A DNA stretch of 33,060 nucleotides, taken from Escherichia coli (lineage in GTDB: Bacteria > Pseudomonadota > Gammaproteobacteria > Enterobacterales > Enterobacteriaceae). The translations under genes were made by a program, and so were the position numbers. Positions 1 through 33,060 of this stretch are shown one piece after another (positions within the stretch are counted from its first letter, which is position 1; the number at the start of each line of letters is the position of its first letter). The notes under the pieces are model-generated. The model made no database searches and had not been told where the DNA came from. It saw only the letters and a program-made list of their open reading frames with translations. The DNA is taken from the NCBI RefSeq assembly GCF_003334315.1, contig NZ_QOWR01000052.1; one strand, written 5' to 3'.

Positions 1-60
1 AGTGGTGGCGCATTATAGGGAGTTATTCCGGCCTGACAAGAGGAAATTTAAAATAATTTT
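1..60 (-). promoter_or_regulatory. rRNA operon P1-type promoter (by synteny rrnA P1) with upstream A/T-rich UP element, transcribing leftwards out of the window
   Basis: Minus strand of 1-60 reads AGAAAATTATTTTAAATTTCCTCTTGTCAGGCCGGAATAACTCCCTATAATGCGCCACCACT: -35 TTGTCA (34-39), 16-bp spacer, -10 TATAAT (12-17), GC-rich discriminator GCGCCACC, matching the rrnB/rrnA P1 promoter as I remember it. hemG lies directly upstream of rrnA in E. coli. Confidence 0.8.
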
Positions 61-88
61 CTGACCGCGCATTTTTTATTCTTTATGC

Positions 89-634
89 TTATTTCAGCGT
101 CGGTTTGTCGGTTAAATGGGCGATTTCTCGGGCGAAATTCGCCACCTGCTCCCAATCGGTATAGACAACTTCTTTGCGCGTATCCGTTTCACCGCCTGAC
201 ATCTTCATAATCAGCTTGATCATAAAACGGTCGTACCAGCGATAACGTGGGTAACGCAGCGCCCCGGCAATGACCGCGCAGCGATCGGGACGCCATTGCG
301 AGTTCATCAGAAACTTGCGCGCGTAGCTGTTGGTCTGTGGAGTACGCTTCTCCGGTTTGCGCGCCACCAGATTCACGGAGTAAAAGGCGCTCGGCATCGA
401 ATTCAGCCGCGTCGCATGTTTTTTGACAAATTCCTGGAACGCTGAATGGTAGTGACCATAGCGAATAGAAGCACCAATGACCACACGGTCATAGTTTTCC
501 CACTGTGGTTCTTCAATGCGGTGCACATTGGCGACATCCGCCTGGATCCCCAGTTCTTTCAGTTCCGAAGCCAGGTAGGAGGCAATCTCGCGCGTTTGTC
601 CGTCCCTTGTTGAGAAAAGAATTAATGTTTTCAC
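89..634 (-). CDS. hemG: protoporphyrinogen IX oxidase HemG (flavodoxin-like, menaquinone-dependent)
   Basis: 181-aa ORF beginning [25 protein letters not shown], a flavodoxin-like fold; follows trkH as in E. coli. Confidence 0.9.
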
Positions 635-645
635 GTATTACTCCA

Positions 646-2097
646 TCATTCACGCCAGAAAGTCGGGGTAAAGAGCACCAGCAATGTAAAGACCTCGAGA
701 CGACCAAACAGCATGTTGGCAATCAGGATCCATTTAGCCACCGGGTTCATACTGGTAAAGTTATCAGCAACCACGCCAAGCCCTGGCCCCAGGTTATTCA
801 ATGTCGCAACAACCGACGCAAAGGCAGAAAAGTCATCCACGCCCGTGGCGATAATCGCCAGCATACTGACAATAAACACCAATGCATAGGCGGAGAAAAA
901 TCCCCAAACGGCTTCGAGGATACGTTCCGGCAGTGCGCGATTCCCCAGCTTAATGCTATAGACGGCGTTCGGATGCACCAGTCGTTTCAGCTCACGGTTC
1001 CCCTGCTTAAACAGCAGCAGGATGCGGATCACCTTCAGGCCACCGCCCGTTGACCCGGCGCAACCGCCGATAAAGGCTGAACATAAAAGCAGTACCGGCA
1101 AAAAGAGCGGCCAGCGGGCAATGCTGTCAGTTGTAAACCCGGCGGTTGTCGCCATCGACACCACCTGGAAAAACGCCTGGTTAATTGTCATCAGCGCCGA
1201 ACTGTAGACATTATGAAACCACAGTACGAGGGTACAAATAACCACCAGCGTAAACTGTACGCCGATAAACATGCGAAATTCCGGATCGCGCCAATAAACC
1301 TTCAGACTACGCCCACTTAACAGTGAAAAGTGCAGACCGTAGTTACAGCCGGAGATCAGCAGGAAGATAGCAATGATAGTGTTAATAGTCGGGCTATCGA
1401 AATAACCGATACTGGCATCATGTGTCGAGAAGCCGCCAATAGCGATAGTCGCAAAGCTATGGCCGATGGCATCAAAGGCATCCATTCCGGCAAACCACAA
1501 CGCCAGCGCACAGGCGACGGTCAGCAAGACATAAATCAACCACAGGGTTTTCGCCGTTTCCGCAATTCGCGGGCGCATTTTGTTATCTTTCAGCGGGCCG
1601 GGCATTTCTGCGCGATAGAGCTGCATCCCACCCACGCCGAGGATAGGCAGTATCGCAACCGCTAACACGATGATCCCCATCCCGCCAAACCATTGCAGCA
1701 TCTGGCGATAAAAGAGGATGGCATGAGGGAGCGAATCCAGCCCCACCAGCGTAGTGGCCCCGGTGGTGGTCAGGCCAGAGAAAGATTCAAAAAACGCATC
1801 GGTAATCGTGAGGTTCGGGCTTTCCGAGAAGATAAAAGGGAGCGCACCGACACTACCCAGCACGGTCCAGAACAGCACCACTATCAGAAACCCCTCACGG
1901 GATTTCAGTTCGCCCTTCTCTTTGCGGTTCGGCCACCACAGCATAGAGCCAATGGCGAGGGCGACAAAAAAGGTCTGGGTAAAAGCGCGGCCCGCTCCAT
2001 CCCGGTAGATGAGTGCTACCAGCCCTGGGATAATCATGGTCCCTGAAAATAAGATGACCAGTAGTCCAACGATTCGGGTAATGGCGCGAAAATGCAT
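646..2097 (-). CDS. trkH: Trk system potassium uptake protein TrkH
   Basis: 483-aa polytopic membrane ORF (MHFRAITRIVGLLVILFSG...) located between yigZ and hemG. Confidence 0.9.
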   Translation of the reverse strand: MHFRAITRIVGLLVILFSGTMIIPGLVALIYRDGAGRAFTQTFFVALAIGSMLWWPNRKEKGELKSREGFLIVVLFWTVLGSVGALPFIFSESPNLTITDAFFESFSGLTTTGATTLVGLDSLPHAILFYRQMLQWFGGMGIIVLAVAILPILGVGGMQLYRAEMPGPLKDNKMRPRIAETAKTLWLIYVLLTVACALALWFAGMDAFDAIGHSFATIAIGGFSTHDASIGYFDSPTINTIIAIFLLISGCNYGLHFSLLSGRSLKVYWRDPEFRMFIGVQFTLVVICTLVLWFHNVYSSALMTINQAFFQVVSMATTAGFTTDSIARWPLFLPVLLLCSAFIGGCAGSTGGGLKVIRILLLFKQGNRELKRLVHPNAVYSIKLGNRALPERILEAVWGFFSAYALVFIVSMLAIIATGVDDFSAFASVVATLNNLGPGLGVVADNFTSMNPVAKWILIANMLFGRLEVFTLLVLFTPTFWRE

Positions 2098-2135
2098 CTC
2101 TGCCGCTTCCTTAGTTCTGCAAAACGAAGTGGGGA

Positions 2136-2750
2136 TTATTCTTCAATCGCTAACAATTGCAATGAACCACGGCTAAAATCCGCCAGCTTTGCGGAAAATT
2201 CAGCCACTTTCGCCGCCGGAAGCGCCACCCGCAGCAGAACGAATGCCTGATAATCACTGTTGATAATTTTGCCGTCACACTGCCCCAGCAACGCTTCAAT
2301 GCCGGTTAACTGACTATATTCACATTGCAAAGTATATTCGGTTAATGGCGTCTTGCGTTGGGTCGTTAGCTGGCGCAGCGCCTGATTCACGCCGCCGCCA
2401 TACGCTTTCACTAACCCACCGGTGCCAAGCAATATGCCGCCGTAGTAGCGCACTACCACAGCGGTAATTTCCCCGACGCCGCTGCCCATTAGCTGGGCGA
2501 GCATCGGTTTACCTGCCGTTCCCGCCGGCTCCCCATCGTCAGAGAACCCCAGCTGTTGTGAATCATCCGGCGCACCCGCCACCCACGCCACGCAATGGTG
2601 GCGGGCATCGGGGTGTTCTGCCCGCACCGATTCAACAAACGCTTTCGCCGCCTCAACGCCATCGGTATGCGCCAACAGCGTAATGAAGCGGCTTTTTTTG
2701 ATCTCTTCAACGACCGTGACCGGTGCCGCAGGAATTAACCAGCTTTCCAT
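2136..2750 (-). CDS. yigZ: IMPACT-family protein YigZ (UPF0029), function uncharacterised
   Basis: [31 protein letters not shown]...; the six-frame track starts one codon earlier at GTG 2753, but the ATG at 2750 gives the 204-aa form and overlaps the pepQ stop by 1 nt (TGATG). Confidence 0.85.
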   Translation of the reverse strand: MESWLIPAAPVTVVEEIKKSRFITLLAHTDGVEAAKAFVESVRAEHPDARHHCVAWVAGAPDDSQQLGFSDDGEPAGTAGKPMLAQLMGSGVGEITAVVVRYYGGILLGTGGLVKAYGGGVNQALRQLTTQRKTPLTEYTLQCEYSQLTGIEALLGQCDGKIINSDYQAFVLLRVALPAAKVAEFSAKLADFSRGSLQLLAIEE

Positions 2751-4081
2751 CACGCCAGTTTCAGATCCCGGGTCATGTTTTCCACGTTGTTTTCGTGGAT
2801 CACCACGTTGTCTTCGATACGAATGCCGCCGAACGGTTTCAGTGCTTCAATTTTCTGCCAGTTGAAGTGTTTGCTGAACTGCCCTTCACGCCACGGCGCC
2901 AGCAGCGATTCGATGAAGTAGATACCCGGTTCGATGGTTAACACCATGCCTGGCTGGAGAATACGGGTGCAGCGCAGGTACGGATATTTTGCCGGTGCCG
3001 CGAGATGCGTACCGCTATCATCCTGCATAAAACCAGCGACATCATGCACCTGGAGGCCCAGCGGATGGCCGATACCGTGCGGCATAAACGGTCCGGTGAG
3101 ATCGTTTTCGACCATCGCTTCTTCACTCATATCGGTGATGATTTGATGTTTACGCAGCAATTTGGCGATGCGCTGATGGAACTGGATGTGGTAATCCACA
3201 TAGCTGACGCCAGCTTTCATGGTGGCGATCAGCGCCAGTTGTTCATCATTTACGTCTTTCACCAGCTGTGCGTAGTCGTTGTCGCTTTTTGCCGACCAGG
3301 TACGGGTCAGGTCAGCCGCATAGCCGTTATATTCGGCCCCGGCATCCAGCAGGAAGCTGCGCATCTCTTCCGGCGCCTGATGATCCAGTTTGGTGTAATG
3401 CAGCACCGCAGCGTGTTCGTTGAGCGCCACAATGTTGCTGTAAGGTACGTCGGTATCACGATGACCGGTCGCGGTCAGATAGGCAATATTGATATCGAAC
3501 TCGCTCATGCCAGAACGGAACGCTTCTTCTGCCGCACGATGACCGTTGACCGCCATTTTCTGCGCTTCACGCATACAGGCCAGTTCGTACTCGGTTTTGA
3601 AGGAGCGGTAGTAATGCAGGTAGTCGATCACCCCTTTCGGGTTGATGTTGCTGGCCTCAATACCCAGTTGCAGCGCACGTTCTGGCACCGGACCGATATA
3701 ACCGATATTGCCGCGCGCAGCAGGCAGCAGGCTACCAATGCCATCGGCTTTCGGCAGCGCGATCACTTCCACATCTTCAGTCCAGAAGGAGGTCGGCAGC
3801 GGTTCGACGTTGTGCCAGTAATCAACCGGCAGATAAAACCACAGTTTCGGCTTGTTCACACCATCCACCAGCAACCAGCAGTTTGGCACCTGAGTTACCG
3901 GCACCCACGCTTTGAATTGCGGGTTCACTTTAAACGGATAGGGATGATCGTCGAGAAAAACATTGAACAGCTCGCCGGAGTGAATAAGTAACGCATCCAG
4001 CTTGAAGCGCGCCAGCGCATCGCGAGTCCGTTCTTGTAAGGTAGCTATATGATTTTTATAGAGCGAGGCCAGTGATTCCAT
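2750..4081 (-). CDS. pepQ: Xaa-Pro dipeptidase (prolidase) PepQ
   Basis: 443-aa [29 protein letters not shown]... with M24 metallopeptidase-type HxxGHxxGLxxHD region; divergent from fadB. Confidence 0.92.
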
Positions 4082-4228
4082 TTTTTACCCTTCTGTTTTT
4101 TTGACCTTAAGTCTCCGCATCTTAGCACATCGTTCATCCAGAGCGTGATTTCTGCCGAGCGTGATCAGATCGGCATTTCTTTAATCTTTTATTTGCATAT
4201 TTTTAACACAAAATACACACTTCGACTC

Positions 4229-4245
4229 ATCTGGTACGACCAGAT
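4229..4245. promoter_or_regulatory. FadR operator in the fadBA promoter
   Basis: Perfect palindrome ATCTGGTACGACCAGAT 26 bp upstream of the fadB ATG; matches the FadR operator half-sites (TGGT...ACCA) known at fadB. Confidence 0.75.
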
Positions 4246-4270
4246 CACCTTGCGGATTCAGGAGACTGAC

Positions 4271-6460
4271 ATGCTTTACAAAGGCGACACCCTGTACCTT
4301 GACTGGCTGGAAGATGGCATTGCCGAACTGGTATTTGATGCCCCAGGTTCAGTTAATAAACTCGACACTGCGACCGTCGCCAGCCTCGGCGAGGCCATCG
4401 GCGTGCTGGAACAGCAATCAGATCTAAAAGGGCTGCTGCTGCGTTCGAACAAAGCAGCCTTTATCGTCGGTGCTGATATCACCGAATTTTTGTCCCTGTT
4501 CCTCGTTCCTGAAGAACAGTTAAGCCAGTGGCTGCATTTTGCCAATAGCGTGTTTAATCGCCTGGAAGATCTGCCGGTGCCAACCATTGCTGCCGTCAAT
4601 GGCTATGCGCTGGGCGGTGGCTGCGAATGCGTGCTGGCGACCGATTATCGTCTGGCGACACCGGAGCTGCGCATCGGTTTGCCGGAAACCAAACTGGGCA
4701 TCATGCCTGGCTTTGGCGGTTCTGTACGTATGCCACGTATGCTGGGCGCTGACAGTGCGCTGGAAATCATTGCCGCCGGTAAAGATGTCGGCGCGGACCA
4801 GGCGCTGAAAATCGGTCTGGTGGATGGCGTAGTCAAAGCAGAAAAACTGATTGAAGGGGCGATGGCGATTTTACGCCAGGCCATTAACGGCGACCTCGAC
4901 TGGAAAGCGAAACGTCAGCCGAAGCTGGAACCGCTAAAACTGAGCAAGATTGAAGCCACCATGAGCTTCACCATCGCTAAAGGGATGGTCGCACAAACGG
5001 CGGGGAAACATTATCCGGCCCCCATCACCGCAGTAAAAACCATTGAAGCTGCGGCCCGTTTTGGTCGTGAAGAAGCTCTAAACCTGGAAAACAAAAGTTT
5101 TGTCCCGCTGGCGCATACCAACGAAGCTCGCGCACTGGTCGGCATATTCCTTAACGATCAATATGTAAAAGGCAAAGCGAAGAAACTCACCAAAGACGTT
5201 GAAACCCCGAAACAGGCCGCTGTGCTGGGCGCAGGCATTATGGGCGGCGGCATCGCTTACCAGTCTGCGTGGAAAGGCGTGCCGGTTGTCATGAAAGATA
5301 TCAACGACAAGTCGTTAACCCTCGGCATGACCGAAGCCGCGAAACTGCTGAACAAGCAGCTTGAGCGCGGCAAGATCGATGGTCTGAAACTGGCTGGCGT
5401 GATCTCTACAATCCACCCAACGCTCGACTACGCCGGGTTTGACCGCGTGGATGTTGTGGTAGAAGCGGTTGTCGAAAACCCGAAAGTGAAAAAAGCCGTA
5501 CTGGCAGAAACCGAGCAGAAAGTACGCCCGGATACCGTGCTGGCGTCTAACACTTCAACCATTCCTATCAGCGAACTGGCCAACGCGCTGGAACGTCCGG
5601 AAAACTTCTGCGGGATGCACTTCTTTAACCCGGTCCACCGGATGCCGTTGGTGGAAATTATTCGCGGCGAGAAAAGCTCTGACGAAACCATCGCGAAAGT
5701 CGTCGCCTGGGCGAGCAAGATGGGCAAAACGCCAATTGTGGTTAACGACTGCCCCGGCTTCTTCGTCAACCGCGTGCTGTTCCCGTATTTCGCCGGTTTC
5801 AGCCAGTTGCTGCGCGACGGCGCGGATTTCCGCAAGATCGACAAAGTGATGGAAAAACAGTTTGGCTGGCCGATGGGTCCGGCATATCTGCTGGATGTCG
5901 TGGGCATTGACACCGCGCATCACGCTCAGGCGGTGATGGCAGCAGGCTTCCCGCAGCGGATGCAGAAAGATTATCGCGATGCCATCGACGCGCTGTTTGA
6001 TGCCAACCGCTTTGGTCAGAAGAACGGCCTCGGTTTCTGGCGTTATAAAGAAGACAGCAAAGGTAAGCCGAAGAAAGAAGAAGACGCCGCTGTTGACGAC
6101 CTGCTAGTAGAAGTGAGCCAGCCGAAGCGCGATTTCAGCGAAGAAGAGATTATCGCCCGCATGATGATCCCGATGGTCAACGAAGTGGTGCGTTGTCTGG
6201 AAGAAGGCATTATCGCCACTCCGGCAGAAGCGGATATGGCGCTGGTCTACGGCCTGGGCTTCCCTCCGTTCCACGGCGGCGCGTTCCGCTGGCTGGACAC
6301 CCTCGGCAGCGCGAAATACCTCGATATGGCACAGCAATATCAGCACCTCGGCCCGCTGTATGAAGTGCCGGAAGGTCTGCGTAATAAAGCGCGTCATAAC
6401 GAACCGTACTATCCACCAGTTGAGCCAGCCCGTCCGGTTGGCGACCTGAAAACGGCTTAA
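4271..6460 (+). CDS. fadB: fatty acid oxidation complex alpha subunit (enoyl-CoA hydratase / 3-hydroxyacyl-CoA dehydrogenase / epimerase)
   Basis: ORF from ATG 4271 ([32 protein letters not shown]), 729 aa, with GGAG RBS at 4261-4264. The six-frame ORF starting at 4145 is an in-frame upstream extension with no RBS and overlaps the FadR site. Confidence 0.93.
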
Positions 6461-7633
<1,173 letters not shown>

Positions 7634-7639
7634 CCACTT

Positions 7640-7826
<187 letters not shown>

Positions 7827-7884
7827 TTTGCCAGATACGTCATAGATCTAAATGCCACTGAATAAAGTTTTAGTTGCCGTTCTT

Positions 7885-7910
7885 CCCGCCTGTCAGGGGC
7901 GGGTTTTTTT
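7885..7910 (+). terminator. Rho-independent terminator downstream of fadBA
   Basis: Stem CCCGCC / GGCGGG with loop TGTCAGG followed by TTTTTTT (7904-7910); lies 6 bp from the fre stop on the opposite strand. Confidence 0.7.
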
Positions 7911-7915
7911 ATATC

Positions 7916-8617
7916 TCAGATAAATGCAAACGCATCGCCAAACAGGCGATCTTCCCGCGCATTACGCTCACTGCAAAACAGGTCACGGGCAATTTTCGCC
8001 ATCTCAAAACGTCCGGCAATATAGATATCATGCTCTGCCAGCGTACCATGATCCTGCAATACCGCCGTTAACACGGTACCAGTACGCCCACGCCAGCCTG
8101 CTTCCGGTTGTTCAACCACCGGCACCACTTGCAGACCAGGGTGCTTTAACGAAAGCGCCTCAAGCTCGCAGAGATCATACAGATGCTGCTCTTCACGCCC
8201 GCCCCAGTAAATGGTGATATCACGGTTTGGGTTACGCGCCAACGCTGTCAGCAAAATCGAGCGGGCATAAGAGAACCCGGTGCCGCCCGCAATCAAAATC
8301 ATCGGACGCTCTTCATCATCGCGCAGCCACGCTTCTCCGTGGGGAATATCGACCACGATTTGATGATCTTTGAGGATGCGGTCCATGACTGCTTTCGCGT
8401 AAAGGTTGATTTCAGAAGCGCCAATATGCAGCTCGATAAACCCTTTTTCATCCGGCGTCGAGGCCATTGAGAACGGACGTTTGTCGCGCTCATCCATCAC
8501 TACCATCAAATACTGACCAGCACGAAAAGAAAAGGCCGCGTCTGGCACGATGCGGACACGATATACGGTATCCGTGATAGCTTCTACCGAGGTCACTTTA
8601 CAGCTTAAGGTTGTCAT
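7916..8617 (-). CDS. fre: NAD(P)H-flavin reductase Fre
   Basis: [32 protein letters not shown]... (233 aa from ATG 8617); the six-frame track begins 11 codons upstream. Ferredoxin-NADP reductase fold. Confidence 0.88.
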
Positions 8618-8662
8618 GCGCTTTCTCTGTCGGATCGATAAATAGGGCAAAACAAACGCGCA

Positions 8663-10156
8663 TCAGGCGCTTTTACCGTTGTTAAAAATAGCCAGTTCAT
8701 CCCAGATGGCGTCAATATGCGCGACAACATCTGGATCTTTTTTGATGGGACGTCCCCATTCACGCTGGGTTTCCCCCGGCCATTTATTCGTGGCATCCAG
8801 CCCCATTTTTGAACCCAGCCCGGAGACAGGCGAGGCAAAATCCAGATAATCAATAGGCGTATTTTCTACCAGAACAGTATCCCGCGCCGGGTCCATACGG
8901 GTGGTAATCGCCCAAATCACATCGTTCCAGTCGCGTGCGTTGACGTCATCATCGCAAACGATCACAAATTTAGTGTACATAAACTGGCGTAAGAACGACC
9001 AGACGCCCATCATGACGCGCTTCGCGTGTCCGGCGTACTGTTTTTTGATCGTCACTACCGCCAGACGATAAGAACAGCCTTCCGGCGGCAGGTAAAAATC
9101 GACAATTTCCGGGAACTGTTTTTGCAGAATCGGTACAAACACTTCGTTCAACGCCACGCCCAGTACCGCGGGCTCATCTGGCGGACGCCCGGTATAGGTG
9201 GAATGGTAAATCGCATCTTCACGCTGGGTAATATGCGTCACGGTAAACACCGGGAAACTATCGACTTCATTATAGTAACCTGTGTGGTCACCATACGGCC
9301 CTTCCGGCGCCATCTCACCAGGATCGATATACCCTTCCAGGACGATTTCGGCACTGGCTGGCACTTCGAGGTCATTGGAAATACACTTTACTACTTCGGT
9401 TTTGGTGCCGCGTAGCAATCCGGCAAACGCATACTCTGAAAGCGTATCCGGAACGGGGGTGACTGCACCGAGAATCGTGGCAGGATCGGCACCCAGCGCC
9501 ACAGAAACCGGGAAACGTTCGCCCGGATGCGCCGCACACCACTCCTGATAATCCAGCGCGCCGCCGCGATGCGACAGCCAGCGCATAATCAGTTTGTTTT
9601 TACCAATCAGCTGCTGGCGATAAATGCCCAGATTCTGCCGCTCTTTATGCGGGCCGCGCGTCACTGTCAGCCCCCAGGTAATCAGCGGTGCGGCATCTTC
9701 CGGCCAGCAGGTCATAATGGGAATGCGATTGAGATCGACGTCATCGCCAGAGACGATTTTTTGTTGGCAGGGCGCACCACGCAGCCGCTTTGTCGGCATG
9801 TTCAATACTTGCTTAAACTGCGGCAGTTTATCAAACAGGTCGCGGAAACCTTTTGGCGGCTCCGGCTCTTTCAGAAACGCCAATAATTTACCAACTTCAC
9901 GCAGCGCCGAAACATCTTCCTGCCCCATGCCCATCGCCACGCGCTTTGGCGTACCGAACAGGTTGCACAGCACCGGCATTGAGTAGCCTTTAGGGTTTTC
10001 GAACAACAGCGCAGGCCCACCGGCACGCAAAGTGCGGTCAGCAATTTCAGTGATTTCCAGATGCGGATCCACCGGGAGCGTGATACGTTTTAGCTCACCC
10101 TGCTGTTCAAGCAGCGTCAGGAAGTCGCGTAAATCGTTATATTTCATGGCGTCCAT
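8663..10156 (-). CDS. ubiD: 3-octaprenyl-4-hydroxybenzoate decarboxylase UbiD
   Basis: 497-aa [44 protein letters not shown]...; UbiD family. Confidence 0.93.
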
Positions 10157-10277
10157 TGTAGCCTCTTAATCTACGCCCATTATACGGCGTTCATCTTTGC
10201 GATGCTGTAAATTTGTTAAATTAGCGTGAACTCTGACGGTATAACGCAAACCGGGGAATATAATTAACTTAGCGTAA

Positions 10278-11590
<1,313 letters not shown>

Positions 11591-11631
11591 CCTGTACTCC
11601 ATATGACAACCGCCCTGACGGGCGGTTGAAT

Positions 11632-12408
11632 TTATTCTTCAGTTTTTTCGCTTTCTGCTTCAGCGTCGTTTTCCTCTTCCCGATTTCGCCCTTTACCAAC
11701 GTAAAAGCGTGAGAAGAAGACACCGATTTCAAACAGACAGTACATCGGGATCGCCAACAGCGTTTGCGAGAAGACATCCGGCGGTGTCAGCAGCATCCCG
11801 ACAACGAATGCACCAACCAGCACATACGGGCGTTTTTTGCGTAAGTCTTCTGGCGAGGTAATCCCCATCCAGCACAGCAGCACAATTGCCACAGGCACTT
11901 CAAAGGAGACACCAAACGCCATAAACAACGCCATAACGAAGCTTAAATAACTGGCGATGTCGGTGGATACCTGTACCCCTTCCGGCGCGGTATTGGCAAG
12001 GAAGCCAAATGCCAGCGGAAAGACCACAAAGTAGGCGAACGCCATACCGATATAAAACAGCAGAGAGCTGGAAACCAGCAACGGCACCACAAGGCGACGT
12101 TCATGCTTATACAGCGCTGGGGCGATAAATGCCCACACCTGATAGAGAATCACCGGCGCTGACAGAATCAGCGACACCATAAAGGTCAGCTTGATCGGCG
12201 TAAAGAACGGCGAGGCCACGTCGGTGGCGATCATCGTTGAACCTTGCGGCAACTGCTTGATCAATGGCGCGGATACCAGGTGATAGATGTCATTGGCGAA
12301 ATAGACCAGACACAGGAATATCACGATCACCGCGATAATGCAGTTCAGCAGACGCTTACGCAGCTCAATCAGATGCGTGATAAGCGGTTGAGTATCTTCT
12401 ACAGACAT
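11632..12408 (-). CDS. tatC: twin-arginine translocase subunit TatC
   Basis: 258-aa six-[32 protein letters not shown]... Confidence 0.93.
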
Positions 12409-12410
12409 GT

Positions 12411-12926
12411 TTACGGTTTATCACTCGACGAAGGGGAAGGTGCAGCGGTTTTCGGTTCAGCGTCCGCAGCAGGTTTTACCACCGACTCTGGCGTGGTTTC
12501 TGGCTTCTGTTCCGGCGAACTGGCCTGCGTTTGTGCAGCAGCAGGCGTTACGCCTTCATGCGCAGCTTCATTGTCTTTCACCACCGGGTTATGGATGGTG
12601 TGCGCTTCATCGCTCGCCTTTTCAGGATCGTTTGCAACGTAGGAACGCTTCATCGACTCCGCGGCCTGGCGTAATTCATCCATCGACGCTTTCAGTTCGG
12701 GCGTCAGGTTAGTGAGGCTCGCCTTTTCAACCTTTTTCAGACTGTCCTGAAACTCCTGGAGTTTTAACTCCTGGGTCAGTTCGTTCTGCACCGTTGTCGC
12801 CAGTGAACGCAACGCGCGAATCCAGCCCGCTACCGTTTTTACCGCCACAGGCAGTCGTTGCGGCCCCAGAACGACGAGGCCGATGATGAACACCAATAGC
12901 AGTTCGCTAAAACCGATATCAAACAC
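12411..12926 (-). CDS. tatB: twin-arginine translocase subunit TatB
   Basis: 171-aa [46 protein letters not shown]...; ends 2 nt before tatC. Confidence 0.93.
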
Positions 12927-12929
12927 GGA

Positions 12930-13199
12930 TTACACCTGCTCTTTATCGTGGCGCTTCGCGTCTTCTGTTTTAGCCTGTTCCTGATTCGTATCCGCCTGCT
13001 TATCGGCGATAGTTTTCGCAGTAAAATCAGCATCCTGACTGGTTTTATCCTGCTTTGGTTCATCATCGCTCATTGCTTTTTTAAAGCCTTTGATCGACGC
13101 ACCAAGATCGGAACCGATGGAGCCGAGCTTTTTGGTGCCAAAAAGCAGTACAACGATGACGGCAATAATCAATAACTGCCAAATACTGATACCACCCAT
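12930..13199 (-). CDS. tatA: twin-arginine translocase subunit TatA
   Basis: [50 protein letters not shown]... (89 aa from ATG 13199); the six-frame track extends 14 codons upstream. Confidence 0.9.
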
Positions 13200-13277
13200 A
13201 CATGTTCCTCTGTGGTAGATGATGATTAAACAAGGCCGCATTATACGTTACACGGCCCGCCTTGAGCGATGAAAAAA

Positions 13278-15520
<2,243 letters not shown>

Positions 15521-15533
15521 TTCCGGTCTCCTG

Positions 15534-16289
15534 TCAGAACTTATAACCACGATGCAGCGCCACAACCCCTGCCGTCAGATTGTAGTAGTCGACACTTTCG
15601 AATCCGGCATCCTGCATCATGGCTTTCAGGGTATCCTGATCGGGATGCATACGGATGGATTCTGCCAGATAACGGTAGCTGTCGGCGTCGTTCGCGACCA
15701 GTGAGCCAATACGCGGCAGCACATGGAAGGAGTATGCATCATAGGCTTTGCTCAGCGGCTCGATAATTGGCTTCGAGAACTCAAGCACCAGCAGGCGGCC
15801 GCCGGGTTTCAGCACGCGATACATTGAACGCAGTGCTTTATCTTTGTCGGTGACGTTACGCAGACCAAACGAAATGGTGATGCAATCAAAGGTGTTATCC
15901 GGGAACGGCAGCGCCTCAGCGTTCGCCTGAACATACTCAACGTTGCCAATCACACCGATATTACGCAGCTTCTCGCGGCCCATTTTGAGCATGGATTCAT
16001 TGATATCAGCAAGGACCACTTTGCCAGTTTCTCCGACCAGGCGGGAGAATTTCGCTGTCAGGTCGCCGGTGCCACCAGCCAGATCCAGCACGGTCTGCCC
16101 ACGGCGTACGCCGCTGCAATCAATCGTGAATCGCTTCCACAAACGATGAATACCAAATGACATCAAATCATTCATGACATCGTATTTTGATGCCACGGAA
16201 TGGAAAACGTGGGCGACCATATCCGCTTTTTGTTCCTTCGCGACGGTCTGAAAACCAAAGTGCGTCGTTTCTTGTGACTTATCCACCAT
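15534..16289 (-). CDS. ubiE: demethylmenaquinone / 2-methoxy-6-polyprenyl-1,4-benzoquinol C-methyltransferase UbiE
   Basis: 251-aa [49 protein letters not shown]... with SAM-binding motif [11 protein letters not shown]. Confidence 0.93.
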
Positions 16290-16383
16290 CTCAATGCCTG
16301 CTCATCAAAAAATTGTTCCAGAAGTGTAACAGATTGGGCGTCGATGCCCTAGATTTCTACCCGGCTTAACTACTCCCAATGGG

Positions 16384-17811
16384 CTAGCGCGACTGCTGAT
16401 TATATTCATCATCGCGTTGATAAGCTTCATCATTCGGCTGCTCCGGAACCGACCGAAGTCGATACTCTTCATCCTGGCTCACCGCCTGTTCAGCCAAATC
16501 CGGATTAATCTCGCGTTTAATTTCTACTCCTAAACCGCGAAACGCTTCTGCCTGCGCCAGCACATTTCCGCGCCCTGAAGAGAGTTTTTTCATTGCCTGG
16601 CGATAGTTATCCTGCGCTTTGTCGAGACTTTGACCAATCGCTGACATGTCATCGACGAACAAACGCATCTTGTCGTACAGCTTGCTGGCACGATCGGCGA
16701 TTTGCTGGGCGTTGCGGCTTTGATGCTCATAACGCCACAGGTTGGCGATAGTGCGCAGCGCCACCAGCAGCGTAGTCGGGCTAACCAGCATGATGTTGTT
16801 TTTCAACGCTTCGGTGATCAGCTCCGGCTGGCGGTCAAGCGCCAGTAAAAAAGCGGGTTCAACGGGAATAAACATCAGCACGTAATCCAGAGTTCGCAGC
16901 CCCGGCAGCTGTTGATAATCTTTGCGTCCCAGCAAACGGATATGGTTACGCACCGACGCGATATGTTCCTGTAGCGCGCTTTCGCGGGTGTAGTCGTCTT
17001 CGGCGTTAAAATAGCGTTCATAGGCGACCAGCGTCATTTTGGCGTCGATCACCACATCTTTTCCCTGCGGCAGGCGCACGATGACATCCGGCTGCATCCG
17101 CGAGCGGGCGTCATTTTCGATGCTGACCTGGGTTTCATATTCATACCCTTCACGCAGACCGGAAGCCTCCAGCACCCGCGTCAATACTACCTCGCCCCAG
17201 TTGCCCTGGGTTTTATTGTCGCCTTTCAGCGCGCGCGTCAGGTTGATCGCTTCCTGGGCCATTTGCGCGTTGAGTTGCTGGAGATTGCGAATTTCGTGGG
17301 TCAGGGTATGGCGTTCTTGTGCTTCTTTACCGAAGCTGTCCTGAACCTGACGGCGGAAACCGTCCAGTTGTTCACGTAGCGGCGACAACAGGCTGTTCAG
17401 ACTCTGACGGTTTTGCTCATCAACCCGGCGATTGCTGTGCTCAAAAATACGGTTGGCGAGGTTTTCAAACTGCTCACTGAGGCGCTGCTCGCTGTTAATC
17501 ATCTGGCGAATTTTATCGTCAGCATGTTGCTGTGCGGCTTCCATCCGCGTGGTTACTTCACGCAGATCGGCCTCCAGAGAGGTGTTAATACTTTGCAGGC
17601 TGCGCACTTCGTTATTGAGTAACTCGCACTCTGCACGCCAGTGCTCGCTTTGGGTAATTTGTTGTTTTGCCGCGCTTAACTCCGCGACCATCTCTTCACG
17701 TTCAGCTAATTGCTCGGCTTTTTGCTGCGCATGTTGATAACTGGCAAACAGCCAGCCAATTGCCACACCCACCAACGCAATAACTGCGTAAACCATGATT
17801 GAGAAATCCAC
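16384..17811 (-). CDS. rmuC: DNA recombination protein RmuC (coiled-coil N-terminal region, RmuC-family C-terminal domain)
   Basis: 475-aa ORF MDFSIMVYAVIALVGVAIGWLFASYQHAQQKAEQLAEREEMVAEL...; N-terminal TM segment followed by a long heptad-rich region. Confidence 0.88.
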   Translation of the reverse strand: MDFSIMVYAVIALVGVAIGWLFASYQHAQQKAEQLAEREEMVAELSAAKQQITQSEHWRAECELLNNEVRSLQSINTSLEADLREVTTRMEAAQQHADDKIRQMINSEQRLSEQFENLANRIFEHSNRRVDEQNRQSLNSLLSPLREQLDGFRRQVQDSFGKEAQERHTLTHEIRNLQQLNAQMAQEAINLTRALKGDNKTQGNWGEVVLTRVLEASGLREGYEYETQVSIENDARSRMQPDVIVRLPQGKDVVIDAKMTLVAYERYFNAEDDYTRESALQEHIASVRNHIRLLGRKDYQQLPGLRTLDYVLMFIPVEPAFLLALDRQPELITEALKNNIMLVSPTTLLVALRTIANLWRYEHQSRNAQQIADRASKLYDKMRLFVDDMSAIGQSLDKAQDNYRQAMKKLSSGRGNVLAQAEAFRGLGVEIKREINPDLAEQAVSQDEEYRLRSVPEQPNDEAYQRDDEYNQQSR

Positions 17812-17899
17812 AACGCCTCCTGACGCAACAACTTACCCGCACAAAATAGAATTGTGCTGTACAAACGTCCAGTTGGAAAGGCATTTCCTGCGAGGCGCT

Positions 17900-17934
17900 A
17901 CGCAAAAATACAAAAGGCCGAACGCGTCGGCCTT
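17900..17934 (-). terminator. Rho-independent terminator of udp
   Basis: On the minus strand, stem AAGGCCGACGCGTTCGGCCTT followed by TTTTGTATTTTT, 18 nt downstream of the udp stop. Confidence 0.65.
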
Positions 17935-17951
17935 CAGACAGGAGAAGAGAA

Positions 17952-18713
17952 TTACAGCAGACGACGCGCCGCTTCCACCACGATTTTCACCGCTTGGCTT
18001 TCAGTTTGTTTCATCGTCTCAGCATTCGGGATCTCTTGCTGGGTGCGGTTAACGATAACACCCGCTACCATACCGGCACGCAGGCCCTGACTTGCACACA
18101 TGGTCAGCAGGGTTGCAGATTCCATTTCATAGTTCATTACGCCCATCGCCTGCCACTCTTCCATAGAACCTTTAAAGTGACGAACTACGCGACCAGAGTA
18201 AGTATCGTAACGTTCCTGACCTGGGTAGAAGGTATCAGAAGAAGCTGTCACGCCAACGTGAGTTGTCGCGCCAATGGATTTCGCAGCTTCAACCAGCGCA
18301 GTCGTACATTCGAAATCAGCGACAGCCGGGAATTCCAGCGGTGCGAAGTGCAGGCTCGCGCCATCCAGACGGACAGACGCCGTGGTAACCAGGACATCAC
18401 CCACATTAATATGCGGCTGAATAGCGCCCGTTGTACCGATACGCAGGAAGGTGCGAATGCCCAGCTGTGCCAGCTCTTCAACAGCAATAGAGGTAGACGG
18501 GCCGCCGATACCGGTAGAGCAGACGATAACAGGTTTACCATCCAGCTCTGCACGCCAGGTAGTGAATTCGCGGTGAGATGCCAGCTTAACCGGCTTATCC
18601 ATCAGCGCGGCGATCTTTTCCACACGATCCGGGTCGCCAGGGACGATGGCAAGCGTAGCCCCTTGTAAATCGTTTTTAGTGAGGCCGAGATGAAAAACAT
18701 CAGACTTGGACAT
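17952..18713 (-). CDS. udp: uridine phosphorylase Udp
   Basis: [42 protein letters not shown]... (253 aa from ATG 18713); PNP/UDP phosphorylase family. Confidence 0.93.
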
Positions 18714-18838
18714 ATACAACTCCTCTGTGAATCGGTTTAGTCAGAAGAAGCAAAAAGACACTTTACCGAAGGGTTTAACATTTTTTCGTGATACTCATCA
18801 CCATGACGCAAATGCGTTGCATAAATTTACCCACCAAA

Positions 18839-18854
18839 AGTGATGCAAATCACA
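18839..18854. promoter_or_regulatory. CRP-like binding site in the udp promoter region
   Basis: aGTGA-tgcaaa-TCACa matches the CRP core TGTGA-N6-TCACA, about 125 bp upstream of the udp start; udp is known to be CRP-activated and CytR-repressed. Exact site assignment not verified. Confidence 0.5.
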
Positions 18855-18974
18855 TAAATCACCCTTCATTCTGCAGGACTGCATAAAAGATGAGCCGATT
18901 CAGGCAATGTGATTTGTTGCATGCTGACTATAGTTAACATTGCGCAACATTTTTATAAGGGTACGGAGAATACC

Positions 18975-19790
18975 ATGGCAACAACACAACAATCTGGATT
19001 TGCACCTGCTGCATCGCCTCTCGCTTCGACCATCGTTCAGACCCCGGACGACGCGATTGTGGCGGGCTTCACCTCTATCCCTTCACAAGGGGATAACATG
19101 CCTGCTTACCATGCCAGACCAAAGCAAAGCGATGGCCCACTGCCAGTGGTCATTGTAGTGCAGGAAATTTTTGGCGTGCATGAACATATCCGCGACATTT
19201 GTCGCCGTCTGGCGCTGGAGGGGTATCTGGCTATCGCACCTGAACTTTACTTCCGCGAAGGCGATCCGAATGATTTTGCCGATATCCCCACGTTGCTTAG
19301 CGGTCTGGTAGCAAAAGTGCCTGACTCGCAGGTGCTGGCCGATCTCGATCATGTCGCCAGTTGGGCTTCCCGCAACGGCGGCGATGTTCATCGTTTAATG
19401 ATCACCGGATTCTGCTGGGGTGGACGTATCACCTGGCTGTATGCCGCGCATAATCCACAGCTAAAAGCCGCAGTGGCGTGGTACGGCAAACTGACGGGCG
19501 ACAAGTCGCTGAATTCACCGAAACAACCTGTTGATATCGCAACCGATCTTAACGCGCCGGTTCTCGGCTTATATGGCGGTCTGGATAACAGTATTCCGCA
19601 GGAGAGCGTTGAAACCATGCGCCAGGCGCTGCGGGCTGCTAATGCGAAAGCAGAGATTATCGTGTACCCGGATGCCGGGCATGCATTCAATGCTGATTAT
19701 CGCCCGAGCTATCATGCCGCATCTGCGAAAGATGGCTGGCAGCGTATGCTGGAATGGTTTAAGCAGTATGGTGGGAAGAAGTCGCTGTAA
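18975..19790 (+). CDS. ysgA: dienelactone hydrolase-family alpha/beta hydrolase YsgA
   Basis: [35 protein letters not shown]... (271 aa) with GGAG RBS upstream of ATG 18975; the six-frame track starts 22 codons upstream without an RBS. Contains a GFCWGG nucleophile-elbow-like motif. Confidence 0.8.
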
Positions 19791-19800
19791 TGAGAAAAGA

Positions 19801-19832
19801 CCGGGTGGTATTACCACCCGGTTTGGATTTTA
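19801..19832. terminator. Bidirectional rho-independent terminator shared by convergent ysgA and metE
   Basis: Stem ACCGGGTGG / CCACCCGGT with loop TATT, followed by TTTGGATTTT on the plus strand and CTTTTCTCAT on the minus strand. Confidence 0.7.
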
Positions 19833-22091
19833 CCCCCGACGCAAATTCTGCGCCGCCTGCACCATGTTCGCCAGTGCCGCGCGGGTTTCTGGCCAGCCGC
19901 GCGTTTTCAGGCCACAGTCCGGGTTGACCCACAGGCGCTCTGCCGGAATGCGTTTTGCCGCTTTCTTCAGCAAGGCTTCAATCCATTCCACGCTCGGTAC
20001 GTTTGGCGAGTGAATGTCATAGACGCCAGGACCGATTTCATTTGGATAATCAAACTCTTCAAACGACTCCAGCAACTCCATGTCGGAACGCGAGGTTTCG
20101 ATGGTGATGACGTCTGCGTCCAGCGCCGCAATCGAATCCATGATGTCGTTGAACTCGCAATAACACATGTGAGTGTGGATTTGTGTGTCATCTTTCGCCA
20201 CGGCGGCGTTGATACGGAAGGCCTCTACGCCCCACTGGAGATACGCATCCCAGTCGCTACGACGCAGCGGTAAACCTTCGCGCAGCGCCGGTTCGTCAAT
20301 CTGGATGATGCCAATTCCAGCGGCTTCCAGATCGGCCACTTCATCACGCAGCGCCAGCGCAATCTGTTTGGCGATGGTTTCACGGCTGACATCTTCACGC
20401 GGGAACGACCAGCAGAGTATGGTCACCGGCCCCGTCAGCATCCCTTTCACCGGTTTGTCGGTCAGCGATTGCGCATACTTCGCCCACTCCACGGTAATCG
20501 GTGCCGGGCGGCTAATGTCACCAATGACAATCGGTGGCTTCACGCAGCGGGAACCGTAGCTCTGTACCCAACCGTTTTGCGTAAAGACAAATCCGTCGAG
20601 GTGCTCGCCAAAGTATTCCACCATGTCATTACGCTCGGCCTCGCCATGTACCAGCACATCCAGTCCCAAACGTTCCTGCTCAACAATGGCCTGCTTGATA
20701 TGTTCCGCAATGCCCGTGCGGTAGTTGTTGGCGTCGAGATTGCCCTTTTTGAAATCCAGACGCAGGGTACGAATTTCCGTGGTTTGCGGGAAGGAACCAA
20801 TCGTGGTGGTCGGCCACGCTGGCAGTTTAAAACGCGCACGCTGGGCTTCAGCACGCACTTCATAGACATTCGCACGCTGGCTGTCCTGGGCGGTGATCGC
20901 CGCCAGACGCTTTTCTACCGCCGGATTATGTACGCGGGTAGAGTGACGACGTGCCTGAATCGGGGCGCTCCACTCTGCCAGAGCTGCCGTGTCACCACTG
21001 TTCAGCGCATCGCGCAGCAGTGCCAGTTCATGGCATTTTTGTAGGGCGAAGGCAAACCAGCTTTTCACTTCTGCATCAAGACGCGTTTCCACGCTCAGGT
21101 CGATGGGGCTGTGCAGCAACGAGCAGGAAGATGCCACCCACAAATCACGTTTGCCGACAATGTCCTTAATTTGCGCATATTTCTCGGTAAGATCGGCGCG
21201 CCAGACGTTACGACCATTGATCAGACCCGCAGACAGCAACCAGTCAGAAGGCAGGCGCTTGTGCAGTTCAGCAACGTCATCTTTACCATGTACGAGGTCA
21301 ACATGCAGACCCTGAACAGGCAGCGCAGTAATCGTGTCGAGATTTGGCGTTACGCCTTCAAAATAGGTGGTCAGCAGCAGTTTCACCTGTCCCTGGAGCG
21401 CGTCGTAAGCGGGTTTGTATGCGTCCAGCCACGCCTGTGGTAGTTCCAGTACCAGCGCGGGTTCATCAATCTGTACCCACTCGATGCCGCGTTTCGCCAG
21501 TTCTGCCAGCACTTGCTGATAAACCGGCAGAATGTCGTTCAGCAGGCTCAGGCGGTCAAATTGTTCACCTTTCACTTTCCCCAGCCACAGCCAGGTAACC
21601 GGCCCCAGCAGCACAGGTTTCACCTTGTGGCCCAGCGCCAGCGCCTCGTCCACTTCGTCCAGCAGCTGCGTCCAGGTCAGTTTGAACTGTTGGCCTTTAA
21701 CGAACTCCGGCACCATGTAGTGATAGTTGGTGTTAAACCATTTGGTCATTTCCGCTGCCGCCGCAGGTTCGCCAGTCGGCGCACGTCCACGACCAATACG
21801 GAACAGGGTGTCGATATCTACCGAACCATCTTTGTTCTGATGACGCGCCGGAACGTTACCCAGCAGCAGACTGGTGGTCAGTACATGATCGTACCAGGCA
21901 AAATCGCCCACCGGCAGCAGGTCGATACCCGCTTGCTTTTGTTGATCCCAGTGACGAGCACGCAATTCACGCCCTACCGCCAGCAGTTCTTCACGCGTGG
22001 AGTTCCCCGCCCAATAACTTTCTTGCGCTTTTTTCAGCTCGCGACGCAGGCCAACGCGAGGGAAACCGAGGGTGTGATTCAATATTGTCAT
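19830..22091 (-). CDS. metE: cobalamin-independent methionine synthase MetE
   Basis: 753-aa [51 protein letters not shown]... Confidence 0.95.
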
Positions 22092-22327
22092 TTTTTCTTC
22101 CTCTAATTATATGTAAATCCTATGGATTTTGAATTTAGGGAAGGCGGCAAGTTTATTCATCCCCGGGAGCTTACTGAAGTAAGTGACCGGGGTGGAGAAA
22201 CGCAGCCAACGCACCATAAATTTAAAAGACGAAGGATTTTAGCCGTCCAGATGTTTACACATCCATAATTGGCGGTTACTGTATATTCCTCAAGCGCAAA
22301 TTATTCATGCCGAAGTGAAGGACTTTC
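22092..22327. promoter_or_regulatory. metE-metR divergent control region (promoters plus MetR/MetJ operator sites expected)
   Basis: 236-bp AT-rich intergenic region between divergent metE and metR; contains a TGAA-N5-TTCA motif (22316-22328) and AGACG-like met-box fragments (22226-22250). Individual sites were not resolved. Confidence 0.55.
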
Positions 22328-23281
22328 ATGATCGAAGTAAAACACCTGAAAACGCTACAAGCGTTGCGGAACTGCGGCTCGCTCGCAGCCGCTGCGGCGA
22401 CGTTGCATCAGACGCAATCCGCCCTGTCTCACCAGTTTAGCGATCTGGAACAACGCCTTGGCTTCCGGCTATTTGTGCGTAAGAGCCAGCCGCTACGCTT
22501 TACACCGCAGGGAGAAATCCTGTTGCAACTGGCAAACCAGGTACTGCCGCAAATTAGCCAGGCCCTGCAAGCCTGCAATGAACCGCAGCAGACGCGTCTG
22601 CGCATTGCCATTGAGTGCCATAGCTGTATTCAGTGGCTGACACCCGCGTTAGAAAATTTCCATAAGAACTGGCCGCAGGTAGAGATGGATTTTAAATCGG
22701 GCGTGACATTTGACCCGCAGCCCGCCTTGCAACAGGGAGAGCTGGATCTGGTAATGACGTCCGATATTCTGCCGCGCAGTGGCCTGCATTATTCGCCGAT
22801 GTTCGACTATGAAGTGCGTCTGGTGTTAGCACCTGACCATCCACTGGCGGCGAAAACGCGAATTACACCGGAAGATCTCGCCAGCGAGACGCTATTAATT
22901 TATCCGGTGCAGCGTAGTCGACTGGATGTCTGGCGGCATTTTCTTCAGCCGGCAGGCGTCAGCCCGTCACTGAAAAGCGTCGATAACACCTTATTGTTGA
23001 TTCAGATGGTTGCCGCGCGGATGGGTATTGCCGCGCTACCGCATTGGGTAGTAGAGAGTTTTGAGCGCCAGGGTCTGGTGGTGACCAAAACCCTGGGCGA
23101 AGGCTTGTGGAGCCGACTGTACGCCGCCGTGCGCGATGGCGAGCAGCGTCAGCCAGTTACGGAAGCGTTTATTCGCTCAGCGCGCAATCACGCCTGCGAT
23201 CATCTGCCGTTTGTGAAGAGCGCGGAGCGACCCACTTACGATGCACCCACAGTGAGGCCAGGATCACCAGCGCGCCTGTAA
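22328..23281 (+). CDS. metR: LysR-family transcriptional activator MetR
   Basis: 317-aa [57 protein letters not shown]... with N-terminal HTH. Confidence 0.93.
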
Positions 23282-24068
23282 TAAACGTTGGCCAGTGCGG
23301 CTGTTGGTGCCAGATAGCCAGGTTTACCAGCAGCCCTGCCGGAACGTGCATATTATTCATAATGCCCAGCGTTCCGGCGTCCACCTGCGTCGCGCCGTAG
23401 TTCCACATAAAGTAGCCAATCCCGGAAGCCACCACGCCAAGAAACACCAGAATGCCCCATTGCAGCGTGGTTTGCGGCATTTTCTGCGCATTTCCCAGCA
23501 AGAACCATGCAATCACTGCCACCAGAAACGCGCCAAGATAGAACCACGCAAAGGCGTTATGCTGTGGCATCGGGCGAGTTTCCATCAGGCGTTTGTAACC
23601 CACCATGCCAATGGCAAAAGTGATATTGGAGAGTTGCACCAGCAGCAAGCCAGTCCAGAAATGGTCGGTGACCTGATCATAGCGAATAATCCCGGCACCA
23701 ATCACCGCCAGCAAGGCGCTAAAGGCATAGCCCCAGCGCAGACGGCGCTTACTCATGATGTCATAAATCAGCGTGATGTAGAGCGGCGTCAGCACGGTGA
23801 ACAGCAGCAGCTCGGAAACCGTCAGGTAGAGATAAGCGCGGAAACTCAGCATATACATCACGCCAAGCTGCATCGCGCCCACCAGCATATACAGGCCGAC
23901 CGTTTTCAGGCTATTGCCACGGGTACGCAGAAACGGCAGAAAAACGAGTGCCGCCAGGCCAACGCGCACCAGCACCGCAAAATAGCTATCGACGTGCCCC
24001 GCAAGGTACTCGCCATAAAAGCTAAAGGAGAAGGCCCACAGAATCGTGGTGATGATAAGTAGCGCCAC
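23169..24068 (-). CDS. yigM: DMT/EamA-family inner membrane transporter YigM (biotin transporter BioP)
   Basis: 299-aa ten-[51 protein letters not shown]...; its 3' end overlaps the metR 3' end by 113 bp on the opposite strand. Confidence 0.85.
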
Positions 24069-24143
24069 AATGGAAAACTCTTTGATTAACGGGTATCCAT
24101 TGTAGCGAAGTATCAGGTTGACAACTGACCAAATAAAGAACGA

Positions 24144-24944
24144 TTACGATAAATAGAGTTTACGCAGATAATGCGGCACCGCGTCGTCGGCATTAGTACC
24201 AATCACTTCCAGCTCGGGATGAAGGTCTTTCAGACGCTGGTGCGCACTGCCCATAATGCAGCCTTTCCCCGCCATCGACAGCATTTCGGCGTCGTTCATC
24301 CCGTCACCAAACGCAATACAATCCTTCAGGCTGTAGCCCAGTTTCTTCGCCACCGCTTCCAGCGCATGGCCTTTTGAAACGCCGCCCGCCATCACTTCCA
24401 GACAGGTTAAGGTAGAGAAACTGACGTTGACGCGATCGCCCCAACGAGCGTTAATCGCCTGCTCCAGCGGCAGCAGTTGTTCATGGGAATCGCAGGTGAA
24501 GAACACTTTGCTGACGCCTTCCGGCTCCAGTAATCCAGGCTCATACAGCGCATATTGGAACACCGCTTCTTTAAAAAAGCGCATCTCTTCCGGGCGATGG
24601 CGATTCATAAACCATTCGTCGTCGCGATAAACGTTAGTAATGATGTCCGGATTGTCGTTGACTACGCCAAACAGATCGCTGGCAATGTCGCGATCCAGGT
24701 TATGAGCAAAAATCAGATTACCATCCAGATCGTGAACGCGCGCACCATTGGAGGTAATCATGTAAGACTTAATCTCCAGATTATCGCGAATTTGCCCCAC
24801 ATCAACGTGGTGACGACCGGTCGCAAACACAAAGTTGATGCCGCGCGCGGTGAGCAGCTTCAGAGTTTCTTTGGCGTAAGGGGATAACGTATGGTCGGGA
24901 GAAAGTAACGTGCCATCTAAATCAGACGCAACAACCTGGTACAT
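24144..24944 (-). CDS. yigL: HAD-family (Cof-type) sugar/pyridoxal phosphate phosphatase YigL
   Basis: ORF MYQVVASDLDGTLLSPDHTLSPYAKETLKLLTARGINFVFATGRHH... (266 aa from ATG 24944) with the DxDGT HAD motif; the six-frame track extends 42 codons upstream into pldB. Confidence 0.9.
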   Translation of the reverse strand: MYQVVASDLDGTLLSPDHTLSPYAKETLKLLTARGINFVFATGRHHVDVGQIRDNLEIKSYMITSNGARVHDLDGNLIFAHNLDRDIASDLFGVVNDNPDIITNVYRDDEWFMNRHRPEEMRFFKEAVFQYALYEPGLLEPEGVSKVFFTCDSHEQLLPLEQAINARWGDRVNVSFSTLTCLEVMAGGVSKGHALEAVAKKLGYSLKDCIAFGDGMNDAEMLSMAGKGCIMGSAHQRLKDLHPELEVIGTNADDAVPHYLRKLYLS

Positions 24945-24951
24945 AAGAAAT

Positions 24952-25974
24952 TTAAACCTCTGTAGAGCGGTTTCCGCTGGGTGAGTTATGCCTGTTGAAA
25001 AAATCAACGATGGCGTGGAGCGCGACTGAGCGCATTGCGTCCTTTTCAAAAAGGATCTCATGGTAAGCACCTTTAATTACCAACGGCCGTCCTCCTTCGA
25101 CAGGATGGCCCGCGGCGGTGCGGAGTTCACAAAAACGGTCATGCATGCGGTTATCCACCACGCGTTCCTCTTCAGCCTGCAAGAGAAGCGTTGGCGTGGC
25201 GTCATCACCCGCACCGGCTAACACCTGTTCGCCAGCCAGAATACTTTCGCGTACCCAATGGTAGGTCGGCCCACCGACGCGAATCGTTGGGTCATCAGCA
25301 TAGAAGCGTAAGTTACGTCGATATCGCTGTCTGCTGTGGGTCAGTACGTTGATAGCAAACGGCAACGCGCGCCAGCGCCCGGTGCCTATTGCATAGCCAT
25401 CACGGAAACGTGGATGCGCTTCGGCCCAGTTGAGGATCTGCCGTGCCATAAATGACGGCATACGAATCACGATCCCAAACATTGGCGCAGTTAGCGCAAT
25501 GGCGTCACATACACCTGGATGGCGTTGCAGAAATAATGTGGAGATCGCACCGCCCATCGAATGTGCCAGTATATAGCGTTTACGCCACGGACCGGGCTGA
25601 ACCTCCTGCTGCCAGAATGCCGCCAGATCATCAACATAATCATTAAAGCGATTAACATGCCCGAGATGCGGATCGGCTAACAGGCGACCGGAACGTCCCT
25701 GCCCGCGATGGTCGATGATTAAGACATCAAACCCCAAATGGAACAGGTCATAGGCCAGTTCCGCATATTTTACGTAGCTCTCAATACGCCCCGGGCAGAT
25801 GACTACCACCCGGTCATGGTGCTGTGCGCGAAAACGGACAAAGCGCACCGGAATGTCATCCACACCAGTAAACTCTGCTTCATCACGCTGACGCCAGAAA
25901 TCAGTCAGCGGTCCCATGGTAAAAGCAGCAAACGCGTTTTCTCTTGTTTCCCAGTCTTTTTGCTGCTGAAACAT
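24952..25974 (-). CDS. pldB: lysophospholipase L2 (PldB)
   Basis: 340-aa ORF MFQQQKDWETRENAFAAFTMGPLTDFWRQRDEAEF... with alpha/beta hydrolase GHSMGG motif; stop lies 7 nt before the yigL start. Confidence 0.92.
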   Translation of the reverse strand: MFQQQKDWETRENAFAAFTMGPLTDFWRQRDEAEFTGVDDIPVRFVRFRAQHHDRVVVICPGRIESYVKYAELAYDLFHLGFDVLIIDHRGQGRSGRLLADPHLGHVNRFNDYVDDLAAFWQQEVQPGPWRKRYILAHSMGGAISTLFLQRHPGVCDAIALTAPMFGIVIRMPSFMARQILNWAEAHPRFRDGYAIGTGRWRALPFAINVLTHSRQRYRRNLRFYADDPTIRVGGPTYHWVRESILAGEQVLAGAGDDATPTLLLQAEEERVVDNRMHDRFCELRTAAGHPVEGGRPLVIKGAYHEILFEKDAMRSVALHAIVDFFNRHNSPSGNRSTEV

Positions 25975-26084
25975 CGGGTAATCTGCCTCTTAAACCACGT
26001 AAAATCGTTTTTTTTAGCGTGCCTGACACAACGCTGCGACAGTAGCGTATTGTGGCACAAAAATAGACACACCGGGAGTTCATC

Positions 26085-26705
26085 ATGACCTTAGAATGGT
26101 GGTTTGCCTACCTGCTGACATCGATCATTTTAAGCCTGTCGCCAGGCTCTGGTGCAATCAACACTATGACCACCTCGCTCAACCACGGTTATCGCGGCGC
26201 GGTGGCGTCTATTGCTGGGCTTCAGACCGGACTGGCGATTCATATTGTGCTGGTTGGCGTGGGGTTGGGGACGCTATTTTCCCGCTCAGTGATTGCGTTT
26301 GAAGTGTTGAAGTGGGCAGGCGCGGCTTACTTGATTTGGCTGGGAATCCAGCAGTGGCGCGCCGCTGGTGCAATTGACCTTAAATCGCTGGCCTCTACTC
26401 AATCGCGTCGACATTTGTTCCAGCGCGCAGTTTTTGTGAATCTCACCAATCCCAAAAGTATTGTGTTTCTGGCGGCGCTATTTCCGCAATTCATCATGCC
26501 GCAACAGCCGCAACTGATGCAGTATATCGTGCTCGGCGTCACCACTATTGTGGTCGATATTATTGTGATGATCGGTTACGCCACCCTTGCTCAACGGATT
26601 GCTCTATGGATTAAAGGACCAAAGCAGATGAAGGCGCTGAATAAGATTTTCGGCTCGTTGTTTATGCTGGTGGGAGCGCTGTTAGCATCGGCGAGGCATG
26701 CGTGA
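26085..26705 (+). CDS. rhtB: homoserine/homoserine lactone efflux protein RhtB (LysE family)
   Basis: 206-aa [43 protein letters not shown]... Confidence 0.92.
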
Positions 26706-26713
26706 AAAATAAT

Positions 26714-26743
26714 GTCGGATGCGGCGTAAACGCCTTATCCGAC
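26714..26743. repeat. single REP element between convergent rhtB and rhtC
   Basis: GTCGGATGCGGCGTAAACGCCTTATCCGAC, an imperfect palindrome of the same family as the fadA-fre cluster. Confidence 0.75.
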
Positions 26744-26766
26744 TTACTCTGAAGACGCGTCTGGCA

Positions 26767-27387
26767 TCACCGCGAAATAATCAAATGAATGCCAAATCCG
26801 GCAAATAACGCCCCGGCAAAACCATCAATCCACTTCGCCAGACGTTGATAACCACGGCGCATTTGCGGCAGGGCAAACAGGCTGGCAACGACGGTAAACC
26901 ACGCCAGCGTTTCGACAATGATCAGCGCAAAAATGCCCCAGCGCGCGGTAGTGCCAACGTTATCACCGACAAACAATGAGAACACCGAGCCAAAGTAGAT
27001 AATCGCTTTCGGATTAGCGAGATTGGTCAGTAAACCTTTCAGGAAACTGCGCCCACTTTTCGCCAGCTCGACCTGTGGCGCAGGTGCAGAAACCGCCTCT
27101 TTTTTCAGTGCACCGCGTAGCATCTGGTAACCCATCCAGCAGAGATACAGGCCACCGCCCACCATAATCAGCGTATGCAGCCAGGCCATTTTTTCGATAA
27201 TCAAATGCAGGCCAAGCAGCGCAATCCCAGCCCAAACCATTACGCCGCAGGTAATGCCCAGCACGCCCATCATCGCTTCTTTACGGGAACGACTGACAGC
27301 GGTCTGAGAGACAAAAAAGAAATCGGGACCGGGGCTCATAAGCGCCACAATGTGCACCATGGCGACGGTGAGAAATAACATCAACAT
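26767..27387 (-). CDS. rhtC: threonine efflux protein RhtC (LysE family)
   Basis: 206-aa ORF MLMLFLTVAMVHIVALMSPGPDFFFVSQTAVSRSRKEAMMGVLGIT... Confidence 0.92.
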   Translation of the reverse strand: MLMLFLTVAMVHIVALMSPGPDFFFVSQTAVSRSRKEAMMGVLGITCGVMVWAGIALLGLHLIIEKMAWLHTLIMVGGGLYLCWMGYQMLRGALKKEAVSAPAPQVELAKSGRSFLKGLLTNLANPKAIIYFGSVFSLFVGDNVGTTARWGIFALIIVETLAWFTVVASLFALPQMRRGYQRLAKWIDGFAGALFAGFGIHLIISR

Positions 27388-27450
27388 ACATTTGACTCGC
27401 GGGGGAAACGTTTACGGAGTCTTCATACTGGCACTTTTTTATGCTGCTGA

Positions 27451-29280
27451 CTACTCTTCGTCATCGCCATCAACATGCGCACGAATCAGCGCCATAAACG
27501 GTTTGCCAAAGCGTTCCAGCTTGCGCATCCCAACGCCGTTAACGCTGAGCATTTCGCTGGCGGTGATCGGCATCTGTTCAGCCATCTCAATCAAGGTTGC
27601 GTCGTTAAACACCACGTACGGCGGGACATTACTTTCATCGGCTATCGATTTACGCAGTTTGCGTAATTTGGCGAACAGTTTGCGATCATAGTTGCCGCCG
27701 AACGATTTCTGCATCGCTTTCGGTTTGAGCGCCACGATACGCGGCACGGCAAGTTGCAAAGAGGATTCGCCGCGCAGCACCGGGCGCGCGGCCTCTGTCA
27801 GTTGTAGGGCAGAATGCTGGGCAATATTTTGCGTCACCAGGCCGAGGTGAATCAGCTGGCGGATCACGCTCACCCAATGTTCATGGCTTTTATCACGGCC
27901 CATGCCATAGACTTTCAGTTTGTCATGACCATAGTCGCGGATACGCTGGTTATTAGCACCACGAATCACTTCCACCACATAACCCATCCCAAACCGCTGA
28001 TTCACACGACCAATGGTGGAAAGGGCAATCTGAGCATCGGTTGAACCGTCGTACTGTTTCGGCGGATCGAGGCAGATATCGCAGTTCCCGCACGGCTCCT
28101 GACGCCCTTCGCCAAAATAGTTCAGCAATACCAGACGACGGCAAGTTTGCGCTTCGGCAAACGCGCCCATCGCATTGAGTTTGTGGCGCTCGATATCCTG
28201 CAACTGCCCCTGCGGCTTCTCTTCCAGACAACGGCGCAGCCACGCCATATCAGCCGGATCGTAAAACAGCATCGCTTCCGCGGGCAGGCCATCACGCCCG
28301 GCGCGTCCGGTTTCCTGATAATAGGATTCGATATTGCGCGGAATATCAAAGTGGACCACGAAGCGAACGTTTGGTTTATTGATGCCCATGCCGAACGCCA
28401 CCGTCGCCACCACAATTTGCAGGTCATCGCGCTGGAATTTTTCCTGCACATCGGCGCGAACATTATTTTCCAGCCCGGCATGATAGGCCGCCGCGCTAAT
28501 TCCCTTGCTTTGCAGGCGCGCAGCGGTGTCTTCTACTTTCGCGCGGCTGTTGCAGTAGATAATGCCTGACTTACCGCGCTGTTCCTGCACGTAGCGCATC
28601 AACTGATCGAGCGGTTTGAACTTCTCCATCAGCATGTAGCGAATATTCGGACGGTCAAAACTGCTGATTTGAATCAGCGGATCGTTCAGCCCCAGCAGGC
28701 GCACGATATCCTGGCGCGTGGTGTCGTCGGCTGTGGCGGTCAGCGCCATAAACGGCAGCGTCGGGAACCGCTGGCGCAACTGACCGAGCGCGGCATATTC
28801 CGGGCGGAAATCGTGGCCCCATTGGGAGATACAGTGCGCTTCATCGACGGCTAATAACACCGGATTCCAGTGCGCCAGATGCTCAAGAAAGTTATCCAGC
28901 ATCAGGCGTTCCGGGGCGATATACAGTAAGCGAATTTGCCCGGTGCGGCAGCCTGTCATCACTTCAAGTTGCTGTTCGCGGGTTTGCGTCGAGTTAAGGC
29001 ACGCCGCCGCCACGCCGTTGGCTTGCAGTTGATCCACCTGATCTTTCATCAACGAAATCAGCGGTGAAACAACCACGGTAAGGCCGTTTAGCAATAAGGC
29101 AGGAATTTGATAGCAAAGGGATTTTCCGCCACCGGTGGGCATGACGACCAGGCAATCGCGACCGGAAAGCACAGTGTCGATAATTTCTTCCTGGCCGGGG
29201 CGAAACTGTTGGTAGCCAAAGGTTTCTTGTAAAACCTGTTTAGCTCCGGACTCCAGATTCAACACTTCCGCCTGCGCCAC
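27451..29280 (-). CDS. recQ: ATP-dependent DNA helicase RecQ
   Basis: ORF with GTG start at 29280 ([34 protein letters not shown]..., 609 aa); the six-frame track uses an in-frame GTG two codons upstream (29286). DEAH helicase core plus zinc-binding and HRDC regions. Confidence 0.92.
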
Positions 29281-29298
29281 ATTCACCCCGATTGCCTG

Positions 29299-29329
29299 AA
29301 ATAAAAACAGGCGCTATTTTCAGCGCCTG
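29299..29329 (-). terminator. Rho-independent terminator of pldA, immediately upstream of the recQ start
   Basis: On the minus strand, stem CAGGCGCT / AGCGCCTG with loop GAAAAT followed by TTTTTATTTC. Confidence 0.65.
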
Positions 29330-29412
29330 CGCGAGAAACTGCAATGCTTTTAGTCTCTGAGAGGGTAATCCTGGATGCTGGGTTCCAGATTTGCCAACCA
29401 CTCAACCGTTCA

Positions 29413-30282
29413 TCAAAACAAATCGTTTAGCATAACCCCCACACCGACACGGGTCTGGTTGAAGTTATAGTCGATGAGCGATTCGCCATAGCCGCTGTAA
29501 ACCTGAGTATAAAGGCGCACATGTTTGGTGATCGGGTAACTTAAGCCTAACTCCGCGCCGCCGTAGCCGGTGTTCCAGTTGTACTGTCCTTTCGCACTGA
29601 GCACCGCATCACCGAGGTGATAGCCGATTTTAAGCTGGTAGTAACCCATATATTTGGTGATATCCGGGTTATCGTCAGTATTACCCACCACATACCACGG
29701 CTTCACTTCTACCAGCCAGTTACCGTTTTCTGCCATCAGGCGAGTATAAAGGCGGTTCCAGCTGCGGGAGGTCGGGTCGGAACGCCCGTTAGAGTCGTGG
29801 TTATACCCCATCTCCACATCGCGCAGCGTCCAACCTGCAAAACGGTAATCGGTGGCAAAACCGAGGAACAATTGCGGTTCGTAGTTGGTTTCACGAAACG
29901 GTGAAGACTCTTCGCTATTGGACAGTTGCCACCAGGATTTTTGCGTATAAGACGCACCCAACACCGAGTTCGGGCCTAAAATCCCACGCCACAGCGGAAA
30001 TGCCAGGCTCAACTGAAACTTTACTTCATCCTTACGCGCATTTTCCGCCCAGTCGTAACTGGCAATCGCTTCTTTATTCAGATCGCTGGTTTGGGTGTAA
30101 ATGAGGTAGTTGGTGTCATAAGGATAGAGCGTGAACGGATTGTCATGCTCCTGCAGCATATTGGCGATAATACTGCCACGCACCGCTGGCGCGTCATGCA
30201 CCTCTTTCACCGTTGCCTCTTGTGCATATACTGCCATAGGCAACATAAACACCGGCAACAACCAGCCCTGCAGAGTCCGCAT
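29413..30282 (-). CDS. pldA: outer membrane phospholipase A (PldA / OMPLA)
   Basis: 289-aa ORF MRTLQGWLLPVFMLPMAVYAQEATVKEVHDAPAVRGSIIANMLQEHDNPFTLYPYDTNYLIYTQTSDLNKEA... with signal peptide and C-terminal aromatic residue. Confidence 0.93.
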   Translation of the reverse strand: MRTLQGWLLPVFMLPMAVYAQEATVKEVHDAPAVRGSIIANMLQEHDNPFTLYPYDTNYLIYTQTSDLNKEAIASYDWAENARKDEVKFQLSLAFPLWRGILGPNSVLGASYTQKSWWQLSNSEESSPFRETNYEPQLFLGFATDYRFAGWTLRDVEMGYNHDSNGRSDPTSRSWNRLYTRLMAENGNWLVEVKPWYVVGNTDDNPDITKYMGYYQLKIGYHLGDAVLSAKGQYNWNTGYGGAELGLSYPITKHVRLYTQVYSGYGESLIDYNFNQTRVGVGVMLNDLF

Positions 30283-30446
30283 CGGTCGTGTTCTCCGTAA
30301 CGAATTATTGATAAGGTGAATATTTTTCTGCGGGCTATTTTACATACTTAACTCCATAGCCGTTAGTTATCCCTTCCTAAAGTAGAAACCAACAACAAAG
30401 AAGCATAAAATCAACATTTCATTAACCAATGAAGTGTAAGGATGAT

Positions 30447-30914
30447 ATGTCTGCCGTACTGACCGCTGAACAAGCCCTGAAATTAGTGGGTGAGATGTTT
30501 GTTTATCACATGCCATTTAACCGCGCATTGGGGATGGAACTGGAGCGTTACGAAAAAGAGTTCGCACAGCTGGCCTTTAAAAATCAGCCAATGATGGTGG
30601 GCAACTGGGCGCAAAGCATTTTGCACGGCGGGGTCATTGCGTCGGCGCTGGATGTCGCCGCCGGTCTGGTGTGCGTGGGAAGTACCTTAACCCGCCACGA
30701 AACCATCAGTGAAGATGAACTACGCCAGCGGCTATCGCGGATGGGGACCATTGATCTTCGCGTTGATTATCTGCGCCCAGGCAGGGGCGAGCGTTTTACT
30801 GCTACTAGTAGCCTGTTGCGTGCAGGCAATAAAGTCGCCGTCGCCCGCGTTGAATTACACAATGAAGAACAGCTTTATATTGCCAGTGCCACCGCCACCT
30901 ATATGGTAGGTTGA
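30447..30914 (+). CDS. yigI: hotdog-fold (PaaI-like) acyl-CoA thioesterase YigI
   Basis: [39 protein letters not shown]... (155 aa from ATG 30447); the six-frame track starts 6 codons upstream. Confidence 0.82.
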
Positions 30915-30965
30915 AGACATAAAAGCAGGTAAACTGCTGTTACCAATTAAAAATGAGTATTCCCG

Positions 30966-31856
30966 ATGGATGCAAAACAAACGCGGCAGGGCGTATTACT
31001 CGCTCTTGCCGCTTATTTTATTTGGGGTATAGCGCCAGCGTACTTCAAGTTGATTTACTACGTGCCCGCCGATGAAATCCTGACGCATCGCGTGATCTGG
31101 TCGTTTTTCTTTATGGTGGTGCTGATGAGCATTTGCCGCCAGTGGTCCTATTTAAAAACGCTGATTCAGACGCCACAGAAAATTTTTATGCTGGCAGTCT
31201 CTGCCGTGCTGATTGGTGGCAACTGGCTACTGTTTATCTGGGCGGTGAACAATCACCATATGCTGGAAGCGAGCCTTGGTTACTTTATTAACCCGCTGGT
31301 GAACATTGTGCTGGGGATGATTTTCCTCGGCGAGCGATTCCGCCGGATGCAATGGCTGGCGGTGATTCTGGCGATATGTGGCGTGTTAGTCCAGCTGTGG
31401 ACTTTTGGTTCGCTACCTATTATCGCGCTGGGACTGGCATTTAGTTTTGCCTTCTACGGTCTGGTACGCAAGAAGATTGCCGTTGAAGCGCAAACCGGCA
31501 TGTTAATCGAAACCATGTGGCTGCTGCCCGTGGCGGCAATTTACCTGTTTGCTATTGCCGACAGCTCAACCAGCCATATGGGGCAAAACCCGATGTCGCT
31601 GAATTTACTGCTGATCGCCGCCGGTATTGTCACTACCGTACCGCTGTTGTGTTTTACCGCCGCTGCCACGCGCTTGCGTCTCTCAACGTTAGGCTTTTTC
31701 CAGTACATTGGCCCGACGCTGATGTTCCTGCTGGCTGTGACGTTTTATGGTGAAAAACCGGGTGCCGATAAGATGGTGACTTTCGCCTTTATTTGGGTGG
31801 CGCTGGCAATTTTTGTGATGGATGCGATTTATACGCAGCGTAGAACGTCCAAATAA
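30966..31856 (+). CDS. rarD: DMT/EamA-family inner membrane protein RarD
   Basis: 296-aa ten-TM ORF MDAKQTRQGVLLALAAYFIWGIAPAYFKLIYYVPADEILTHRVIWSFFFMVVLM... Confidence 0.9.
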   Translation: MDAKQTRQGVLLALAAYFIWGIAPAYFKLIYYVPADEILTHRVIWSFFFMVVLMSICRQWSYLKTLIQTPQKIFMLAVSAVLIGGNWLLFIWAVNNHHMLEASLGYFINPLVNIVLGMIFLGERFRRMQWLAVILAICGVLVQLWTFGSLPIIALGLAFSFAFYGLVRKKIAVEAQTGMLIETMWLLPVAAIYLFAIADSSTSHMGQNPMSLNLLLIAAGIVTTVPLLCFTAAATRLRLSTLGFFQYIGPTLMFLLAVTFYGEKPGADKMVTFAFIWVALAIFVMDAIYTQRRTSK

Positions 31857-31950
31857 AAAATAAATATATTCTGAAAAAATATGCCGACTCTTGCATGAGA
31901 GTGGGCATATTGCCATGCTGACCGGAGACTCATACAAGGATGTAAAATTT

Positions 31951-32331
31951 ATGTTACGTATATTTATCCCAACATCTAACGGTAAGATTTCCAGACGTCG
32001 TTATATATTTTCATTTATTTTAATAAATTTCATTTTTGCCTTTCTTATTATCTTTTTTAACGATGGAGAAGCAGGCTTTCTTGTTATAGTCTCTACCATC
32101 GTACTCCATTATCTCGTCATCAACATGAATTGCCAGCGACTCCGTGATAGTGGTTTCATCTATATAAAAACTTATGTTTTTGGTACATTAGCAGTATATA
32201 TCATCTCTATCATCACAATGATAGCCGAAGATTTTGCCTGTTCAGGCAATGGTTCGATGATTTTTTTGATTTGTTATTTTTCCACTTTCAGTATGCTAAT
32301 GCTTGCACCTACTGATTCATCAAAACAATAG
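31951..32331 (+). CDS. yigG: small uncharacterised inner membrane protein YigG
   Basis: [67 protein letters not shown]... (126 aa from ATG 31951; in-frame alternative starts at 31891 and 31915); lies in a visibly AT-rich stretch. Start codon uncertain. Confidence 0.65.
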
Positions 32332-32344
32332 TTATGGAGTATTT

Positions 32345-32629
32345 ATGAGTAAGGAATATATGAACGATGGTTCATTAAGTGAAAAATGGAAATACCGATT
32401 TAATTTTTATGATCAACATGGTTTTCCTGGATTCTGGGGGGCAACACCAGAATATAAAGCAGCATTTAAAGCATTAAAAGTAAGACAACGCTTAACTATT
32501 CAAATGAATTTCATTGCTTTCTTCTGTTCCTGGATATATTTATTTGTCCTGGGGTTATGGAAAAAAGCAATTATAGTTCTATTACTTGGTATTCTATCTC
32601 TATTTGTGGTAATGACTCCAACTTATTGA
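32345..32629 (+). CDS. yigF: small uncharacterised membrane protein YigF; reading frame runs into the IS1 end at 32608, so the last 7 codons and the stop come from IS1
   Basis: [53 protein letters not shown]... (94 aa here). Final codons GTG GTA ATG ACT CCA ACT TAT TGA overlap the IS1 terminal inverted repeat that begins at GGT 32608. Confidence 0.6.
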
Positions 32630-33060
32630 TAGTGTTTTATGTTCAGATAATGCCCGATGACTTTGTCATGCAGCTCCACCGATTTTGAGAACGACAGCGA
32701 CTTCCGTCCCAGCCGTGCCAGGTGCTGCCTCAGATTCAGGTTATGCCGCTCAATTCGCTGCGTATATCGCTTGCTGATTACGTGCAGCTTTCCCTTCAGG
32801 CGGGATTCATACAGCGGCCAGCCATCCGTCATCCATATCACCACGTCAAAGGGTGACAGCAGGCTCATAAGACGCCCCAGCGTCGCCATAGTGCGTTCAC
32901 CGAATACGTGCGCAACAACCGTCTTCCGGAGACTGTCATACGCGTAAAACAGCCAGCGCTGGCGCGATTTAGCCCCGACATAGCCCCACTGTTCGTCCAT
33001 TTCCGCGCAGACGATGACGTCACTGCCCGGCTGTATGCGCGAGGTTACCGACTGCGGCCT
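32608..33060 (-). mobile_element. IS1 insertion sequence, partial (right-end terminal inverted repeat and insB 3' portion; continues beyond the window)
   Basis: 32608-32652 is GGTAATGACTCCAACTTATTGATAGTGTTTTATGTTCAGATAATG, the reverse complement of the IS1 right end, followed by sequence that matches IS1 insB coding sequence as I remember it. Confidence 0.92.
32623..33060 (-). CDS. insB: IS1 transposase InsB (C-terminal part; 5' end lies beyond the window)
   Basis: Minus-strand translation ...[125 protein letters not shown] with TAA stop at 32623-32625; the frame stays open upstream to the window edge. Confidence 0.9.

Follow-up and report, generated by a model that had tools for sequence, protein, structure and literature searches.

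The rrnA P1 promoter at the edge of a stretch of Escherichia coli DNA, and predicted Fis sites that extend from it into the 3' end of hemG

The minus strand at the left end of a 33,060-nt stretch of Escherichia coli DNA (RefSeq assembly GCF_003334315.1, contig NZ_QOWR01000052.1; the whole stretch is referred to below as the window) carries a promoter-like sequence that would direct transcription out of the window and is preceded by the end of hemG. This arrangement raises two questions, namely what the promoter transcribes and how far its activating region extends into the neighbouring gene. An initial annotation, made from the letters of the window, had placed a ribosomal RNA (rrn) P1 promoter in positions 1-60, with an rRNA operon just beyond the edge, and had proposed that the region bound by Fis and by RNA polymerase at the UP element reaches into the hemG coding sequence. 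In the following, signed positions are counted from the transcription start (+1), and unsigned ones are positions in the window. The elements at the edge are these:

Positions 89..634, minus strand: hemG coding sequence, 181 amino acids, with the TAA stop codon at 91..89 (open reading frame list and RefSeq annotation).
Positions 43..63, minus strand: UP element CAGAAAATTATTTTAAATTTC (-60..-40), intergenic, identical to the UP element of rrnB P1.
Positions 34..39, minus strand: -35 hexamer TTGTCA (-36..-31), in columns that are 96-100% conserved.
Positions 18..33, minus strand: 16-bp spacer, invariant in length among species and variable in sequence at -30..-25.
Positions 12..17, minus strand: -10 hexamer TATAAT (-14..-9), the same in all species apart from a Buttiauxella/Cedecea-like group, which has TATACT.
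Positions 4..11, minus strand: G+C-rich discriminator GCGCCACC (-8..-1), in columns that are 87-100% conserved in about 60 species.
Position 3, minus strand: presumed transcription start of rrnA P1 (+1, A), placed by identity to rrnB P1 (TATAAT-GCGCCACC-A) and by the known start of that promoter.

Read from 63 to 1, the minus strand is CAGAAAATTATTTTAAATTTC-CTC-TTGTCA-GGCCGGAATAACTCCC-TATAAT-GCGCCACC-ACT, and a generic sigma-70 scan scores TTGTCA-N16-TATAAT as matching at 11 of the 12 hexamer positions. The start, which we take to be the A that follows GCGCCACC at window position 3, lies 9 bp from the -10 hexamer with the G+C-rich discriminator in between, as is characteristic of rrn P1 promoters; its position follows from sequence identity. 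This register is validated by the Fis sites footprinted at rrnB (-71, -102 and -143), because they score at exactly those positions when they are counted in the same way. Among about 70 species the columns T-53..T-48, A-56/-55, A-45 and T-43 of the UP element are 90-100% conserved. Thus, hexamers, spacer, discriminator and UP element are all found where the initial annotation had located them.

The DNA to the left of the window was inspected in E. coli K-12. Window positions 1-1200 are 100% identical to K-12 and to numerous further E. coli chromosomes; all 5,426 complete genomes contain a match to them. In K-12 a complete 16S rRNA gene begins 290 bp left of window position 1, which is 292 nt after the P1 start, and is followed by genes for tRNA-Ile, tRNA-Ala, 23S and 5S rRNA and then by mobB, the order of the rrnA operon. 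RefSeq (NC_000913) names the 16S gene rrsA (b3851), and Rfam finds at this locus a full-length SSU_rRNA_bacteria (1578 bits) together with two tRNAs. The two downstream elements, in coordinates of the K-12 locus (L001), are as follows:

L001 7781-7809: P2-like element TTGACT...TATTAT, between P1 and the 16S gene, in the place expected for P2.
L001 7990-9531: 16S rRNA gene (RefSeq rrsA; Rfam).

The P2-like element lies about 120 bp and the 16S gene about 290 nt downstream of P1, as in rrn operons generally, and the predicted 16S gene some 300 bp to the left is therefore a real one in K-12. The strain of the window is not K-12 itself: the two are identical over positions 1-1662 only and 98.4-99.5% identical elsewhere. 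The repeated nature of the rrn operon to the left explains why the window ends at this point.

We aligned the upstream regions of all seven rrn operons of K-12 by the -10 hexamer. From about -70 to beyond +10, rrnA P1 is identical to rrnC P1 and to rrnB P1, and in the latter case the identity includes the UP element, the -35 hexamer, the spacer, the -10 hexamer, the discriminator and the start. Further likenesses to rrnB are a Fis site at -71, a 16S gene 292 nt after +1 in both operons, and a co-directional upstream gene that ends near -85 (the stop codon of murI at -84..-82, that of hemG at -88..-86). However, the sequences upstream of about -72 are unrelated, and the operons differ in their spacer tRNAs (tRNA-Ile and tRNA-Ala in rrnA, tRNA-Glu in rrnB). 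Since the stop codon of murI is at -84..-82, its coding sequence contains the footprinted rrnB sites at -102 and -143, and therefore rrnA is not alone in having an activating region that overlaps the gene before it. The stop codon of gmhB stands similarly at -79..-77 in front of rrnH, so that in rrnA, rrnB and rrnH (loci L002, L003 and L008) a co-directional gene (hemG, murI or gmhB) ends between -77 and -88. These are the same three promoters for which Maeda et al. (2015, PMC4696680) reported binding of H-NS; promoter activity is lowest at rrnA and rrnH, with rrnB next. The rrnA P1 of that study, and of Hirvonen et al. 2001 (J Bacteriol 183:6305), is the same promoter as the one described here, with an UP element, multiple Fis sites and a measured activity, and we see no difference in kind.

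Window positions 1-63 of the minus strand are thus the P1 promoter of the E. coli rrnA operon, an already known feature, whose UP elements have also been discussed elsewhere (bioRxiv 10.1101/2020.02.05.936344). In its proposed mode of action, RNA polymerase with sigma-70 would bind the near-consensus -35 and -10 hexamers, while the C-terminal domains of its alpha subunits (alpha-CTD) would bind the A/T-rich UP element at -60..-40. A Fis dimer at -71 would touch the alpha-CTD and thereby stimulate initiation during fast growth; both the UP element/alpha-CTD mechanism and activation by Fis are established for rrnB P1 (summarised in PMC4696680). A short-lived open complex, and with it responsiveness to ppGpp/DksA and to the initiating NTP (iNTP), would result from the combination of the 16-bp spacer, a discriminator rich in G+C and a start 9 bp away from the -10 hexamer. 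Given its identity to rrnB P1, we infer such an open complex for rrnA P1, along with regulation by growth rate, ppGpp/DksA and iNTP. From window position 3, transcripts would leave the window on its left side, pass P2 and the leader and reach rrsA after 292 nt.

Within this conserved promoter some variation was seen. The -10 hexamer reads TATACT and not TATAAT in Buttiauxella, Cedecea and their relatives (at the equivalent of window 12-17 in loci L041, L067, L069, L071, L072, L077, L082, L086 and L088), and the spacer and the UP element differ there in sequence as well. In E. coli strain SCPM-O-B-8794 (L009) and in L011 the spacer positions -30..-25 (equivalent to window 28-33) are GCTCAG and not GGCCGG, and therefore the P1 spacer is polymorphic inside the genus Escherichia. 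These genomes also carry a few changes in Fis site I and just upstream of it.

The second question concerns hemG, which RefSeq describes as encoding a menaquinone-dependent protoporphyrinogen IX dehydrogenase and which is itself preceded by trkH, yigZ and pepQ. Relative to +1 at window position 3, its stop codon occupies -88..-86, leaving only about 25 bp of non-coding DNA between it and the UP element, room for one Fis site. Because of this geometry both the UP element and Fis site I fall in the intergenic DNA, and only Fis sites farther upstream can overlap hemG. The interval from the hemG stop codon to rrnA P1 (window 1-91) showed no detectable intrinsic terminator, and without one transcription of trkH-hemG would be expected to continue across the Fis/UP region and P1 as far as the rrn leader.

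Additional Fis sites are to be expected from the literature. According to Maeda et al. (2015, PMC4696680), three to five Fis sites, all of them upstream of the UP element, have been proposed per rrn P1, and their gel shifts, with multiple Fis complexes, reproduced for rrnA the number reported earlier. The rrnA probe of that study begins at window position 247 (-244) and contains 156 nt of hemG coding sequence; by elimination, the extra rrnA sites must lie in hemG, because the non-coding DNA of the probe beyond the UP element (about 25 bp) fits just one. In addition, a ChIP-seq study in Salmonella names rrsA among the loci known to bind Fis and confirmed its enrichment anew.

To locate such sites we scored 15-bp cores with a Fis matrix, a heuristic based on the published Fis consensus and not a trained model. 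On the positive control, rrnB, its top hit was the site at -143, followed by that at -71, and the site at -102 came fourth. Fis at rrn P1 promoters was reportedly footprinted with DNase I by Hirvonen and co-workers in 2001. Three cores are considered at rrnA P1:

Positions 67..81, minus strand: Fis site I, core GAATAAAAAATGCGC (-78..-64, centre -71), intergenic; score 9.3, the best upstream of rrnA P1.
Positions 87..101, minus strand: predicted Fis-like site II, core GACGCTGAAATAAGC, centre -91, with a conserved G-N13-C core; it spans hemG codons 178-181 together with the stop codon and the 2 nt that follow.
Positions 107..121, minus strand: predicted Fis-like site III, core GCCCATTTAACCGAC, centre -111, with a conserved G-N13-C core; it lies in hemG codons 172-176.

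The score of site I falls within the top 0.01% of the window background, and its position is that of the footprinted site I of rrnB, whose core is GGTTGAATGTTGCGC; the two cores differ in their distal part. The two predicted sites are spaced by 20 bp, in contrast to -102 and -143 at rrnB. In K-12 they score 1.83 (-91) and 3.93 (-111, in about the 1% tail), which is at or below the 99th percentile of the window (4.05), against 5.98-9.36 for the proven rrnB sites, all by the heuristic matrix. The same matrix gives mean scores of 4.9-5.1 across species at -91 and -111.

Conservation was assessed in 71 sequences less than 95% identical to one another, and a core was counted as Fis-like if it scored above the window's 99th percentile. 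Site I is Fis-like in 94% of these species, with conservation values of 1.00 for G-78, 0.99 for C-64 and 0.96-0.99 for A-72..-70. The corresponding figures for the predicted -91 site are 72%, with G-98 at 0.96, C-84 at 1.00 and the A/T centre at 0.90, and for the predicted -111 site 76%, with G-118 at 1.00, C-104 at 0.97 and the A/T centre at 0.88; G-118 opens a conserved Ala codon, and the protein accounts for its conservation. Among all 617 candidate 15-bp centres from hemG to P1, eight have G(-7) and C(+7) both conserved at 0.9 or more, and only three of those eight are also A/T-rich at the centre, namely -111, -91 and -71, set at intervals of exactly 20 bp and adjoining the UP element. Two overlapping strong Fis-like 15-mers at -218 and -222 (window 214-232, minus strand; scores 8.1 and 6.8) were considered as distal sites and left out, because the conservation is about 55%, they lack jointly conserved G and C at +/-7 and they coincide with A/T-rich Met/Ile/Lys/Phe codons. 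The figure of about 55% is the share of species in which the -218 15-mer, which is inside hemG, is conserved; the A/T richness of both 15-mers may be driven by the protein through those codons.

A comparative test of the coding tail was made with hemG loci from 80 Enterobacteriaceae species (L009-L088). Most of the draft contigs end 30-400 bp past hemG, the signature of a repeated rrn operon; 14 reach a 16S start, 54 hold the P1 core as matched by a regular expression, and the rest are too short or carry TATACT. Wherever a contig extends as far as P1, the core is conserved. Between the start codon of hemG and the start site of P1 the sequences contain no insertions or deletions, and the 80 species can be stacked without gaps. 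HemG nevertheless varies between 176 and 183 amino acids, as the stop codon shifts through point mutations only (within the equivalent of window 80-110). For proteins of 181, 180, 177, 183 and 176 residues the offset from the stop codon to the -35 hexamer is 49, 52, 61, 43 and 64 bp, respectively, and three times the length of HemG plus this offset equals 592 in every case.

Against this fixed spacing, individual codons stand out. Leu174, at the centre of the -111 core, is encoded by TTA in 94% of species, as against 0-38% at ten other conserved Leu codons of hemG. Codon 176 specifies 13 different amino acids, yet its third base, which is C-104 (the +7 base of the core), is C in 97%, the most conserved third base among 26 codons with a variable residue (the next two are 0.85 and 0.75). 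G-98 is retained whether its codon is a TAG stop, TCG, CCG, ACG or GCG. The normalised synonymous diversity reaches the minimum of the whole gene at codons 145-168; permutation gives p = 0.019 for codons 147-168 and p = 0.036 for codons 145-176, values not corrected for phylogeny, and control blocks elsewhere are not depleted. Codons 165-176 alone show no significant drop in synonymous diversity (p = 0.26), and the constraint in the last 12 codons is site-specific (174 and 176) and not regional. These patterns indicate selection at the DNA level on the hemG tail.

Several other explanations have to be weighed against a P1 promoter with an extended Fis region. That the sequence at the edge resembles a promoter by chance, with no connection to rRNA, can be considered on the general ground that consensus scans yield false positives, but TTGTCA-N16-TATAATGCGCC occurs once in the 33-kb window as against 0.01 expected from dinucleotide-preserving shuffles, the core is conserved and identical to rrnB and rrnC P1, and a full rrn operon, with its 16S gene recognised by Rfam, begins 292 nt downstream; on this evidence we reject a chance match, whose probability is negligible. 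A more serious alternative accepts the promoter and lets its activating region end at the intergenic Fis site I, the conservation in the hemG tail being due to the context of termination, to needs of the mRNA 3' end or to codon bias. It would agree with the weak K-12 scores of the -91 and -111 sites on the heuristic matrix and with the modest statistics of synonymous constraint (p of about 0.02-0.04). Moreover, at rrnB P1 site I alone supplies most of the activation by Fis, and by analogy the distal sites of rrnA may matter little. On the other hand, the constrained bases are exactly the G(-7), the C(+7) and the A/T centre of 15-bp cores phased by 20 bp from site I, codon bias would be expected to disfavour a rare Leu codon such as TTA, C-104 persists through changes of amino acid and G-98 through these and through the switch between sense and stop codons, and several Fis complexes form on a fragment with room for one non-coding site upstream of the UP element. 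We therefore regard this alternative as unlikely.

In a third explanation the A/T blocks at -71, -91 and -111 are functional, but through intrinsic curvature or through H-NS or Lrp, and not as Fis sites II and III. Their distance of 20 bp, about two helical turns, is that found in curved upstream DNA, and H-NS binds the rrnA, rrnB and rrnH promoters (Maeda et al., PMC4696680). Neither curvature nor H-NS, however, needs an invariant G and C placed 7 bp to each side of an A/T centre, which is the signature of Fis, and the matrix that detects this signature also recovers the footprinted rrnB sites. As a replacement for the Fis sites we find this explanation quite improbable; the two readings are compatible with each other.

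We accordingly prefer the reading in which the window contains rrnA P1 with its UP element and Fis site I, followed upstream by further Fis-type sites in the hemG tail that give window 87-121 a dual role, and we put its probability, as a whole, at about 0.93. The Fis-type sites at -91 and -111 would lie two helical turns apart on the same face of the helix as site I and probably stabilise an array, and we infer that they are the additional Fis sites seen in gel shifts and that they contribute to activation. Window 87-121 would then both encode the poorly conserved C-terminal tail of HemG and belong to the activator region. The UP and Fis mechanisms and the multiple Fis complexes on the rrnA fragment come from the literature, and the architecture and its conservation from the present analysis. 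The initial annotation, which had the activating region run into the hemG 3' end, is hence supported, indirectly, with respect to the predicted distal Fis sites (-91 and -111), by the number of Fis sites in gel shifts and by conserved Fis-type cores under synonymous and third-position constraint; it does not hold for the UP element and Fis site I, both of which are intergenic.

A bolder version of this reading would be that a rigid, gap-free array of three Fis sites (-71, -91 and -111), kept in strict register with hemG throughout the Enterobacteriaceae, dictates codons of the HemG tail (TTA174, NNC176 and NNG178) while the stop codon drifts by point mutation between 176 and 183 codons, so that selection on the last ten hemG codons would come mainly from promoter architecture and not from what the protein does. 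We lean slightly towards this version. The locus resembles other cases of regulatory sites in the 3' end of an upstream gene, in that the DNA of the last ten hemG codons is constrained over and above its coding role (TTA174, the C of codon 176 and G-98). It differs from typical dual-use DNA in that the protein constraint on the tail, which varies in sequence and length, is weak, so that the conflict of codes is mild.

In Enterobacter, Lelliottia and their kin (L030-L055 and others), the segment -85..-37 (equivalent to window 40-88) resembles the region upstream of E. coli rrnG P1 (GTGAGCGAACGAnAAGTTTTT) and not that of E. coli rrnA. The similarity suggests exchange between rrn operons reaching as far as about -85, that is, the end of hemG.

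As rrnA P1 is one of the seven E. coli rRNA promoters, which are among the most studied, its identification at the window edge adds nothing new. The modest new element is the comparative evidence, drawn from alignments, that promoter architecture may fix the spacing and several codon choices of the HemG tail. It would represent a small, clean case of regulatory constraint written into codons (fixed spacing, TTA, a third base), unsurprising to specialists. For annotation its value is practical: tagging, deleting or recoding the 3' end of hemG could disturb the activation of rrnA P1.

Some other features of the window were recorded in passing. The right edge (32608-33060) is the end of an IS1 element with the terminal repeat GGTAATGACTCCAACTTATTGATAGTG; a 125-aa open reading frame at 32623..33000 on the minus strand matches the NCBIfam IS1 transposase family (E = 1.5e-36), and the element interrupts a yigF-like open reading frame (32303..32629), yigF being intact in K-12. 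A REP-type repeat region at 7633-7824, in the interval between fadA and fre, includes an Rfam naRNA4 match at 7692..7769 and is shorter than its K-12 counterpart by one repeat unit (about 98 bp). Finally, the annotated small RNA EsrE accounts for an Rfam 'Erse' match (319 bits) at 14915-15166 on the minus strand; it lies wholly within the 3' end of the ubiJ coding sequence, another stretch that is both coding sequence and RNA gene.

Follow-up and report, generated by a model that had tools for sequence, protein, structure and literature searches.

The pepQ, yigZ, trkH and hemG genes of this E. coli strain are best explained as a known four-gene transcription unit in which yigZ is translated by reinitiation after pepQ without a Shine-Dalgarno (SD) sequence of its own. 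We place the probability of this reading at roughly 0.7. The locus itself is an ordinary part of the E. coli core chromosome, already annotated, and presents no novelty. The junction geometry, the gene identities, the lack of a correctly spaced SD upstream of yigZ, the conservation of the −1 overlap and the non-conservation of an upstream GTG codon were observed directly.

Gene Content and Identity

All four genes are located on the minus strand of the window (the whole analysed stretch of 33,060 nt), at distances of −1, 38 and 11 nt from one another (Table 1). The gene identities proposed by the earlier note from the letters alone were confirmed by NCBIfam equivalog models, since each protein scored above its curated cut-off: 794 bits for PepQ (NF010133, cut-off 339), 403 bits for YigZ (NF008600, cut-off 298, positions 1–204 of 204), 1076 bits for TrkH (NF008020, cut-off 866) and 334 bits for HemG (NF008316, cut-off 142). 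YigZ also matched TIGR00257 with 290 bits (cut-off 168). The lengths given in the same note for the yigZ-trkH and trkH-hemG gaps proved exact.

The cluster region was found in every one of 5426 complete E. coli genomes. The corresponding K-12 genes (b3847–b3850, RefSeq) have the same order, strand, 1-nt overlap and 38- and 11-nt gaps, with no difference in architecture between K-12 and the studied strain. At the protein level, PepQ, TrkH and HemG are identical to their K-12 counterparts, and YigZ of the studied strain carries the substitutions M25L and H146S. The 1-nt overlap is also present in the RefSeq annotation of K-12 (pepQ 4031161–4032492, yigZ 4032492–4033106) and in that of an identical strain. 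In a direct comparison, the window departs from HS30-1 past position 31040. A 328-aa open reading frame antisense to pepQ (3005–3991, plus strand) gave no family match and was taken as a shadow ORF.

Table 1. Features of the pepQ-yigZ-trkH-hemG region. Positions are those of the window.
Feature	Position	Strand	Remarks
Candidate pepQ promoter, extended −10 (TG-C-TAAGAT)	4119..4127	−	~37 nt upstream of pepQ ATG, between the divergent fadB and pepQ genes
pepQ, Xaa-Pro dipeptidase (prolidase)	2750..4081	−	443 aa; stop TGA 2752..2750; ORF list and translation, RefSeq
ACA, reported MazF cleavage site	2776..2778	−	28 nt upstream of yigZ ATG, in pepQ 3′ end
In-frame GTG upstream of yigZ ATG	2751..2753	−	Alternative start, 205 aa; not a conserved start
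TGATG stop/start overlap	2748..2752	−	A2750 common to pepQ TGA 2752..2750 and yigZ ATG 2750..2748; read from sequence
yigZ, IMPACT family (UPF0029 and DUF1949 domains)	2136..2750	−	204 aa; ATG 2750..2748, stop TAA 2138..2136
Weak sigma-70-like match TTGCAA-16-AATAAT (9/12)	2135..2162	−	yigZ 3′ end; candidate internal trkH promoter
yigZ-trkH spacer	2098..2135	−	38 nt; trkH SD TAAGGAAG at 2113..2106
trkH, Trk-system K+ transporter	646..2097	−	483 aa; RefSeq annotation
trkH-hemG spacer	635..645	−	11 nt; hemG SD GGAG 644..641, right after trkH stop (TGATGGAG)
hemG, menaquinone-dependent protoporphyrinogen IX dehydrogenase	89..634	−	181 aa; GTG start at 634; RefSeq

Junction Geometry and Start Codon of yigZ

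On the minus strand the junction reads ...CTG GCG TGA TGG AAA..., and A2750 belongs to both the pepQ stop and the yigZ start, exactly as the earlier note had described. The 60 nt spanning the junction are 100% identical in 5322 of the 5426 complete genomes. RNA folding at the junction resembled that of shuffled sequence (z = −0.12), and an Rfam search of window positions 1–4400 returned no match.

The mechanical ORF list opens the yigZ frame at the in-frame GTG immediately upstream of the ATG. GUG is legitimate as a start codon and would likewise overlap the pepQ stop; initiation there would yield a 205-aa protein with a 2-nt overlap (GTGA), the ATG becoming an internal methionine codon. However, the GTG is confined to Escherichia: Citrobacter and both Enterobacter genomes have GCGTAATG at this place and Photorhabdus has CCATAATG, while the ATG is kept in all of them. 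The equivalog model for YigZ comprises 204 positions, all of which were aligned, and RefSeq also uses the ATG. Because the GTG occurs only in Escherichia, the ATG is taken as the yigZ start, and a GTG start is extremely unlikely. The scenario in which yigZ initiates only at the GTG therefore fails.

Conservation of the Junction and of the Cluster

The −1 overlap was present in all 5 of the 5 Enterobacterales loci with pepQ upstream, namely Citrobacter, two Enterobacter and Photorhabdus (all four as TAATG) and E. albertii (as TGATG). The motif T[AG]ATG occupied invariant alignment columns in six taxa. The persistence of the −1 overlap across a switch between TAA and TGA suggests that the junction geometry is under selection in Enterobacterales. 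A more distant metagenomic relative has an 8-nt pepQ/yigZ overlap with a TTG start. Outside Enterobacterales the −1 geometry was not kept: Pseudoalteromonas carries a terminator-like hairpin between the two genes, and Vibrio and Pasteurellaceae have no pepQ at the locus, retaining yigZ-trkH-hemG, sometimes with TAATG overlaps. One Pasteurellaceae-like genome shows a TAATG overlap at both the yigZ-trkH and the trkH-hemG junctions.

The order yigZ-trkH(-hemG) is kept in Enterobacterales, Vibrio, Pasteurellaceae, Pseudoalteromonas, Colwellia and Shewanella, and the yigZ-trkH-hemG linkage spans four gammaproteobacterial orders. Adjacency of pepQ and yigZ was found in Enterobacterales, Alteromonadales and one Kangiellaceae locus. 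Since pepQ is missing from the locus in Vibrio and Pasteurellaceae and set apart by the hairpin in Pseudoalteromonas, the deeply conserved core is yigZ-trkH(-hemG). Judged by these gene orders, the most persistent neighbour of yigZ is trkH, followed by hemG, and not pepQ. The pepQ-yigZ coupling would then be specific to Enterobacterales rather than general to the gene pair, having probably been added onto the older yigZ-trkH(-hemG) cluster. One locus with decayed pepQ and trkH next to an apparently intact yigZ was considered as a symbiont; its YigZ N-terminus is itself frameshifted, and the locus was disregarded as part of an error-ridden assembly.

Translation Initiation and Probable Coupling of yigZ to pepQ

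According to anti-SD duplex calculations, trkH is preceded by AAGGAA 9 nt from its ATG (−6.0 kcal/mol) and hemG by GGAG (−5.9 kcal/mol). For yigZ, the best anti-SD match was GGGA, located 14 nt from the ATG (−4.1 kcal/mol), with no correctly spaced SD. The GGGA motif is not conserved, Enterobacter Ag1 having CGTAAC at that place. The earlier note's proposal that yigZ is probably translationally coupled to pepQ is supported indirectly, by the missing spaced SD, by a −1 overlap that is conserved although the pepQ stop changes between TGA and TAA, and by the failure of the GTG-only scenario. Together these features indicate that the overlap probably couples translation of the two genes. Under this reading, pepQ, trkH and hemG would each be initiated at their own SD sites, and yigZ would be translated mainly by ribosomes that finish pepQ at its UGA and restart on the AUG that overlaps it. 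With yigZ fed by termination-reinitiation, YigZ output would be tied to PepQ output and would probably lie below it.

With its UGAUG −1 overlap, the junction has one of two canonical termination-reinitiation geometries (UGAUG or AUGA) considered by Huber et al. 2019 (PMC6728339), comparable to trpB-trpA. As in other termination-reinitiation pairs, the downstream gene lacks an independent strong ribosome-binding site. In that study strict coupling was found in 13 of 14 tested overlapping pairs overall and in 4 of 5 from E. coli. The pairs from E. coli overlapped by 4 nt and depended for the most part on an intragenic SD, whereas yigZ has no spaced SD. Removal of the SD lowered reinitiation in 4 of the 5 E. 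coli pairs, and the bioBF pair was wholly uncoupled (PMC6728339). Given this SD dependence, an SD-less junction may reinitiate poorly or behave differently.

As a class, the TGATG junction is a common junction type and not beyond chance. In the annotated part of the window, a tally made by hand from the annotation table gave 2 overlapping pairs among 18 co-directional adjacent pairs (pepQ/yigZ, −1; ubiJ/ubiB, −4) and 9 of 18 with a gap of at most 13 nt. The ubiJ/ubiB overlap (14915–14918) is likewise a co-directional stop/start overlap inside a known operon, differing in its −4 geometry (ATGA type) from the −1 of pepQ/yigZ; its presence in the same window indicates that such junctions are ordinary. 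In most prokaryotic groups, about 15% of co-directional pairs overlap (Huber et al. 2019, PMC6728339).

This frequency is compatible with another explanation, in which the overlap arose neutrally as the genome became compact and carries no regulatory meaning. Initiation at yigZ would then take place de novo, with no need for pepQ translation, perhaps on processed mRNA or at an A-rich start region that lacks structure. The unremarkable folding of the junction RNA fits this explanation, since the start is not obviously masked, and bioBF provides an E. coli precedent for an overlapping but uncoupled pair. Overlapping pairs often encode subunits of one complex, according to the title of PMC10666635; PepQ and YigZ, unlike such pairs, have no known interaction, and no functional link between them is known. 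The separation of the pair by the Pseudoalteromonas hairpin and its unlinked state in Vibrio and Pasteurellaceae point in the same direction. So does a MazF study whose Table 1 lists "yigZ, cleaved ACA, 28 nt to start" and which found the cut yigZ mRNA, devoid of pepQ, still associated with polysomes (PMC5001579). The polysome association suggests that, at least when MazF is overexpressed, translation of yigZ does not require that of pepQ. Against de novo initiation stand the lack of a correctly spaced SD, the only SD-like motif being non-conserved, and a −1 geometry retained from Escherichia to Photorhabdus (YigZ 64% identical) while the stop codon and the flanks vary. The strict coupling of nearly all overlapping pairs in the tested set also argues against it. 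We consider a neutral overlap unlikely and favour SD-less reinitiation after pepQ, which probably sets the YigZ level.

Transcription of the Cluster

The earlier note had regarded the four genes as apparently co-transcribed, and this agrees with published operon listings, with terminator-free spacers and with the design of a trkH reporter. An operon list gives pepQ-yigZ-trkH-hemG as a four-gene operon (PMC4421995), and a Dickeya Tn-seq table places the same four genes together in its operon column (PMC6637903). The "trkH promoter" reporter fragment of PMC9898762 extends from inside fadB to the trkH ATG. By its primers it corresponds to 4512..2098 and comprises the pepQ upstream region, pepQ and yigZ; because it includes both genes, it cannot separate an internal from an upstream trkH promoter.

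In a pattern scan, the two spacers and the overlap were free of terminator-like sites. Nine such sites occurred in the region, each of them inside a coding sequence or on the opposite strand, a total not above shuffle expectation. No terminator was found between the hemG stop and the rrnA P1 promoter, which begins about 28 nt after that stop. Within the yigZ-trkH spacer, "ctaaggaagcggcagagATG" is conserved in Citrobacter and Enterobacter, and RNA folding was no better than that of shuffled sequence (z = −0.15).

The extended −10 element upstream of pepQ is a candidate pepQ promoter. At this site Escherichia, Citrobacter and two Enterobacter share gTGCTAAGATGCG without a single change, amid variable sequence; a strict two-hexamer promoter scan did not report it. 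Transcription would start there, divergent from fadBA, and the transcript would run through all four genes. Three parts of the preferred reading are inferred: a single promoter, read-through across the entire unit, and coupling. None of the four genes has an entry in the supplements of SMRT-Cappable-seq or Kim 2012, and the main text of a Serratia trkH paper does not mention the pepQ or hemG context.

Alternatively, the four genes may not form one obligatory unit: trkH-hemG may be driven by a promoter within the 3′ part of yigZ or at another place, besides, or instead of, read-through from pepQ. The UTI89 operon annotation gives only pepQ;yigZ as a two-gene unit, and the weak sigma-70-like site in the yigZ 3′ end stops 38 nt before the trkH ATG. 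In the Dickeya Tn-seq data, the effect of trkH insertions (−2.33) was not reproduced by insertions in pepQ (−0.21) or yigZ (+0.1), without a polar effect on the trkH phenotype (PMC6637903); this would follow from a non-polar transposon or from a separate trkH promoter. In addition, the cluster of Vibrio and Pasteurellaceae has yigZ as its first gene, preceded by an extended −10-like motif (TGATACACT or TGATAGACT), which indicates that promoters within the cluster have arisen elsewhere.

A sigma-28 SELEX peak has also been reported within trkH; a coordinate shift places it at about window position 1107, an approximate value. It was considered as a hemG promoter and rejected: both nearby GCCGATAA sigma-28-like octamers are on the plus strand, opposite to the genes, with no TAAA −35, and so cannot drive hemG. 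The sigma-70-like site, for its part, matches the consensus at only 9 of 12 positions, and such sites are barely enriched in the region (7 found by the consensus scan versus 4.0 ± 2.0 expected by chance). It is conserved only in close relatives, where the sequence is also coding, so its conservation cannot be told apart from coding constraint and is uninformative. The published trkH reporter covered no yigZ-internal fragment by itself. On balance, an additional or alternative promoter for trkH-hemG is possible, and we hold it only tentatively beside the preferred single transcription unit.

YigZ and Implications

YigZ belongs to the IMPACT/Yih1/YigZ family (PF01205) and combines a UPF0029 domain with a bacterial C-terminal DUF1949 domain. 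Pfam searches placed UPF0029 (Impact_N, PF01205) at residues 18–125 (1.1e-34) and DUF1949 (PF09186) at residues 141–195 (3.2e-15), and the DUF1949 stretch also matched EFG_C weakly (E = 0.0019). A diverse 50-member alignment contained invariant residues that include S20, F22, H51, D71, G73, E74, P75, R101, G104 and G105 (YigZ numbering). The eukaryotic members IMPACT and Yih1 bear an RWD domain at the N-terminus and target GCN1/GCN2; to our knowledge, GCN1 and GCN2 are both absent from bacteria.

The description of YigZ as uncharacterised in the earlier note is partly outdated, as a crystal structure is available (PDB 1VI7) and a gut-colonization phenotype has been reported. Liu et al. 2025, Cell (PMC12171958) report YigZ as necessary for E. 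coli gut colonization and, in a figure legend, its overexpression as sufficient to boost gut colonization by MG1655.

The cluster as such re-describes a catalogued E. coli operon with a textbook stop/start overlap and matters little as it stands. The angle of some value is YigZ, a universally distributed IMPACT-family protein recently tied to gut colonization in that report. A role of this kind would make it useful to know how the YigZ level is set and which genes are evolutionarily tied to yigZ. A level set by reinitiation and a trkH/hemG neighbourhood could guide experiments on YigZ, neither being a discovery in its own right.

A broader joint reading combines the two: the dosage of enteric YigZ would be set by inefficient SD-less reinitiation, and the yigZ-trkH-hemG linkage would reflect a functional tie to K+ uptake or to HemG rather than inherited order. 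We regard this combination as speculative and quite improbable. If its dosage part is true, the TGATG junction would, given the reported boost of colonization by YigZ overexpression, throttle a colonization factor in a physiologically relevant way.

Gene Organization

The minus strand carries pepQ, yigZ, trkH and hemG in head-to-tail order. Their junctions agree with the earlier note, which had described a one-base pepQ/yigZ overlap and gaps of 38 and 11 bp. On the minus strand, the pepQ/yigZ junction reads CTG GCG TGA TGG AAA, with one base common to TGA and ATG; the yigZ-trkH spacer is 38 nt (2098-2135) and the trkH-hemG spacer 11 nt (635-645). The K-12 RefSeq annotation has the identical overlap (pepQ end and yigZ start both at 4032492), as does that of the near-identical E. 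coli strain HS30-1. All four proteins passed the curated NCBIfam equivalog cut-offs. YigZ contains the Pfam domains UPF0029 and DUF1949, and its structure has been solved (PDB 1VI7; Thermus homologue 2CVE).

Coordinates of features in the window
Feature	Position	Strand	Details
pepQ	4081..2750	minus	443 aa; stop TGA 2752..2750
yigZ	2750..2136	minus	204 aa; start ATG 2750..2748
trkH	2097..646	minus	483 aa
hemG	634..89	minus	181 aa; GTG start; stop at 91..89
rrn P1 promoter with UP element	12-60	minus	AGAAAATTATTTTAAATTTCCTC-TTGTCA-16 nt-TATAAT; 11/12 match
Extended -10 gTGCTAAGATGCG	4127..4119		upstream of pepQ, divergent fadB-pepQ intergenic region
Sigma-70-like site	2162..2135		weak, 9/12 match; just upstream of trkH
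Sigma-28 -10-like octamers GCCGATAA	1066-1073; 1261-1268	plus	antisense to trkH
ACA	2778..2776	minus	inside pepQ 3' end
Near-palindrome ATCTGGTACGACCAGAT	4229-4245		fadB-pepQ intergenic region; ~150 nt upstream of divergent pepQ start
ORF opposite pepQ	3005-3991	plus	328 aa
Erse small RNA (Rfam)	14915-15166	minus	319 bits; ubiJ 3' end at ubiJ/ubiB overlap
naRNA4 (CssrE) (Rfam)	7692-7769	minus	92 bits; fadA-fre intergenic
ubiJ/ubiB overlap	14915-14918		co-directional, 4 nt
rfaH/tatD overlap	10808-10811		convergent, 4 nt
metR/bioP overlap	23169-23281		convergent, 113 nt; per annotation of matching RefSeq record
IS1 copy in yigF	32608-33060		right end of window; extends past the edge

The window belongs to the core E. 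coli chromosome, with bases 1-4400 present in 5426/5426 complete assemblies and 100% identical to several complete genomes. The four-gene cluster and its overlap are already known and annotated, and the junction is of routine type. According to the annotation table, valid for window 1-31040, two of 18 co-directional neighbouring pairs overlap (pepQ/yigZ by 1 nt, ubiJ/ubiB by 4 nt), and nine are no more than 13 nt apart. Overlapping co-directional pairs make up ~15% in most prokaryotic groups, with UGAUG and AUGA as typical forms (Huber et al. 2019, PMC6728339). As a class, the pepQ/yigZ overlap is not unusual.

Translation of yigZ

Anti-SD pairing over the 25 nt upstream of the yigZ ATG revealed no properly spaced Shine-Dalgarno sequence; the best pairing was GGGA, 14 nt from the ATG. 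For trkH, TAAGGAAG lies 9 nt upstream, and for hemG, GGAG lies 6 nt upstream. Junctions were compared through an alignment of 50 diverse YigZ proteins, with loci scanned in one genome per species. Where pepQ precedes yigZ in Enterobacterales, the -1 overlap was found in 5/5 loci (Citrobacter werkmanii, two Enterobacter, Photorhabdus caribbeanensis and E. albertii), reading TAATG in four and TGATG in Escherichia only. The SD-like GGGAT was not conserved, being replaced by CGTAAC in Enterobacter Ag1. Of 5426 E. coli genomes, 5322 share an identical 60-nt stretch around the junction. In L085, a metagenomic relative further removed (YigZ 53% identical), the pepQ/yigZ overlap is 8 nt and yigZ starts with TTG.

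Initiation only at an upstream GTG would have spoken against coupling. Among the loci compared, this GTG occurs in Escherichia alone, and the NCBIfam model aligns to residues 1-204 of 204; the GTG was therefore rejected and the ATG taken as the yigZ start.

Together, the missing spaced Shine-Dalgarno, the -1 geometry kept while sequence drifts and the ATG start lend indirect support to the coupling of yigZ to pepQ that the earlier note thought probable. Strict coupling was reported for 4/5 tested E. coli overlapping pairs, yet taking away the SD usually weakened reinitiation, and the bioBF pair showed no coupling (PMC6728339); consequently, coupling of yigZ is likely but not certain. Reinitiation lacking an SD would probably keep YigZ output low. 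A MazF-regulon study points the other way: it lists yigZ as cut at an ACA located 28 nt before the start codon and as still polysome-associated (PMC5001579). The window has an ACA at precisely this distance from the yigZ ATG, and cleavage there would yield a processed, pepQ-less yigZ mRNA under MazF overexpression. This would mean yigZ translation without pepQ, at least under that condition.

Transcription of the Cluster

The proposed co-transcription of the four genes is likewise supported indirectly. The cluster is catalogued as an operon (PMC4421995), a Dickeya dadantii Tn-seq table places the same genes together in its operon column (PMC6637903), and a consensus scan detected no terminator-like site in the yigZ-trkH or trkH-hemG spacer. 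RNA folding at the junctions was no better than in shuffled controls, and no Rfam families were found in the cluster region. The extended -10 element gTGCTAAGATGCG is perfectly kept in Escherichia, Citrobacter and two Enterobacter genomes amid variable surrounding sequence, and is likely the pepQ promoter.

The evidence leaves room for internal promoters besides the upstream one. In Dickeya, pepQ and yigZ insertions had no polar effect on the trkH phenotype (PMC6637903), a UTI89 annotation groups pepQ;yigZ as a unit of two genes, and trkH contains a published sigma-28 SELEX peak. The weak sigma-70-like site just upstream of trkH is a candidate; however, sites of that strength barely exceed chance in the scan, and coding constraint could equally account for its conservation. 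A 2022 study found 'trkH promoter' activity to be constitutive with respect to K+ (PMC9898762). Since its primers map to window 4512 and 2098, the reporter fragment takes in pepQ with its upstream region as well as yigZ; it treats trkH as part of the pepQ unit and cannot separate an internal from the upstream promoter.

The octamer GCCGATAA occurs four times in the window versus 1.4 expected, and the two copies within trkH lie near the approximate SELEX peak position. They were rejected as a hemG promoter because they are on the strand opposite trkH/hemG and lack a -35, though they may be the source of the SELEX signal.

Downstream, the rrn P1 promoter begins ~28 nt past the hemG stop, followed in matching genomes by the 16S gene. 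As the scan found no terminator-like site before P1, hemG transcripts should enter the rrnA promoter region.

Evolutionary Context

Two Pseudoalteromonas genomes have a GC hairpin of 6-7 bp and a T-run after pepQ, with the yigZ start 68-86 nt beyond; pepQ-yigZ spacers range from ~23 to 356 nt in Colwellia, Shewanella and a Kangiellaceae MAG. No pepQ was found within 4.5 kb of yigZ in four Vibrio, two Pasteurellaceae and one uncultured Enterobacterales MAG, all of which retain yigZ-trkH(-hemG). An extended-10-like motif, TGATACACT or TGATAGACT, precedes yigZ in the Vibrio and Pasteurellaceae loci. TAATG overlaps occur at both yigZ/trkH and trkH/hemG in L089, a Pasteurellaceae-like genome of low GC content, and the MAG locus L010 has TAAATG at yigZ/trkH.

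An unbiased survey of yigZ neighbours recovered lineage-specific partners: TrkH downstream (13 loci), PepQ upstream (9 loci), a co-directional TetR/RutR-like regulator upstream in eight Pseudomonas loci (L026, L029, L031, L033, L035, L060, L070, L082), co-directional tyrS (tyrosyl-tRNA synthetase) immediately upstream of yigZ in five Clostridia loci (L036, L056, L062, L074, L080), and co-directional sbcD downstream in four Streptomyces loci. Outside the pepQ- or trkH-linked loci of the comparison, the ~60 others (including Pseudomonas, Streptomyces, Firmicutes and Chloroflexi) had no pepQ, trkH or hemG near yigZ. From locus comparison and neighbour survey, the old conserved core is yigZ-trkH(-hemG). 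pepQ joined this core, with fusion by overlap in Enterobacterales only, and its probable coupling to yigZ is lineage-specific.

YigZ Variation

Of the four proteins, YigZ alone departs from its K-12 counterpart (M25L, H146S; 10 nt differences). PepQ, TrkH and HemG match K-12 at every residue, with 31, 9 and 0 nucleotide differences in their genes. Liu et al. reportedly described, in 2025, natural YigZ allelic effects on gut colonization. M25L/H146S are mildly notable and may be linked to such effects.

A 303-aa database protein (P0001; one E. coli record, named 'elongation factor') corresponds to window ~2136-3050, minus strand. A frameshift near the pepQ 3' end joins the C-terminal portion of PepQ to the whole of YigZ in a single frame; it may reflect either a genuine mutation or a misassembly.

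TraDIS has implicated yigZ in early biofilm formation (PMC8743551), and an Acinetobacter study lists a YigZ-family protein among Usp1413 interactors (PMC11699434).

Other Features of the Window

The ORF opposite pepQ has no NCBIfam match and most likely just shadows the pepQ frame. We take the near-palindrome ATCTGGTACGACCAGAT to be the FadR operator of fadBA; the Enterobacteriaceae alignment shows it conserved, and blocks ATGCAAAT and GATCAC of the same intergenic region are conserved out to Photorhabdus. Erse and naRNA4, both gathering-level matches, are known RNA families. Window 1-31040 is 99.98% identical to HS30-1, which carries the same IS1 plus a deletion reaching from early rarD across yigG into yigF that is absent from the window (30966-32607); the window is thus not from HS30-1.

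Significance

The earlier observation is thus confirmed and its interpretation supported, indirectly. Two modest points of value emerge: the predicted pepQ-yigZ coupling is Enterobacterales-specific and SD-less, and the deepest genomic tie of YigZ is to trkH/hemG, not pepQ.

Follow-up and report, generated by a model that had tools for sequence, protein, structure and literature searches.

The stretch of DNA that we analysed (33,060 nt, hereafter the window) contains the divergently oriented genes pepQ and fadB, with fadA following fadB. A 601-bp query taken over the pepQ–fadB site matched every one of the 5426 complete E. coli genomes, with identities of 95–100% and with pepQ and fadB as the annotated features, and the order of the genes (hemG, trkH, yigZ, pepQ, fadB, fadA, fre, ubiD ... 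corA) could be read from the annotation of a closely related strain. On the strength of these sequence matches, therefore, the window can be assigned to the Escherichia coli chromosome. It is ~98–99% identical over its whole length to the closest strain inspected (WCHEC020031), with two indels; coordinates are shared with that strain up to ~7.7 kb, which covers the pepQ–fadB region, and the indels lie beyond. The PGAP annotation of the intergenic region was taken from a strain identical to the window over positions 3900–4500. In the gene list of the 33-kb window, fadR is absent; E. coli is a species that carries fadR. The genes and the region between them are as follows:

2750–4081, minus strand: pepQ (Xaa-Pro dipeptidase), a 443-aa ORF, also annotated by PGAP; the divergent neighbour, with its start at 4081
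4082–4270, no strand: the pepQ–fadB divergent intergenic region, 189 bp, delimited by the ORF list and the PGAP annotation
4145–4270, plus strand: spurious 42-codon upstream extension of the mechanically called fadB ORF, consisting of non-coding promoter and 5' leader
4271–6460, plus strand: the true coding region of fadB (729 aa), as given by PGAP, structures and codon periodicity
6470–7633, plus strand: fadA (acetyl-CoA C-acyltransferase FadA), a 387-aa ORF supported by annotation; the second gene of the FadR-controlled operon

Within the intergenic region, the 17-mer ATCTGGTACGACCAGAT occupies positions 4229–4245, exactly where it had been placed by the original prediction, which described it as a perfect 17-bp inverted repeat. 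A repeat finder returned two arms of 7 nt each, ATCTGGT (4229–4235) and ACCAGAT (4239–4245), which are 100% complementary and separated by a 3-nt gap. Both arms are therefore as perfect as claimed. The central ACG, on the other hand, is not self-complementary (the reverse strand differs from the forward 17-mer at 3 positions), so that the 'perfect 17-bp' wording is loose and the element is properly a 7+3+7 repeat. Repeats of this form are expected ~0.011 times per 189 bp; in the whole window there are five (this site and four others), as compared to ~1.9 in shuffled sequences. For this 17-mer, 0.05 matches with up to 3 mismatches would be expected in the window. The inverted repeat at 4229–4245 is more than a product of chance.

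A 2022 review gives the FadR consensus as aaCTGGTCnGACC(T/A)Gtt. When this consensus was tested on atCTGGTAcGACCAGat, we found CTGGT at 5/5 positions, GACC at 4/4, an A at the T/A position and the G in place, the only core mismatch, at position 8, being A in place of C. In each half-site FadR recognises a TGG triplet, which is contacted by Arg45 in the crystal structure (PMC3592433), and the recognition triplets of the present element, TGG at 4232–4234 and CCA at 4240–4242, fall one in each of the inverted half-sites. In a leave-one-out matrix built on six other published FadR sites, the fadB operator ranked 10th in the window, a low rank that is due to the weakness of this small and asymmetric training set.

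When compared with the characterised fadB operator, the element proved identical at 17 of 17 positions. The probe used for gel-shifts by Zhang et al. 2014 (fadBA-F, ACTTCGACTCATCTGGTACGACCAGATCACCTTGCGG) corresponds to window positions 4219–4255 (37/37 nt), and the FadR co-crystal oligonucleotide CATCTGGTACGACCAGATC corresponds to positions 4228–4246 (19/19 nt). Wild-type FadR binds the former probe in gel-shift experiments (Zhang et al. 2014), while the latter oligonucleotide was co-crystallised with FadR by Xu et al. 2001 and van Aalten et al. 2001, according to passages of PMC3592433 that quote these two studies. Expression of fadBA-lacZ rises more than 3-fold when fadR is missing (Zhang et al. 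2014), and the derepression of fadBA in fadR mutants has been reported as 5- to 10-fold (Feng & Cronan 2012, PMC3460868). Relative to the fadBA operator OB of E. coli K-12 (DiRusso et al. 1992; PDB 1H9T), the site has the same 17 bp and the same flanks, the same pepQ/fadBA context and the same position at the transcription start. The operator shows no differences, even though the strain of the window is not K-12; over 4205–4275 the window and C600, a derivative of K-12, are 100% identical.

We thus take the element at 4229–4245 to be the FadR operator of the E. coli fadBA operon, with a probability of about 97%. FadR binding at this site, release by acyl-CoA and repression are properties that it should have, judging from the literature on the identical sequence. 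Nothing in the evidence contradicts the identification, and the fadB operator is already known in full detail: it is the textbook FadR site, routinely employed in fatty-acid biosensors. The original prediction, made by its author from the raw sequence, was correct and carries little weight as a discovery.

The position of the operator relative to the promoter could be derived from published numbering. Feng & Cronan 2012 (PMC3460868) assigned a putative FIS site, TTGCATATTTTTAACACAA, to positions −36 through −18 in the fadBA promoter; the range is printed there as '-36 to 18', a typographical slip, and the paper is a secondary source for the +1. We found TTGCATATTTTTAACACAA at window positions 4193–4211, which puts the +1 at 4229. 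By this numbering the operator would span +1 to +17, its first base coinciding with +1. This is the position expected for FadR repression of fadBA, as had been surmised. The 2022 review similarly describes the FadR site of fadBA as overlapping the transcription start, an arrangement in keeping with repression. A strict sigma-70 consensus scan of positions 3950–4400 found no promoter, because the −10 element, CACACT, is weak; the promoter was consequently placed by combining the literature numbering with conservation. The resulting assignments are these:

4119–4127, minus strand: candidate extended −10 element for pepQ, TGCTAAGAT
4193–4198, plus strand: −35 hexamer TTGCAT, inside the putative FIS site (4193–4211), assigned with the help of conservation
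4216–4221, plus strand: −10-like hexamer CACACT, a putative assignment from geometry and conservation
4229, plus strand: putative transcription start (+1) of fadBA, derived from the published numbering of the FIS site
4229–4245, no strand: FadR operator of fadBA, ATCTGGT-ACG-ACCAGAT, with 7-bp inverted arms and a 3-bp centre, assigned by identity to the published operator
4260–4264, plus strand: Shine–Dalgarno sequence AGGAG, 6 nt before the ATG, assigned with the help of conservation

The promoter layout is accordingly TTGCAT, a 17-bp spacer, CACACT and then 7 nt to position 4229. According to the literature, ArcA (anaerobic repression) also acts on the fadBA promoter, and the effect of CRP on it is indirect, possibly through FIS.

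Two other features of the intergenic region deserve a mention. A 9-bp direct repeat, GAGCGTGAT, occurs at 4141–4149 and 4157–4165, the copies being 16 bp apart and located roughly between −64 and −88 relative to the fadBA start; it is not a CRP-type inverted site. In a cross-genus alignment of nine sequences, the GTGAT core of the second copy was unchanged in 9/9 and that of the first copy in 8/9. Moreover, there is a conserved block, GCATCTTAGCACA, at 4117–4129, whose minus strand reads TGCTAAGAT and resembles an extended −10 element. Of the 79 species loci, 66 contain ATCTTAGCA.

To describe the conservation of the site, we used the fadB loci of 80 species from ~25 genera of Enterobacteriaceae, with promoter counts based on 79 loci. 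The operator arms were unchanged in 75 of the 80 species (the first base was altered in one, the last two bases in four), and the TGG and CCA triplets were invariant in all 80, with the centre base varying (T in 47, C in 29, A in 4). Upstream, TTGCA was present in 79/79 loci and the 17-bp spacer to the −10 was fixed in 77/79; CACACT was likewise found in 79/79, and the 7-nt gap separating it from the operator in 76/79. Downstream, all 80 loci shared the ATG, the N-terminus MLYKG and a CAGGAG whose distance to the ATG does not change, and the 6-nt spacer ACTGAC between the Shine–Dalgarno sequence and the ATG showed single-position changes in a few loci. A column-by-column footprint yielded conserved blocks at the −35, at the −10, at the operator and from the Shine–Dalgarno sequence to the ATG, with indels occurring mostly at 4247–4253. 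The entire arrangement of −35, −10, operator, Shine–Dalgarno sequence and ATG is therefore fixed across the Enterobacteriaceae, according to this cross-genus footprint.

In Pseudescherichia vulneris and relatives (four loci: L068, L076, L081 and L082), the operator occurs as the variant ATCTGGTAAGACCAGTA, whose right arm is altered in its final two bases; in these same loci, an in-frame stop lies merely 24–27 nt upstream of the fadB ATG. E. albertii carries TG immediately ahead of a T at 4229.

Within E. coli, the 71-nt segment 4205–4275 was present in 5426 of 5426 complete genomes, and the polymorphisms common among the inspected strains fell outside the operator. Just over half of the complete genomes differed from the window by 1–3 bases in this segment. 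Three divergent strains were inspected, and in two of them (SCU-101 and ETEC6334) CT was replaced by TG at 4227–4228 (−2/−1), just outside the operator. ETEC6334, which belongs to the rarest identity band, also showed a C-to-T change in the right arm, converting GACC to GATC.

The mechanism of this operator is established knowledge, and the sequence and layout confirmed in the window are the ones that were studied; it would therefore work here as follows. A dimer of FadR, a GntR-family protein with a winged helix-turn-helix, would sit on the two inverted half-sites, reading TGG in each. Since the operator covers +1 to +17, just downstream of the −10, FadR bound there would block RNA polymerase and keep fadBA repressed. 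Long-chain fatty acids, once imported and activated, would give rise to long-chain acyl-CoA able to bind the C-terminal domain of FadR; the acyl-CoA-bound protein would then leave the DNA, with a predicted derepression of fadBA by 5- to 10-fold.

The fadB operator can be set against the other FadR repressor sites, namely those of fadL, fadD, fadE, fadIJ, fadH and fadM, with which it shares the 17-bp form aaCTGGTCnGACC(T/A)Gtt, a location over the −10/+1 region and a repression lifted by long-chain acyl-CoA. It is the most symmetric of the group, both of its arms being complete, whereas the right half is degenerate in most other fad sites. Furthermore, fadBA has a single FadR site and is repressed 5- to 10-fold, while fadL and fadD have two sites each and are repressed 2- to 3-fold (PMC3460868). 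The activator sites of fabA and fabB are recognised by the same protein through a related 17-bp motif, their cores being CTGATCGGACTTG rather than the CTGGTACGACCAG of the repressor site. These fabA and fabB sites are located upstream, at about −40, and there FadR activates transcription.

If the +1 is at 4229, the fadBA mRNA would begin with AUCUGGU-ACG-ACCAGAU, and it is conceivable that the repeat has a dual role, being at once the FadR site and, in the transcript, a stem-loop that guards the mRNA from 5'-end-dependent decay. Should this be the case, two constraints would be served by keeping both arms so strictly conserved; still, we deem the proposal unlikely, and the same holds for the smaller alternative that a FadR-like site inside hemG, described below, is functional. 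Even less probable, in our opinion, is that the inverted repeat is mainly a 5'-terminal RNA stem-loop, stabilising the fadBA mRNA or tuning its translation, with FadR binding as a secondary matter. The centroid fold of 4229–4300 does contain a 5-bp version of the hairpin, and it is the loop base that varies among species, not the arms. However, the hairpin is missing from the minimum-free-energy fold, and the leader does not fold better than shuffled sequences (z = −1.33, with 21 of 200 shuffles folding at least as well). In addition, compensatory changes were not seen, because the arms hardly vary, and such near-invariance does not favour base pairing over recognition by a protein. The published FadR binding, the crystal structure and the fadR-dependent derepression all concern this same sequence. 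With a leader fold that is not significant and no covariation in the repeat, a role of the transcribed repeat at the RNA level is unsupported.

The FadR-like sequence inside hemG (89–634, minus strand) is CGCTGGTACGACCGTTT, at 225–241 on the minus strand, which has the 11-nt core CTGGTACGACC in common with the fadB operator; a given 11-mer is expected 0.016 times in the window. This site was the top match of the small FadR matrix in the window. It lies in frame at hemG codons 132–137 (RWYDRF) and may be coding sequence only. There was no obvious promoter nearby in the surroundings of 225–241.

The proposal that the repeat at 4229–4245 is a chance palindrome, like the four other 7+3+7 repeats elsewhere in the window, or else the site of another GntR-family regulator, given the general pattern (N)yGT(N)xAC(N)y shared by the sites of that family (PMC3592433), is hardly credible in view of the ~0.011 repeats expected in 189 bp, of the exact coincidence with the sequence used for FadR gel-shifts and co-crystallisation, and of a position relative to the −10 that is conserved across ~25 genera.

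In the list of open reading frames fadB was called from a GTG at 4145 to 6460 (771 aa instead of 729), that is, 42 codons or 126 bp too early and straight through the operator, just as had been noted. In the window strain the frame is in fact open from 4076, and it includes in-frame GTG or TTG codons at 4145, 4193 and 4250, so that a FadB of 771 aa (or 755 or 736 aa) starting at one of these codons had to be considered. We regard such an extended protein as extremely improbable, and the comparative data effectively refute it, in keeping with the original proposal of translation from the ATG at 4271. In 62 of the 80 species, an in-frame stop interrupts the 126-nt extension. The spacing between operator and ATG is 41, 42 or 43 nt depending on the species, which shifts the frame between them. 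Divergence by codon phase is flat over 4145–4270 (0.17/0.16/0.16), whereas over the 300 nt following the ATG it is 0.077/0.022/0.359, the periodicity beginning exactly at the ATG. A Shine–Dalgarno sequence is missing before both 4145 and 4250, and two of the three codons, those at 4145 and 4193, precede the putative +1.

Protein data led to the same conclusion. The exact 729-aa protein, named FadB, was found on at least 1000 contigs, while neither the 771-aa version (from GTG 4145) nor the 736-aa version (from TTG 4250) occurred among ~15 billion predicted proteins. Homologues and solved structures begin at MLYKGD: the E. coli FadB of PDB 6TNM consists of a 14-residue tag plus residues 1–729 from MLYKGD, and the FadB of the window aligns with it end to end, with 9 substitutions; the Pseudomonas fragi enzyme (1WDK) aligns from residue 1. 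The full-length 729-aa product is FadB, an enoyl-CoA hydratase / 3-hydroxyacyl-CoA dehydrogenase that begins with MLYKGD and whose gene is followed by fadA. Hence the translation of fadB starts at the ATG at 4271, served by the AGGAG at 4260–4264, and the 126 nt upstream of this ATG are promoter and leader, non-coding. The 42-codon upstream frame is a longest-ORF artefact, cleanly dismissed by the comparative data. As to the further suggestion that automated annotation would misplace the start, it did not hold: in 5 of 5 E. coli strains the PGAP start corresponds to window position 4271. The misplacement is confined to a naive longest-ORF list and is absent from real automated annotation.

The same kind of artefact was seen for yigZ (2136–2753), whose longest-ORF start precedes the PGAP start by 1 codon. 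For fre (7916–8650) the longest-ORF start is 11 codons early, at TTG 8650 as against the equivalent of 8617 in the annotation, once the 99-nt offset is allowed for. We also observed that the 90%-identity cluster of the 729-aa FadB includes 387-aa FadA proteins, presumably a database clustering artefact caused, for example, by fused or mis-joined sequences.

Elsewhere in the window, the segment 7692–7769 (minus strand), between fadA and fre, matched the Rfam entry naRNA4, which is a nucleoid-associated RNA of REP origin. At ~7726–7732 the window is ~99 nt longer than WCHEC020031. The annotation of WCHEC020031 includes a tatD pseudogene; in the window, which is offset from that strain by indels after ~7.7 kb, tatD is intact. 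In the ubiJ/ubiB region, positions 14915–15166 (minus strand) produced a full-length Rfam match of 319.5 bits to a family listed as 'Erse small RNA'. Finally, the metE–metR intergenic region (22093–22237) measures 145 nt in the window as opposed to 26 nt in WCHEC020031, i.e., ~119 nt extra.

What the first reader, a model, noticed from the sequence alone, without database searches (positions are those of the whole stretch)
22092..22330. metE-metR divergent regulatory region with MetR-like dyad overlapping the metR start
The 236-bp intergenic region should carry the MetR activation site and MetJ met-boxes. One TGAA-N5-TTCA dyad (22316-22328) sits directly on the metR initiation codon, which would be consistent with MetR autorepression, but I could not assign the metE-proximal MetR site or tandem met-boxes with confidence from sequence alone.
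Basis: partly seen in the sequence, partly recalled or inferred. Interest (0 to 1): 0.25.

Follow-up and report, generated by a model that had tools for sequence, protein, structure and literature searches.

The report
Known metE–metR control region of E. coli
The palindrome on the metR start codon is real and is the main, already described MetR binding site of E. coli, which switches on metE and shuts off metR from one position; it is textbook regulation, not a new feature.

Summary
The window is E. coli chromosome: metE 19830-22091 (-), metR 22328-23281 (+), with 236 bp between them. TGAAGGACTTTCA lies exactly at 22316-22328, and its last A is the A of the metR ATG.

The dyad is not a separate autorepression operator. 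It is the high-affinity MetR site 1, about -63 from the metE start site and about +32 from the metR start site.

The metE promoter lies beside metR, interleaved back-to-back with the metR promoter. About 125 bp of the metE leader (22108-22236) is an ERIC repeat element.

- A weaker MetR site 2 is at 22294-22308.
- The MetJ operator, three tandem met-boxes, is at 22241-22264. It covers the metE start site and the metR -35.

The whole 22238-22330 block is almost invariant in 77 distinct enterobacterial intergenic regions.

The ERIC segment is absent from 3326 of 5426 complete E. coli genomes.

Everything about the regulation is already known, so interest is low.

The parts
19830..22091 (-). metE coding sequence (cobalamin-independent methionine synthase)
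   Evidence: ORF; RefSeq annotation of identical DNA
22097..22104 (-). metE Shine-Dalgarno AGAGGAAG, specific to the long (ERIC-bearing) allele
   Evidence: Read. The short allele has a different sequence here.
22108..22236 (-). ERIC/IRU/RU-1 repeat element inside the metE 5' leader (boundaries approximate)
   Evidence: 79/108 identity to the published E. coli 127-nt consensus, over 22235..22128. It is self-complementary over 22115-22239. It is absent from 36 of 77 related intergenic regions and from 3326 of 5426 E. coli genomes. It explains the weak Rfam hits Ysr49 and V_AS5.
22241..22264 (.). MetJ operator: three tandem met-boxes AGCCGTCC AGATGTTT ACACATCC
   Evidence: Listed for E. coli K-12 metR/metE in PMC3228920 Table S1: 63 bp from the metR ATG and 149 bp from the metE ATG. 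It is the best 3-box match of the whole window, 17/24. It is conserved.
22254..22282 (+). metR promoter: -35 TTTACA (22254-22259), 17-bp spacer, -10 TACTGT (22277-22282); start near 22289-22295
   Evidence: Read. The hexamers are conserved. The start site is inferred, not measured.
22265..22293 (-). metE promoter: -35 TTGAGG (22293-22288), 17-bp spacer, -10 AATTAT (22270-22265); start near 22259
   Evidence: Read and conserved. It agrees with the published positions -63 and -41 of the two MetR sites relative to the metE start site (PMC5002191). Short intergenic regions leave no other room for a promoter.
22294..22308 (.). MetR site 2 (weak, promoter-proximal): GCGCAAATTATTCAT, of which only the TTCAT half matches the consensus
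   Evidence: Its centre, 22301, is 21 bp from site 1 and about -41 from the metE start. The TTCAT half is conserved.
22315..22329 (.).
   Evidence: Present in 77 of 77 related regions. Also found in Yersinia, Rahnella, Dickeya and Pectobacterium, with one change, TTCA to CTCA. Published as IR1 at -63.
22318..22330 (+). metR Shine-Dalgarno AAGGA (22318-22322) and start codon ATG (22328-22330)
22328..23281 (+). metR coding sequence (LysR-type regulator, 317 aa)
   Evidence: Residues 1-92 match PDB 5FO5, MetR.

Best explanation
The dyad at 22316-22328 is the high-affinity MetR recognition site (site 1) of the shared metE-metR control region. The two promoters are interleaved back-to-back within about 40 bp. 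The metE start is near 22259, reading leftward, and the metR start is near 22290, reading rightward. Site 1 (centre 22322) and the weaker site 2 (centre 22301) lie 3 and 1 helical turns from the metE -35. Homocysteine-bound MetR at these sites can therefore recruit RNA polymerase to the weak metE promoter. The same bound protein lies at about +11 and +32 of the metR transcription unit. There, together with polymerase occupying the overlapping metE promoter, it blocks metR transcription. A single MetJ operator (22241-22264) covers the metE start site and the metR -35 and represses both genes when S-adenosylmethionine is high. What is shown here: the sequences, their positions, their conservation and the promoter geometry. 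What is taken from the literature: MetR and MetJ binding and the regulatory outcomes. What is inferred: the exact start sites and the steric mechanism of autorepression.
For: - The dyad is exact and rare.
- It is present in 77 of 77 distinct Enterobacteriaceae intergenic regions. It is retained at the same place in Yersiniaceae and Pectobacteriaceae.
- PMC5002191 places E. coli IR1 at -63 and IR2 at -41 from the metE start, with consensus ATGAA-N5-TTCAT, and cites DNase I footprints of two tandem MetR sites in Salmonella. With the promoter hexamers read, those numbers map onto 22322 and 22301.
- That paper notes that the E. coli spacing between the two sites is one base shorter than in most species. 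The alignment reproduces this.
- PMC13393422 states that MetR activates metE while repressing its own gene from overlapping promoters.
- The met-boxes come from PMC3228920 and from an independent scan.
- Intergenic regions of only about 105-120 bp in 36 of 77 Enterobacteriaceae, in 61% of E. coli and in other families leave no room for another MetR site.
Against: - The start sites are inferred from hexamers scoring only 8/12 each, which the consensus scan did not flag.
- Conservation of the dyad is confounded by the metR ribosome-binding site and start codon inside it.
- Site 2 matches the consensus in one half only.
- PMC5002191 itself says that two MetR sites have not been shown experimentally in the E. 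coli region.
Confidence: 0.9

Rival explanations
1. The dyad is an autorepression-only operator, and a separate MetR activation site lies closer to metE.
For: The dyad is 237 bp from the metE ATG and sits on the metR ATG.
Against: No other match to the MetR motif with 2 or fewer mismatches lies in the interval. The metE-proximal 125 bp are an ERIC repeat. That repeat is absent from 3326 of 5426 E. coli genomes and from many genera that keep the same conserved block. The published sites are at -63 and -41 of metE.
Confidence: 0.03
2. The palindrome is a by-product of translation signals (Shine-Dalgarno plus ATG) and is not bound by MetR.
For: AAGGA and ATG lie inside the dyad, so part of its conservation is explained by translation.
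Against: The TGAA half (22316-22319) lies largely upstream of the Shine-Dalgarno and is invariant as well. The full 13-bp consensus is matched exactly. Its position and helical phasing relative to the metE -35 fit a LysR-type recognition site. Published analyses call it the MetR site.
Confidence: 0.02
3. The dyad acts in the metR mRNA as a hairpin that hides the ribosome-binding site (translational control), in addition to or instead of acting as a DNA site.
For: The minimum-energy fold of the metR leader pairs the two halves, with the Shine-Dalgarno in the loop and stem.
Against: The energy is -7 kcal/mol and no better than shuffled sequences: z = +0.46, with 128 of 200 shuffles folding at least as well. 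No compensatory changes occur: the stem never varies within Enterobacteriaceae, and the one change in other families (U to C) weakens a pair.
Confidence: 0.04

Closest known systems
Salmonella typhimurium metE-metR control region (MetR sites 1 and 2; Urbanowski and Stauffer 1989, Wu et al. 1995, as cited in PMC5002191)
   Same: Divergent genes, overlapping promoters, and two tandem MetR sites upstream of the metE -35, the distal one strong. Shared met-boxes. The sequence from the met-boxes to the metR ATG is nearly identical.
   Different: The Salmonella loci sampled here (subsp. diarizonae and arizonae) carry a different ERIC variant in the metE leader, giving a 248-bp intergenic region. The footprints were done in Salmonella, not in E. 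coli.
gcvA-gcvB control region (GcvA), the other 'group one' LysR-type system in PMC5002191
   Same: Two inverted repeats near -65 and -43 of the activated promoter. The regulator gene is divergent and is repressed by the same bound protein.
   Different: A different regulator, motif and effector. No MetJ-type co-repressor site.
MetJ operators of the met regulon (metA, metBL/metJ, metC, metF, metK)
   Same: Two to five tandem 8-bp repeats resembling AGACGTCT that overlap promoters.
   Different: Here one operator serves two divergent promoters. It scores 21 bits over 3 boxes, compared with 31 bits over 4 boxes at metB/metJ.
ERIC/IRU/RU-1 repeats of enterobacteria
   Same: About 127 bp, an imperfect palindrome with a conserved core, lying in a transcribed intergenic region and variably present.
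   Different: The arms diverge from the consensus (73% identity overall). Terminal repeats and a TA duplication could not be identified. The allele without the element also differs in the adjacent metE ribosome-binding region.

Membership tests
MetR (LysR-type) recognition site | Interrupted palindrome TGAA-N5-TTCA (15-bp form ATGAA-N5-TTCAT), which also satisfies the T-N11-A box of LysR-type sites | tested here: met
   13/13 at 22316-22328 and 14/15 at 22315-22329
MetR (LysR-type) recognition site | Located near -65 of the activated promoter, with a weaker site near -40 next to the -35 | tested here: met
   The centres 22322 and 22301 lie 63 and 42 bp from the inferred metE start at 22259. 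This agrees with the published -63 and -41. The start site is inferred, not measured.
MetR (LysR-type) recognition site | Lies within the regulator's own divergent promoter or leader, so that binding causes autorepression | tested here: met
   The sites lie at about +11 and +32 of the inferred metR transcript. Autorepression is stated in PMC13393422.
MetR (LysR-type) recognition site | Conserved in orthologous intergenic regions | tested here: met
   77 of 77 distinct regions, and four further families or genera with one substitution
MetR (LysR-type) recognition site | Physically bound by MetR (footprint, gel shift, ChIP) | not testable with these tools
   The primary papers are not held. Only secondary citation is available.
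MetJ operator | At least two tandem 8-bp repeats resembling AGACGTCT | tested here: met
   6/8, 6/8 and 5/8 at 22241-22264, the top score of the window. Listed in PMC3228920.
MetJ operator | Overlaps core promoter elements of the repressed genes | tested here: met
   It covers the metR -35 (22254-22259) and the inferred metE start near 22259
ERIC/IRU/RU-1 repeat | Imperfect palindrome of about 127 bp with the conserved central core | tested here: met
   Self-complementary over 22115-22239. 79/108 identity to the consensus, with the core nearly intact.
ERIC/IRU/RU-1 repeat | Terminal inverted repeats and a TA target duplication | tested here: inconclusive
   The ends diverge from the consensus, and the element-free allele differs in flanking sequence, so no clean empty site could be defined
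ERIC/IRU/RU-1 repeat | Presence or absence differs between strains and species at the same locus | tested here: met
   2100 of 5426 E. coli genomes have it. Among Enterobacteriaceae, 41 regions are long and 36 short.

The most novel reading that the evidence does not exclude
The ERIC-bearing and ERIC-free metE leaders, which also differ in the metE ribosome-binding region, may be functionally distinct alleles kept side by side in E. coli and other genera. The ERIC arm (CCUUCCCUA) is predicted to pair with the metE Shine-Dalgarno. That would give strains such as this one an added post-transcriptional layer, in translation or mRNA stability, on the most abundant methionine-pathway enzyme.
Probability: 0.15. 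Interest if true: 0.35.

Novelty: already known. Interest (0 to 1): 0.1.

Why it matters
Little is new here. The result gives a correct coordinate map of a classic dual-control region: one MetR site pair and one MetJ operator serve two interleaved divergent promoters. It also corrects the natural but wrong assumption that an activator site must lie near the activated gene's start codon. The practical lesson for annotation is that about half of this 236-bp "regulatory" interval is a mobile repeat, and that most E. coli strains lack it.

Tried and rejected
- **Consensus promoter scan.** It flagged three minus-strand sites and neither real promoter. ATGAAA-18-AATAAT (22329 to 22300) is simply the AT-rich MetR half-sites, and its -10 is not conserved. 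TTCAAA-16-TATAAT (22133 to 22106) and TTTACA-16-AAAAAT lie in or beside the ERIC element and are absent from the short alleles.
- **Rfam.** Only sub-threshold hits, Ysr49 and V_AS5, at about 27 bits against gathering scores of 95-96. They are explained by shared ERIC-like sequence, and no riboswitch was found.
- **RNA hairpin at the metR start.** No better than shuffled sequence.
- **Primary footprint and structure papers.** PMC287278, PMC176813, PMC210406 and PMC4909240 are not held.
- **Genome-wide start-site tables.** One paper is not held. One lists only an internal metE site at +208. The third has nothing at these coordinates in the stored part.
- **Supplements of PMC4239095 and PMC5002191.** They do not list the site sequences.
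- **Literature search for ERIC at metE.** Nothing was found in the held library.

Full report
**Identity of the locus.** The 901 bp around the finding are 100% identical to many E. coli chromosomes and are found in all 5426 complete E. coli genomes, where RefSeq annotates metE and metR. In the window, metE is 19830..22091 on the minus strand and metR is 22328..23281 on the plus strand. The interval between them, 22092..22327, is 236 bp, as in K-12 MG1655 (K-12 coordinate = 4035144 minus window coordinate). The encoded MetR matches RefSeq MetR proteins throughout Enterobacterales at 86-100% identity. Its first 92 residues match the solved MetR DNA-binding domain, PDB 5FO5.

**The observation.** TGAAGGACTTTCA lies exactly at 22316-22328. 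Its last base is the A of the metR ATG, and its 5-bp spacer contains the metR Shine-Dalgarno AAGGA.
- Exact matches to TGAA-N5-TTCA occur twice in 33 kb, against 0.63 expected. That is about 0.0045 expected in a 236-bp interval.
- The longer published motif ATGAA-N5-TTCAT matches at 22315-22329 with one mismatch. No other match with 2 or fewer mismatches lies in the interval.

**Where the promoters are.**
- On the minus strand, TTGAGG (22293-22288), a 17-bp spacer and AATTAT (22270-22265) form a weak promoter that would start metE transcription near 22259. That leaves a leader of about 168 nt.
- On the plus strand, TTTACA (22254-22259), a 17-bp spacer and TACTGT (22277-22282) would start metR near 22289-22295.
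- Each promoter matches the consensus at only 8 of 12 positions, so the consensus scan missed both.
- I could not read primary start-site data, so these starts are inferred.

Three independent lines support the placement.
- A published phylogenetic-footprinting study puts the two E. coli MetR inverted repeats at -63 and -41 from the metE start site. It gives the consensus ATGAA-N5-TTCAT and cites DNase I footprints of two tandem sites in Salmonella (PMC5002191). With a start at 22259-22260, those numbers fall on 22322, the centre of the dyad, and on 22301, the centre of GCGCAAATTATTCAT at 22294-22308.
- The same paper remarks that the E. coli spacing between the repeats is one base shorter than in most species. 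My alignment shows exactly one extra base at that place in Yersinia, Dickeya and Pectobacterium.
- In many relatives the whole intergenic region is only about 105-120 bp. The metE promoter must then lie within the conserved block next to metR.

**Comparative evidence.** Eighty loci encoding MetR relatives were fetched from one-genome-per-species Enterobacteriaceae, and 79 gave an intergenic region. With the window they make 77 distinct sequences.
- Positions 22238-22339 are almost invariant, apart from a short stretch at 22270-22277 between the interleaved hexamers.
- All 77 carry an exact TGAA-N5-TTCA ending on the metR ATG: 71 as TGAAGGACTTTCA and 6 as TGAAGGACATTCA.
- The TTCAT half of site 2 is conserved in nearly all; the other half (GCGCA) is invariant but does not match the motif.
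- In Yersinia, Rahnella, Dickeya and Pectobacterium the same layout is kept, with one change in the right half-site, TTCA to CTCA.

**MetJ sites.** The supplementary table of the MetJ-regulon study lists three met-boxes for E. coli K-12 metR and metE, agccgtcc agatgttt acacatcc. They lie 63 bp from the metR start codon and 149 bp from the metE start codon and score 21.08 bits (PMC3228920). This is window 22241-22264. A simple match count against three copies of AGACGTCT gives 17/24 there, the best score in the whole window. Shuffled windows reach 17 or more 0.13 times on average. The operator covers the metR -35 and the inferred metE start site, so one operator can repress both genes.

**Mechanism.**
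- Site 1 (centre 22322) and site 2 (centre 22301) lie 31.5 and 10.5 bp from the centre of the metE -35. They are therefore on the same helical face, at the usual recognition-site and activation-site positions of LysR-type activators.
- The same sites lie at about +32 and +11 of the metR transcription unit.
- The core promoters overlap in opposite orientation: the metE -35 lies on the metR start, and the metE -10 lies in the metR spacer.
- MetR bound there, and RNA polymerase recruited to the metE promoter, would therefore exclude or block polymerase at the metR promoter.
- The literature states the outcome directly: overlapping promoters, with MetR activating metE while repressing its own gene, and MetJ with S-adenosylmethionine repressing both (PMC13393422; PMC5002191; PMC4239095).
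- The steric details are my inference.

**Rivals.**
- A separate metE-proximal MetR site is excluded by the motif scan and by the fact that the metE-proximal DNA is dispensable (see the next section).
- The idea that the palindrome is only a by-product of translation signals is unlikely. The left half-site lies largely upstream of the Shine-Dalgarno, is equally invariant, and the site is correctly placed and phased relative to the metE promoter.
- An RNA hairpin hiding the metR ribosome-binding site is not supported. The fold is -7 kcal/mol with z = +0.46 against shuffles.

**The rest of the interval is a repeat element.** Intergenic lengths fall into two classes, 114-123 bp (36 sequences) and 186-262 bp (41 sequences).
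- The extra DNA in the window, about 22108-22236, is an imperfect palindrome (22115-22239 self-complementary).
- On the metE-sense strand it aligns with the published 127-nt E. coli ERIC/RU-1 consensus at 79/108 identity, with the central core nearly intact (PMC2759123 Table 1a).
- The longer (248-bp-type) class, including the two Salmonella subspecies, matches the consensus better, 98/121 for S. diarizonae.
- This explains the two weak Rfam hits, Ysr49 and V_AS5.
- Within E. coli the element is polymorphic. 2100 of 5426 complete genomes carry it at 95% identity or more, 2092 of them at 99% or more. This group includes K-12 and O157:H7 (for K-12).
- The other 3326 genomes have a region 119 bp shorter. 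They also have a different sequence around the metE ribosome-binding site.
- The regulatory block from the met-boxes to the metR ATG is identical in both alleles.

**Verdict.** It describes a well-characterised control region, however, and the dyad is the known MetR site that serves both activation and autorepression. Novelty: already known. Interest: low. The only loose end worth an experiment is whether the ERIC-bearing and ERIC-free metE leaders differ in expression. In the long allele the ERIC arm is predicted to pair with the metE Shine-Dalgarno, but the fold is only modestly better than shuffles (z = -1.82) and the short allele's site is also predicted to be partly paired. I give that idea a low probability.

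Noticed in passing
window 22108-22236 (minus strand): An ERIC/IRU repeat sits inside the metE 5' leader. It is present in 2100 of 5426 complete E. coli genomes and absent from the rest. Both states also occur within Citrobacter and Enterobacter and across other genera. The element-free allele also has a different metE ribosome-binding region.
   Followed up: partly
window 22133-22106 (minus strand): A near-consensus promoter-like site, TTCAAA-16-TATAAT (10/12), lies at the edge of the ERIC element. It would start transcription inside the metE Shine-Dalgarno. It exists only in the long allele.
   Followed up: no
window 22118-22164 paired with 22097-22104 (metE mRNA): In the predicted fold of the long metE leader, the ERIC arm CCUUCCCUA pairs with the metE Shine-Dalgarno (probability unpaired 0.0-0.15 for most bases). 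The whole-leader fold is -39.6 kcal/mol with z = -1.82.
   Followed up: partly
window 24220-24232: This is the only other exact TGAA-N5-TTCA in the window (TGAAGGTCTTTCA, almost the same spacer). It lies in the 3' end of yigL, 152 bp upstream of the bioP (yigM) start codon. The count is within chance expectation for the window.
   Followed up: no
window 23169-23281; also L084-L088: The 3' ends of metR and the convergent bioP/yigM (EamA family) gene overlap by 113 bp. The same 113-bp overlap is called in the Yersinia and Klebsiella loci; in Rahnella, Dickeya and Pectobacterium the called overlap is 95-98 bp.
   Followed up: partly
window 22307-22318: A four-codon frame, ATG CCG AAG TGA, lies in the metR leader between the two MetR sites. 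It is kept in nearly all Enterobacteriaceae (a few have ACG for the ATG). It lacks a ribosome-binding site and is absent from Yersinia, Dickeya and Pectobacterium, so it is probably a by-product of the half-sites.
   Followed up: partly
window 690-713: This is the second-best match to three tandem met-boxes in the window (16/24), far from any met gene. It is at the level reached by shuffled sequence.
   Followed up: no

Follow-up and report, generated by a model that had tools for sequence, protein, structure and literature searches.

This locus raises the question of why two unrelated genes of Escherichia coli, metR, which encodes a methionine regulator, and yigM (bioP), which encodes a biotin transporter, should each end inside the coding sequence of the other, and whether such a long tail-to-tail overlap is a regulatory device or an accident that has been kept. 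We therefore asked whether both reading frames are real, how old the arrangement is, which of the two proteins is under selection in each part of the shared DNA, and how the two converging transcripts might end. The window, i.e., the whole stretch of DNA that we analyzed (33,060 nucleotides of contig NZ_QOWR01000052.1), contains the metE-metR-yigM(bioP)-yigL-pldB region of E. coli, and all coordinates given below are positions in this window.

The two genes and the geometry of their overlap

The features that define the overlap are the following:
22328-23281, + strand: metR coding sequence, 317 aa, LysR-type activator of metE/metH (ORF list and RefSeq)
23169-24068, − strand: yigM/bioP coding sequence, 299 aa, GTG start (ORF list; RefSeq 'bioP: biotin transporter')
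23169-23281, both strands: tail-to-tail coding overlap of metR and yigM, 113 bp (sequence and RefSeq)

Both metR and yigM are genuine protein-coding genes. MetR matches the Pfam domains HTH_1 (aa 5-63) and LysR_substrate (aa 86-288, E 4.8e-48), and the PDB entries 5fo5 (the MetR DNA-binding domain) and 4ab5 (the effector domain of Neisseria MetR), the latter of which aligns to aa 296. YigM/BioP is a 10-helix biotin transporter of the EamA/DMT type, with two EamA domains in Pfam, the second of which ends at aa 275, and with thousands of homologues in a protein search; its AF2 model has a mean pLDDT of 94, and the last modeled helix spans residues 259-298. The RefSeq coordinates in strain 300709 are identical to those that we derived from the open reading frames, the same overlap is annotated in the RefSeq entry of K-12 MG1655 (bioP at 4011076-4011975 and metR at 4011863-4012816), and the metR-yigM region was found in 5424 of 5426 complete E. 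coli genomes. These findings confirm the coordinates, the gene identities and the 113-bp overlap proposed in the first-pass annotation of this DNA, which had also placed the last ~37 codons of each gene in the shared segment. The overlap begins at codon 281 of MetR and at codon 263 of YigM, and in either frame it opens with a split codon, after which come 36 sense codons and the stop. Each stop codon thus sits within the coding sequence of the partner gene, and codon positions 1, 2 and 3 of metR lie opposite positions 1, 3 and 2 of yigM, respectively. An ORF and in-frame-stop check of the two E. coli genes found no earlier in-frame stop and no frameshift, i.e., both stop codons had been assigned correctly; the metR stop (TAA, 23279-23281) has another TAA directly behind it in the same frame, at 23282-23284.

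Our comparison with homologous proteins places the end of the conserved MetR core near Arg301 (~23230) and the end of the YigM core near Val279 (~23232), just past helix 10, so that the cores abut almost to the base and leave no spacer between them. Beyond these points MetR runs on for ~16 residues and YigM for ~20. Matches to YigM homologues of 30-50% identity stop at residues 270-286, and the segment following the nearly invariant Gly265, which is 34 residues long in E. coli, has a median length of 23 residues among homologues and is equally long in only 1 of 70. The pLDDT of the YigM model falls to 78 and 71 in the final two blocks of ten residues, through which helix 10 continues, and the tail is rich in Arg and Asp. 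Natural YigM variants of 284-285 aa also exist, in a Salmonella serovar and in a lineage of gut isolates (42 and 66 database members).

Run-ons of this size are not surprising. Reading in this antisense phase encounters only 8 stops over the 317 codons of metR and 16 over the 299 codons of yigM, and with stops this sparse a frame would be expected to continue for 16-20 codons beyond the conserved core. Chance would produce or fail to produce the observed run-ons of 20 and 16 codons about equally often, and the length of 113 bp is therefore not beyond chance, in that nothing special is left to explain once both cores abut.

Conservation and probable loss of the overlap in Enterobacterales

We surveyed the Enterobacteriaceae by a contig scan with one genome per species, taking the 80 closest species, from genera that include Escherichia, Salmonella, Citrobacter, Klebsiella, Enterobacter, Kosakonia, Raoultella, Kluyvera and Siccibacter. 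In all 80 species metR and yigM are convergent and overlapping, and the shared segment contains no indels; the overlap measures 113 bp in 70 species, and in the other ten it is 116 bp (7 species), 98 bp (2) or 68 bp (1). Outgroups were cluster representatives together with the contigs encoding them, and within Enterobacterales this sample covers Yersiniaceae, Pectobacteriaceae and Erwiniaceae. Family assignment was checked for Rahnella, Mixta and Dickeya, and the remaining outgroup genera we take to be placed as in established taxonomy. The outgroups are arranged as follows:
Yersinia (Yersiniaceae): 113-bp overlap; MetR 317 aa, YigM 299 aa
Rahnella (Yersiniaceae): 95-bp overlap; MetR 311 aa, YigM 299 aa
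Pectobacterium (Pectobacteriaceae): 95-bp overlap; MetR 311 aa, YigM 299 aa
Dickeya (Pectobacteriaceae): 98-bp overlap; MetR 312 aa, YigM 299 aa
Serratia sp. (FGI94-like; Yersiniaceae): 45-bp spacer with a GC-rich hairpin; MetR 316 aa, YigM 286 aa
Serratia liquefaciens (Yersiniaceae): 32-bp spacer with a GC-rich hairpin; MetR 316 aa, YigM 287 aa
Mixta calida (Erwiniaceae): 476-bp spacer containing a small ORF; MetR 307 aa, YigM 282 aa
Pantoea sp. B65 (Erwiniaceae): a DUF1456 gene between metR and yigM; MetR 313 aa, YigM 287 aa

Counted from the metR start, the yigM stop is at +841 in E. coli and also in Yersinia, Rahnella and Pectobacterium, and the junction of Phe-Ile and stop in Dickeya is the same as in E. 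coli. The overlap is thus conserved well beyond close strains, in at least three families of Enterobacterales and in a single register. No metR gene was found next to the yigM homologue in Vibrio, in Microbulbifer or in one further lineage, where the homologues are 49-51% identical.

One of the two stop codons is placed as follows:
23169-23171, − strand: yigM stop TAA, read on the complement of MetR Phe281 (TTT) and Ile282 (ATT), of which it takes the last two bases and the first base, respectively

These three columns are invariant across the 80 species. Since TTY followed by a codon that starts with A reads TAA or TGA on the opposite strand, the conserved Phe-Ile of MetR fixes a stop in the yigM frame, and by this reasoning from the genetic code the yigM stop appears to be held in place by MetR Phe281-Ile282. 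The metR stop hinges on a third position of yigM, and where it has shifted, as in some species, MetR is 312 or 318 aa long; the overall range of MetR length in Enterobacterales is 307-318 aa.

The first-pass annotation had held that an orthologue ending before the overlap would count against it, and this is half the case, in that the YigM proteins of the non-overlapping Serratia, Mixta and Pantoea, at 282-287 aa, end before most of the overlap. In Serratia and Pantoea MetR is still 313-316 aa long and its tail Pro-rich despite the absence of an overlap, a retained length that may hint at a use for the proline-rich tail.

Since Erwiniaceae and Serratia branch, in the accepted phylogeny, from within lineages that have the overlap, the simplest history is one early origin in Enterobacterales followed by at least two later resolutions. 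By parsimony over a few outgroups, and with a modest similarity test, we infer that the overlap is ancestral and was resolved in Serratia and in Erwiniaceae. The similarity test concerns the MetR tails of Serratia, RPSAGVASVKPLASQP or RPNAAPPVAKPLAPQP, which resemble those of overlapping species (RPNAGVPTVRT in Rahnella and RSNGGAPITKPLSQLPQ in Yersinia), where the antisense of YigM helix 10 sets the sequence of the MetR tail. We compared the tail of Serratia metR with the antisense of the 3′ end of yigM from the same genome, in the register predicted from E. coli. In S. liquefaciens 29 of 63 positions are identical, a value reached by none of the 90 other registers (shuffle p = 0.0014), and in the second Serratia the count is 26 of 63 (p = 0.07). 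The same fixed-register test gave no signal of duplication in Mixta or Pantoea, and a free local alignment, run for a duplication origin of the separated arrangement, gave no significant similarity. These results lend moderate support to the view that Serratia probably resolved the overlap by duplicating the ~60-bp shared segment. The metR copy of the duplicated segment would then have drifted, and the hairpin of the spacer, which in the FGI94-like Serratia sp. is flanked by an A run, would now lie between the two copies.

Selection within the shared segment

Selection was measured by column entropies over the 80 species and by Nei-Gojobori counts over all pairs, with the following values for each part of the two proteins:
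MetR 1-280 (outside the overlap): pN/pS 0.083, pS 0.54
MetR 282-296 (core within the overlap): pN/pS 0.039, pS 0.41
MetR 297-302 (junction): pN/pS 0.41, pS 0.15
MetR 303-316 (tail): pN/pS 2.16, pS 0.12
YigM 2-262 (outside the overlap): pN/pS 0.134, pS 0.56
YigM 264-277 (helix 10, within the overlap): pN/pS 0.21, pS 0.46
YigM 278-284 (junction): pN/pS 0.58, pS 0.19
YigM 285-298 (tail): pN/pS 7.07, pS 0.024

These values, together with the entropies, divide the overlap into three segments:
23169-23215, both strands: MetR-selected segment, MetR aa 281-296, the last helix of the effector domain
23216-23237, both strands: junction in which both frames are apparently constrained, MetR 297-302/303 'KSAERP' and YigM 278-284 'WVAPRSS'
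23238-23281, both strands: YigM-selected segment, YigM aa 263-277, transmembrane helix 10

In the first of these segments the variable columns across the 80 species are those that are position 3 of metR and position 2 of yigM, and the tail of YigM (aa 285-299 and the stop) would be a passenger there. Around the third, at ~23235-23281, the variable columns are position 3 of yigM and position 2 of metR, and here it is the tail of MetR (aa 303-317 and the stop) that appears to be the passenger. Apart from the junction, the synonymous rates of both cores within the overlap are near their values outside it. Lowered pS in both frames was found at 23216-23237 only, and not along the overlap as a whole, and dual constraint looks limited to these ~20 bp. 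The junction includes a near-invariant GCGGAGCGACCCA at 23222-23234 (entropies, 80 species), and of the residues that it encodes, Ala and Arg in MetR and 'WV' in YigM are retained in Serratia, Mixta and Pantoea, which have no overlap. We considered this conserved 13-mer as a DNA or RNA element and rejected it, in that the metR and yigM copies of non-overlapping species diverge in DNA while the peptides are kept.

The first-pass annotation had proposed that the overlap constrains both protein C-termini, a claim that survives for the ~20 bp at 23216-23237 and is largely inverted elsewhere, given a pN/pS of 2.2 for the tail of MetR (303-316) and 7.1 for that of YigM (285-298). Values above 1 in the tails are a geometric outcome of the phase and no sign of positive selection. 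On these patterns of substitution, each core seems to evolve nearly as though the other frame were absent, with the tails read as passive antisense translation of the partner.

Transcript ends, competing explanations and related systems

A consensus scan of 22000-24400 found no terminator-like site, where shuffled sequences led us to expect 2.6, and no T run of 5 or more was found within ~300 nt downstream of either the metR or the yigM stop. A bidirectional intrinsic terminator (a GC-rich hairpin with A/U tracts) was likewise not found at the ends of the two genes. Folded hairpins of both 3′ regions were considered as terminators and rejected, their z-scores being no stronger than -2.0 and -2.5 and U tracts being absent, as was the best hairpin, at 23339-23377, all 8 pairs of which are intact in only 8 of the 80 species. 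An Rfam scan of 22000-24400 gave no match in the overlap, and two weak, sub-threshold matches in the metE-metR intergenic region. Past both stops we observe stretches that may serve as Rho loading sites:
23320-23500, + strand: C-rich, G-poor stretch past the metR stop and antisense to yigM, C/G up to 2.07 (80-nt windows); candidate Rho loading region for the metR transcript
23030-23170, − strand: C-rich, G-poor stretch just past the yigM stop and antisense to metR, C/G up to 1.8; candidate Rho loading region for the bioP transcript

Adams et al. 2021 (PMC7815308, supplementary file 2) place a region of Rho termination at K-12 position 4011704 (+), on the bioP-sense strand, with a Rho score of 5.07 (p = 1.3e-12) and with 98 and then 21 reads in successive 800-nt windows without bicyclomycin, as against 300 and then 326 with it. 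This position maps to ~23440 on the − strand of the window, with a method that resolves hundreds of nucleotides. The bioP-sense transcript is thus probably ended by Rho around its 3′ end. Searching by gene name in all four of its supplementary files produced one match, yigM in file 2, and no entry on the metR strand; for the metR transcript, termination by Rho is what the C>G bias that we computed would suggest.

The 3′-to-3′ overlap of these unrelated genes is real and ancient, and we consider it likely to be a frozen accident rather than a device. An early ancestor of Enterobacterales would have lost the spacer between metR and yigM, after which each frame would run antisense through the core of its partner to the first stop that happened to occur. 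Both tails would be translated, and, having no sequence selection of their own, would shift as the synonymous sites of the partner shift. As such an arrangement leaves no room for an intrinsic terminator, both transcripts would extend into the antisense of the partner and probably be ended by Rho. Several observations can be set against a frozen accident. Antisense coupling, if selected, could also account for retention over a long time in three families, and bioP-metR has been listed as an excludon; MetR keeps nearly its full length in Serratia and Pantoea, and the tail of YigM is modeled as helical, with a pLDDT of 71-78, and is not clearly disordered.

The alternative that survives best, and which we nevertheless regard as unlikely, is that the overlap is a selected convergent excludon, in which metR and bioP interfere through polymerase collision or RNase III and so couple methionine/SAM control to biotin uptake. 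Conservation of the register in Enterobacteriaceae, in Pectobacteriaceae and in part of Yersiniaceae would fit such a role, as would the lack of a terminator insulating metR from yigM. Biotin synthesis consumes SAM at BioC, BioA and BioB, which makes a physiological link conceivable. ExcludonFinder (NAR 2025; PMC12288877) also lists bioP-metR among 165 convergent excludons, with transcripts overlapping in at least half (≥50%) of the MG1655 RNA-seq sets, a listing that bears out the convergent transcription through the shared segment that had been predicted from the sequence. However, a coding overlap makes transcript overlap unavoidable, so that the listing is uninformative on function, and our literature search gave no reciprocal expression data for bioP-metR. 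There also appear to have been at least two losses of the overlap, one in Serratia and one in Erwiniaceae, with the Serratia spacers holding GC-rich hairpins instead; the yigM homologues of Vibrio, Microbulbifer and the other lineage do not adjoin metR; and the pattern of substitutions is explained by selection on the two protein cores alone.

A more specific proposal, to which we assign a low probability, is that antisense coupling has been kept by selection, such that high transcription of metR (at low methionine, with a homocysteine signal) lowers bioP mRNA, or the reverse, and that Serratia and Erwiniaceae escaped by duplicating the segment and acquiring a hairpin spacer. If this coupling were true, biotin uptake would be tied to the supply of SAM that biotin synthesis uses.

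We also find it very unlikely that the tails are functional, the Pro-rich tail of MetR in protein contacts and the basic tail of YigM in topology or stability, with dual coding along the entire overlap. The length and proline content of MetR in Serratia and Pantoea, where no overlap forces them, would suit this explanation, as would the Arg/Asp-rich composition and modeled helix of the YigM tail. The high pN/pS of both tails argues against it, with changes exactly at the synonymous positions of the partner, as do the shorter MetR proteins of Mixta (307 aa) and of Pectobacteriaceae and Rahnella (311-312 aa), the shorter YigM wherever the overlap is absent, the persistence of truncated natural variants, and the fact that homology to solved or distant relatives ends before the tails. 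Finally, an annotation or sequencing artefact, with one of the proteins ending earlier, is barely credible: long annotated overlaps are frequently misannotations and YigM orthologues are shorter outside the overlapping clades, but neither frame contains an earlier stop, the sequence is common to 5424 complete E. coli genomes, the ORF ends are kept in 80 species without indels, deletion of metR abolishes yigM function (PMC5120140), and the choice of start codon is irrelevant because the overlap is tail to tail.

A frozen accident of this kind still has practical consequences, in that deleting or tagging the 3′ end of either metR or yigM damages the partner gene. By the Keio design, reportedly that of Baba et al. 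2006, MetR would be expected to lose everything beyond about residue 287 in the yigM deletion strain. Caution is needed with methionine phenotypes of the Keio yigM strain. The same applies to biotin phenotypes of metR mutants, since the Keio metR deletion loses biotin transport (PMC5120140). Our findings leave the understanding of methionine regulation and of biotin transport unchanged. For the study of gene overlaps, metR-yigM offers a clean textbook case, i.e., a long convergent overlap present in at least three families, with dual coding apparently confined to ~20 bp and with one stop that the partner appears to fix.

The overlap itself is already annotated, published and catalogued; what this analysis adds is its age, the split in selection, the chance expectation and the absence of an intrinsic terminator. 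Côté et al. 2016 (mBio 7:e01714-16; PMC5120140) noted that yigM 'overlaps substantially' with metR, and showed that deleting metR (the Keio strain) has the same phenotype as losing yigM, in that the deletion is synthetically lethal with bioA and confers sensitivity to MAC13772, an inhibitor of BioA. The K-12 pair of that study (b3828/b3827) is the same locus, with the same 113 bp, and its evolution, selection pattern and transcription termination fall outside the analysis given there.

As in the convergent excludons of PMC12288877, the mRNAs of metR and bioP are necessarily complementary, and when full length they must be so over at least 113 nt. In the usual excludon, however, the overlap is in the 3′ UTRs, often with terminators embedded in the neighboring gene, whereas here it is the coding sequences that overlap and an intrinsic terminator was not found. 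Moreover, an excludon takes its meaning from mutually exclusive expression and RNase III processing, both of which would be predictions for metR/bioP. Bidirectional intrinsic terminators occupy the same position between convergent genes, and the hairpins in the 45-bp and 32-bp spacers of Serratia look like such elements; E. coli and the other overlapping species differ, in that they have no spacer and no hairpin with a U tract on either strand.

Among the close relatives of this arrangement are the conserved 3′-extension overlaps of Pallejà, Harrington and Bork (2008, BMC Genomics 9:335, citing Rogozin et al. 2002), which arise when a stop codon is lost and which are also tail to tail and longer than 60 bp, and in which, as here, both ORFs reach past the ends of their non-overlapping orthologues. 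We considered the misannotated 3′ extensions of that study (group iii), in which a sequencing frameshift or a stop mutation specific to one strain makes a gene much longer than its orthologues, as a class for metR/yigM and rejected them, given that the extension is present in 5424 E. coli genomes and in three families, and is thus old and fixed. Pallejà et al. found 54 possibly real cases, mostly conserved among very close species only (BMC Genomics 9:335). Unlike most of these, the overlap of metR and yigM extends over at least three families of Enterobacterales in one register.

Loss of both genes in one E. coli strain

In E. coli strain Z135-6 (NZ_CP159632.1; comparison locus L002, 3001-4820), metR has lost its 3′ part and bioP (yigM) most of its length, down to the 5′ end, and a 636-bp gene annotated as encoding a hypothetical protein stands in their place. 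Both metR and bioP are annotated as partial pseudogenes in this strain, so that the two members of the overlapping pair are naturally knocked out together.

Other reading frames and the metE-metR region

Two further open reading frames are present in or next to yigM in the window:

23295-24062, plus strand: open frame of 255 aa, antisense to almost the whole of yigM and in a different frame from that of metR
24144-25070, minus strand: yigL as called mechanically, 308 aa from a GTG start, overlapping pldB (24952-25974)

We take the 255-aa antisense frame to be a putative shadow ORF, such as often occurs opposite genes encoding membrane proteins. In RefSeq, yigL encodes 266 aa, which corresponds to 24144-24944 in the window, and 8 bp separate it from pldB.

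The divergent metE-metR intergenic region gave two Rfam matches within 22113-22287 on the plus strand, i.e., Ysr49, with 27.7 bits and an E-value of 0.012, and V_AS5, with 26.7 bits and an E-value of 0.008. Both are weak, far under the gathering score, and probably arise from conservation of the control region shared by metE and metR, not from an sRNA.

Anomalous comparison records

The Dickeya-like contig from SRR11696187 (L083) contains an intact yigM ORF of 299 aa at 556-1455, with residues ~205-240 of the encoded protein not aligning with other YigM proteins. This segment looks like a compensated double frameshift, and the anomaly could stem either from faulty assembly or from decay of the gene. 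A record titled Chryseobacterium sp. 18061 (L056) carries a metR-yigM locus typical of the Enterobacteriaceae, with 92% (MetR) and 83% (YigM) identity to E. coli, and is probably mislabelled or contaminated.

Loci in which metR and yigM are separated

Extra genes have been acquired between metR and yigM in the Erwiniaceae:

Mixta calida (L089), 3612-3860: ORF of 82 aa, with no match in Pfam
Pantoea sp. B65 (L091), 3551-4027: DUF1456 gene

In Serratia, the short metR-yigM spacer contains a GC-rich hairpin, GGGCAGC...GCTGCCC in S. liquefaciens (L092, spacer at 3452-3483) and CCCCGG...CCGGGG in the FGI94-like Serratia sp. (L088, spacer at 3452-3496); no such spacer hairpin is present at the same metR-yigM position in E. 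coli. The CCCCGG...CCGGGG hairpin of L088 has a run of A residues alongside it, and in this it resembles bidirectional intrinsic terminators.

Follow-up and report, generated by a model that had tools for sequence, protein, structure and literature searches.

A LexA-box-like dyad upstream of Escherichia coli recQ is probably a by-product of a conserved intrinsic terminator that may also host a recQ promoter

Results

Layout of the pldA-recQ junction

The window, which is the whole 33,060-nucleotide stretch of E. coli chromosome analysed here, carries both pldA (30282..29413) and recQ (29280..27451) on its minus strand. The spacer between them measures 132 bp (29281-29412), in line with the roughly 130 bp given by a first-pass annotation of the same DNA. 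A 501-nt query spanning the junction (29100-29600) found matches in every one of 5426 complete E. coli genomes, at 90-100% identity, and MG1655 differs from the window by one base across 181 nt around the spacer; a window position p corresponds to MG1655 coordinate 4005864 + (29280 - p). Read along the coding strand, the TGA stop of pldA is followed by a junction of about 15 nt and a 48-nt stretch (29397..29350), then by CATTGCAG, a 9-nt linker, the hairpin CAGGCGCT-GAAAAT-AGCGCCTG (29329..29308) and the T-run TTTTTATTT (29307..29299), and lastly by CAGGCAATC, a GGGG Shine-Dalgarno sequence, TGAAT and the GTG start codon of recQ. Coordinates of all features are collected in Table 1.

Two in-frame GTG codons are candidates for the recQ start. 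The GTG at 29280 is invariant in 16 aligned taxa (see below) and properly spaced from GGGG or GGAG; the GTG at 29286 overlaps the Shine-Dalgarno sequence, is not conserved in the alignment and was rejected. Two small open reading frames in the spacer (40 and 53 aa) were also set aside, as they are non-conserved, out-of-frame readings of the gene relic described below, as was an antisense ATG opposite CATTGCAG, which is missing in 2 of the 16 taxa.

Table 1. Features of the pldA-recQ junction and of the rmuC control locus in window coordinates
Feature	Position	Strand	Basis
pldA CDS, 289 aa	29413..30282	-	ORF list; RefSeq annotation of the identical region in E. coli E2865; MG1655 b3821
pldA stop codon TGA	29415..29413	-	ORF list and RefSeq annotation
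8-nt stretch CGGTTGAG, just past the pldA stop	29401..29408	-	Alignment with strains S2 and CM182088
WapI-family immunity gene relic: last 15 codons plus TAA (29352..29350)	29350..29397	-	In-frame alignment to the E. albertii gene
Candidate -35, TTGCAG	29339..29344	-	Relaxed sigma-70 scan; TTG invariant in 16 taxa
Terminator hairpin (probable)	29308..29329	-	Terminator scan; folding energy; pairing across 16 taxa
Hairpin 5' arm, CAGGCGCT	29329..29322	-	Terminator scan
Hairpin loop, GAAAAT	29321..29316	-	Invariant in 16/16 taxa
Candidate -10, GAAAAT (the hairpin loop)	29316..29321	-	4/6 matches including A2 and T6; 17 bp after TTGCAG
Hairpin 3' arm, AGCGCCTG	29315..29308	-	Terminator scan
Predicted recQ transcription start	29308..29310	-	6-8 nt past the -10, inside the 3' arm; MG1655 4005834-4005836; from promoter geometry
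Terminator U-tract, TTTTTATTT (RNA UUUUUAUUU)	29307..29299	-	Terminator scan; T-rich run in 15/16 taxa, with small indels
LexA-like dyad, CTGAAATAAAAACAG	29296-29310	.	Last 3 nt of the 3' stem arm, 9-nt U-tract and flanking CAG
Shine-Dalgarno sequence, GGGG	29286..29289	-	GGGG or GGAG in 16/16 aligned taxa
recQ CDS, 609 aa, GTG start at 29280	27451..29280	-	ORF list; RefSeq start
rmuC/yigN LexA box, TGCTGTACAAACGTCCAGTT (reverse complement AACTGGACGTTTGTACAGCA)	17855-17874		44 nt upstream of the rmuC/yigN start
rmuC/yigN CDS	17811..16384	-	Downstream of the LexA box

A probable intrinsic terminator precedes recQ

The hairpin upstream of recQ has a stem of 8 Watson-Crick pairs and up to 2 G-U pairs, the optional closing G-U being 29330/29307. 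Its folding free energy is -16.6 kcal/mol (z = -3.6), with none of 200 shuffled sequences folding equally well, and the tract immediately 3' of the stem is U at 8 of 9 positions. In E. coli the hairpin begins 83 nt past the pldA stop codon; in most genera it begins directly past the stop, and the terminator is kept in 15 of the 16 aligned taxa. A stable GC-rich stem-loop, an adjacent U-tract, a position downstream of a co-directional gene and retention in relatives are thus all found here, as intrinsic termination would require, and the hairpin and T-run very probably form a strong intrinsic (Rho-independent) terminator. The first-pass annotation had placed a pldA terminator hairpin just before recQ, ending roughly 20 bp from its start. 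This figure is fair, the distance to the start codon being 27 nt from the end of the stem and 18 nt from the end of the T-run.

Folding of the spacer as a whole gave a structure no stabler than those of shuffled sequences (z = -0.68), and there is therefore no larger RNA structure. An Rfam scan of positions 28800-30500 at E <= 1 returned a single match, a chance hit to a eukaryotic lncRNA. A terminator following recQ, which would have served as a control for loop conservation, is not present.

The pldA-proximal half of the spacer

E. albertii and 3 of the 5426 E. coli genomes have an intact wapI-type gene between pldA and recQ. The E. albertii spacer is 600 bp long and contains a 160-aa open reading frame (locus L004 of our sample, 949-1431), and the gene in the spacer of E. 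coli N3 (locus L084, 1549-2007) is annotated 'WapI family immunity protein'; its product shares 47% identity with the E. albertii protein (E = 8e-47). Spacers of 63-67 nt occur in several other Enterobacteriaceae of the sample, and the typical 132-bp E. coli spacer is therefore a spacer of this size plus a gene relic. The pldA-proximal half (29412..29350) accordingly comprises the junction and what is left of the 3' end of a WapI-family immunity gene formerly located between pldA and recQ.

This half is also polymorphic in length. Strains S2 and CM182088 are without CGGTTGAG and have a spacer of 124 bp. Of three genomes sampled from the lower-identity classes, two are without the 8-nt stretch; 815 genomes fall into the 90-95% identity class for the junction.

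A sequence-conserved block accompanies recQ

The first 250 residues of RecQ were scanned against species-representative genomes, which yielded 80 loci; among these, pldA is directly upstream of recQ in most Enterobacterales. Sixteen taxa were aligned across the spacer, comprising Escherichia, Citrobacter, Enterobacter, Kluyvera, Superficieibacter, Mangrovibacter, further Enterobacteriaceae, Brenneria and Pectobacterium. The alignment reveals a conserved block of about 70 bp next to recQ, which consists of CATTGCAG, 17 nt, the loop GAAAAT, AGCGCCTG, the T-run, the Shine-Dalgarno sequence and the GTG. Invariant columns make up 36 of the 81 in the block and include GGCGCTGAAAAT, most of the 3' arm, the TTG of CATTGCAG, the Shine-Dalgarno sequence and the start codon. 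The silent-site control was recQ itself over its first 250 codons in these 16 taxa: only 1 of 68 fourfold-degenerate sites is invariant, and the mean pairwise identity of these sites is 0.45. With 36/81 compared with 1/68, the block is under strong purifying selection as sequence.

The way in which the hairpin is conserved is consistent with this conclusion. Across the 16 taxa 96% of cells are paired and there are no compensatory changes, the few departures being unpaired cells. The 3' arm of Brenneria and Pectobacterium still reads CCTG even though its two partner bases have changed.

The block stays with recQ in several gene contexts. In most genera it is immediately preceded by pldA; in E. 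albertii and E. coli N3 it follows the wapI-type gene; and in Superficieibacter electus (locus L008, 1380-1500) the whole block stands before recQ although the upstream genes encode an ABC-transporter ATPase and a thioredoxin-like protein rather than PldA. Sequence-level conservation of the terminator block, and its association with recQ irrespective of the upstream gene, are consistent with a promoter that lies within the terminator. Exceptions were also found. The hexamers considered below are not kept in Photorhabdus, Arsenophonus or Klebsiella sp. BIGb0407, which counts against such a promoter. In the Erwiniaceae loci (Candidatus Pantoea persica and two Rosenbergiella species; L019 1476-1500, L023 1458-1473 and L024 1467-1482) pldA and recQ are 16-25 nt apart with neither hairpin nor T-run, so recQ is probably co-transcribed with pldA there.

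A candidate recQ promoter nested in the terminator

The first-pass annotation had reasoned that the recQ promoter must overlap either the 3' end of pldA or the terminator. This deduction is sound, and the sole promoter-like match that a relaxed sigma-70 scan found in the spacer is TTGCAG-17-GAAAAT, whose -10 element is the hairpin loop and is conserved. The match is 7/12 and falls below the threshold of a stricter scan, which reported no promoter on the minus strand here. The window contains matches of 7/12 quality at a density of about 6.9 per kb per strand, and the case for a promoter consequently rests on conservation.

That conservation takes the form expected of a sigma-70 promoter, with TTG and GAAAAT invariant, a constant spacing and a drifting linker. 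The interval between TTG and GAAAAT contains no indel in any of the 16 taxa and is 17 bp throughout; the 9-nt linker from the -35 to the stem varies in sequence and never in length, in contrast to the T-run and the leader, which do have indels. Budvicia, which has lost the hairpin and T-run, still has TAAAAT at the corresponding place. Since a terminator needs a stem and a U-tract but neither an invariant loop nor an upstream TTG, the pattern is a better fit to a sigma-70 promoter, and we lean, by a small degree, towards a weak recQ promoter of this type nested in the terminator. The conserved stretch around the -35 is CATTGCAGTTT, which at 11 nt is wider than a -35 hexamer needs and hints at an additional or different constraint. 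A by-eye check of the spacer for sigma-54 and sigma-E motifs gave no convincing match, and a search of the accessible literature for the E. coli recQ promoter found no mention of one.

The width of this conserved stretch bears on a second explanation, in which the spacer holds no promoter and recQ is expressed from RNAs that are initiated at the pldA promoter or within pldA and leak through the terminator. The block would then be conserved for a role at the RNA level, as a 3'-UTR-derived sRNA or as a processing or chaperone site made up of the single-stranded CAUUGCAGUUU, the hairpin and the U-tail. A layout like that of 3'-UTR-derived Hfq-dependent sRNAs and the conservation of CATTGCAGTTT beyond the needs of a -35 speak for such a role; the invariant loop and constant-length linker, however, suit a promoter better than an sRNA, the block remains beside recQ when the upstream gene differs, and it matches no Rfam family. 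Read-through itself has a precedent in the operon-like Erwiniaceae, where the genes are 16-25 nt apart and the terminator is absent, but in E. coli the hairpin and 8/9 U tract predict efficient termination. It also gains from the weakness of the promoter match (7/12, missed by the strict scan) and from genomic SELEX data that place a sigma-28 holoenzyme peak at ~29721, inside pldA and upstream of recQ (PMC5493296). Against it, no pldA or recQ 3' end is among the entries listed in the Adams 2021 Term-seq supplements. On balance we consider leaky transcription combined with an RNA-level role unlikely, though not to be neglected. In the same SELEX study the sigma-32 holoenzyme gave a peak in the yigI/pldA spacer (30283-30428).

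The hairpin might also serve as an attenuator in a recQ leader, with the promoter further upstream, in the wapI relic or the 3' end of pldA, and recQ expression low or conditional. A weak candidate promoter, CAGACC-17-TATGCT, is available at 29457..29429, and Photorhabdus has a similar hairpin and T-run about 40 nt before recQ, with a divergent upstream gene and a CATAAT box before the hairpin. In most genera, however, an upstream promoter would have no intergenic room because nothing separates the block from the stop codon of pldA. The relic region is moreover not conserved outside Escherichia, and no alternative antiterminator pairing is evident in the spacer fold. Attenuation therefore appears improbable to us, and a promoter nested in the terminator is the reading that we retain.

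The LexA-like dyad

The first-pass annotation drew attention to a CTG...CAG dyad at 29296-29310 that resembles a LexA box but has a spacer of 9 rather than 10 nt, and suggested that it may or may not be an operator. Its position and N9 spacing are confirmed. On the coding strand the dyad reads CTG-TTTTTATTT-CAG, so that the terminator (stem base and U-tract) accounts for 12 of its 15 bases and the final CAG is the only independent sequence; in Escherichia the arms reach GCCTG/CAGGC (29294-29312). The 33-kb window contains 19 copies of CTG-N9-CAG and 14 of CTG-N10-CAG. Given 19 occurrences of the N9 form, the dyad is no more than expected by chance.

The LexA matrix scan that the annotation had proposed was carried out with a heterology-index (HI) matrix derived from Table 4 of PMC3009722, which lists 18 E. 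coli SOS boxes. The dyad has an HI of 17.5-19 when scored in the canonical 20-mer register, since only one half-site can be aligned. Deleting one central base free of penalty brings it to 15.0, which ranks 11th of 33,042 positions; the ten window sites that outdo it in this free-deletion scan are none of them in promoter positions. By leave-one-out scoring, 17 of the 18 known boxes have HI values of 2.0-12.2, with one outlier at 17.0. The LexA box of rmuC (yigN) served as an independent positive control and, at HI 10.3-11.3, is the best match in the window; Salmonella yigN has a LexA box at the same 44-nt distance from its start (PMC8072944).

The second-best score in the window (HI 10.9-13.2) belongs to TACTGTATATTCCTCAAGCG, at 22277-22296 in the divergent metE-metR spacer. 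Its left half-site is good, its right half is CAAG, it does not contain CTG-N10-CAG, and the match is probably due to chance.

The annotation had also held that a LexA site located elsewhere would count against the dyad. Nowhere else in the yigI-pldA-recQ unit is there such a site, as LexA-like sequences in the rest of the spacer, the pldA coding sequence, the yigI-pldA spacer and the 5' end of recQ all have HI values of at least 19; the dyad fails as well, on its own account. Conservation gives the same answer. The outer CAG is kept in 5 of the 16 taxa and lost in the other 11 while the terminator stays, and among 80 species the best HI of any site upstream of recQ is 13.2 or higher, usually above 15. 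Taken together, N9 spacing, HI score and lack of conservation tell against a LexA operator, and the dyad is almost certainly not one, as far as sequence comparison can establish. The dyad arises incidentally from the stem base and the U-tract together with a single CAG that is not conserved.

Two Morganellaceae carry weak, shared LexA-like motifs at the same offset from recQ. In Arsenophonus (locus L025, ~1414-1433) TGCTGTAATTCTTATCAGAG has true CTG-N10-CAG spacing and an HI of ~17 and lies at -87 from recQ, and the related TGCTGTAATTATTTCGAGAG of Photorhabdus (locus L021, ~1414-1433) has an HI of 15.7. Both sit just upstream of -10-like boxes, CATAAT or CATATA.

Damage response of recQ

In 1986 Irino et al. 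are said to have found recA/lexA-dependent induction of a recQ-lacZ fusion. In Salmonella, recQ rose 2.84-fold with nalidixate, a mid-list value (part 15/35 of the fold-change-ranked differential-expression table), and in V. cholerae it rose 2.4-fold with mitomycin C and was labelled 'known SOS', a label that rests on Irino et al. 1986. The surveys of the SOS response consulted here do not include the gene. It is missing from the table of E. coli SOS genes in a 2019 review (PMC6590174), from the main text of a 2024 RNA-seq re-examination of SOS (PMC11228462) and from the 48 Salmonella SOS genes (PMC8072944), and a tiling-array study names neither recQ nor pldA among UV-induced genes that have LexA motifs (PMC3009722).

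In the Salmonella nalidixate data yigI, which in the window occupies 30429-30914 on the plus strand, rose 36-fold alongside fadA (37-fold) and fadB (74-fold). The dataset reports no LexA box for yigI, and its rise probably reflects the behaviour of the fatty-acid regulon rather than SOS.

A weak SOS response could in principle be conferred by the dyad itself, if it were a functional operator, atypical in its 9-nt spacer, that occupies +1 to +15 of the recQ promoter. Its AT-rich centre is bounded by CTG and CAG, and it would cover the predicted recQ start exactly, which together with the modest inductions in Salmonella and V. cholerae and the fusion result attributed to Irino et al. 1986 would favour such a role. 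We nevertheless find it the least credible of the alternatives: some e14 sites with HI 15-21 were deemed functional by Sass and Lovett (PMC11228462), but the same authors call CTG-N10-CAG the invariant LexA consensus, against which the dyad has N9; only one half-site fits the canonical register (HI 17.5-19), and ten sites do better even with a free deletion (15.0); the outer CAG is gone in 11/16 taxa that keep the terminator; the E. coli SOS lists (PMC6590174, PMC3009722, PMC11228462) and the set of 48 Salmonella SOS genes (PMC8072944) do not include recQ; and the 2.84-fold value is only mid-list (part 15/35).

Discussion

The pldA-recQ spacer falls into two halves. The recQ-proximal half (29352..29281) is conserved in Enterobacteriaceae and Pectobacteriaceae and very probably contains a strong terminator, with a GC-rich stem of 8-10 bp, a GAAAAU loop and a UUUUUAUUU tract, that halts transcription arriving from upstream. 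The same DNA would host a weak sigma-70-type recQ promoter, in which TTGCAG is the -35, the 17-bp spacer contains the 5' arm, and the GAAAAT of the loop is the -10. Transcripts of recQ would begin at about 29310-29308, within the 3' arm, and pass through a leader of ~28 nt with a GGGG Shine-Dalgarno sequence to the GTG; they would escape termination at the hairpin because a start inside the 3' arm leaves out the 5' arm. Combined with the wapI relic in the pldA-proximal half, this explanation as a whole strikes us as reasonably likely. The locus is well known in E. coli, and what it contains is probably an ordinary terminator with an overlapping weak promoter, a result that carries little weight beyond a tidier annotation. 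It does remove a tempting false positive, namely a dyad that looks like a LexA site and precedes a repair gene once called SOS-regulated. More generally, terminator U-tracts with their flanking stem bases can imitate SOS boxes.

The explanation leaves the modest damage induction of recQ in Salmonella and V. cholerae unaccounted for, and the weak damage-inducibility reported for the gene is still without an operator to explain it. One speculative route starts from the sequence at the predicted start (29310-29308), where the first transcribed bases, G/C-U-G-UUUUU... (window 29299-29310), include a T5 run. At pyrBI, codBA and upp, a T-run at the start causes UTP-sensitive reiterative transcription. 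Were recQ to start in the terminator and its T5 run to act likewise, recQ would go up when pyrimidines fall after damage; the idea seems to us improbable. If true, it would explain a modest, lexA-dependent induction of recQ without a LexA box, in parallel with the box-less LexA-dependent induction of pyrimidine genes (PMC11228462).

Comparison with known systems helps to delimit what is unusual about the junction. The gammaproteobacterial LexA operator is TACTG(TA)5CAGTA, with an invariant CTG-N10-CAG. The dyad resembles it in its CTG/CAG ends, its A/T-rich centre and its position directly upstream of a recombination/repair gene. It differs in its N9 spacer, in having GC rather than TA flanks and T rather than A or C as the inner base of the right half, in an HI of 17.5-19 or 15.0 compared with 10.3-11.3 for the rmuC box, and in not being conserved in orthologous regions.

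CpxQ and SdhX are small RNAs that derive from 3' UTRs and depend on Hfq. The block next to recQ is like RNAs of this type in that an mRNA would end in a conserved unpaired stretch and then a conserved terminator hairpin with its U-tail; it differs in belonging to no Rfam family and in remaining beside recQ, the gene downstream, where the gene upstream is a different one.

With Rho-independent terminators the junction shares a GC-rich stem of 8-10 bp, a short loop and the ensuing UUUUUAUUU, all located 3' of a co-directional gene. Unlike in such terminators, the stem and the loop are conserved as sequence, with an invariant loop and no compensatory changes, and conservation of this kind across genera in which silent sites are saturated exceeds what termination needs.

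Overlapping terminator/promoter junctions between adjacent bacterial genes are a general arrangement whose design the pldA-recQ spacer would share: one short segment would end the upstream transcript and start a downstream one that lacks the 5' arm. The promoter half is here a prediction, and what would set this junction apart is that its -10 coincides exactly with the hairpin loop.

Follow-up and report, generated by a model that had tools for sequence, protein, structure and literature searches.

Near the end of a 33,060-nucleotide stretch of Escherichia coli DNA (contig NZ_QOWR01000052.1; hereafter the window), base composition falls abruptly between rarD and an IS1 element, over a short segment that carries yigG and yigF. 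A sequence-only reading took this segment for horizontally acquired, H-NS-silenced DNA. Is it a recent import, or an old resident of its locus that has stayed AT-rich? The chromosomal part of the window concerned reads recQ-pldA-yigI-rarD-yigG-yigF, and the other flank of the slot is corA, which is convergent. Our analysis makes it likely that the islet is a K-12-type yigGF operon that is old, AT-rich, H-NS-silenced according to the K-12 literature, exchangeable between strains, and broken here by IS1. The features are as follows.

30966..31856, plus strand: rarD, EamA-family transporter, conserved left flank of the slot (296-aa ORF, annotated rarD in matching genomes)
31857..31950, plus strand: rarD-yigG leader of 94 nt, the first 84 nt of which occur in every slot type but that of O157
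31857..32607, no strand assigned: AT-rich islet as it stands in the window, GC 0.326
31951..32331, plus strand: yigG, intact, 126 aa (NF008474), with about four membrane helices predicted by hydropathy and a distant likeness to DUF805
32102..32251, plus strand: 'yigG 1.2' promoter fragment, intragenic and H-NS-repressed, placed by exact primer matches
32345..32629, plus strand: yigF pseudogene, native codons 1-88 of 126 (DUF2628) followed by 6 IS1-encoded codons (from the ORF list)
32608..33060, minus strand: IS1 (IS1A-type), with its right inverted-repeat end at 32608, running past the end of the window (from the sequence)

The drop in composition that the sequence-only reading had placed at 31860-32607 is real and large. 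GC content over 31857-32607 is 0.326, against a mean of 0.526 (sd 0.036) over all 751-bp windows of the 33-kb stretch, the lowest of which elsewhere reaches 0.465. Compared with the 28 long ORFs of the window (GC 0.534 +/- 0.021, GC3 0.587 +/- 0.034), yigG (GC 0.328, GC3 0.315) and the yigF fragment (GC 0.316, GC3 0.230) lie about 10 standard deviations below the neighbouring genes in GC and 8 to 10 below in GC3. The codon-adaptation calculation proposed earlier, run with the window's own genes as reference (0.665 +/- 0.040), gave low values for both genes, 0.512 for yigG (z -3.8) and 0.471 for the yigF fragment (z -4.8). The yigGF DNA is thus shown to be extremely AT-rich, synonymous sites included, and the islet has the atypical base composition and codon usage expected of a horizontally acquired genomic island.

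Two trivial explanations were considered for these values, namely that low GC is a by-product of hydrophobic amino acids, or that the ORFs are spurious readings of AT-rich non-coding DNA. Ile, Phe, Leu, Asn, Lys and Tyr are indeed abundant in the proteins, GC1 and GC2 are low as well, and the AlphaFold2 model of YigG is poor. Against this, the neighbouring membrane protein gene rarD (GC 0.506) has a GC3 of 0.620, against 0.23-0.32 for yigGF, so that the low GC is not a side effect of hydrophobic residues, and the 94-nt leader is likewise AT-rich. ORF length (about 121-136 aa wherever the full ORF was read) and gene order are conserved across genera, and YigF yields a confident model that matches DUF2628 models only. 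The dN/dS ratios of yigG and yigF are 0.05-0.28, well below 1, versus 0.00-0.11 for the flanking genes; judged by these substitution rates, yigG and yigF are genuine genes, subject to purifying selection in a relaxed form. Together, the GC3 and dN/dS values effectively refute both explanations, which we regard as highly improbable.

Over 31857-32607, nucleotide identity to K-12-type yigG/yigF is 100%, and YigG is 100% identical to the K-12-type protein (WP_000944218.1). The E. coli K-12 locus, which we take to be b3818-b3817, has the same sequence over this interval and the same flanks, rarD and corA; it differs in that yigF of the window's strain is split by IS1 after codon 88. yigG is preceded by a ribosome-binding site, AAGGA, at 31936-31940 in the leader, and a GGAG ribosome-binding site lies in the spacer before yigF, which starts at 32345, 13 nt past the end of yigG. 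The leader is also kept in genomes that lack yigGF, which match by megablast at query positions 1-84 alone. It contains a hairpin at 31878-31911 (-23.7 kcal/mol, z -3.8), followed 3' by a T-run on the minus strand only. An Rfam scan of 29000-33060 (E<=1) returned one chance lncRNA match, outside the islet.

The IS1 had been described as adjoining yigF, with 32607 as the end of that gene. Our reading corrects both points: the element lies inside yigF, entering after codon 88 of 126 at 32608, its transposase encoded by the minus strand; 32607 is merely its point of entry. The interrupted reading frame runs on into six IS1-encoded residues (VMTPTY) and stops at 32627-32629, which makes yigF a pseudogene here. 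The right inverted-repeat end of IS1, GGTAATGACTCC..., starts at 32608. Strain 2017.01.04CC shares exactly this junction. There the annotation names an IS1-like transposase of the IS1A family with a programmed frameshift, the remainder of yigF lies past IS1, and the 8-bp target duplication CTATTTGT stands on both sides of the element. The event was a simple insertion. Terminal inverted repeat, programmed-frameshift transposase and short target duplication identify the element as IS1. The insertion removes residues 89-126 of YigF, that is, the last membrane helix and the invariant C-terminal N..Y.K..K motif of DUF2628, leaving the window's YigF without the intact C-terminal helix and motif that characterize the family; genomes with the same junction have yigF annotated as 'incomplete; missing C-terminus'.

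Of 5,426 complete E. coli genomes, 23 have this junction. The best megablast match, strain C9, carries another IS1, oppositely oriented and some 50 nt further upstream, which is an independent event; yigF has hence been hit by IS1 at least twice. IS1 favours AT-rich targets, and repeated hits in yigF fit both this preference and dispensability of the gene. The IS1 in yigF is a late, lineage-specific, secondary insertion.

The silencing by H-NS claimed for the islet is documented for the identical K-12 sequence. The yigF-yigG region serves as the Figure 1 example of a 'promoter island' (PMC3661553), and the corresponding entry of Table 1 (4000528, 663 bp) is listed as H-NS-bound in all ChIP studies (column H = 'A') and was called foreign by two compositional methods, those of Nakamura et al. 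and of Lawrence & Ochman (tabulated in PMC3661553). A small extended protein occupancy domain silences 'yigF and yigG, along with rarD' (Fig 7C of PMC8282354). Finally, an intragenic promoter of yigG is repressed by H-NS and needs an AT-tract and sigma70 R451 (PMC7229825); both primers of that study match the window exactly, at 32102-32127 and 32227-32251. By this identity, H-NS coating and silence would carry over from K-12 to the segment of the window. Our own motif searches were less telling. A sigma70 consensus scan of the islet gave no excess (2 sites versus 4.6 expected) and missed the leader hairpin, and the H-NS motif TCGATAAATT (<=2 mismatches) was found three times against about 1.1 expected pro rata, a weak enrichment. 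Like H-NS-silenced xenogeneic islands, yigGF is AT-rich and strain-variable, and the K-12 literature describes it as H-NS-bound, silent and carrying spurious intragenic promoters. It differs from them in being tiny (0.85 kb, two genes), in having no mobility genes and in being syntenic in several genera; in these respects it behaves as an old resident and not as a recent insertion.

What do the two genes encode? YigG matches the NCBIfam equivalog NF008474 (PRK11371) over its full length with 255.6 bits (E 1e-76), above the curated cut-off of 217; the homologue of Salmonella Senftenberg scores 259.6, the divergent E. coli allele described below 210.4 and an O157-type ORF 26.5, the last two below the cut-off. 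Searched against 1.84 billion cluster representatives, a YigG profile retrieved only 22 proteins (E<=0.001), and by this count the family is tiny. DUF805 (PF05656) is consistently the top Pfam match to YigG, at an E of 0.023, short of significance, for the K-12 protein; among 17 YigG-family sequences, 3 match at E<=0.001 and 10 at E<=0.1, the best at 5.8e-5. The likeness extends to size and multi-helix layout, and to two basic stretches, an N-terminal segment of the type G-[RK]-I-S-R-R and the cytoplasmic loop Q-R-L-R-D-S-G. Small inner-membrane proteins of the DUF805 family in E. coli include YhaH and YhaI. In contrast, the YigG profile retrieves no ordinary DUF805 members, and NCBI keeps a separate equivalog for YigG. 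Hydropathy predicts about four membrane helices, and the AlphaFold2 model places helices at 15-35, 38-67, 70-92 and 100-117, with a confidence (pLDDT 52) too low to warrant a fold search. Both the basic N-terminus and an invariant R-x-R-[DN]-[ST]-G loop are probably cytoplasmic.

Full-length K-12-type YigF matches DUF2628 (PF10947) over residues 17-117 (E 5.2e-10), which places it in that family. Hydropathy predicts a cytoplasmic head of about 50 residues followed by membrane helices, and the AlphaFold2 model (pLDDT 87.5, pTM 0.80) comprises a helical cytoplasmic head, a shorter broken hydrophobic segment (56-68) and two long C-terminal membrane helices. Foldseek with this model gave no PDB match, and in AFDB50 it returned DUF2628 models only (TM-scores up to 0.99), so that YigF shares both sequence and modelled fold with the family. 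Neither the YigG nor the YigF profile gave a meaningful match when searched against PDB sequences.

The description of two tandem small membrane proteins holds insofar as the ORFs are adjacent and both have predicted helices. They are not a tandem duplicate, since YigG and YigF show no similarity to each other by BLASTP or hhalign. Two signs mark them as a pair: the 13-nt gap with its ribosome-binding site, and the position of YigG upstream of YigF in all Enterobacteriaceae loci. This pairing and the conserved loops suggest that they may form a two-protein inner-membrane unit. Outside Enterobacteriaceae, DUF2628 stands alone: in Pseudomonas, Pantoea, Proteus and others, the distant DUF2628 genes are not accompanied by YigG, and neighbourhood clustering of 71 distant DUF2628 loci revealed no recurrent partner gene. 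As to function, a yigG deletion mutant of Salmonella shows less attachment and more aggregation, both weak phenotypes (PMC3579871). The same study gives 82% identity between Salmonella and K-12 YigG, which our comparison did not reproduce, the one Salmonella sequence read (serovar Senftenberg) being 57% identical.

We then surveyed the rarD-corA slot in 5,426 complete E. coli genomes. In line with the sequence-only reading, presence of the genes is not uniform: 2,966 genomes hold at least 80% of the islet, as the K-12-type or the divergent allele, and the rarD-proximal part of the slot takes four states.

K-12-type yigGF: about 2,400 genomes, ~44%
Divergent yigGF allele, ~80% nucleotide identity: 566 genomes, ~10%
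O157/O55-type segment, an unrelated replacement: 1,431 genomes, 26%
Partial matches only: about 960 genomes, ~18%; in the sampled (B2/CFT073-like) ones yigGF is deleted and the 84-nt leader kept

One partial-match genome that was examined (L003) retains a degraded 5' stub of yigG. The O157-type segment encodes, on the other strand, a 104-aa membrane ORF; considered as a possible relative of YigF or YigG, it showed no relation to either and belongs to no Pfam or NCBIfam family. The segment also contains a 128-aa ORF, unannotated in RefSeq NC_017656.1, which is a very distant relative of YigG (NF008474 E 5.5e-6, hhalign E 3e-4, 25-35% identity). The variable presence in close relatives that characterizes genomic islands is thus found here.

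The two E. coli yigGF alleles are themselves far apart. Their dS reaches 0.70 in yigG and 1.22 in yigF, against 0.07-0.17 in the flanks, and in uninterrupted genomes the zone of divergence extends from about 31866, at the end of rarD, to the corA stop. The high-divergence zone coincides with the low-GC segment, as both run from the end of rarD to the stop of corA. YigF of the divergent E. coli allele and YigF of E. albertii share 99% identity; K-12 YigF resembles its Salmonella (84%) and Superficieibacter (83%) counterparts more closely than it does the E. albertii-type allele (70-71%). This pattern of identities implies that allele replacement across species has occurred.

At least six genera carry this pair in the same slot. 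The order yigI-rarD-yigG-yigF-corA was found in E. whittamii, Escherichia sp. E1V33, Superficieibacter electus, Atlantibacter subterranea, Enterobacter sp. E76 (an isolate label), Kosakonia cowanii, K. oryzendophytica and Salmonella Senftenberg; in the E. albertii contig read, only yigF beside corA was seen. The yigG homologue is unannotated in several of the non-E. coli records. Relative to K-12, identity is 30-79% for YigG and 46-89% for YigF, compared with 84-100% for YigI, RarD and CorA, and islet GC is below that of the flanks everywhere (0.30-0.39 in Salmonella, 0.34-0.39 in Superficieibacter, 0.45-0.47 in Kosakonia). A scan of species representatives did not return Salmonella, Citrobacter or Klebsiella, and such gaps point to a patchy distribution with frequent losses.

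These data bear directly on the possibility that a foreign AT-rich fragment newly entered the E. coli lineage and was silenced by H-NS as xenogeneic DNA. The extreme compositional deviation, the foreign calls by both published methods, the presence/absence polymorphism within E. coli and the discordance between the YigF allele tree and the species tree would all agree with such an import. Nevertheless, we consider it unlikely. A recent arrival should be absent from the syntenic site in sister genera, where we find the pair instead, and its divergence mostly scales with that of the flanks, the exception being YigF of the E. albertii-type allele. No integrase, tRNA target, flanking repeats, mobility genes or plasmid/phage carriage was detected in the slot, and the IS1, confined to 23 genomes, is secondary. 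Close tblastn matches in plasmid and phage records, considered as mobile carriers, proved to be mislabelled pieces of chromosome with recQ-pldA-rarD-corA-uvrD. Nor is a donor pool visible outside, since the YigG members whose origin or locus was examined all come from this slot in Enterobacteriaceae. The term 'horizontally acquired' therefore stands insofar as the islet is compositionally foreign, variable and exchangeable, and falls insofar as it implies recent arrival. Vertical descent and repeated exchange between genera are not fully separable on these sequences.

The old-resident reading would account for the locus in the following way. Two unrelated inner-membrane proteins, YigG and YigF, would constitute an accessory unit between rarD and the convergent corA. 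This unit would be an old occupant of the slot in Enterobacteriaceae that has retained its AT-richness, 10-20 times less constrained than its flanks and still under purifying selection, and homologous recombination in rarD and corA, its conserved flanks, would recurrently lead to its loss, replacement or exchange. The two proteins probably cooperate in the inner membrane and affect a dispensable, niche-specific property of the envelope. The strain of the window would then harbour a decaying system, silenced, if K-12 is a guide, and with yigF broken.

The slot has a further type of occupant. A cassette of DUF3289 (YPO3983-family) and DUF943 genes is found in its corA-proximal part in 2,627 of the 5,426 genomes (~48%). 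The DUF943 family is described in Pfam as a putative membrane protein. Like yigGF, the cassette consists of two genes in the rarD-corA slot and is AT-rich (GC 0.27-0.37 in locus L006); unlike yigGF, it is absent from the strain type of the window, and its proteins have no sequence relation to YigG or YigF. Where both the rarD-proximal and the corA-proximal part of the slot are present, a direct repeat of the corA 3' end, 137-147 bp long, lies on either side of the cassette, and in Atlantibacter and Enterobacter sp. E76 (label) a remnant of the rarD 3' end is present as well. These repeats and remnants show that the slot's two alternative contents came together through recombination within its conserved flanks. 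For a representative DUF3289/DUF943 pair, periplasmic toxicity and rescue by the partner were demonstrated by experiment, and a colicin M-like T6SS effector/immunity function was proposed (PMC11148199); toxicity and rescue concern the representative pair of that paper and not the E. coli proteins of this slot.

One could imagine from this neighbourhood that yigGF is an orphan immunity or competition module, in which YigG-family proteins and YigF guard the inner membrane against a phage or a toxin that targets membrane or cell wall, and frequency-dependent selection keeps several ancient alleles. The cassette in the same slot, the coexistence of several deeply diverged alleles (down to the O157-type YigG-like ORF), the raised dS between alleles within the species and the small, multi-pass, inner-membrane nature of the products are all in line with it. 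On the other hand, no T6SS effector lies next to yigGF in the window or in strains sharing its IS1 junction, no toxin gene adjoins yigGF in any locus read, and the adjacent effector and immunity genes that define a T6SS effector-immunity cassette are not found for yigGF. The distant DUF2628 homologues also lack a conserved neighbour. PADLOC (no family at E<=0.1) and PHROGs returned no family, whether for YigG and YigF or for the proteins of the alternative cassette, in keeping with the earlier remark that the islet bears no toxin-antitoxin or defence signature. Moreover, dN/dS values of 0.1-0.3 reflect purifying and not diversifying selection overall, and the operon is silent in K-12, readily lost (the ~18% with partial matches, deleted in all those sampled) and repeatedly disrupted by IS1. 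An immunity module of this kind appears rather improbable.

In a broader version, the slot would be a long-lived 'envelope interaction' locus, YigG-family proteins and YigF serving as orphan immunity or receptor-masking factors against phages or toxins that target membrane or cell wall, with ancient K-12, E. albertii and O157-type (~30%) alleles kept by frequency-dependent selection and exchanged between species, next to the colicin M-like T6SS cassette. We would put this forward only as a long shot; the link to competition, drawn only from neighbourhood and allele pattern, is speculative, and we would give it little chance of being correct. Our favoured reading remains that of an old, exchangeable and dispensable operon.

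As a case of AT-rich, H-NS-silenced DNA, the yigGF islet is already published for the identical K-12 sequence, and in that respect there is nothing new about E. coli in it. It is a textbook-style small operon of this kind, used as an illustration in three published studies. What is added here is its population context: four states of the slot, synteny across genera, alleles deeper than the species, and an effector/immunity neighbour. The rarD-corA slot thereby offers a natural test bed for why old residents stay AT-rich and silenced, and for whatever role DUF805-like and DUF2628 membrane proteins may have in competition or at the envelope.

In E. coli, the DUF3289/DUF943 cassette (a proposed colicin M-like T6SS effector/immunity cassette that occupies the corA-proximal part of the rarD-corA slot in other strains) is bordered on both sides by the 3' end of corA, repeated in direct orientation over 137-147 bp. 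In Atlantibacter and in an isolate labelled Enterobacter sp. E76, a remnant of the rarD 3' end is found there too. The compared sequences are as follows:

Locus L005, 3410-3556 and 5118-5254: the two copies of the corA 3'-end direct repeat
Locus L008 (isolate labelled Enterobacter sp. E76), 4429-4671 and 4728-4910: the two segments compared

This arrangement suggests that two alternative alleles of the slot have been joined through recombination.

A further version of the slot, the O157/O55 type, was found in 1,431 of the 5,426 complete E. coli genomes surveyed. In E. coli O55:H7 RM12579 (locus L006), it contains two adjoining ORFs:

1927-2313, plus strand: 128-aa YigG-like ORF
1412-1726, minus strand: 104-aa membrane ORF

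The 128-aa ORF, left without annotation in the RefSeq record, is, judging from sequence comparison, a very distant relative of YigG (E 5.5e-6 with the NCBIfam model NF008474; hhalign E 3e-4; 25-35% identity). The 104-aa ORF could be assigned to no family. Every slot type except the O157 one shares an 84-nt leader harbouring a strong hairpin (window 31878-31911; -23.7 kcal/mol, z -3.8). As the T-run after this hairpin is present on the minus strand only, it does not look like a classical terminator of rarD but like one for antisense transcripts exiting the islet.

The yigG homologue is absent from the called genes of two source assemblies, where it corresponds to an 'empty' gap of ~485 nt from rarD to yigF:

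Locus L007, 3621-3986: uncalled yigG homologue of Superficieibacter electus
Locus L008, 3609-3947: uncalled yigG homologue of the isolate labelled Enterobacter sp. E76

Several PLSDB 'plasmid' records with yigF (NZ_LN868946.1, locus L095; NZ_CP019447.1, locus L096; and records H86-H89) also carry recQ-pldA-yigI-rarD-corA-uvrD or reach 4.9 Mb; they are pieces of chromosome or entire chromosomes under a plasmid label. A 1.5-kb contig (L011, CASFSC010000152.1) binned in a metagenome as 'uncultured Alistipes sp.' encodes rarD-yigG-yigF-corA 100% identical to E. coli at the protein level, and is most likely E. coli contamination.

Within E. coli, yigF has received at least two independent IS1 insertions, which lie ~50 nt from each other and are oppositely oriented (L001:4705-5472 in strain C9, compared with window 32608). 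Moreover, ~566 E. coli genomes carry a divergent yigF allele (L002:3490-3870), whose product is 99% identical to YigF of E. albertii (L016:33-410) but only 70% identical to that of K-12. The neighbouring rarD and corA are E. coli-like, and the location of an E. albertii-like yigF between them indicates that this allele has moved between species.

Follow-up and report, generated by a model that had tools for sequence, protein, structure and literature searches.

The window analysed here is a stretch of 33,060 nucleotides of Escherichia coli DNA, at the right-hand end of which the gene yigF is interrupted by an insertion sequence. An intact yigG gene (126 aa) lies on the plus strand at positions 31951–32331; its boundaries follow the PGAP annotation of a near-identical record, and its product matches NCBIfam NF008474 with 255.6 bits (cut-off 217). 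It is followed at 32345–32607 (+) by the 5′ portion of yigF, which comprises nucleotides 1–263 of the native 381 at 100 % identity and ends at 32607. From 32608 to the end of the window at 33060, the minus strand carries the IRR-proximal 453 of the 768 bp of an IS1A element, identical at every position to L001 4309–4761. Loci from complete genomes are cited as L001 and L020 (NZ_AP021891.1, strain 2017.01.04CC), L002 (MRSN346595), L005 (TOE3), L021 (HCP6S3_I2) and L022 (ET220). Across the insertion, the gene order is rarD (+), yigG (+), the yigF 5′ portion (+), IS1 (transposase −), the yigF 3′ remnant, a hairpin, corA (−), ysgD (−) and yigE (+).

The yigF/IS1 junction

The boundary between yigF and IS1 lies between positions 32607 and 32608 (...TCTATCTCTATTTGT / GGTAATGACTCCAACTTATTGATAGTG...). 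The bases directly to its left read ...TCTATTTGT, of which the last eight are CTATTTGT, and the IS1 end GGTAATGACTCC begins at 32608. The initial annotation had placed the start of the IS1 terminal repeat at this base, within the yigF frame, and the sequence together with 100 % identity to IS1A from 32608 onwards bears this out. The right terminal inverted repeat (IRR), GGTAATGACTCCAACTTATTGAT, spans 32608–32630. According to the ORF list, the plus-strand frame runs from the ATG at 32345 to the TGA at 32627–32629, which sits within the inverted repeat; codon 88 (GTG) straddles the junction and is followed by six IS1-encoded codons and the stop. The product of this chimeric frame (32345–32629, +) is 94 aa long and consists of 88 YigF residues and the sequence VMTPTY, the 38 C-terminal native residues being absent. 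The lengths first reported, 94 aa here and 126 aa in reference strains, were thus both correct, since the frame stops at 32629 and intact genes encode 126 aa.

Window 32345–32607 was compared by megablast with 5,426 complete E. coli genomes and was identical at 263 of 263 nucleotides to the yigF gene of many of them; the matches are annotated as ‘yigF: DUF2628 domain-containing protein’. At least 80 % of this query was covered in 2,401 genomes, and matches of at least 99 % were obtained in 1,688. Identity to the reference gene stops at 32607, as expected from the initial annotation. Across the junction, window 32300–33060 is 100 % identical in 11 complete genomes, and two more carry the same junction (one at 99.6 % identity, one with 95 % query cover), which brings the total to 13 of 5,426. 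IS1 matches the genome collection in 75,657 places, and this exact junction with yigF recurs in independent complete assemblies; the junction is real and lies far beyond chance.

These matches also bear on the question of whether the contig was falsely joined to, or simply ends in, a collapsed IS1 repeat. The window does end inside IS1, and an element with at least 40 matches per chromosome is a typical break point of draft assemblies. However, the identical left junction was found in 13 complete genomes that were assembled independently in different laboratories, and both junctions with a perfect 8-bp target site duplication (TSD) were present in all three of the genomes examined for them. 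An assembly artefact is extremely improbable.

Element and target site

In NZ_AP021891.1 the full element lies between two yigF flanks and measures 768 bp (L001 4309–5076); window 32608–33060 corresponds to its first 453 bp, with 100 % identity. The ends of the L001 copy are GGTAATGACTCC...GGCAGCATCACC, with 18 of the 23 terminal positions complementary between the IRR and the other end. This copy contains an InsA ORF of 91 aa and an AAAAAAC frameshift motif (A6C) at nt 307, and was named by PGAP ‘IS1-like element IS1A family transposase, programmed frameshift’. In the window itself, the C-terminal (insB′) part of the transposase is present as a 125-aa ORF at 32623–33000 (−), which matches positions 100–199 of 199 of the profile NF033558 (transpos_IS1, ‘IS1 family transposase’) with 126.2 bits, the NCBIfam cut-off being 100 bits. 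The transposase gene is located on the minus strand and is transcribed leftwards, toward yigF.

When the element is completed from L001, every defining feature of the IS1 family that was tested is found: a length of about 768 bp, imperfect inverted repeats of about 23 bp, an insA/insB′ frameshift, and a TSD of 8–9 bp. It shares with IS1A of E. coli K-12 and its relatives the length of 768 bp, the imperfect inverted repeats GGTAATGACTCC.../GGTGATGCTGCC..., insA, the A6C −1 frameshift, insB′ and an 8-bp TSD in AT-rich DNA. The element itself is no different from known IS1A; only its insertion site (yigF nt 256–263) is particular to the lineage.

To the left of IS1, yigF is matched up to nt 263, and to its right from nt 256 onwards, which means that the 8 bp CTATTTGT have been duplicated. 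This octamer occupies 32600–32607 in the window and is present on both sides of IS1 in L001, L005 and L022, the right copy lying beyond the end of the window; it occurs once in the empty-site loci L002 (3256–3263) and L021. A duplication of 8–9 bp adjoining 32608 had been proposed from the window; the 8 bp CTATTTGT were confirmed in the relatives, but the 9-mer CTATTTGTG was not, as it takes in the first G of IS1.

Close relatives and origin of the insertion

Only four single-nucleotide differences in 33,060 nt, at window positions 3860, 4660, 6901 and 12091, separate the window from positions 4463384–4496443 of NZ_AP021891.1. The window thus stems from a strain very closely related to 2017.01.04CC (Viet Nam), though not necessarily from that strain itself. 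MRSN346595 has an uninterrupted yigF of 381 nt that encodes 126 aa (WP_000032581.1), and the stop codon of the convergent corA gene is found 42 bp past yigF. This agrees with the initial annotation, according to which corA directly follows yigF in K-12, with no IS element between them. HCP6S3_I2 likewise has an empty site and an intact yigF, with a single mismatch over window 8100–32607 and a right flank that matches at all 1,512 nt compared; the near-identity of this strain indicates that the insertion is recent and lineage-specific. The 13 carriers among the 5,426 complete genomes came from humans, ducks, chickens, frogs and sediment and belong to an IS1-rich lineage, with about 40 or more IS1 matches per chromosome. 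The description of the insertion as strain-specific has to be widened to lineage-specific, since 13 complete genomes have it in common.

If YigF were by nature shorter here, IS1 could also have landed just past its stop codon, and nothing would be truncated. No evidence was found in favour of this, and the initial annotation had named IS-free YigF proteins that end within a residue or two of the junction as what would speak for it. Instead, the IS-free reference yigF continues for another 118 nt (38 codons and the stop), and those exact bases directly follow IS1 and its TSD in L001, L005 and L022. Because the missing 118 nt pick up directly behind a 768-bp IS1 that has a direct repeat on either side, the insertion lies inside the gene, and the probability that it lies past the stop is negligible.

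Two of the carriers differ in detail. TOE3 (L005 2809–3576) has the same site, the same 8-bp TSD and a near-identical 25-kb flank, yet its IS1 differs at seven positions and is named IS1B, which suggests gene conversion by another IS1 copy or a second hit at the site. In ET220 (L022 1233–3035), a descendant within the same lineage, the copy at this site is 767 bp long, one base short, and a second IS1 in direct orientation, the TSD of which (TATTTATG) overlaps the yigF start codon, leaves a 264-bp 5′ fragment of yigF bracketed by two IS1 copies.

The IS1 copy in the strain of the window might instead mark a recombination joint, formed by IS1–IS1 deletion or inversion or by an IS1-adjacent deletion. 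The lineage is rich in IS1, and an IS1-adjacent deletion has occurred at the same locus in strain G5. In that strain (L011 2506–3273), an IS1 without TSD joins codon ~30 of rarD to nt 162 of yigF; this is an IS1-adjacent deletion that took out yigG entirely, the larger part of rarD and the 5′ end of yigF. However, the complete genomes closest to the window (four SNPs in 33 kb) all have the simple insertion where they were checked, and a recombination joint is very improbable for the window.

We therefore hold with high confidence that a 768-bp IS1A element entered codon 88 of yigF by simple transposition, recently and in the ancestor of a small E. coli lineage rich in IS1. The cut at CTATTTGT (yigF nt 256–263) was staggered, with duplication of these 8 bp, and the element inserted with its right end (IRR) toward the start of yigF, an orientation that places the transposase antisense to yigF. 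The yigF frame now continues for six codons into the IRR and ends at the TGA, with loss of the last 38 residues. A simple insertion predicts the IS1 left end followed by CTATTTGTTGGTGCACTAATT at the far junction, past 33060, and the far junction in the strain of the window is presumably as in its relatives.

Consequences for YigF

Native YigF matches the Pfam family DUF2628 (PF10947) over residues 17–117 (E = 5e-10); no NCBIfam match was returned for the truncated 94-aa product in a profile search. Kyte–Doolittle analysis of YigF revealed two hydrophobic blocks, one with 19-residue window centres at ~59–63 and a long one at 69–100. The cut at residue 88 falls inside the second block, and the 38 lost residues comprise the rest of this long hydrophobic segment and the C-terminal tail. 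In comparison with yigF of K-12, the gene of a DUF2628 inner-membrane protein and the partner of yigG, the first 263 nt (88 residues) and the synteny yigI-rarD-yigG-yigF-corA are the same, whereas the C-terminal 38 residues are replaced by six encoded by IS1 and the frame of 94 aa falls short of the full-length 126-aa product. The position of yigF between yigG and the convergent corA is conserved, with the same order in L001, L002, L020 and L021. RefSeq lists the truncated gene as a pseudogene (‘missing C-terminus’) and has a separate pseudogene entry for the 3′ remnant. As judged from these features, the truncated yigF is most likely a null allele, and the 94-aa ORF should be read with caution, as the product of a pseudogene.

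The interval between rarD and corA is polymorphic. The K-12-type yigGF allele is present in only ~2,400 of the 5,426 genomes, the island being missing, substituted or diverged in more than half of them; ~565 genomes carry an allele that is only 84 % identical, an unrelated cassette replaces the island in O157:H7, O55:H7, O103 and others, and rarD almost abuts corA in ECO21, so that at least one genome has a near-complete deletion. That the majority of genomes lack or have altered it argues for its dispensability. Additional genes (YPO3983 family, DUF943, SAM hydrolase) adjoin a duplicated corA 3′ fragment in some strains. In K-12 substr. GM4792, the yigF 5′ query was matched in two pieces over 281 nt, not 263, which implies ~18 extra bases within yigF that stem from a small duplication or an assembly error.

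Transcriptional context

The initial annotation had further suggested that outward reading from IS1 might affect the genes beyond it. This found no obvious target, as the element is followed only by what is left of yigF, a hairpin terminator active in both directions by its score, and the convergent corA, which presents its 3′ end. The hairpin (25 nt, L001 5209–5233) lies between the yigF remnant and corA and scores as a terminator on both strands. There is no co-directional gene within ~1.4 kb beyond IS1, and corA is read convergently from a promoter at its far end; a read-out effect is therefore unlikely. A consensus promoter and terminator scan of L001 3500–5400 detected no outward promoter-like site at either IS1 end; the only IS1 promoter found points inward from the left (IRL) end. 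With this inward promoter and the yigF/corA hairpin as the sole yield of the scan, the idea of read-out was dropped. On the basis of the gene arrangement and the scan, a regulatory effect of IS1 on its neighbours is unlikely. Since yigF closes the yigG-yigF pair and a hairpin terminator separates it from the convergent corA, neither polar nor read-out effects would be expected. Read-through of the transposase transcript would be antisense to the yigF 5′ portion, yigG and rarD.

No structured RNA was found near the yigF/IS1 locus in an Rfam scan of the whole window. Elsewhere in the window, two known K-12 features exceeded the Rfam gathering score, namely the small RNA ‘Erse’ at 14915–15166 (−; 319.5 bits), which overlaps the 3′ part of ubiJ, and naRNA4 at 7692–7769 (−; 92.1 bits) between fadA and fre. 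In the near-identical RefSeq record, the genes metR (+) and bioP (−) converge at 23169–23281, where their annotated 3′ ends share 113 bp.

Recurrent insertion into the yigG-yigF island

The yigG-yigF island has a GC content of 31–35 %, compared with ~50 % in its flanks. In K-12, yigF and yigG have been described as a ‘promoter island’ (PMC3661553) and as a small extended protein-occupancy domain, a class linked to H-NS silencing (PMC8282354). The TSDs of IS1 are 8 or 9 bp long, the latter being commoner, and favour AT-rich DNA (PMC10359306).

Insertions in the island were surveyed in the 5,426 complete genomes by using the yigF 5′ part joined to either IS1 end as the query and counting IS1 within ~880 bp; 25 genomes were found with the orientation of the window and 15 with the opposite orientation. 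From mapped representatives of these ~40 genomes, at least 15 distinct combinations of site and orientation were counted in the 0.9-kb island (window 31857–32607 is the part present here), each with its own 8- or 9-bp TSD. Numbered from the first nucleotide of yigF, the TSDs start at −433 (upstream of yigG), at −244 and −44 (in yigG) and at −4, where the TSD overlaps the yigF start codon. Those within yigF start at 172, 229, 256 (the event of the window), 257 (opposite orientation), 260 (both orientations, that is, two events), 272, 304 and 348; those downstream of its stop start at 386 and 405. IS1 just downstream of the yigF stop was seen in five genomes, and the two loci examined (L016 and L017, with TSDs at nt 386–393 and 405–413) represent events separate from that of the window.

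Three IS1 sub-types occur in the island: IS1A, an IS1B-like form and a variant with 93–94 % identity (94.5 % in EH08-18-36 and FORC_082). The insertions in strains 2017.06.04CC, L73, MB20, MB50, EH08-18-36, FORC_082, GD33 and CP53 resemble that of the window in element family, island and TSD length (8 or 9 bp), and several lie 1–16 bp from its site; they differ from it in position, orientation and sub-type and are therefore independent events. In EH08-18-36 (L008 2814–3581) and FORC_082 (L013 1814–2581), the divergent IS1 (94.5 % identical to IS1A) has the same 9-bp target, TTGTTGGTG (yigF nt 260–268), in opposite orientations, which reflects either two separate insertions at identical bonds or an unexplained inversion.

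Five site/orientation events, including that of the window, fall within 25 bp (yigF nt 256–280). In a post-hoc scan-statistic simulation, five events in 25 bp gave P ~0.006 under a uniform null and 0.008–0.03 under AT-weighted nulls. All 15 simple insertions lie in the island, and none was seen in those stretches of rarD and corA that were surveyed, a comparison that is confounded by selection on those two genes; the hot-spot statement is drawn from this internal comparison of island and flanks only. It is conceivable, though on balance doubtful, that the ~50-bp stretch of yigF around nt 229–280, which has received IS1 in either orientation and of all three sub-types, is a genuine natural IS1 micro-hot-spot, to which local DNA structure or occupancy by H-NS or IHF would direct targeting beyond AT content and dispensability. 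A full-text literature search returned no paper on yigF together with IS1, and mentions of yigF alone were mostly incidental. The repeated hits in yigF, especially at nt 229–280, are the only modestly new point, and they fit the known target preference.

Repeated IS1 insertion into yigF of unrelated strains could also be taken as a sign that the event is adaptive or regulatory, with loss of YigF selected or with corA, yigG or rarD driven or silenced by IS1 transcription. The ends of IS1 are able to form hybrid promoters in other contexts, which counts for a regulatory role. Against it stand the scan result, with no outward promoter-like site at the ends of IS1, the hairpin terminator before corA and the location of the corA promoter at the far end of that gene. 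As to selection, 4 of the 15 events are non-coding, while 16 % of the island is non-coding DNA; disruption of reading frames is therefore not enriched, which argues for target preference and tolerance. Selection for loss of yigF found no support, as insertions into the non-coding parts of the island are not underrepresented. An AT-rich island (GC 0.35) is a known preference of IS1 (PMC10359306), and mutational bias together with dispensability is sufficient. An adaptive or regulatory role is thus very improbable. The simple transposition is probably neutral, because yigF is an accessory gene that is reported to be transcriptionally silent.

Conclusions

The initial interpretation, an IS1 insertion that truncates yigF, holds apart from small corrections. 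Neither the element nor the way in which it disrupts the gene departs from the standard; the event is already recorded in RefSeq as a pseudogene and an IS1A and is not unusual, since yigF is a recurrent IS1 target. Taken alone, it matters little, being an ordinary knock-out by IS1 of a gene that is dispensable. The insertion can serve as a marker of descent for a clade of E. coli that is rich in IS1 and comes from humans, poultry, frogs and sediment, chiefly in Asia. Should the micro-hot-spot in yigF prove true, it would provide a defined chromosomal site at which the target choice of IS1 could be studied in vivo. The pattern across the island neatly illustrates, in nature, which targets IS1 prefers and how silenced accessory islands decay.
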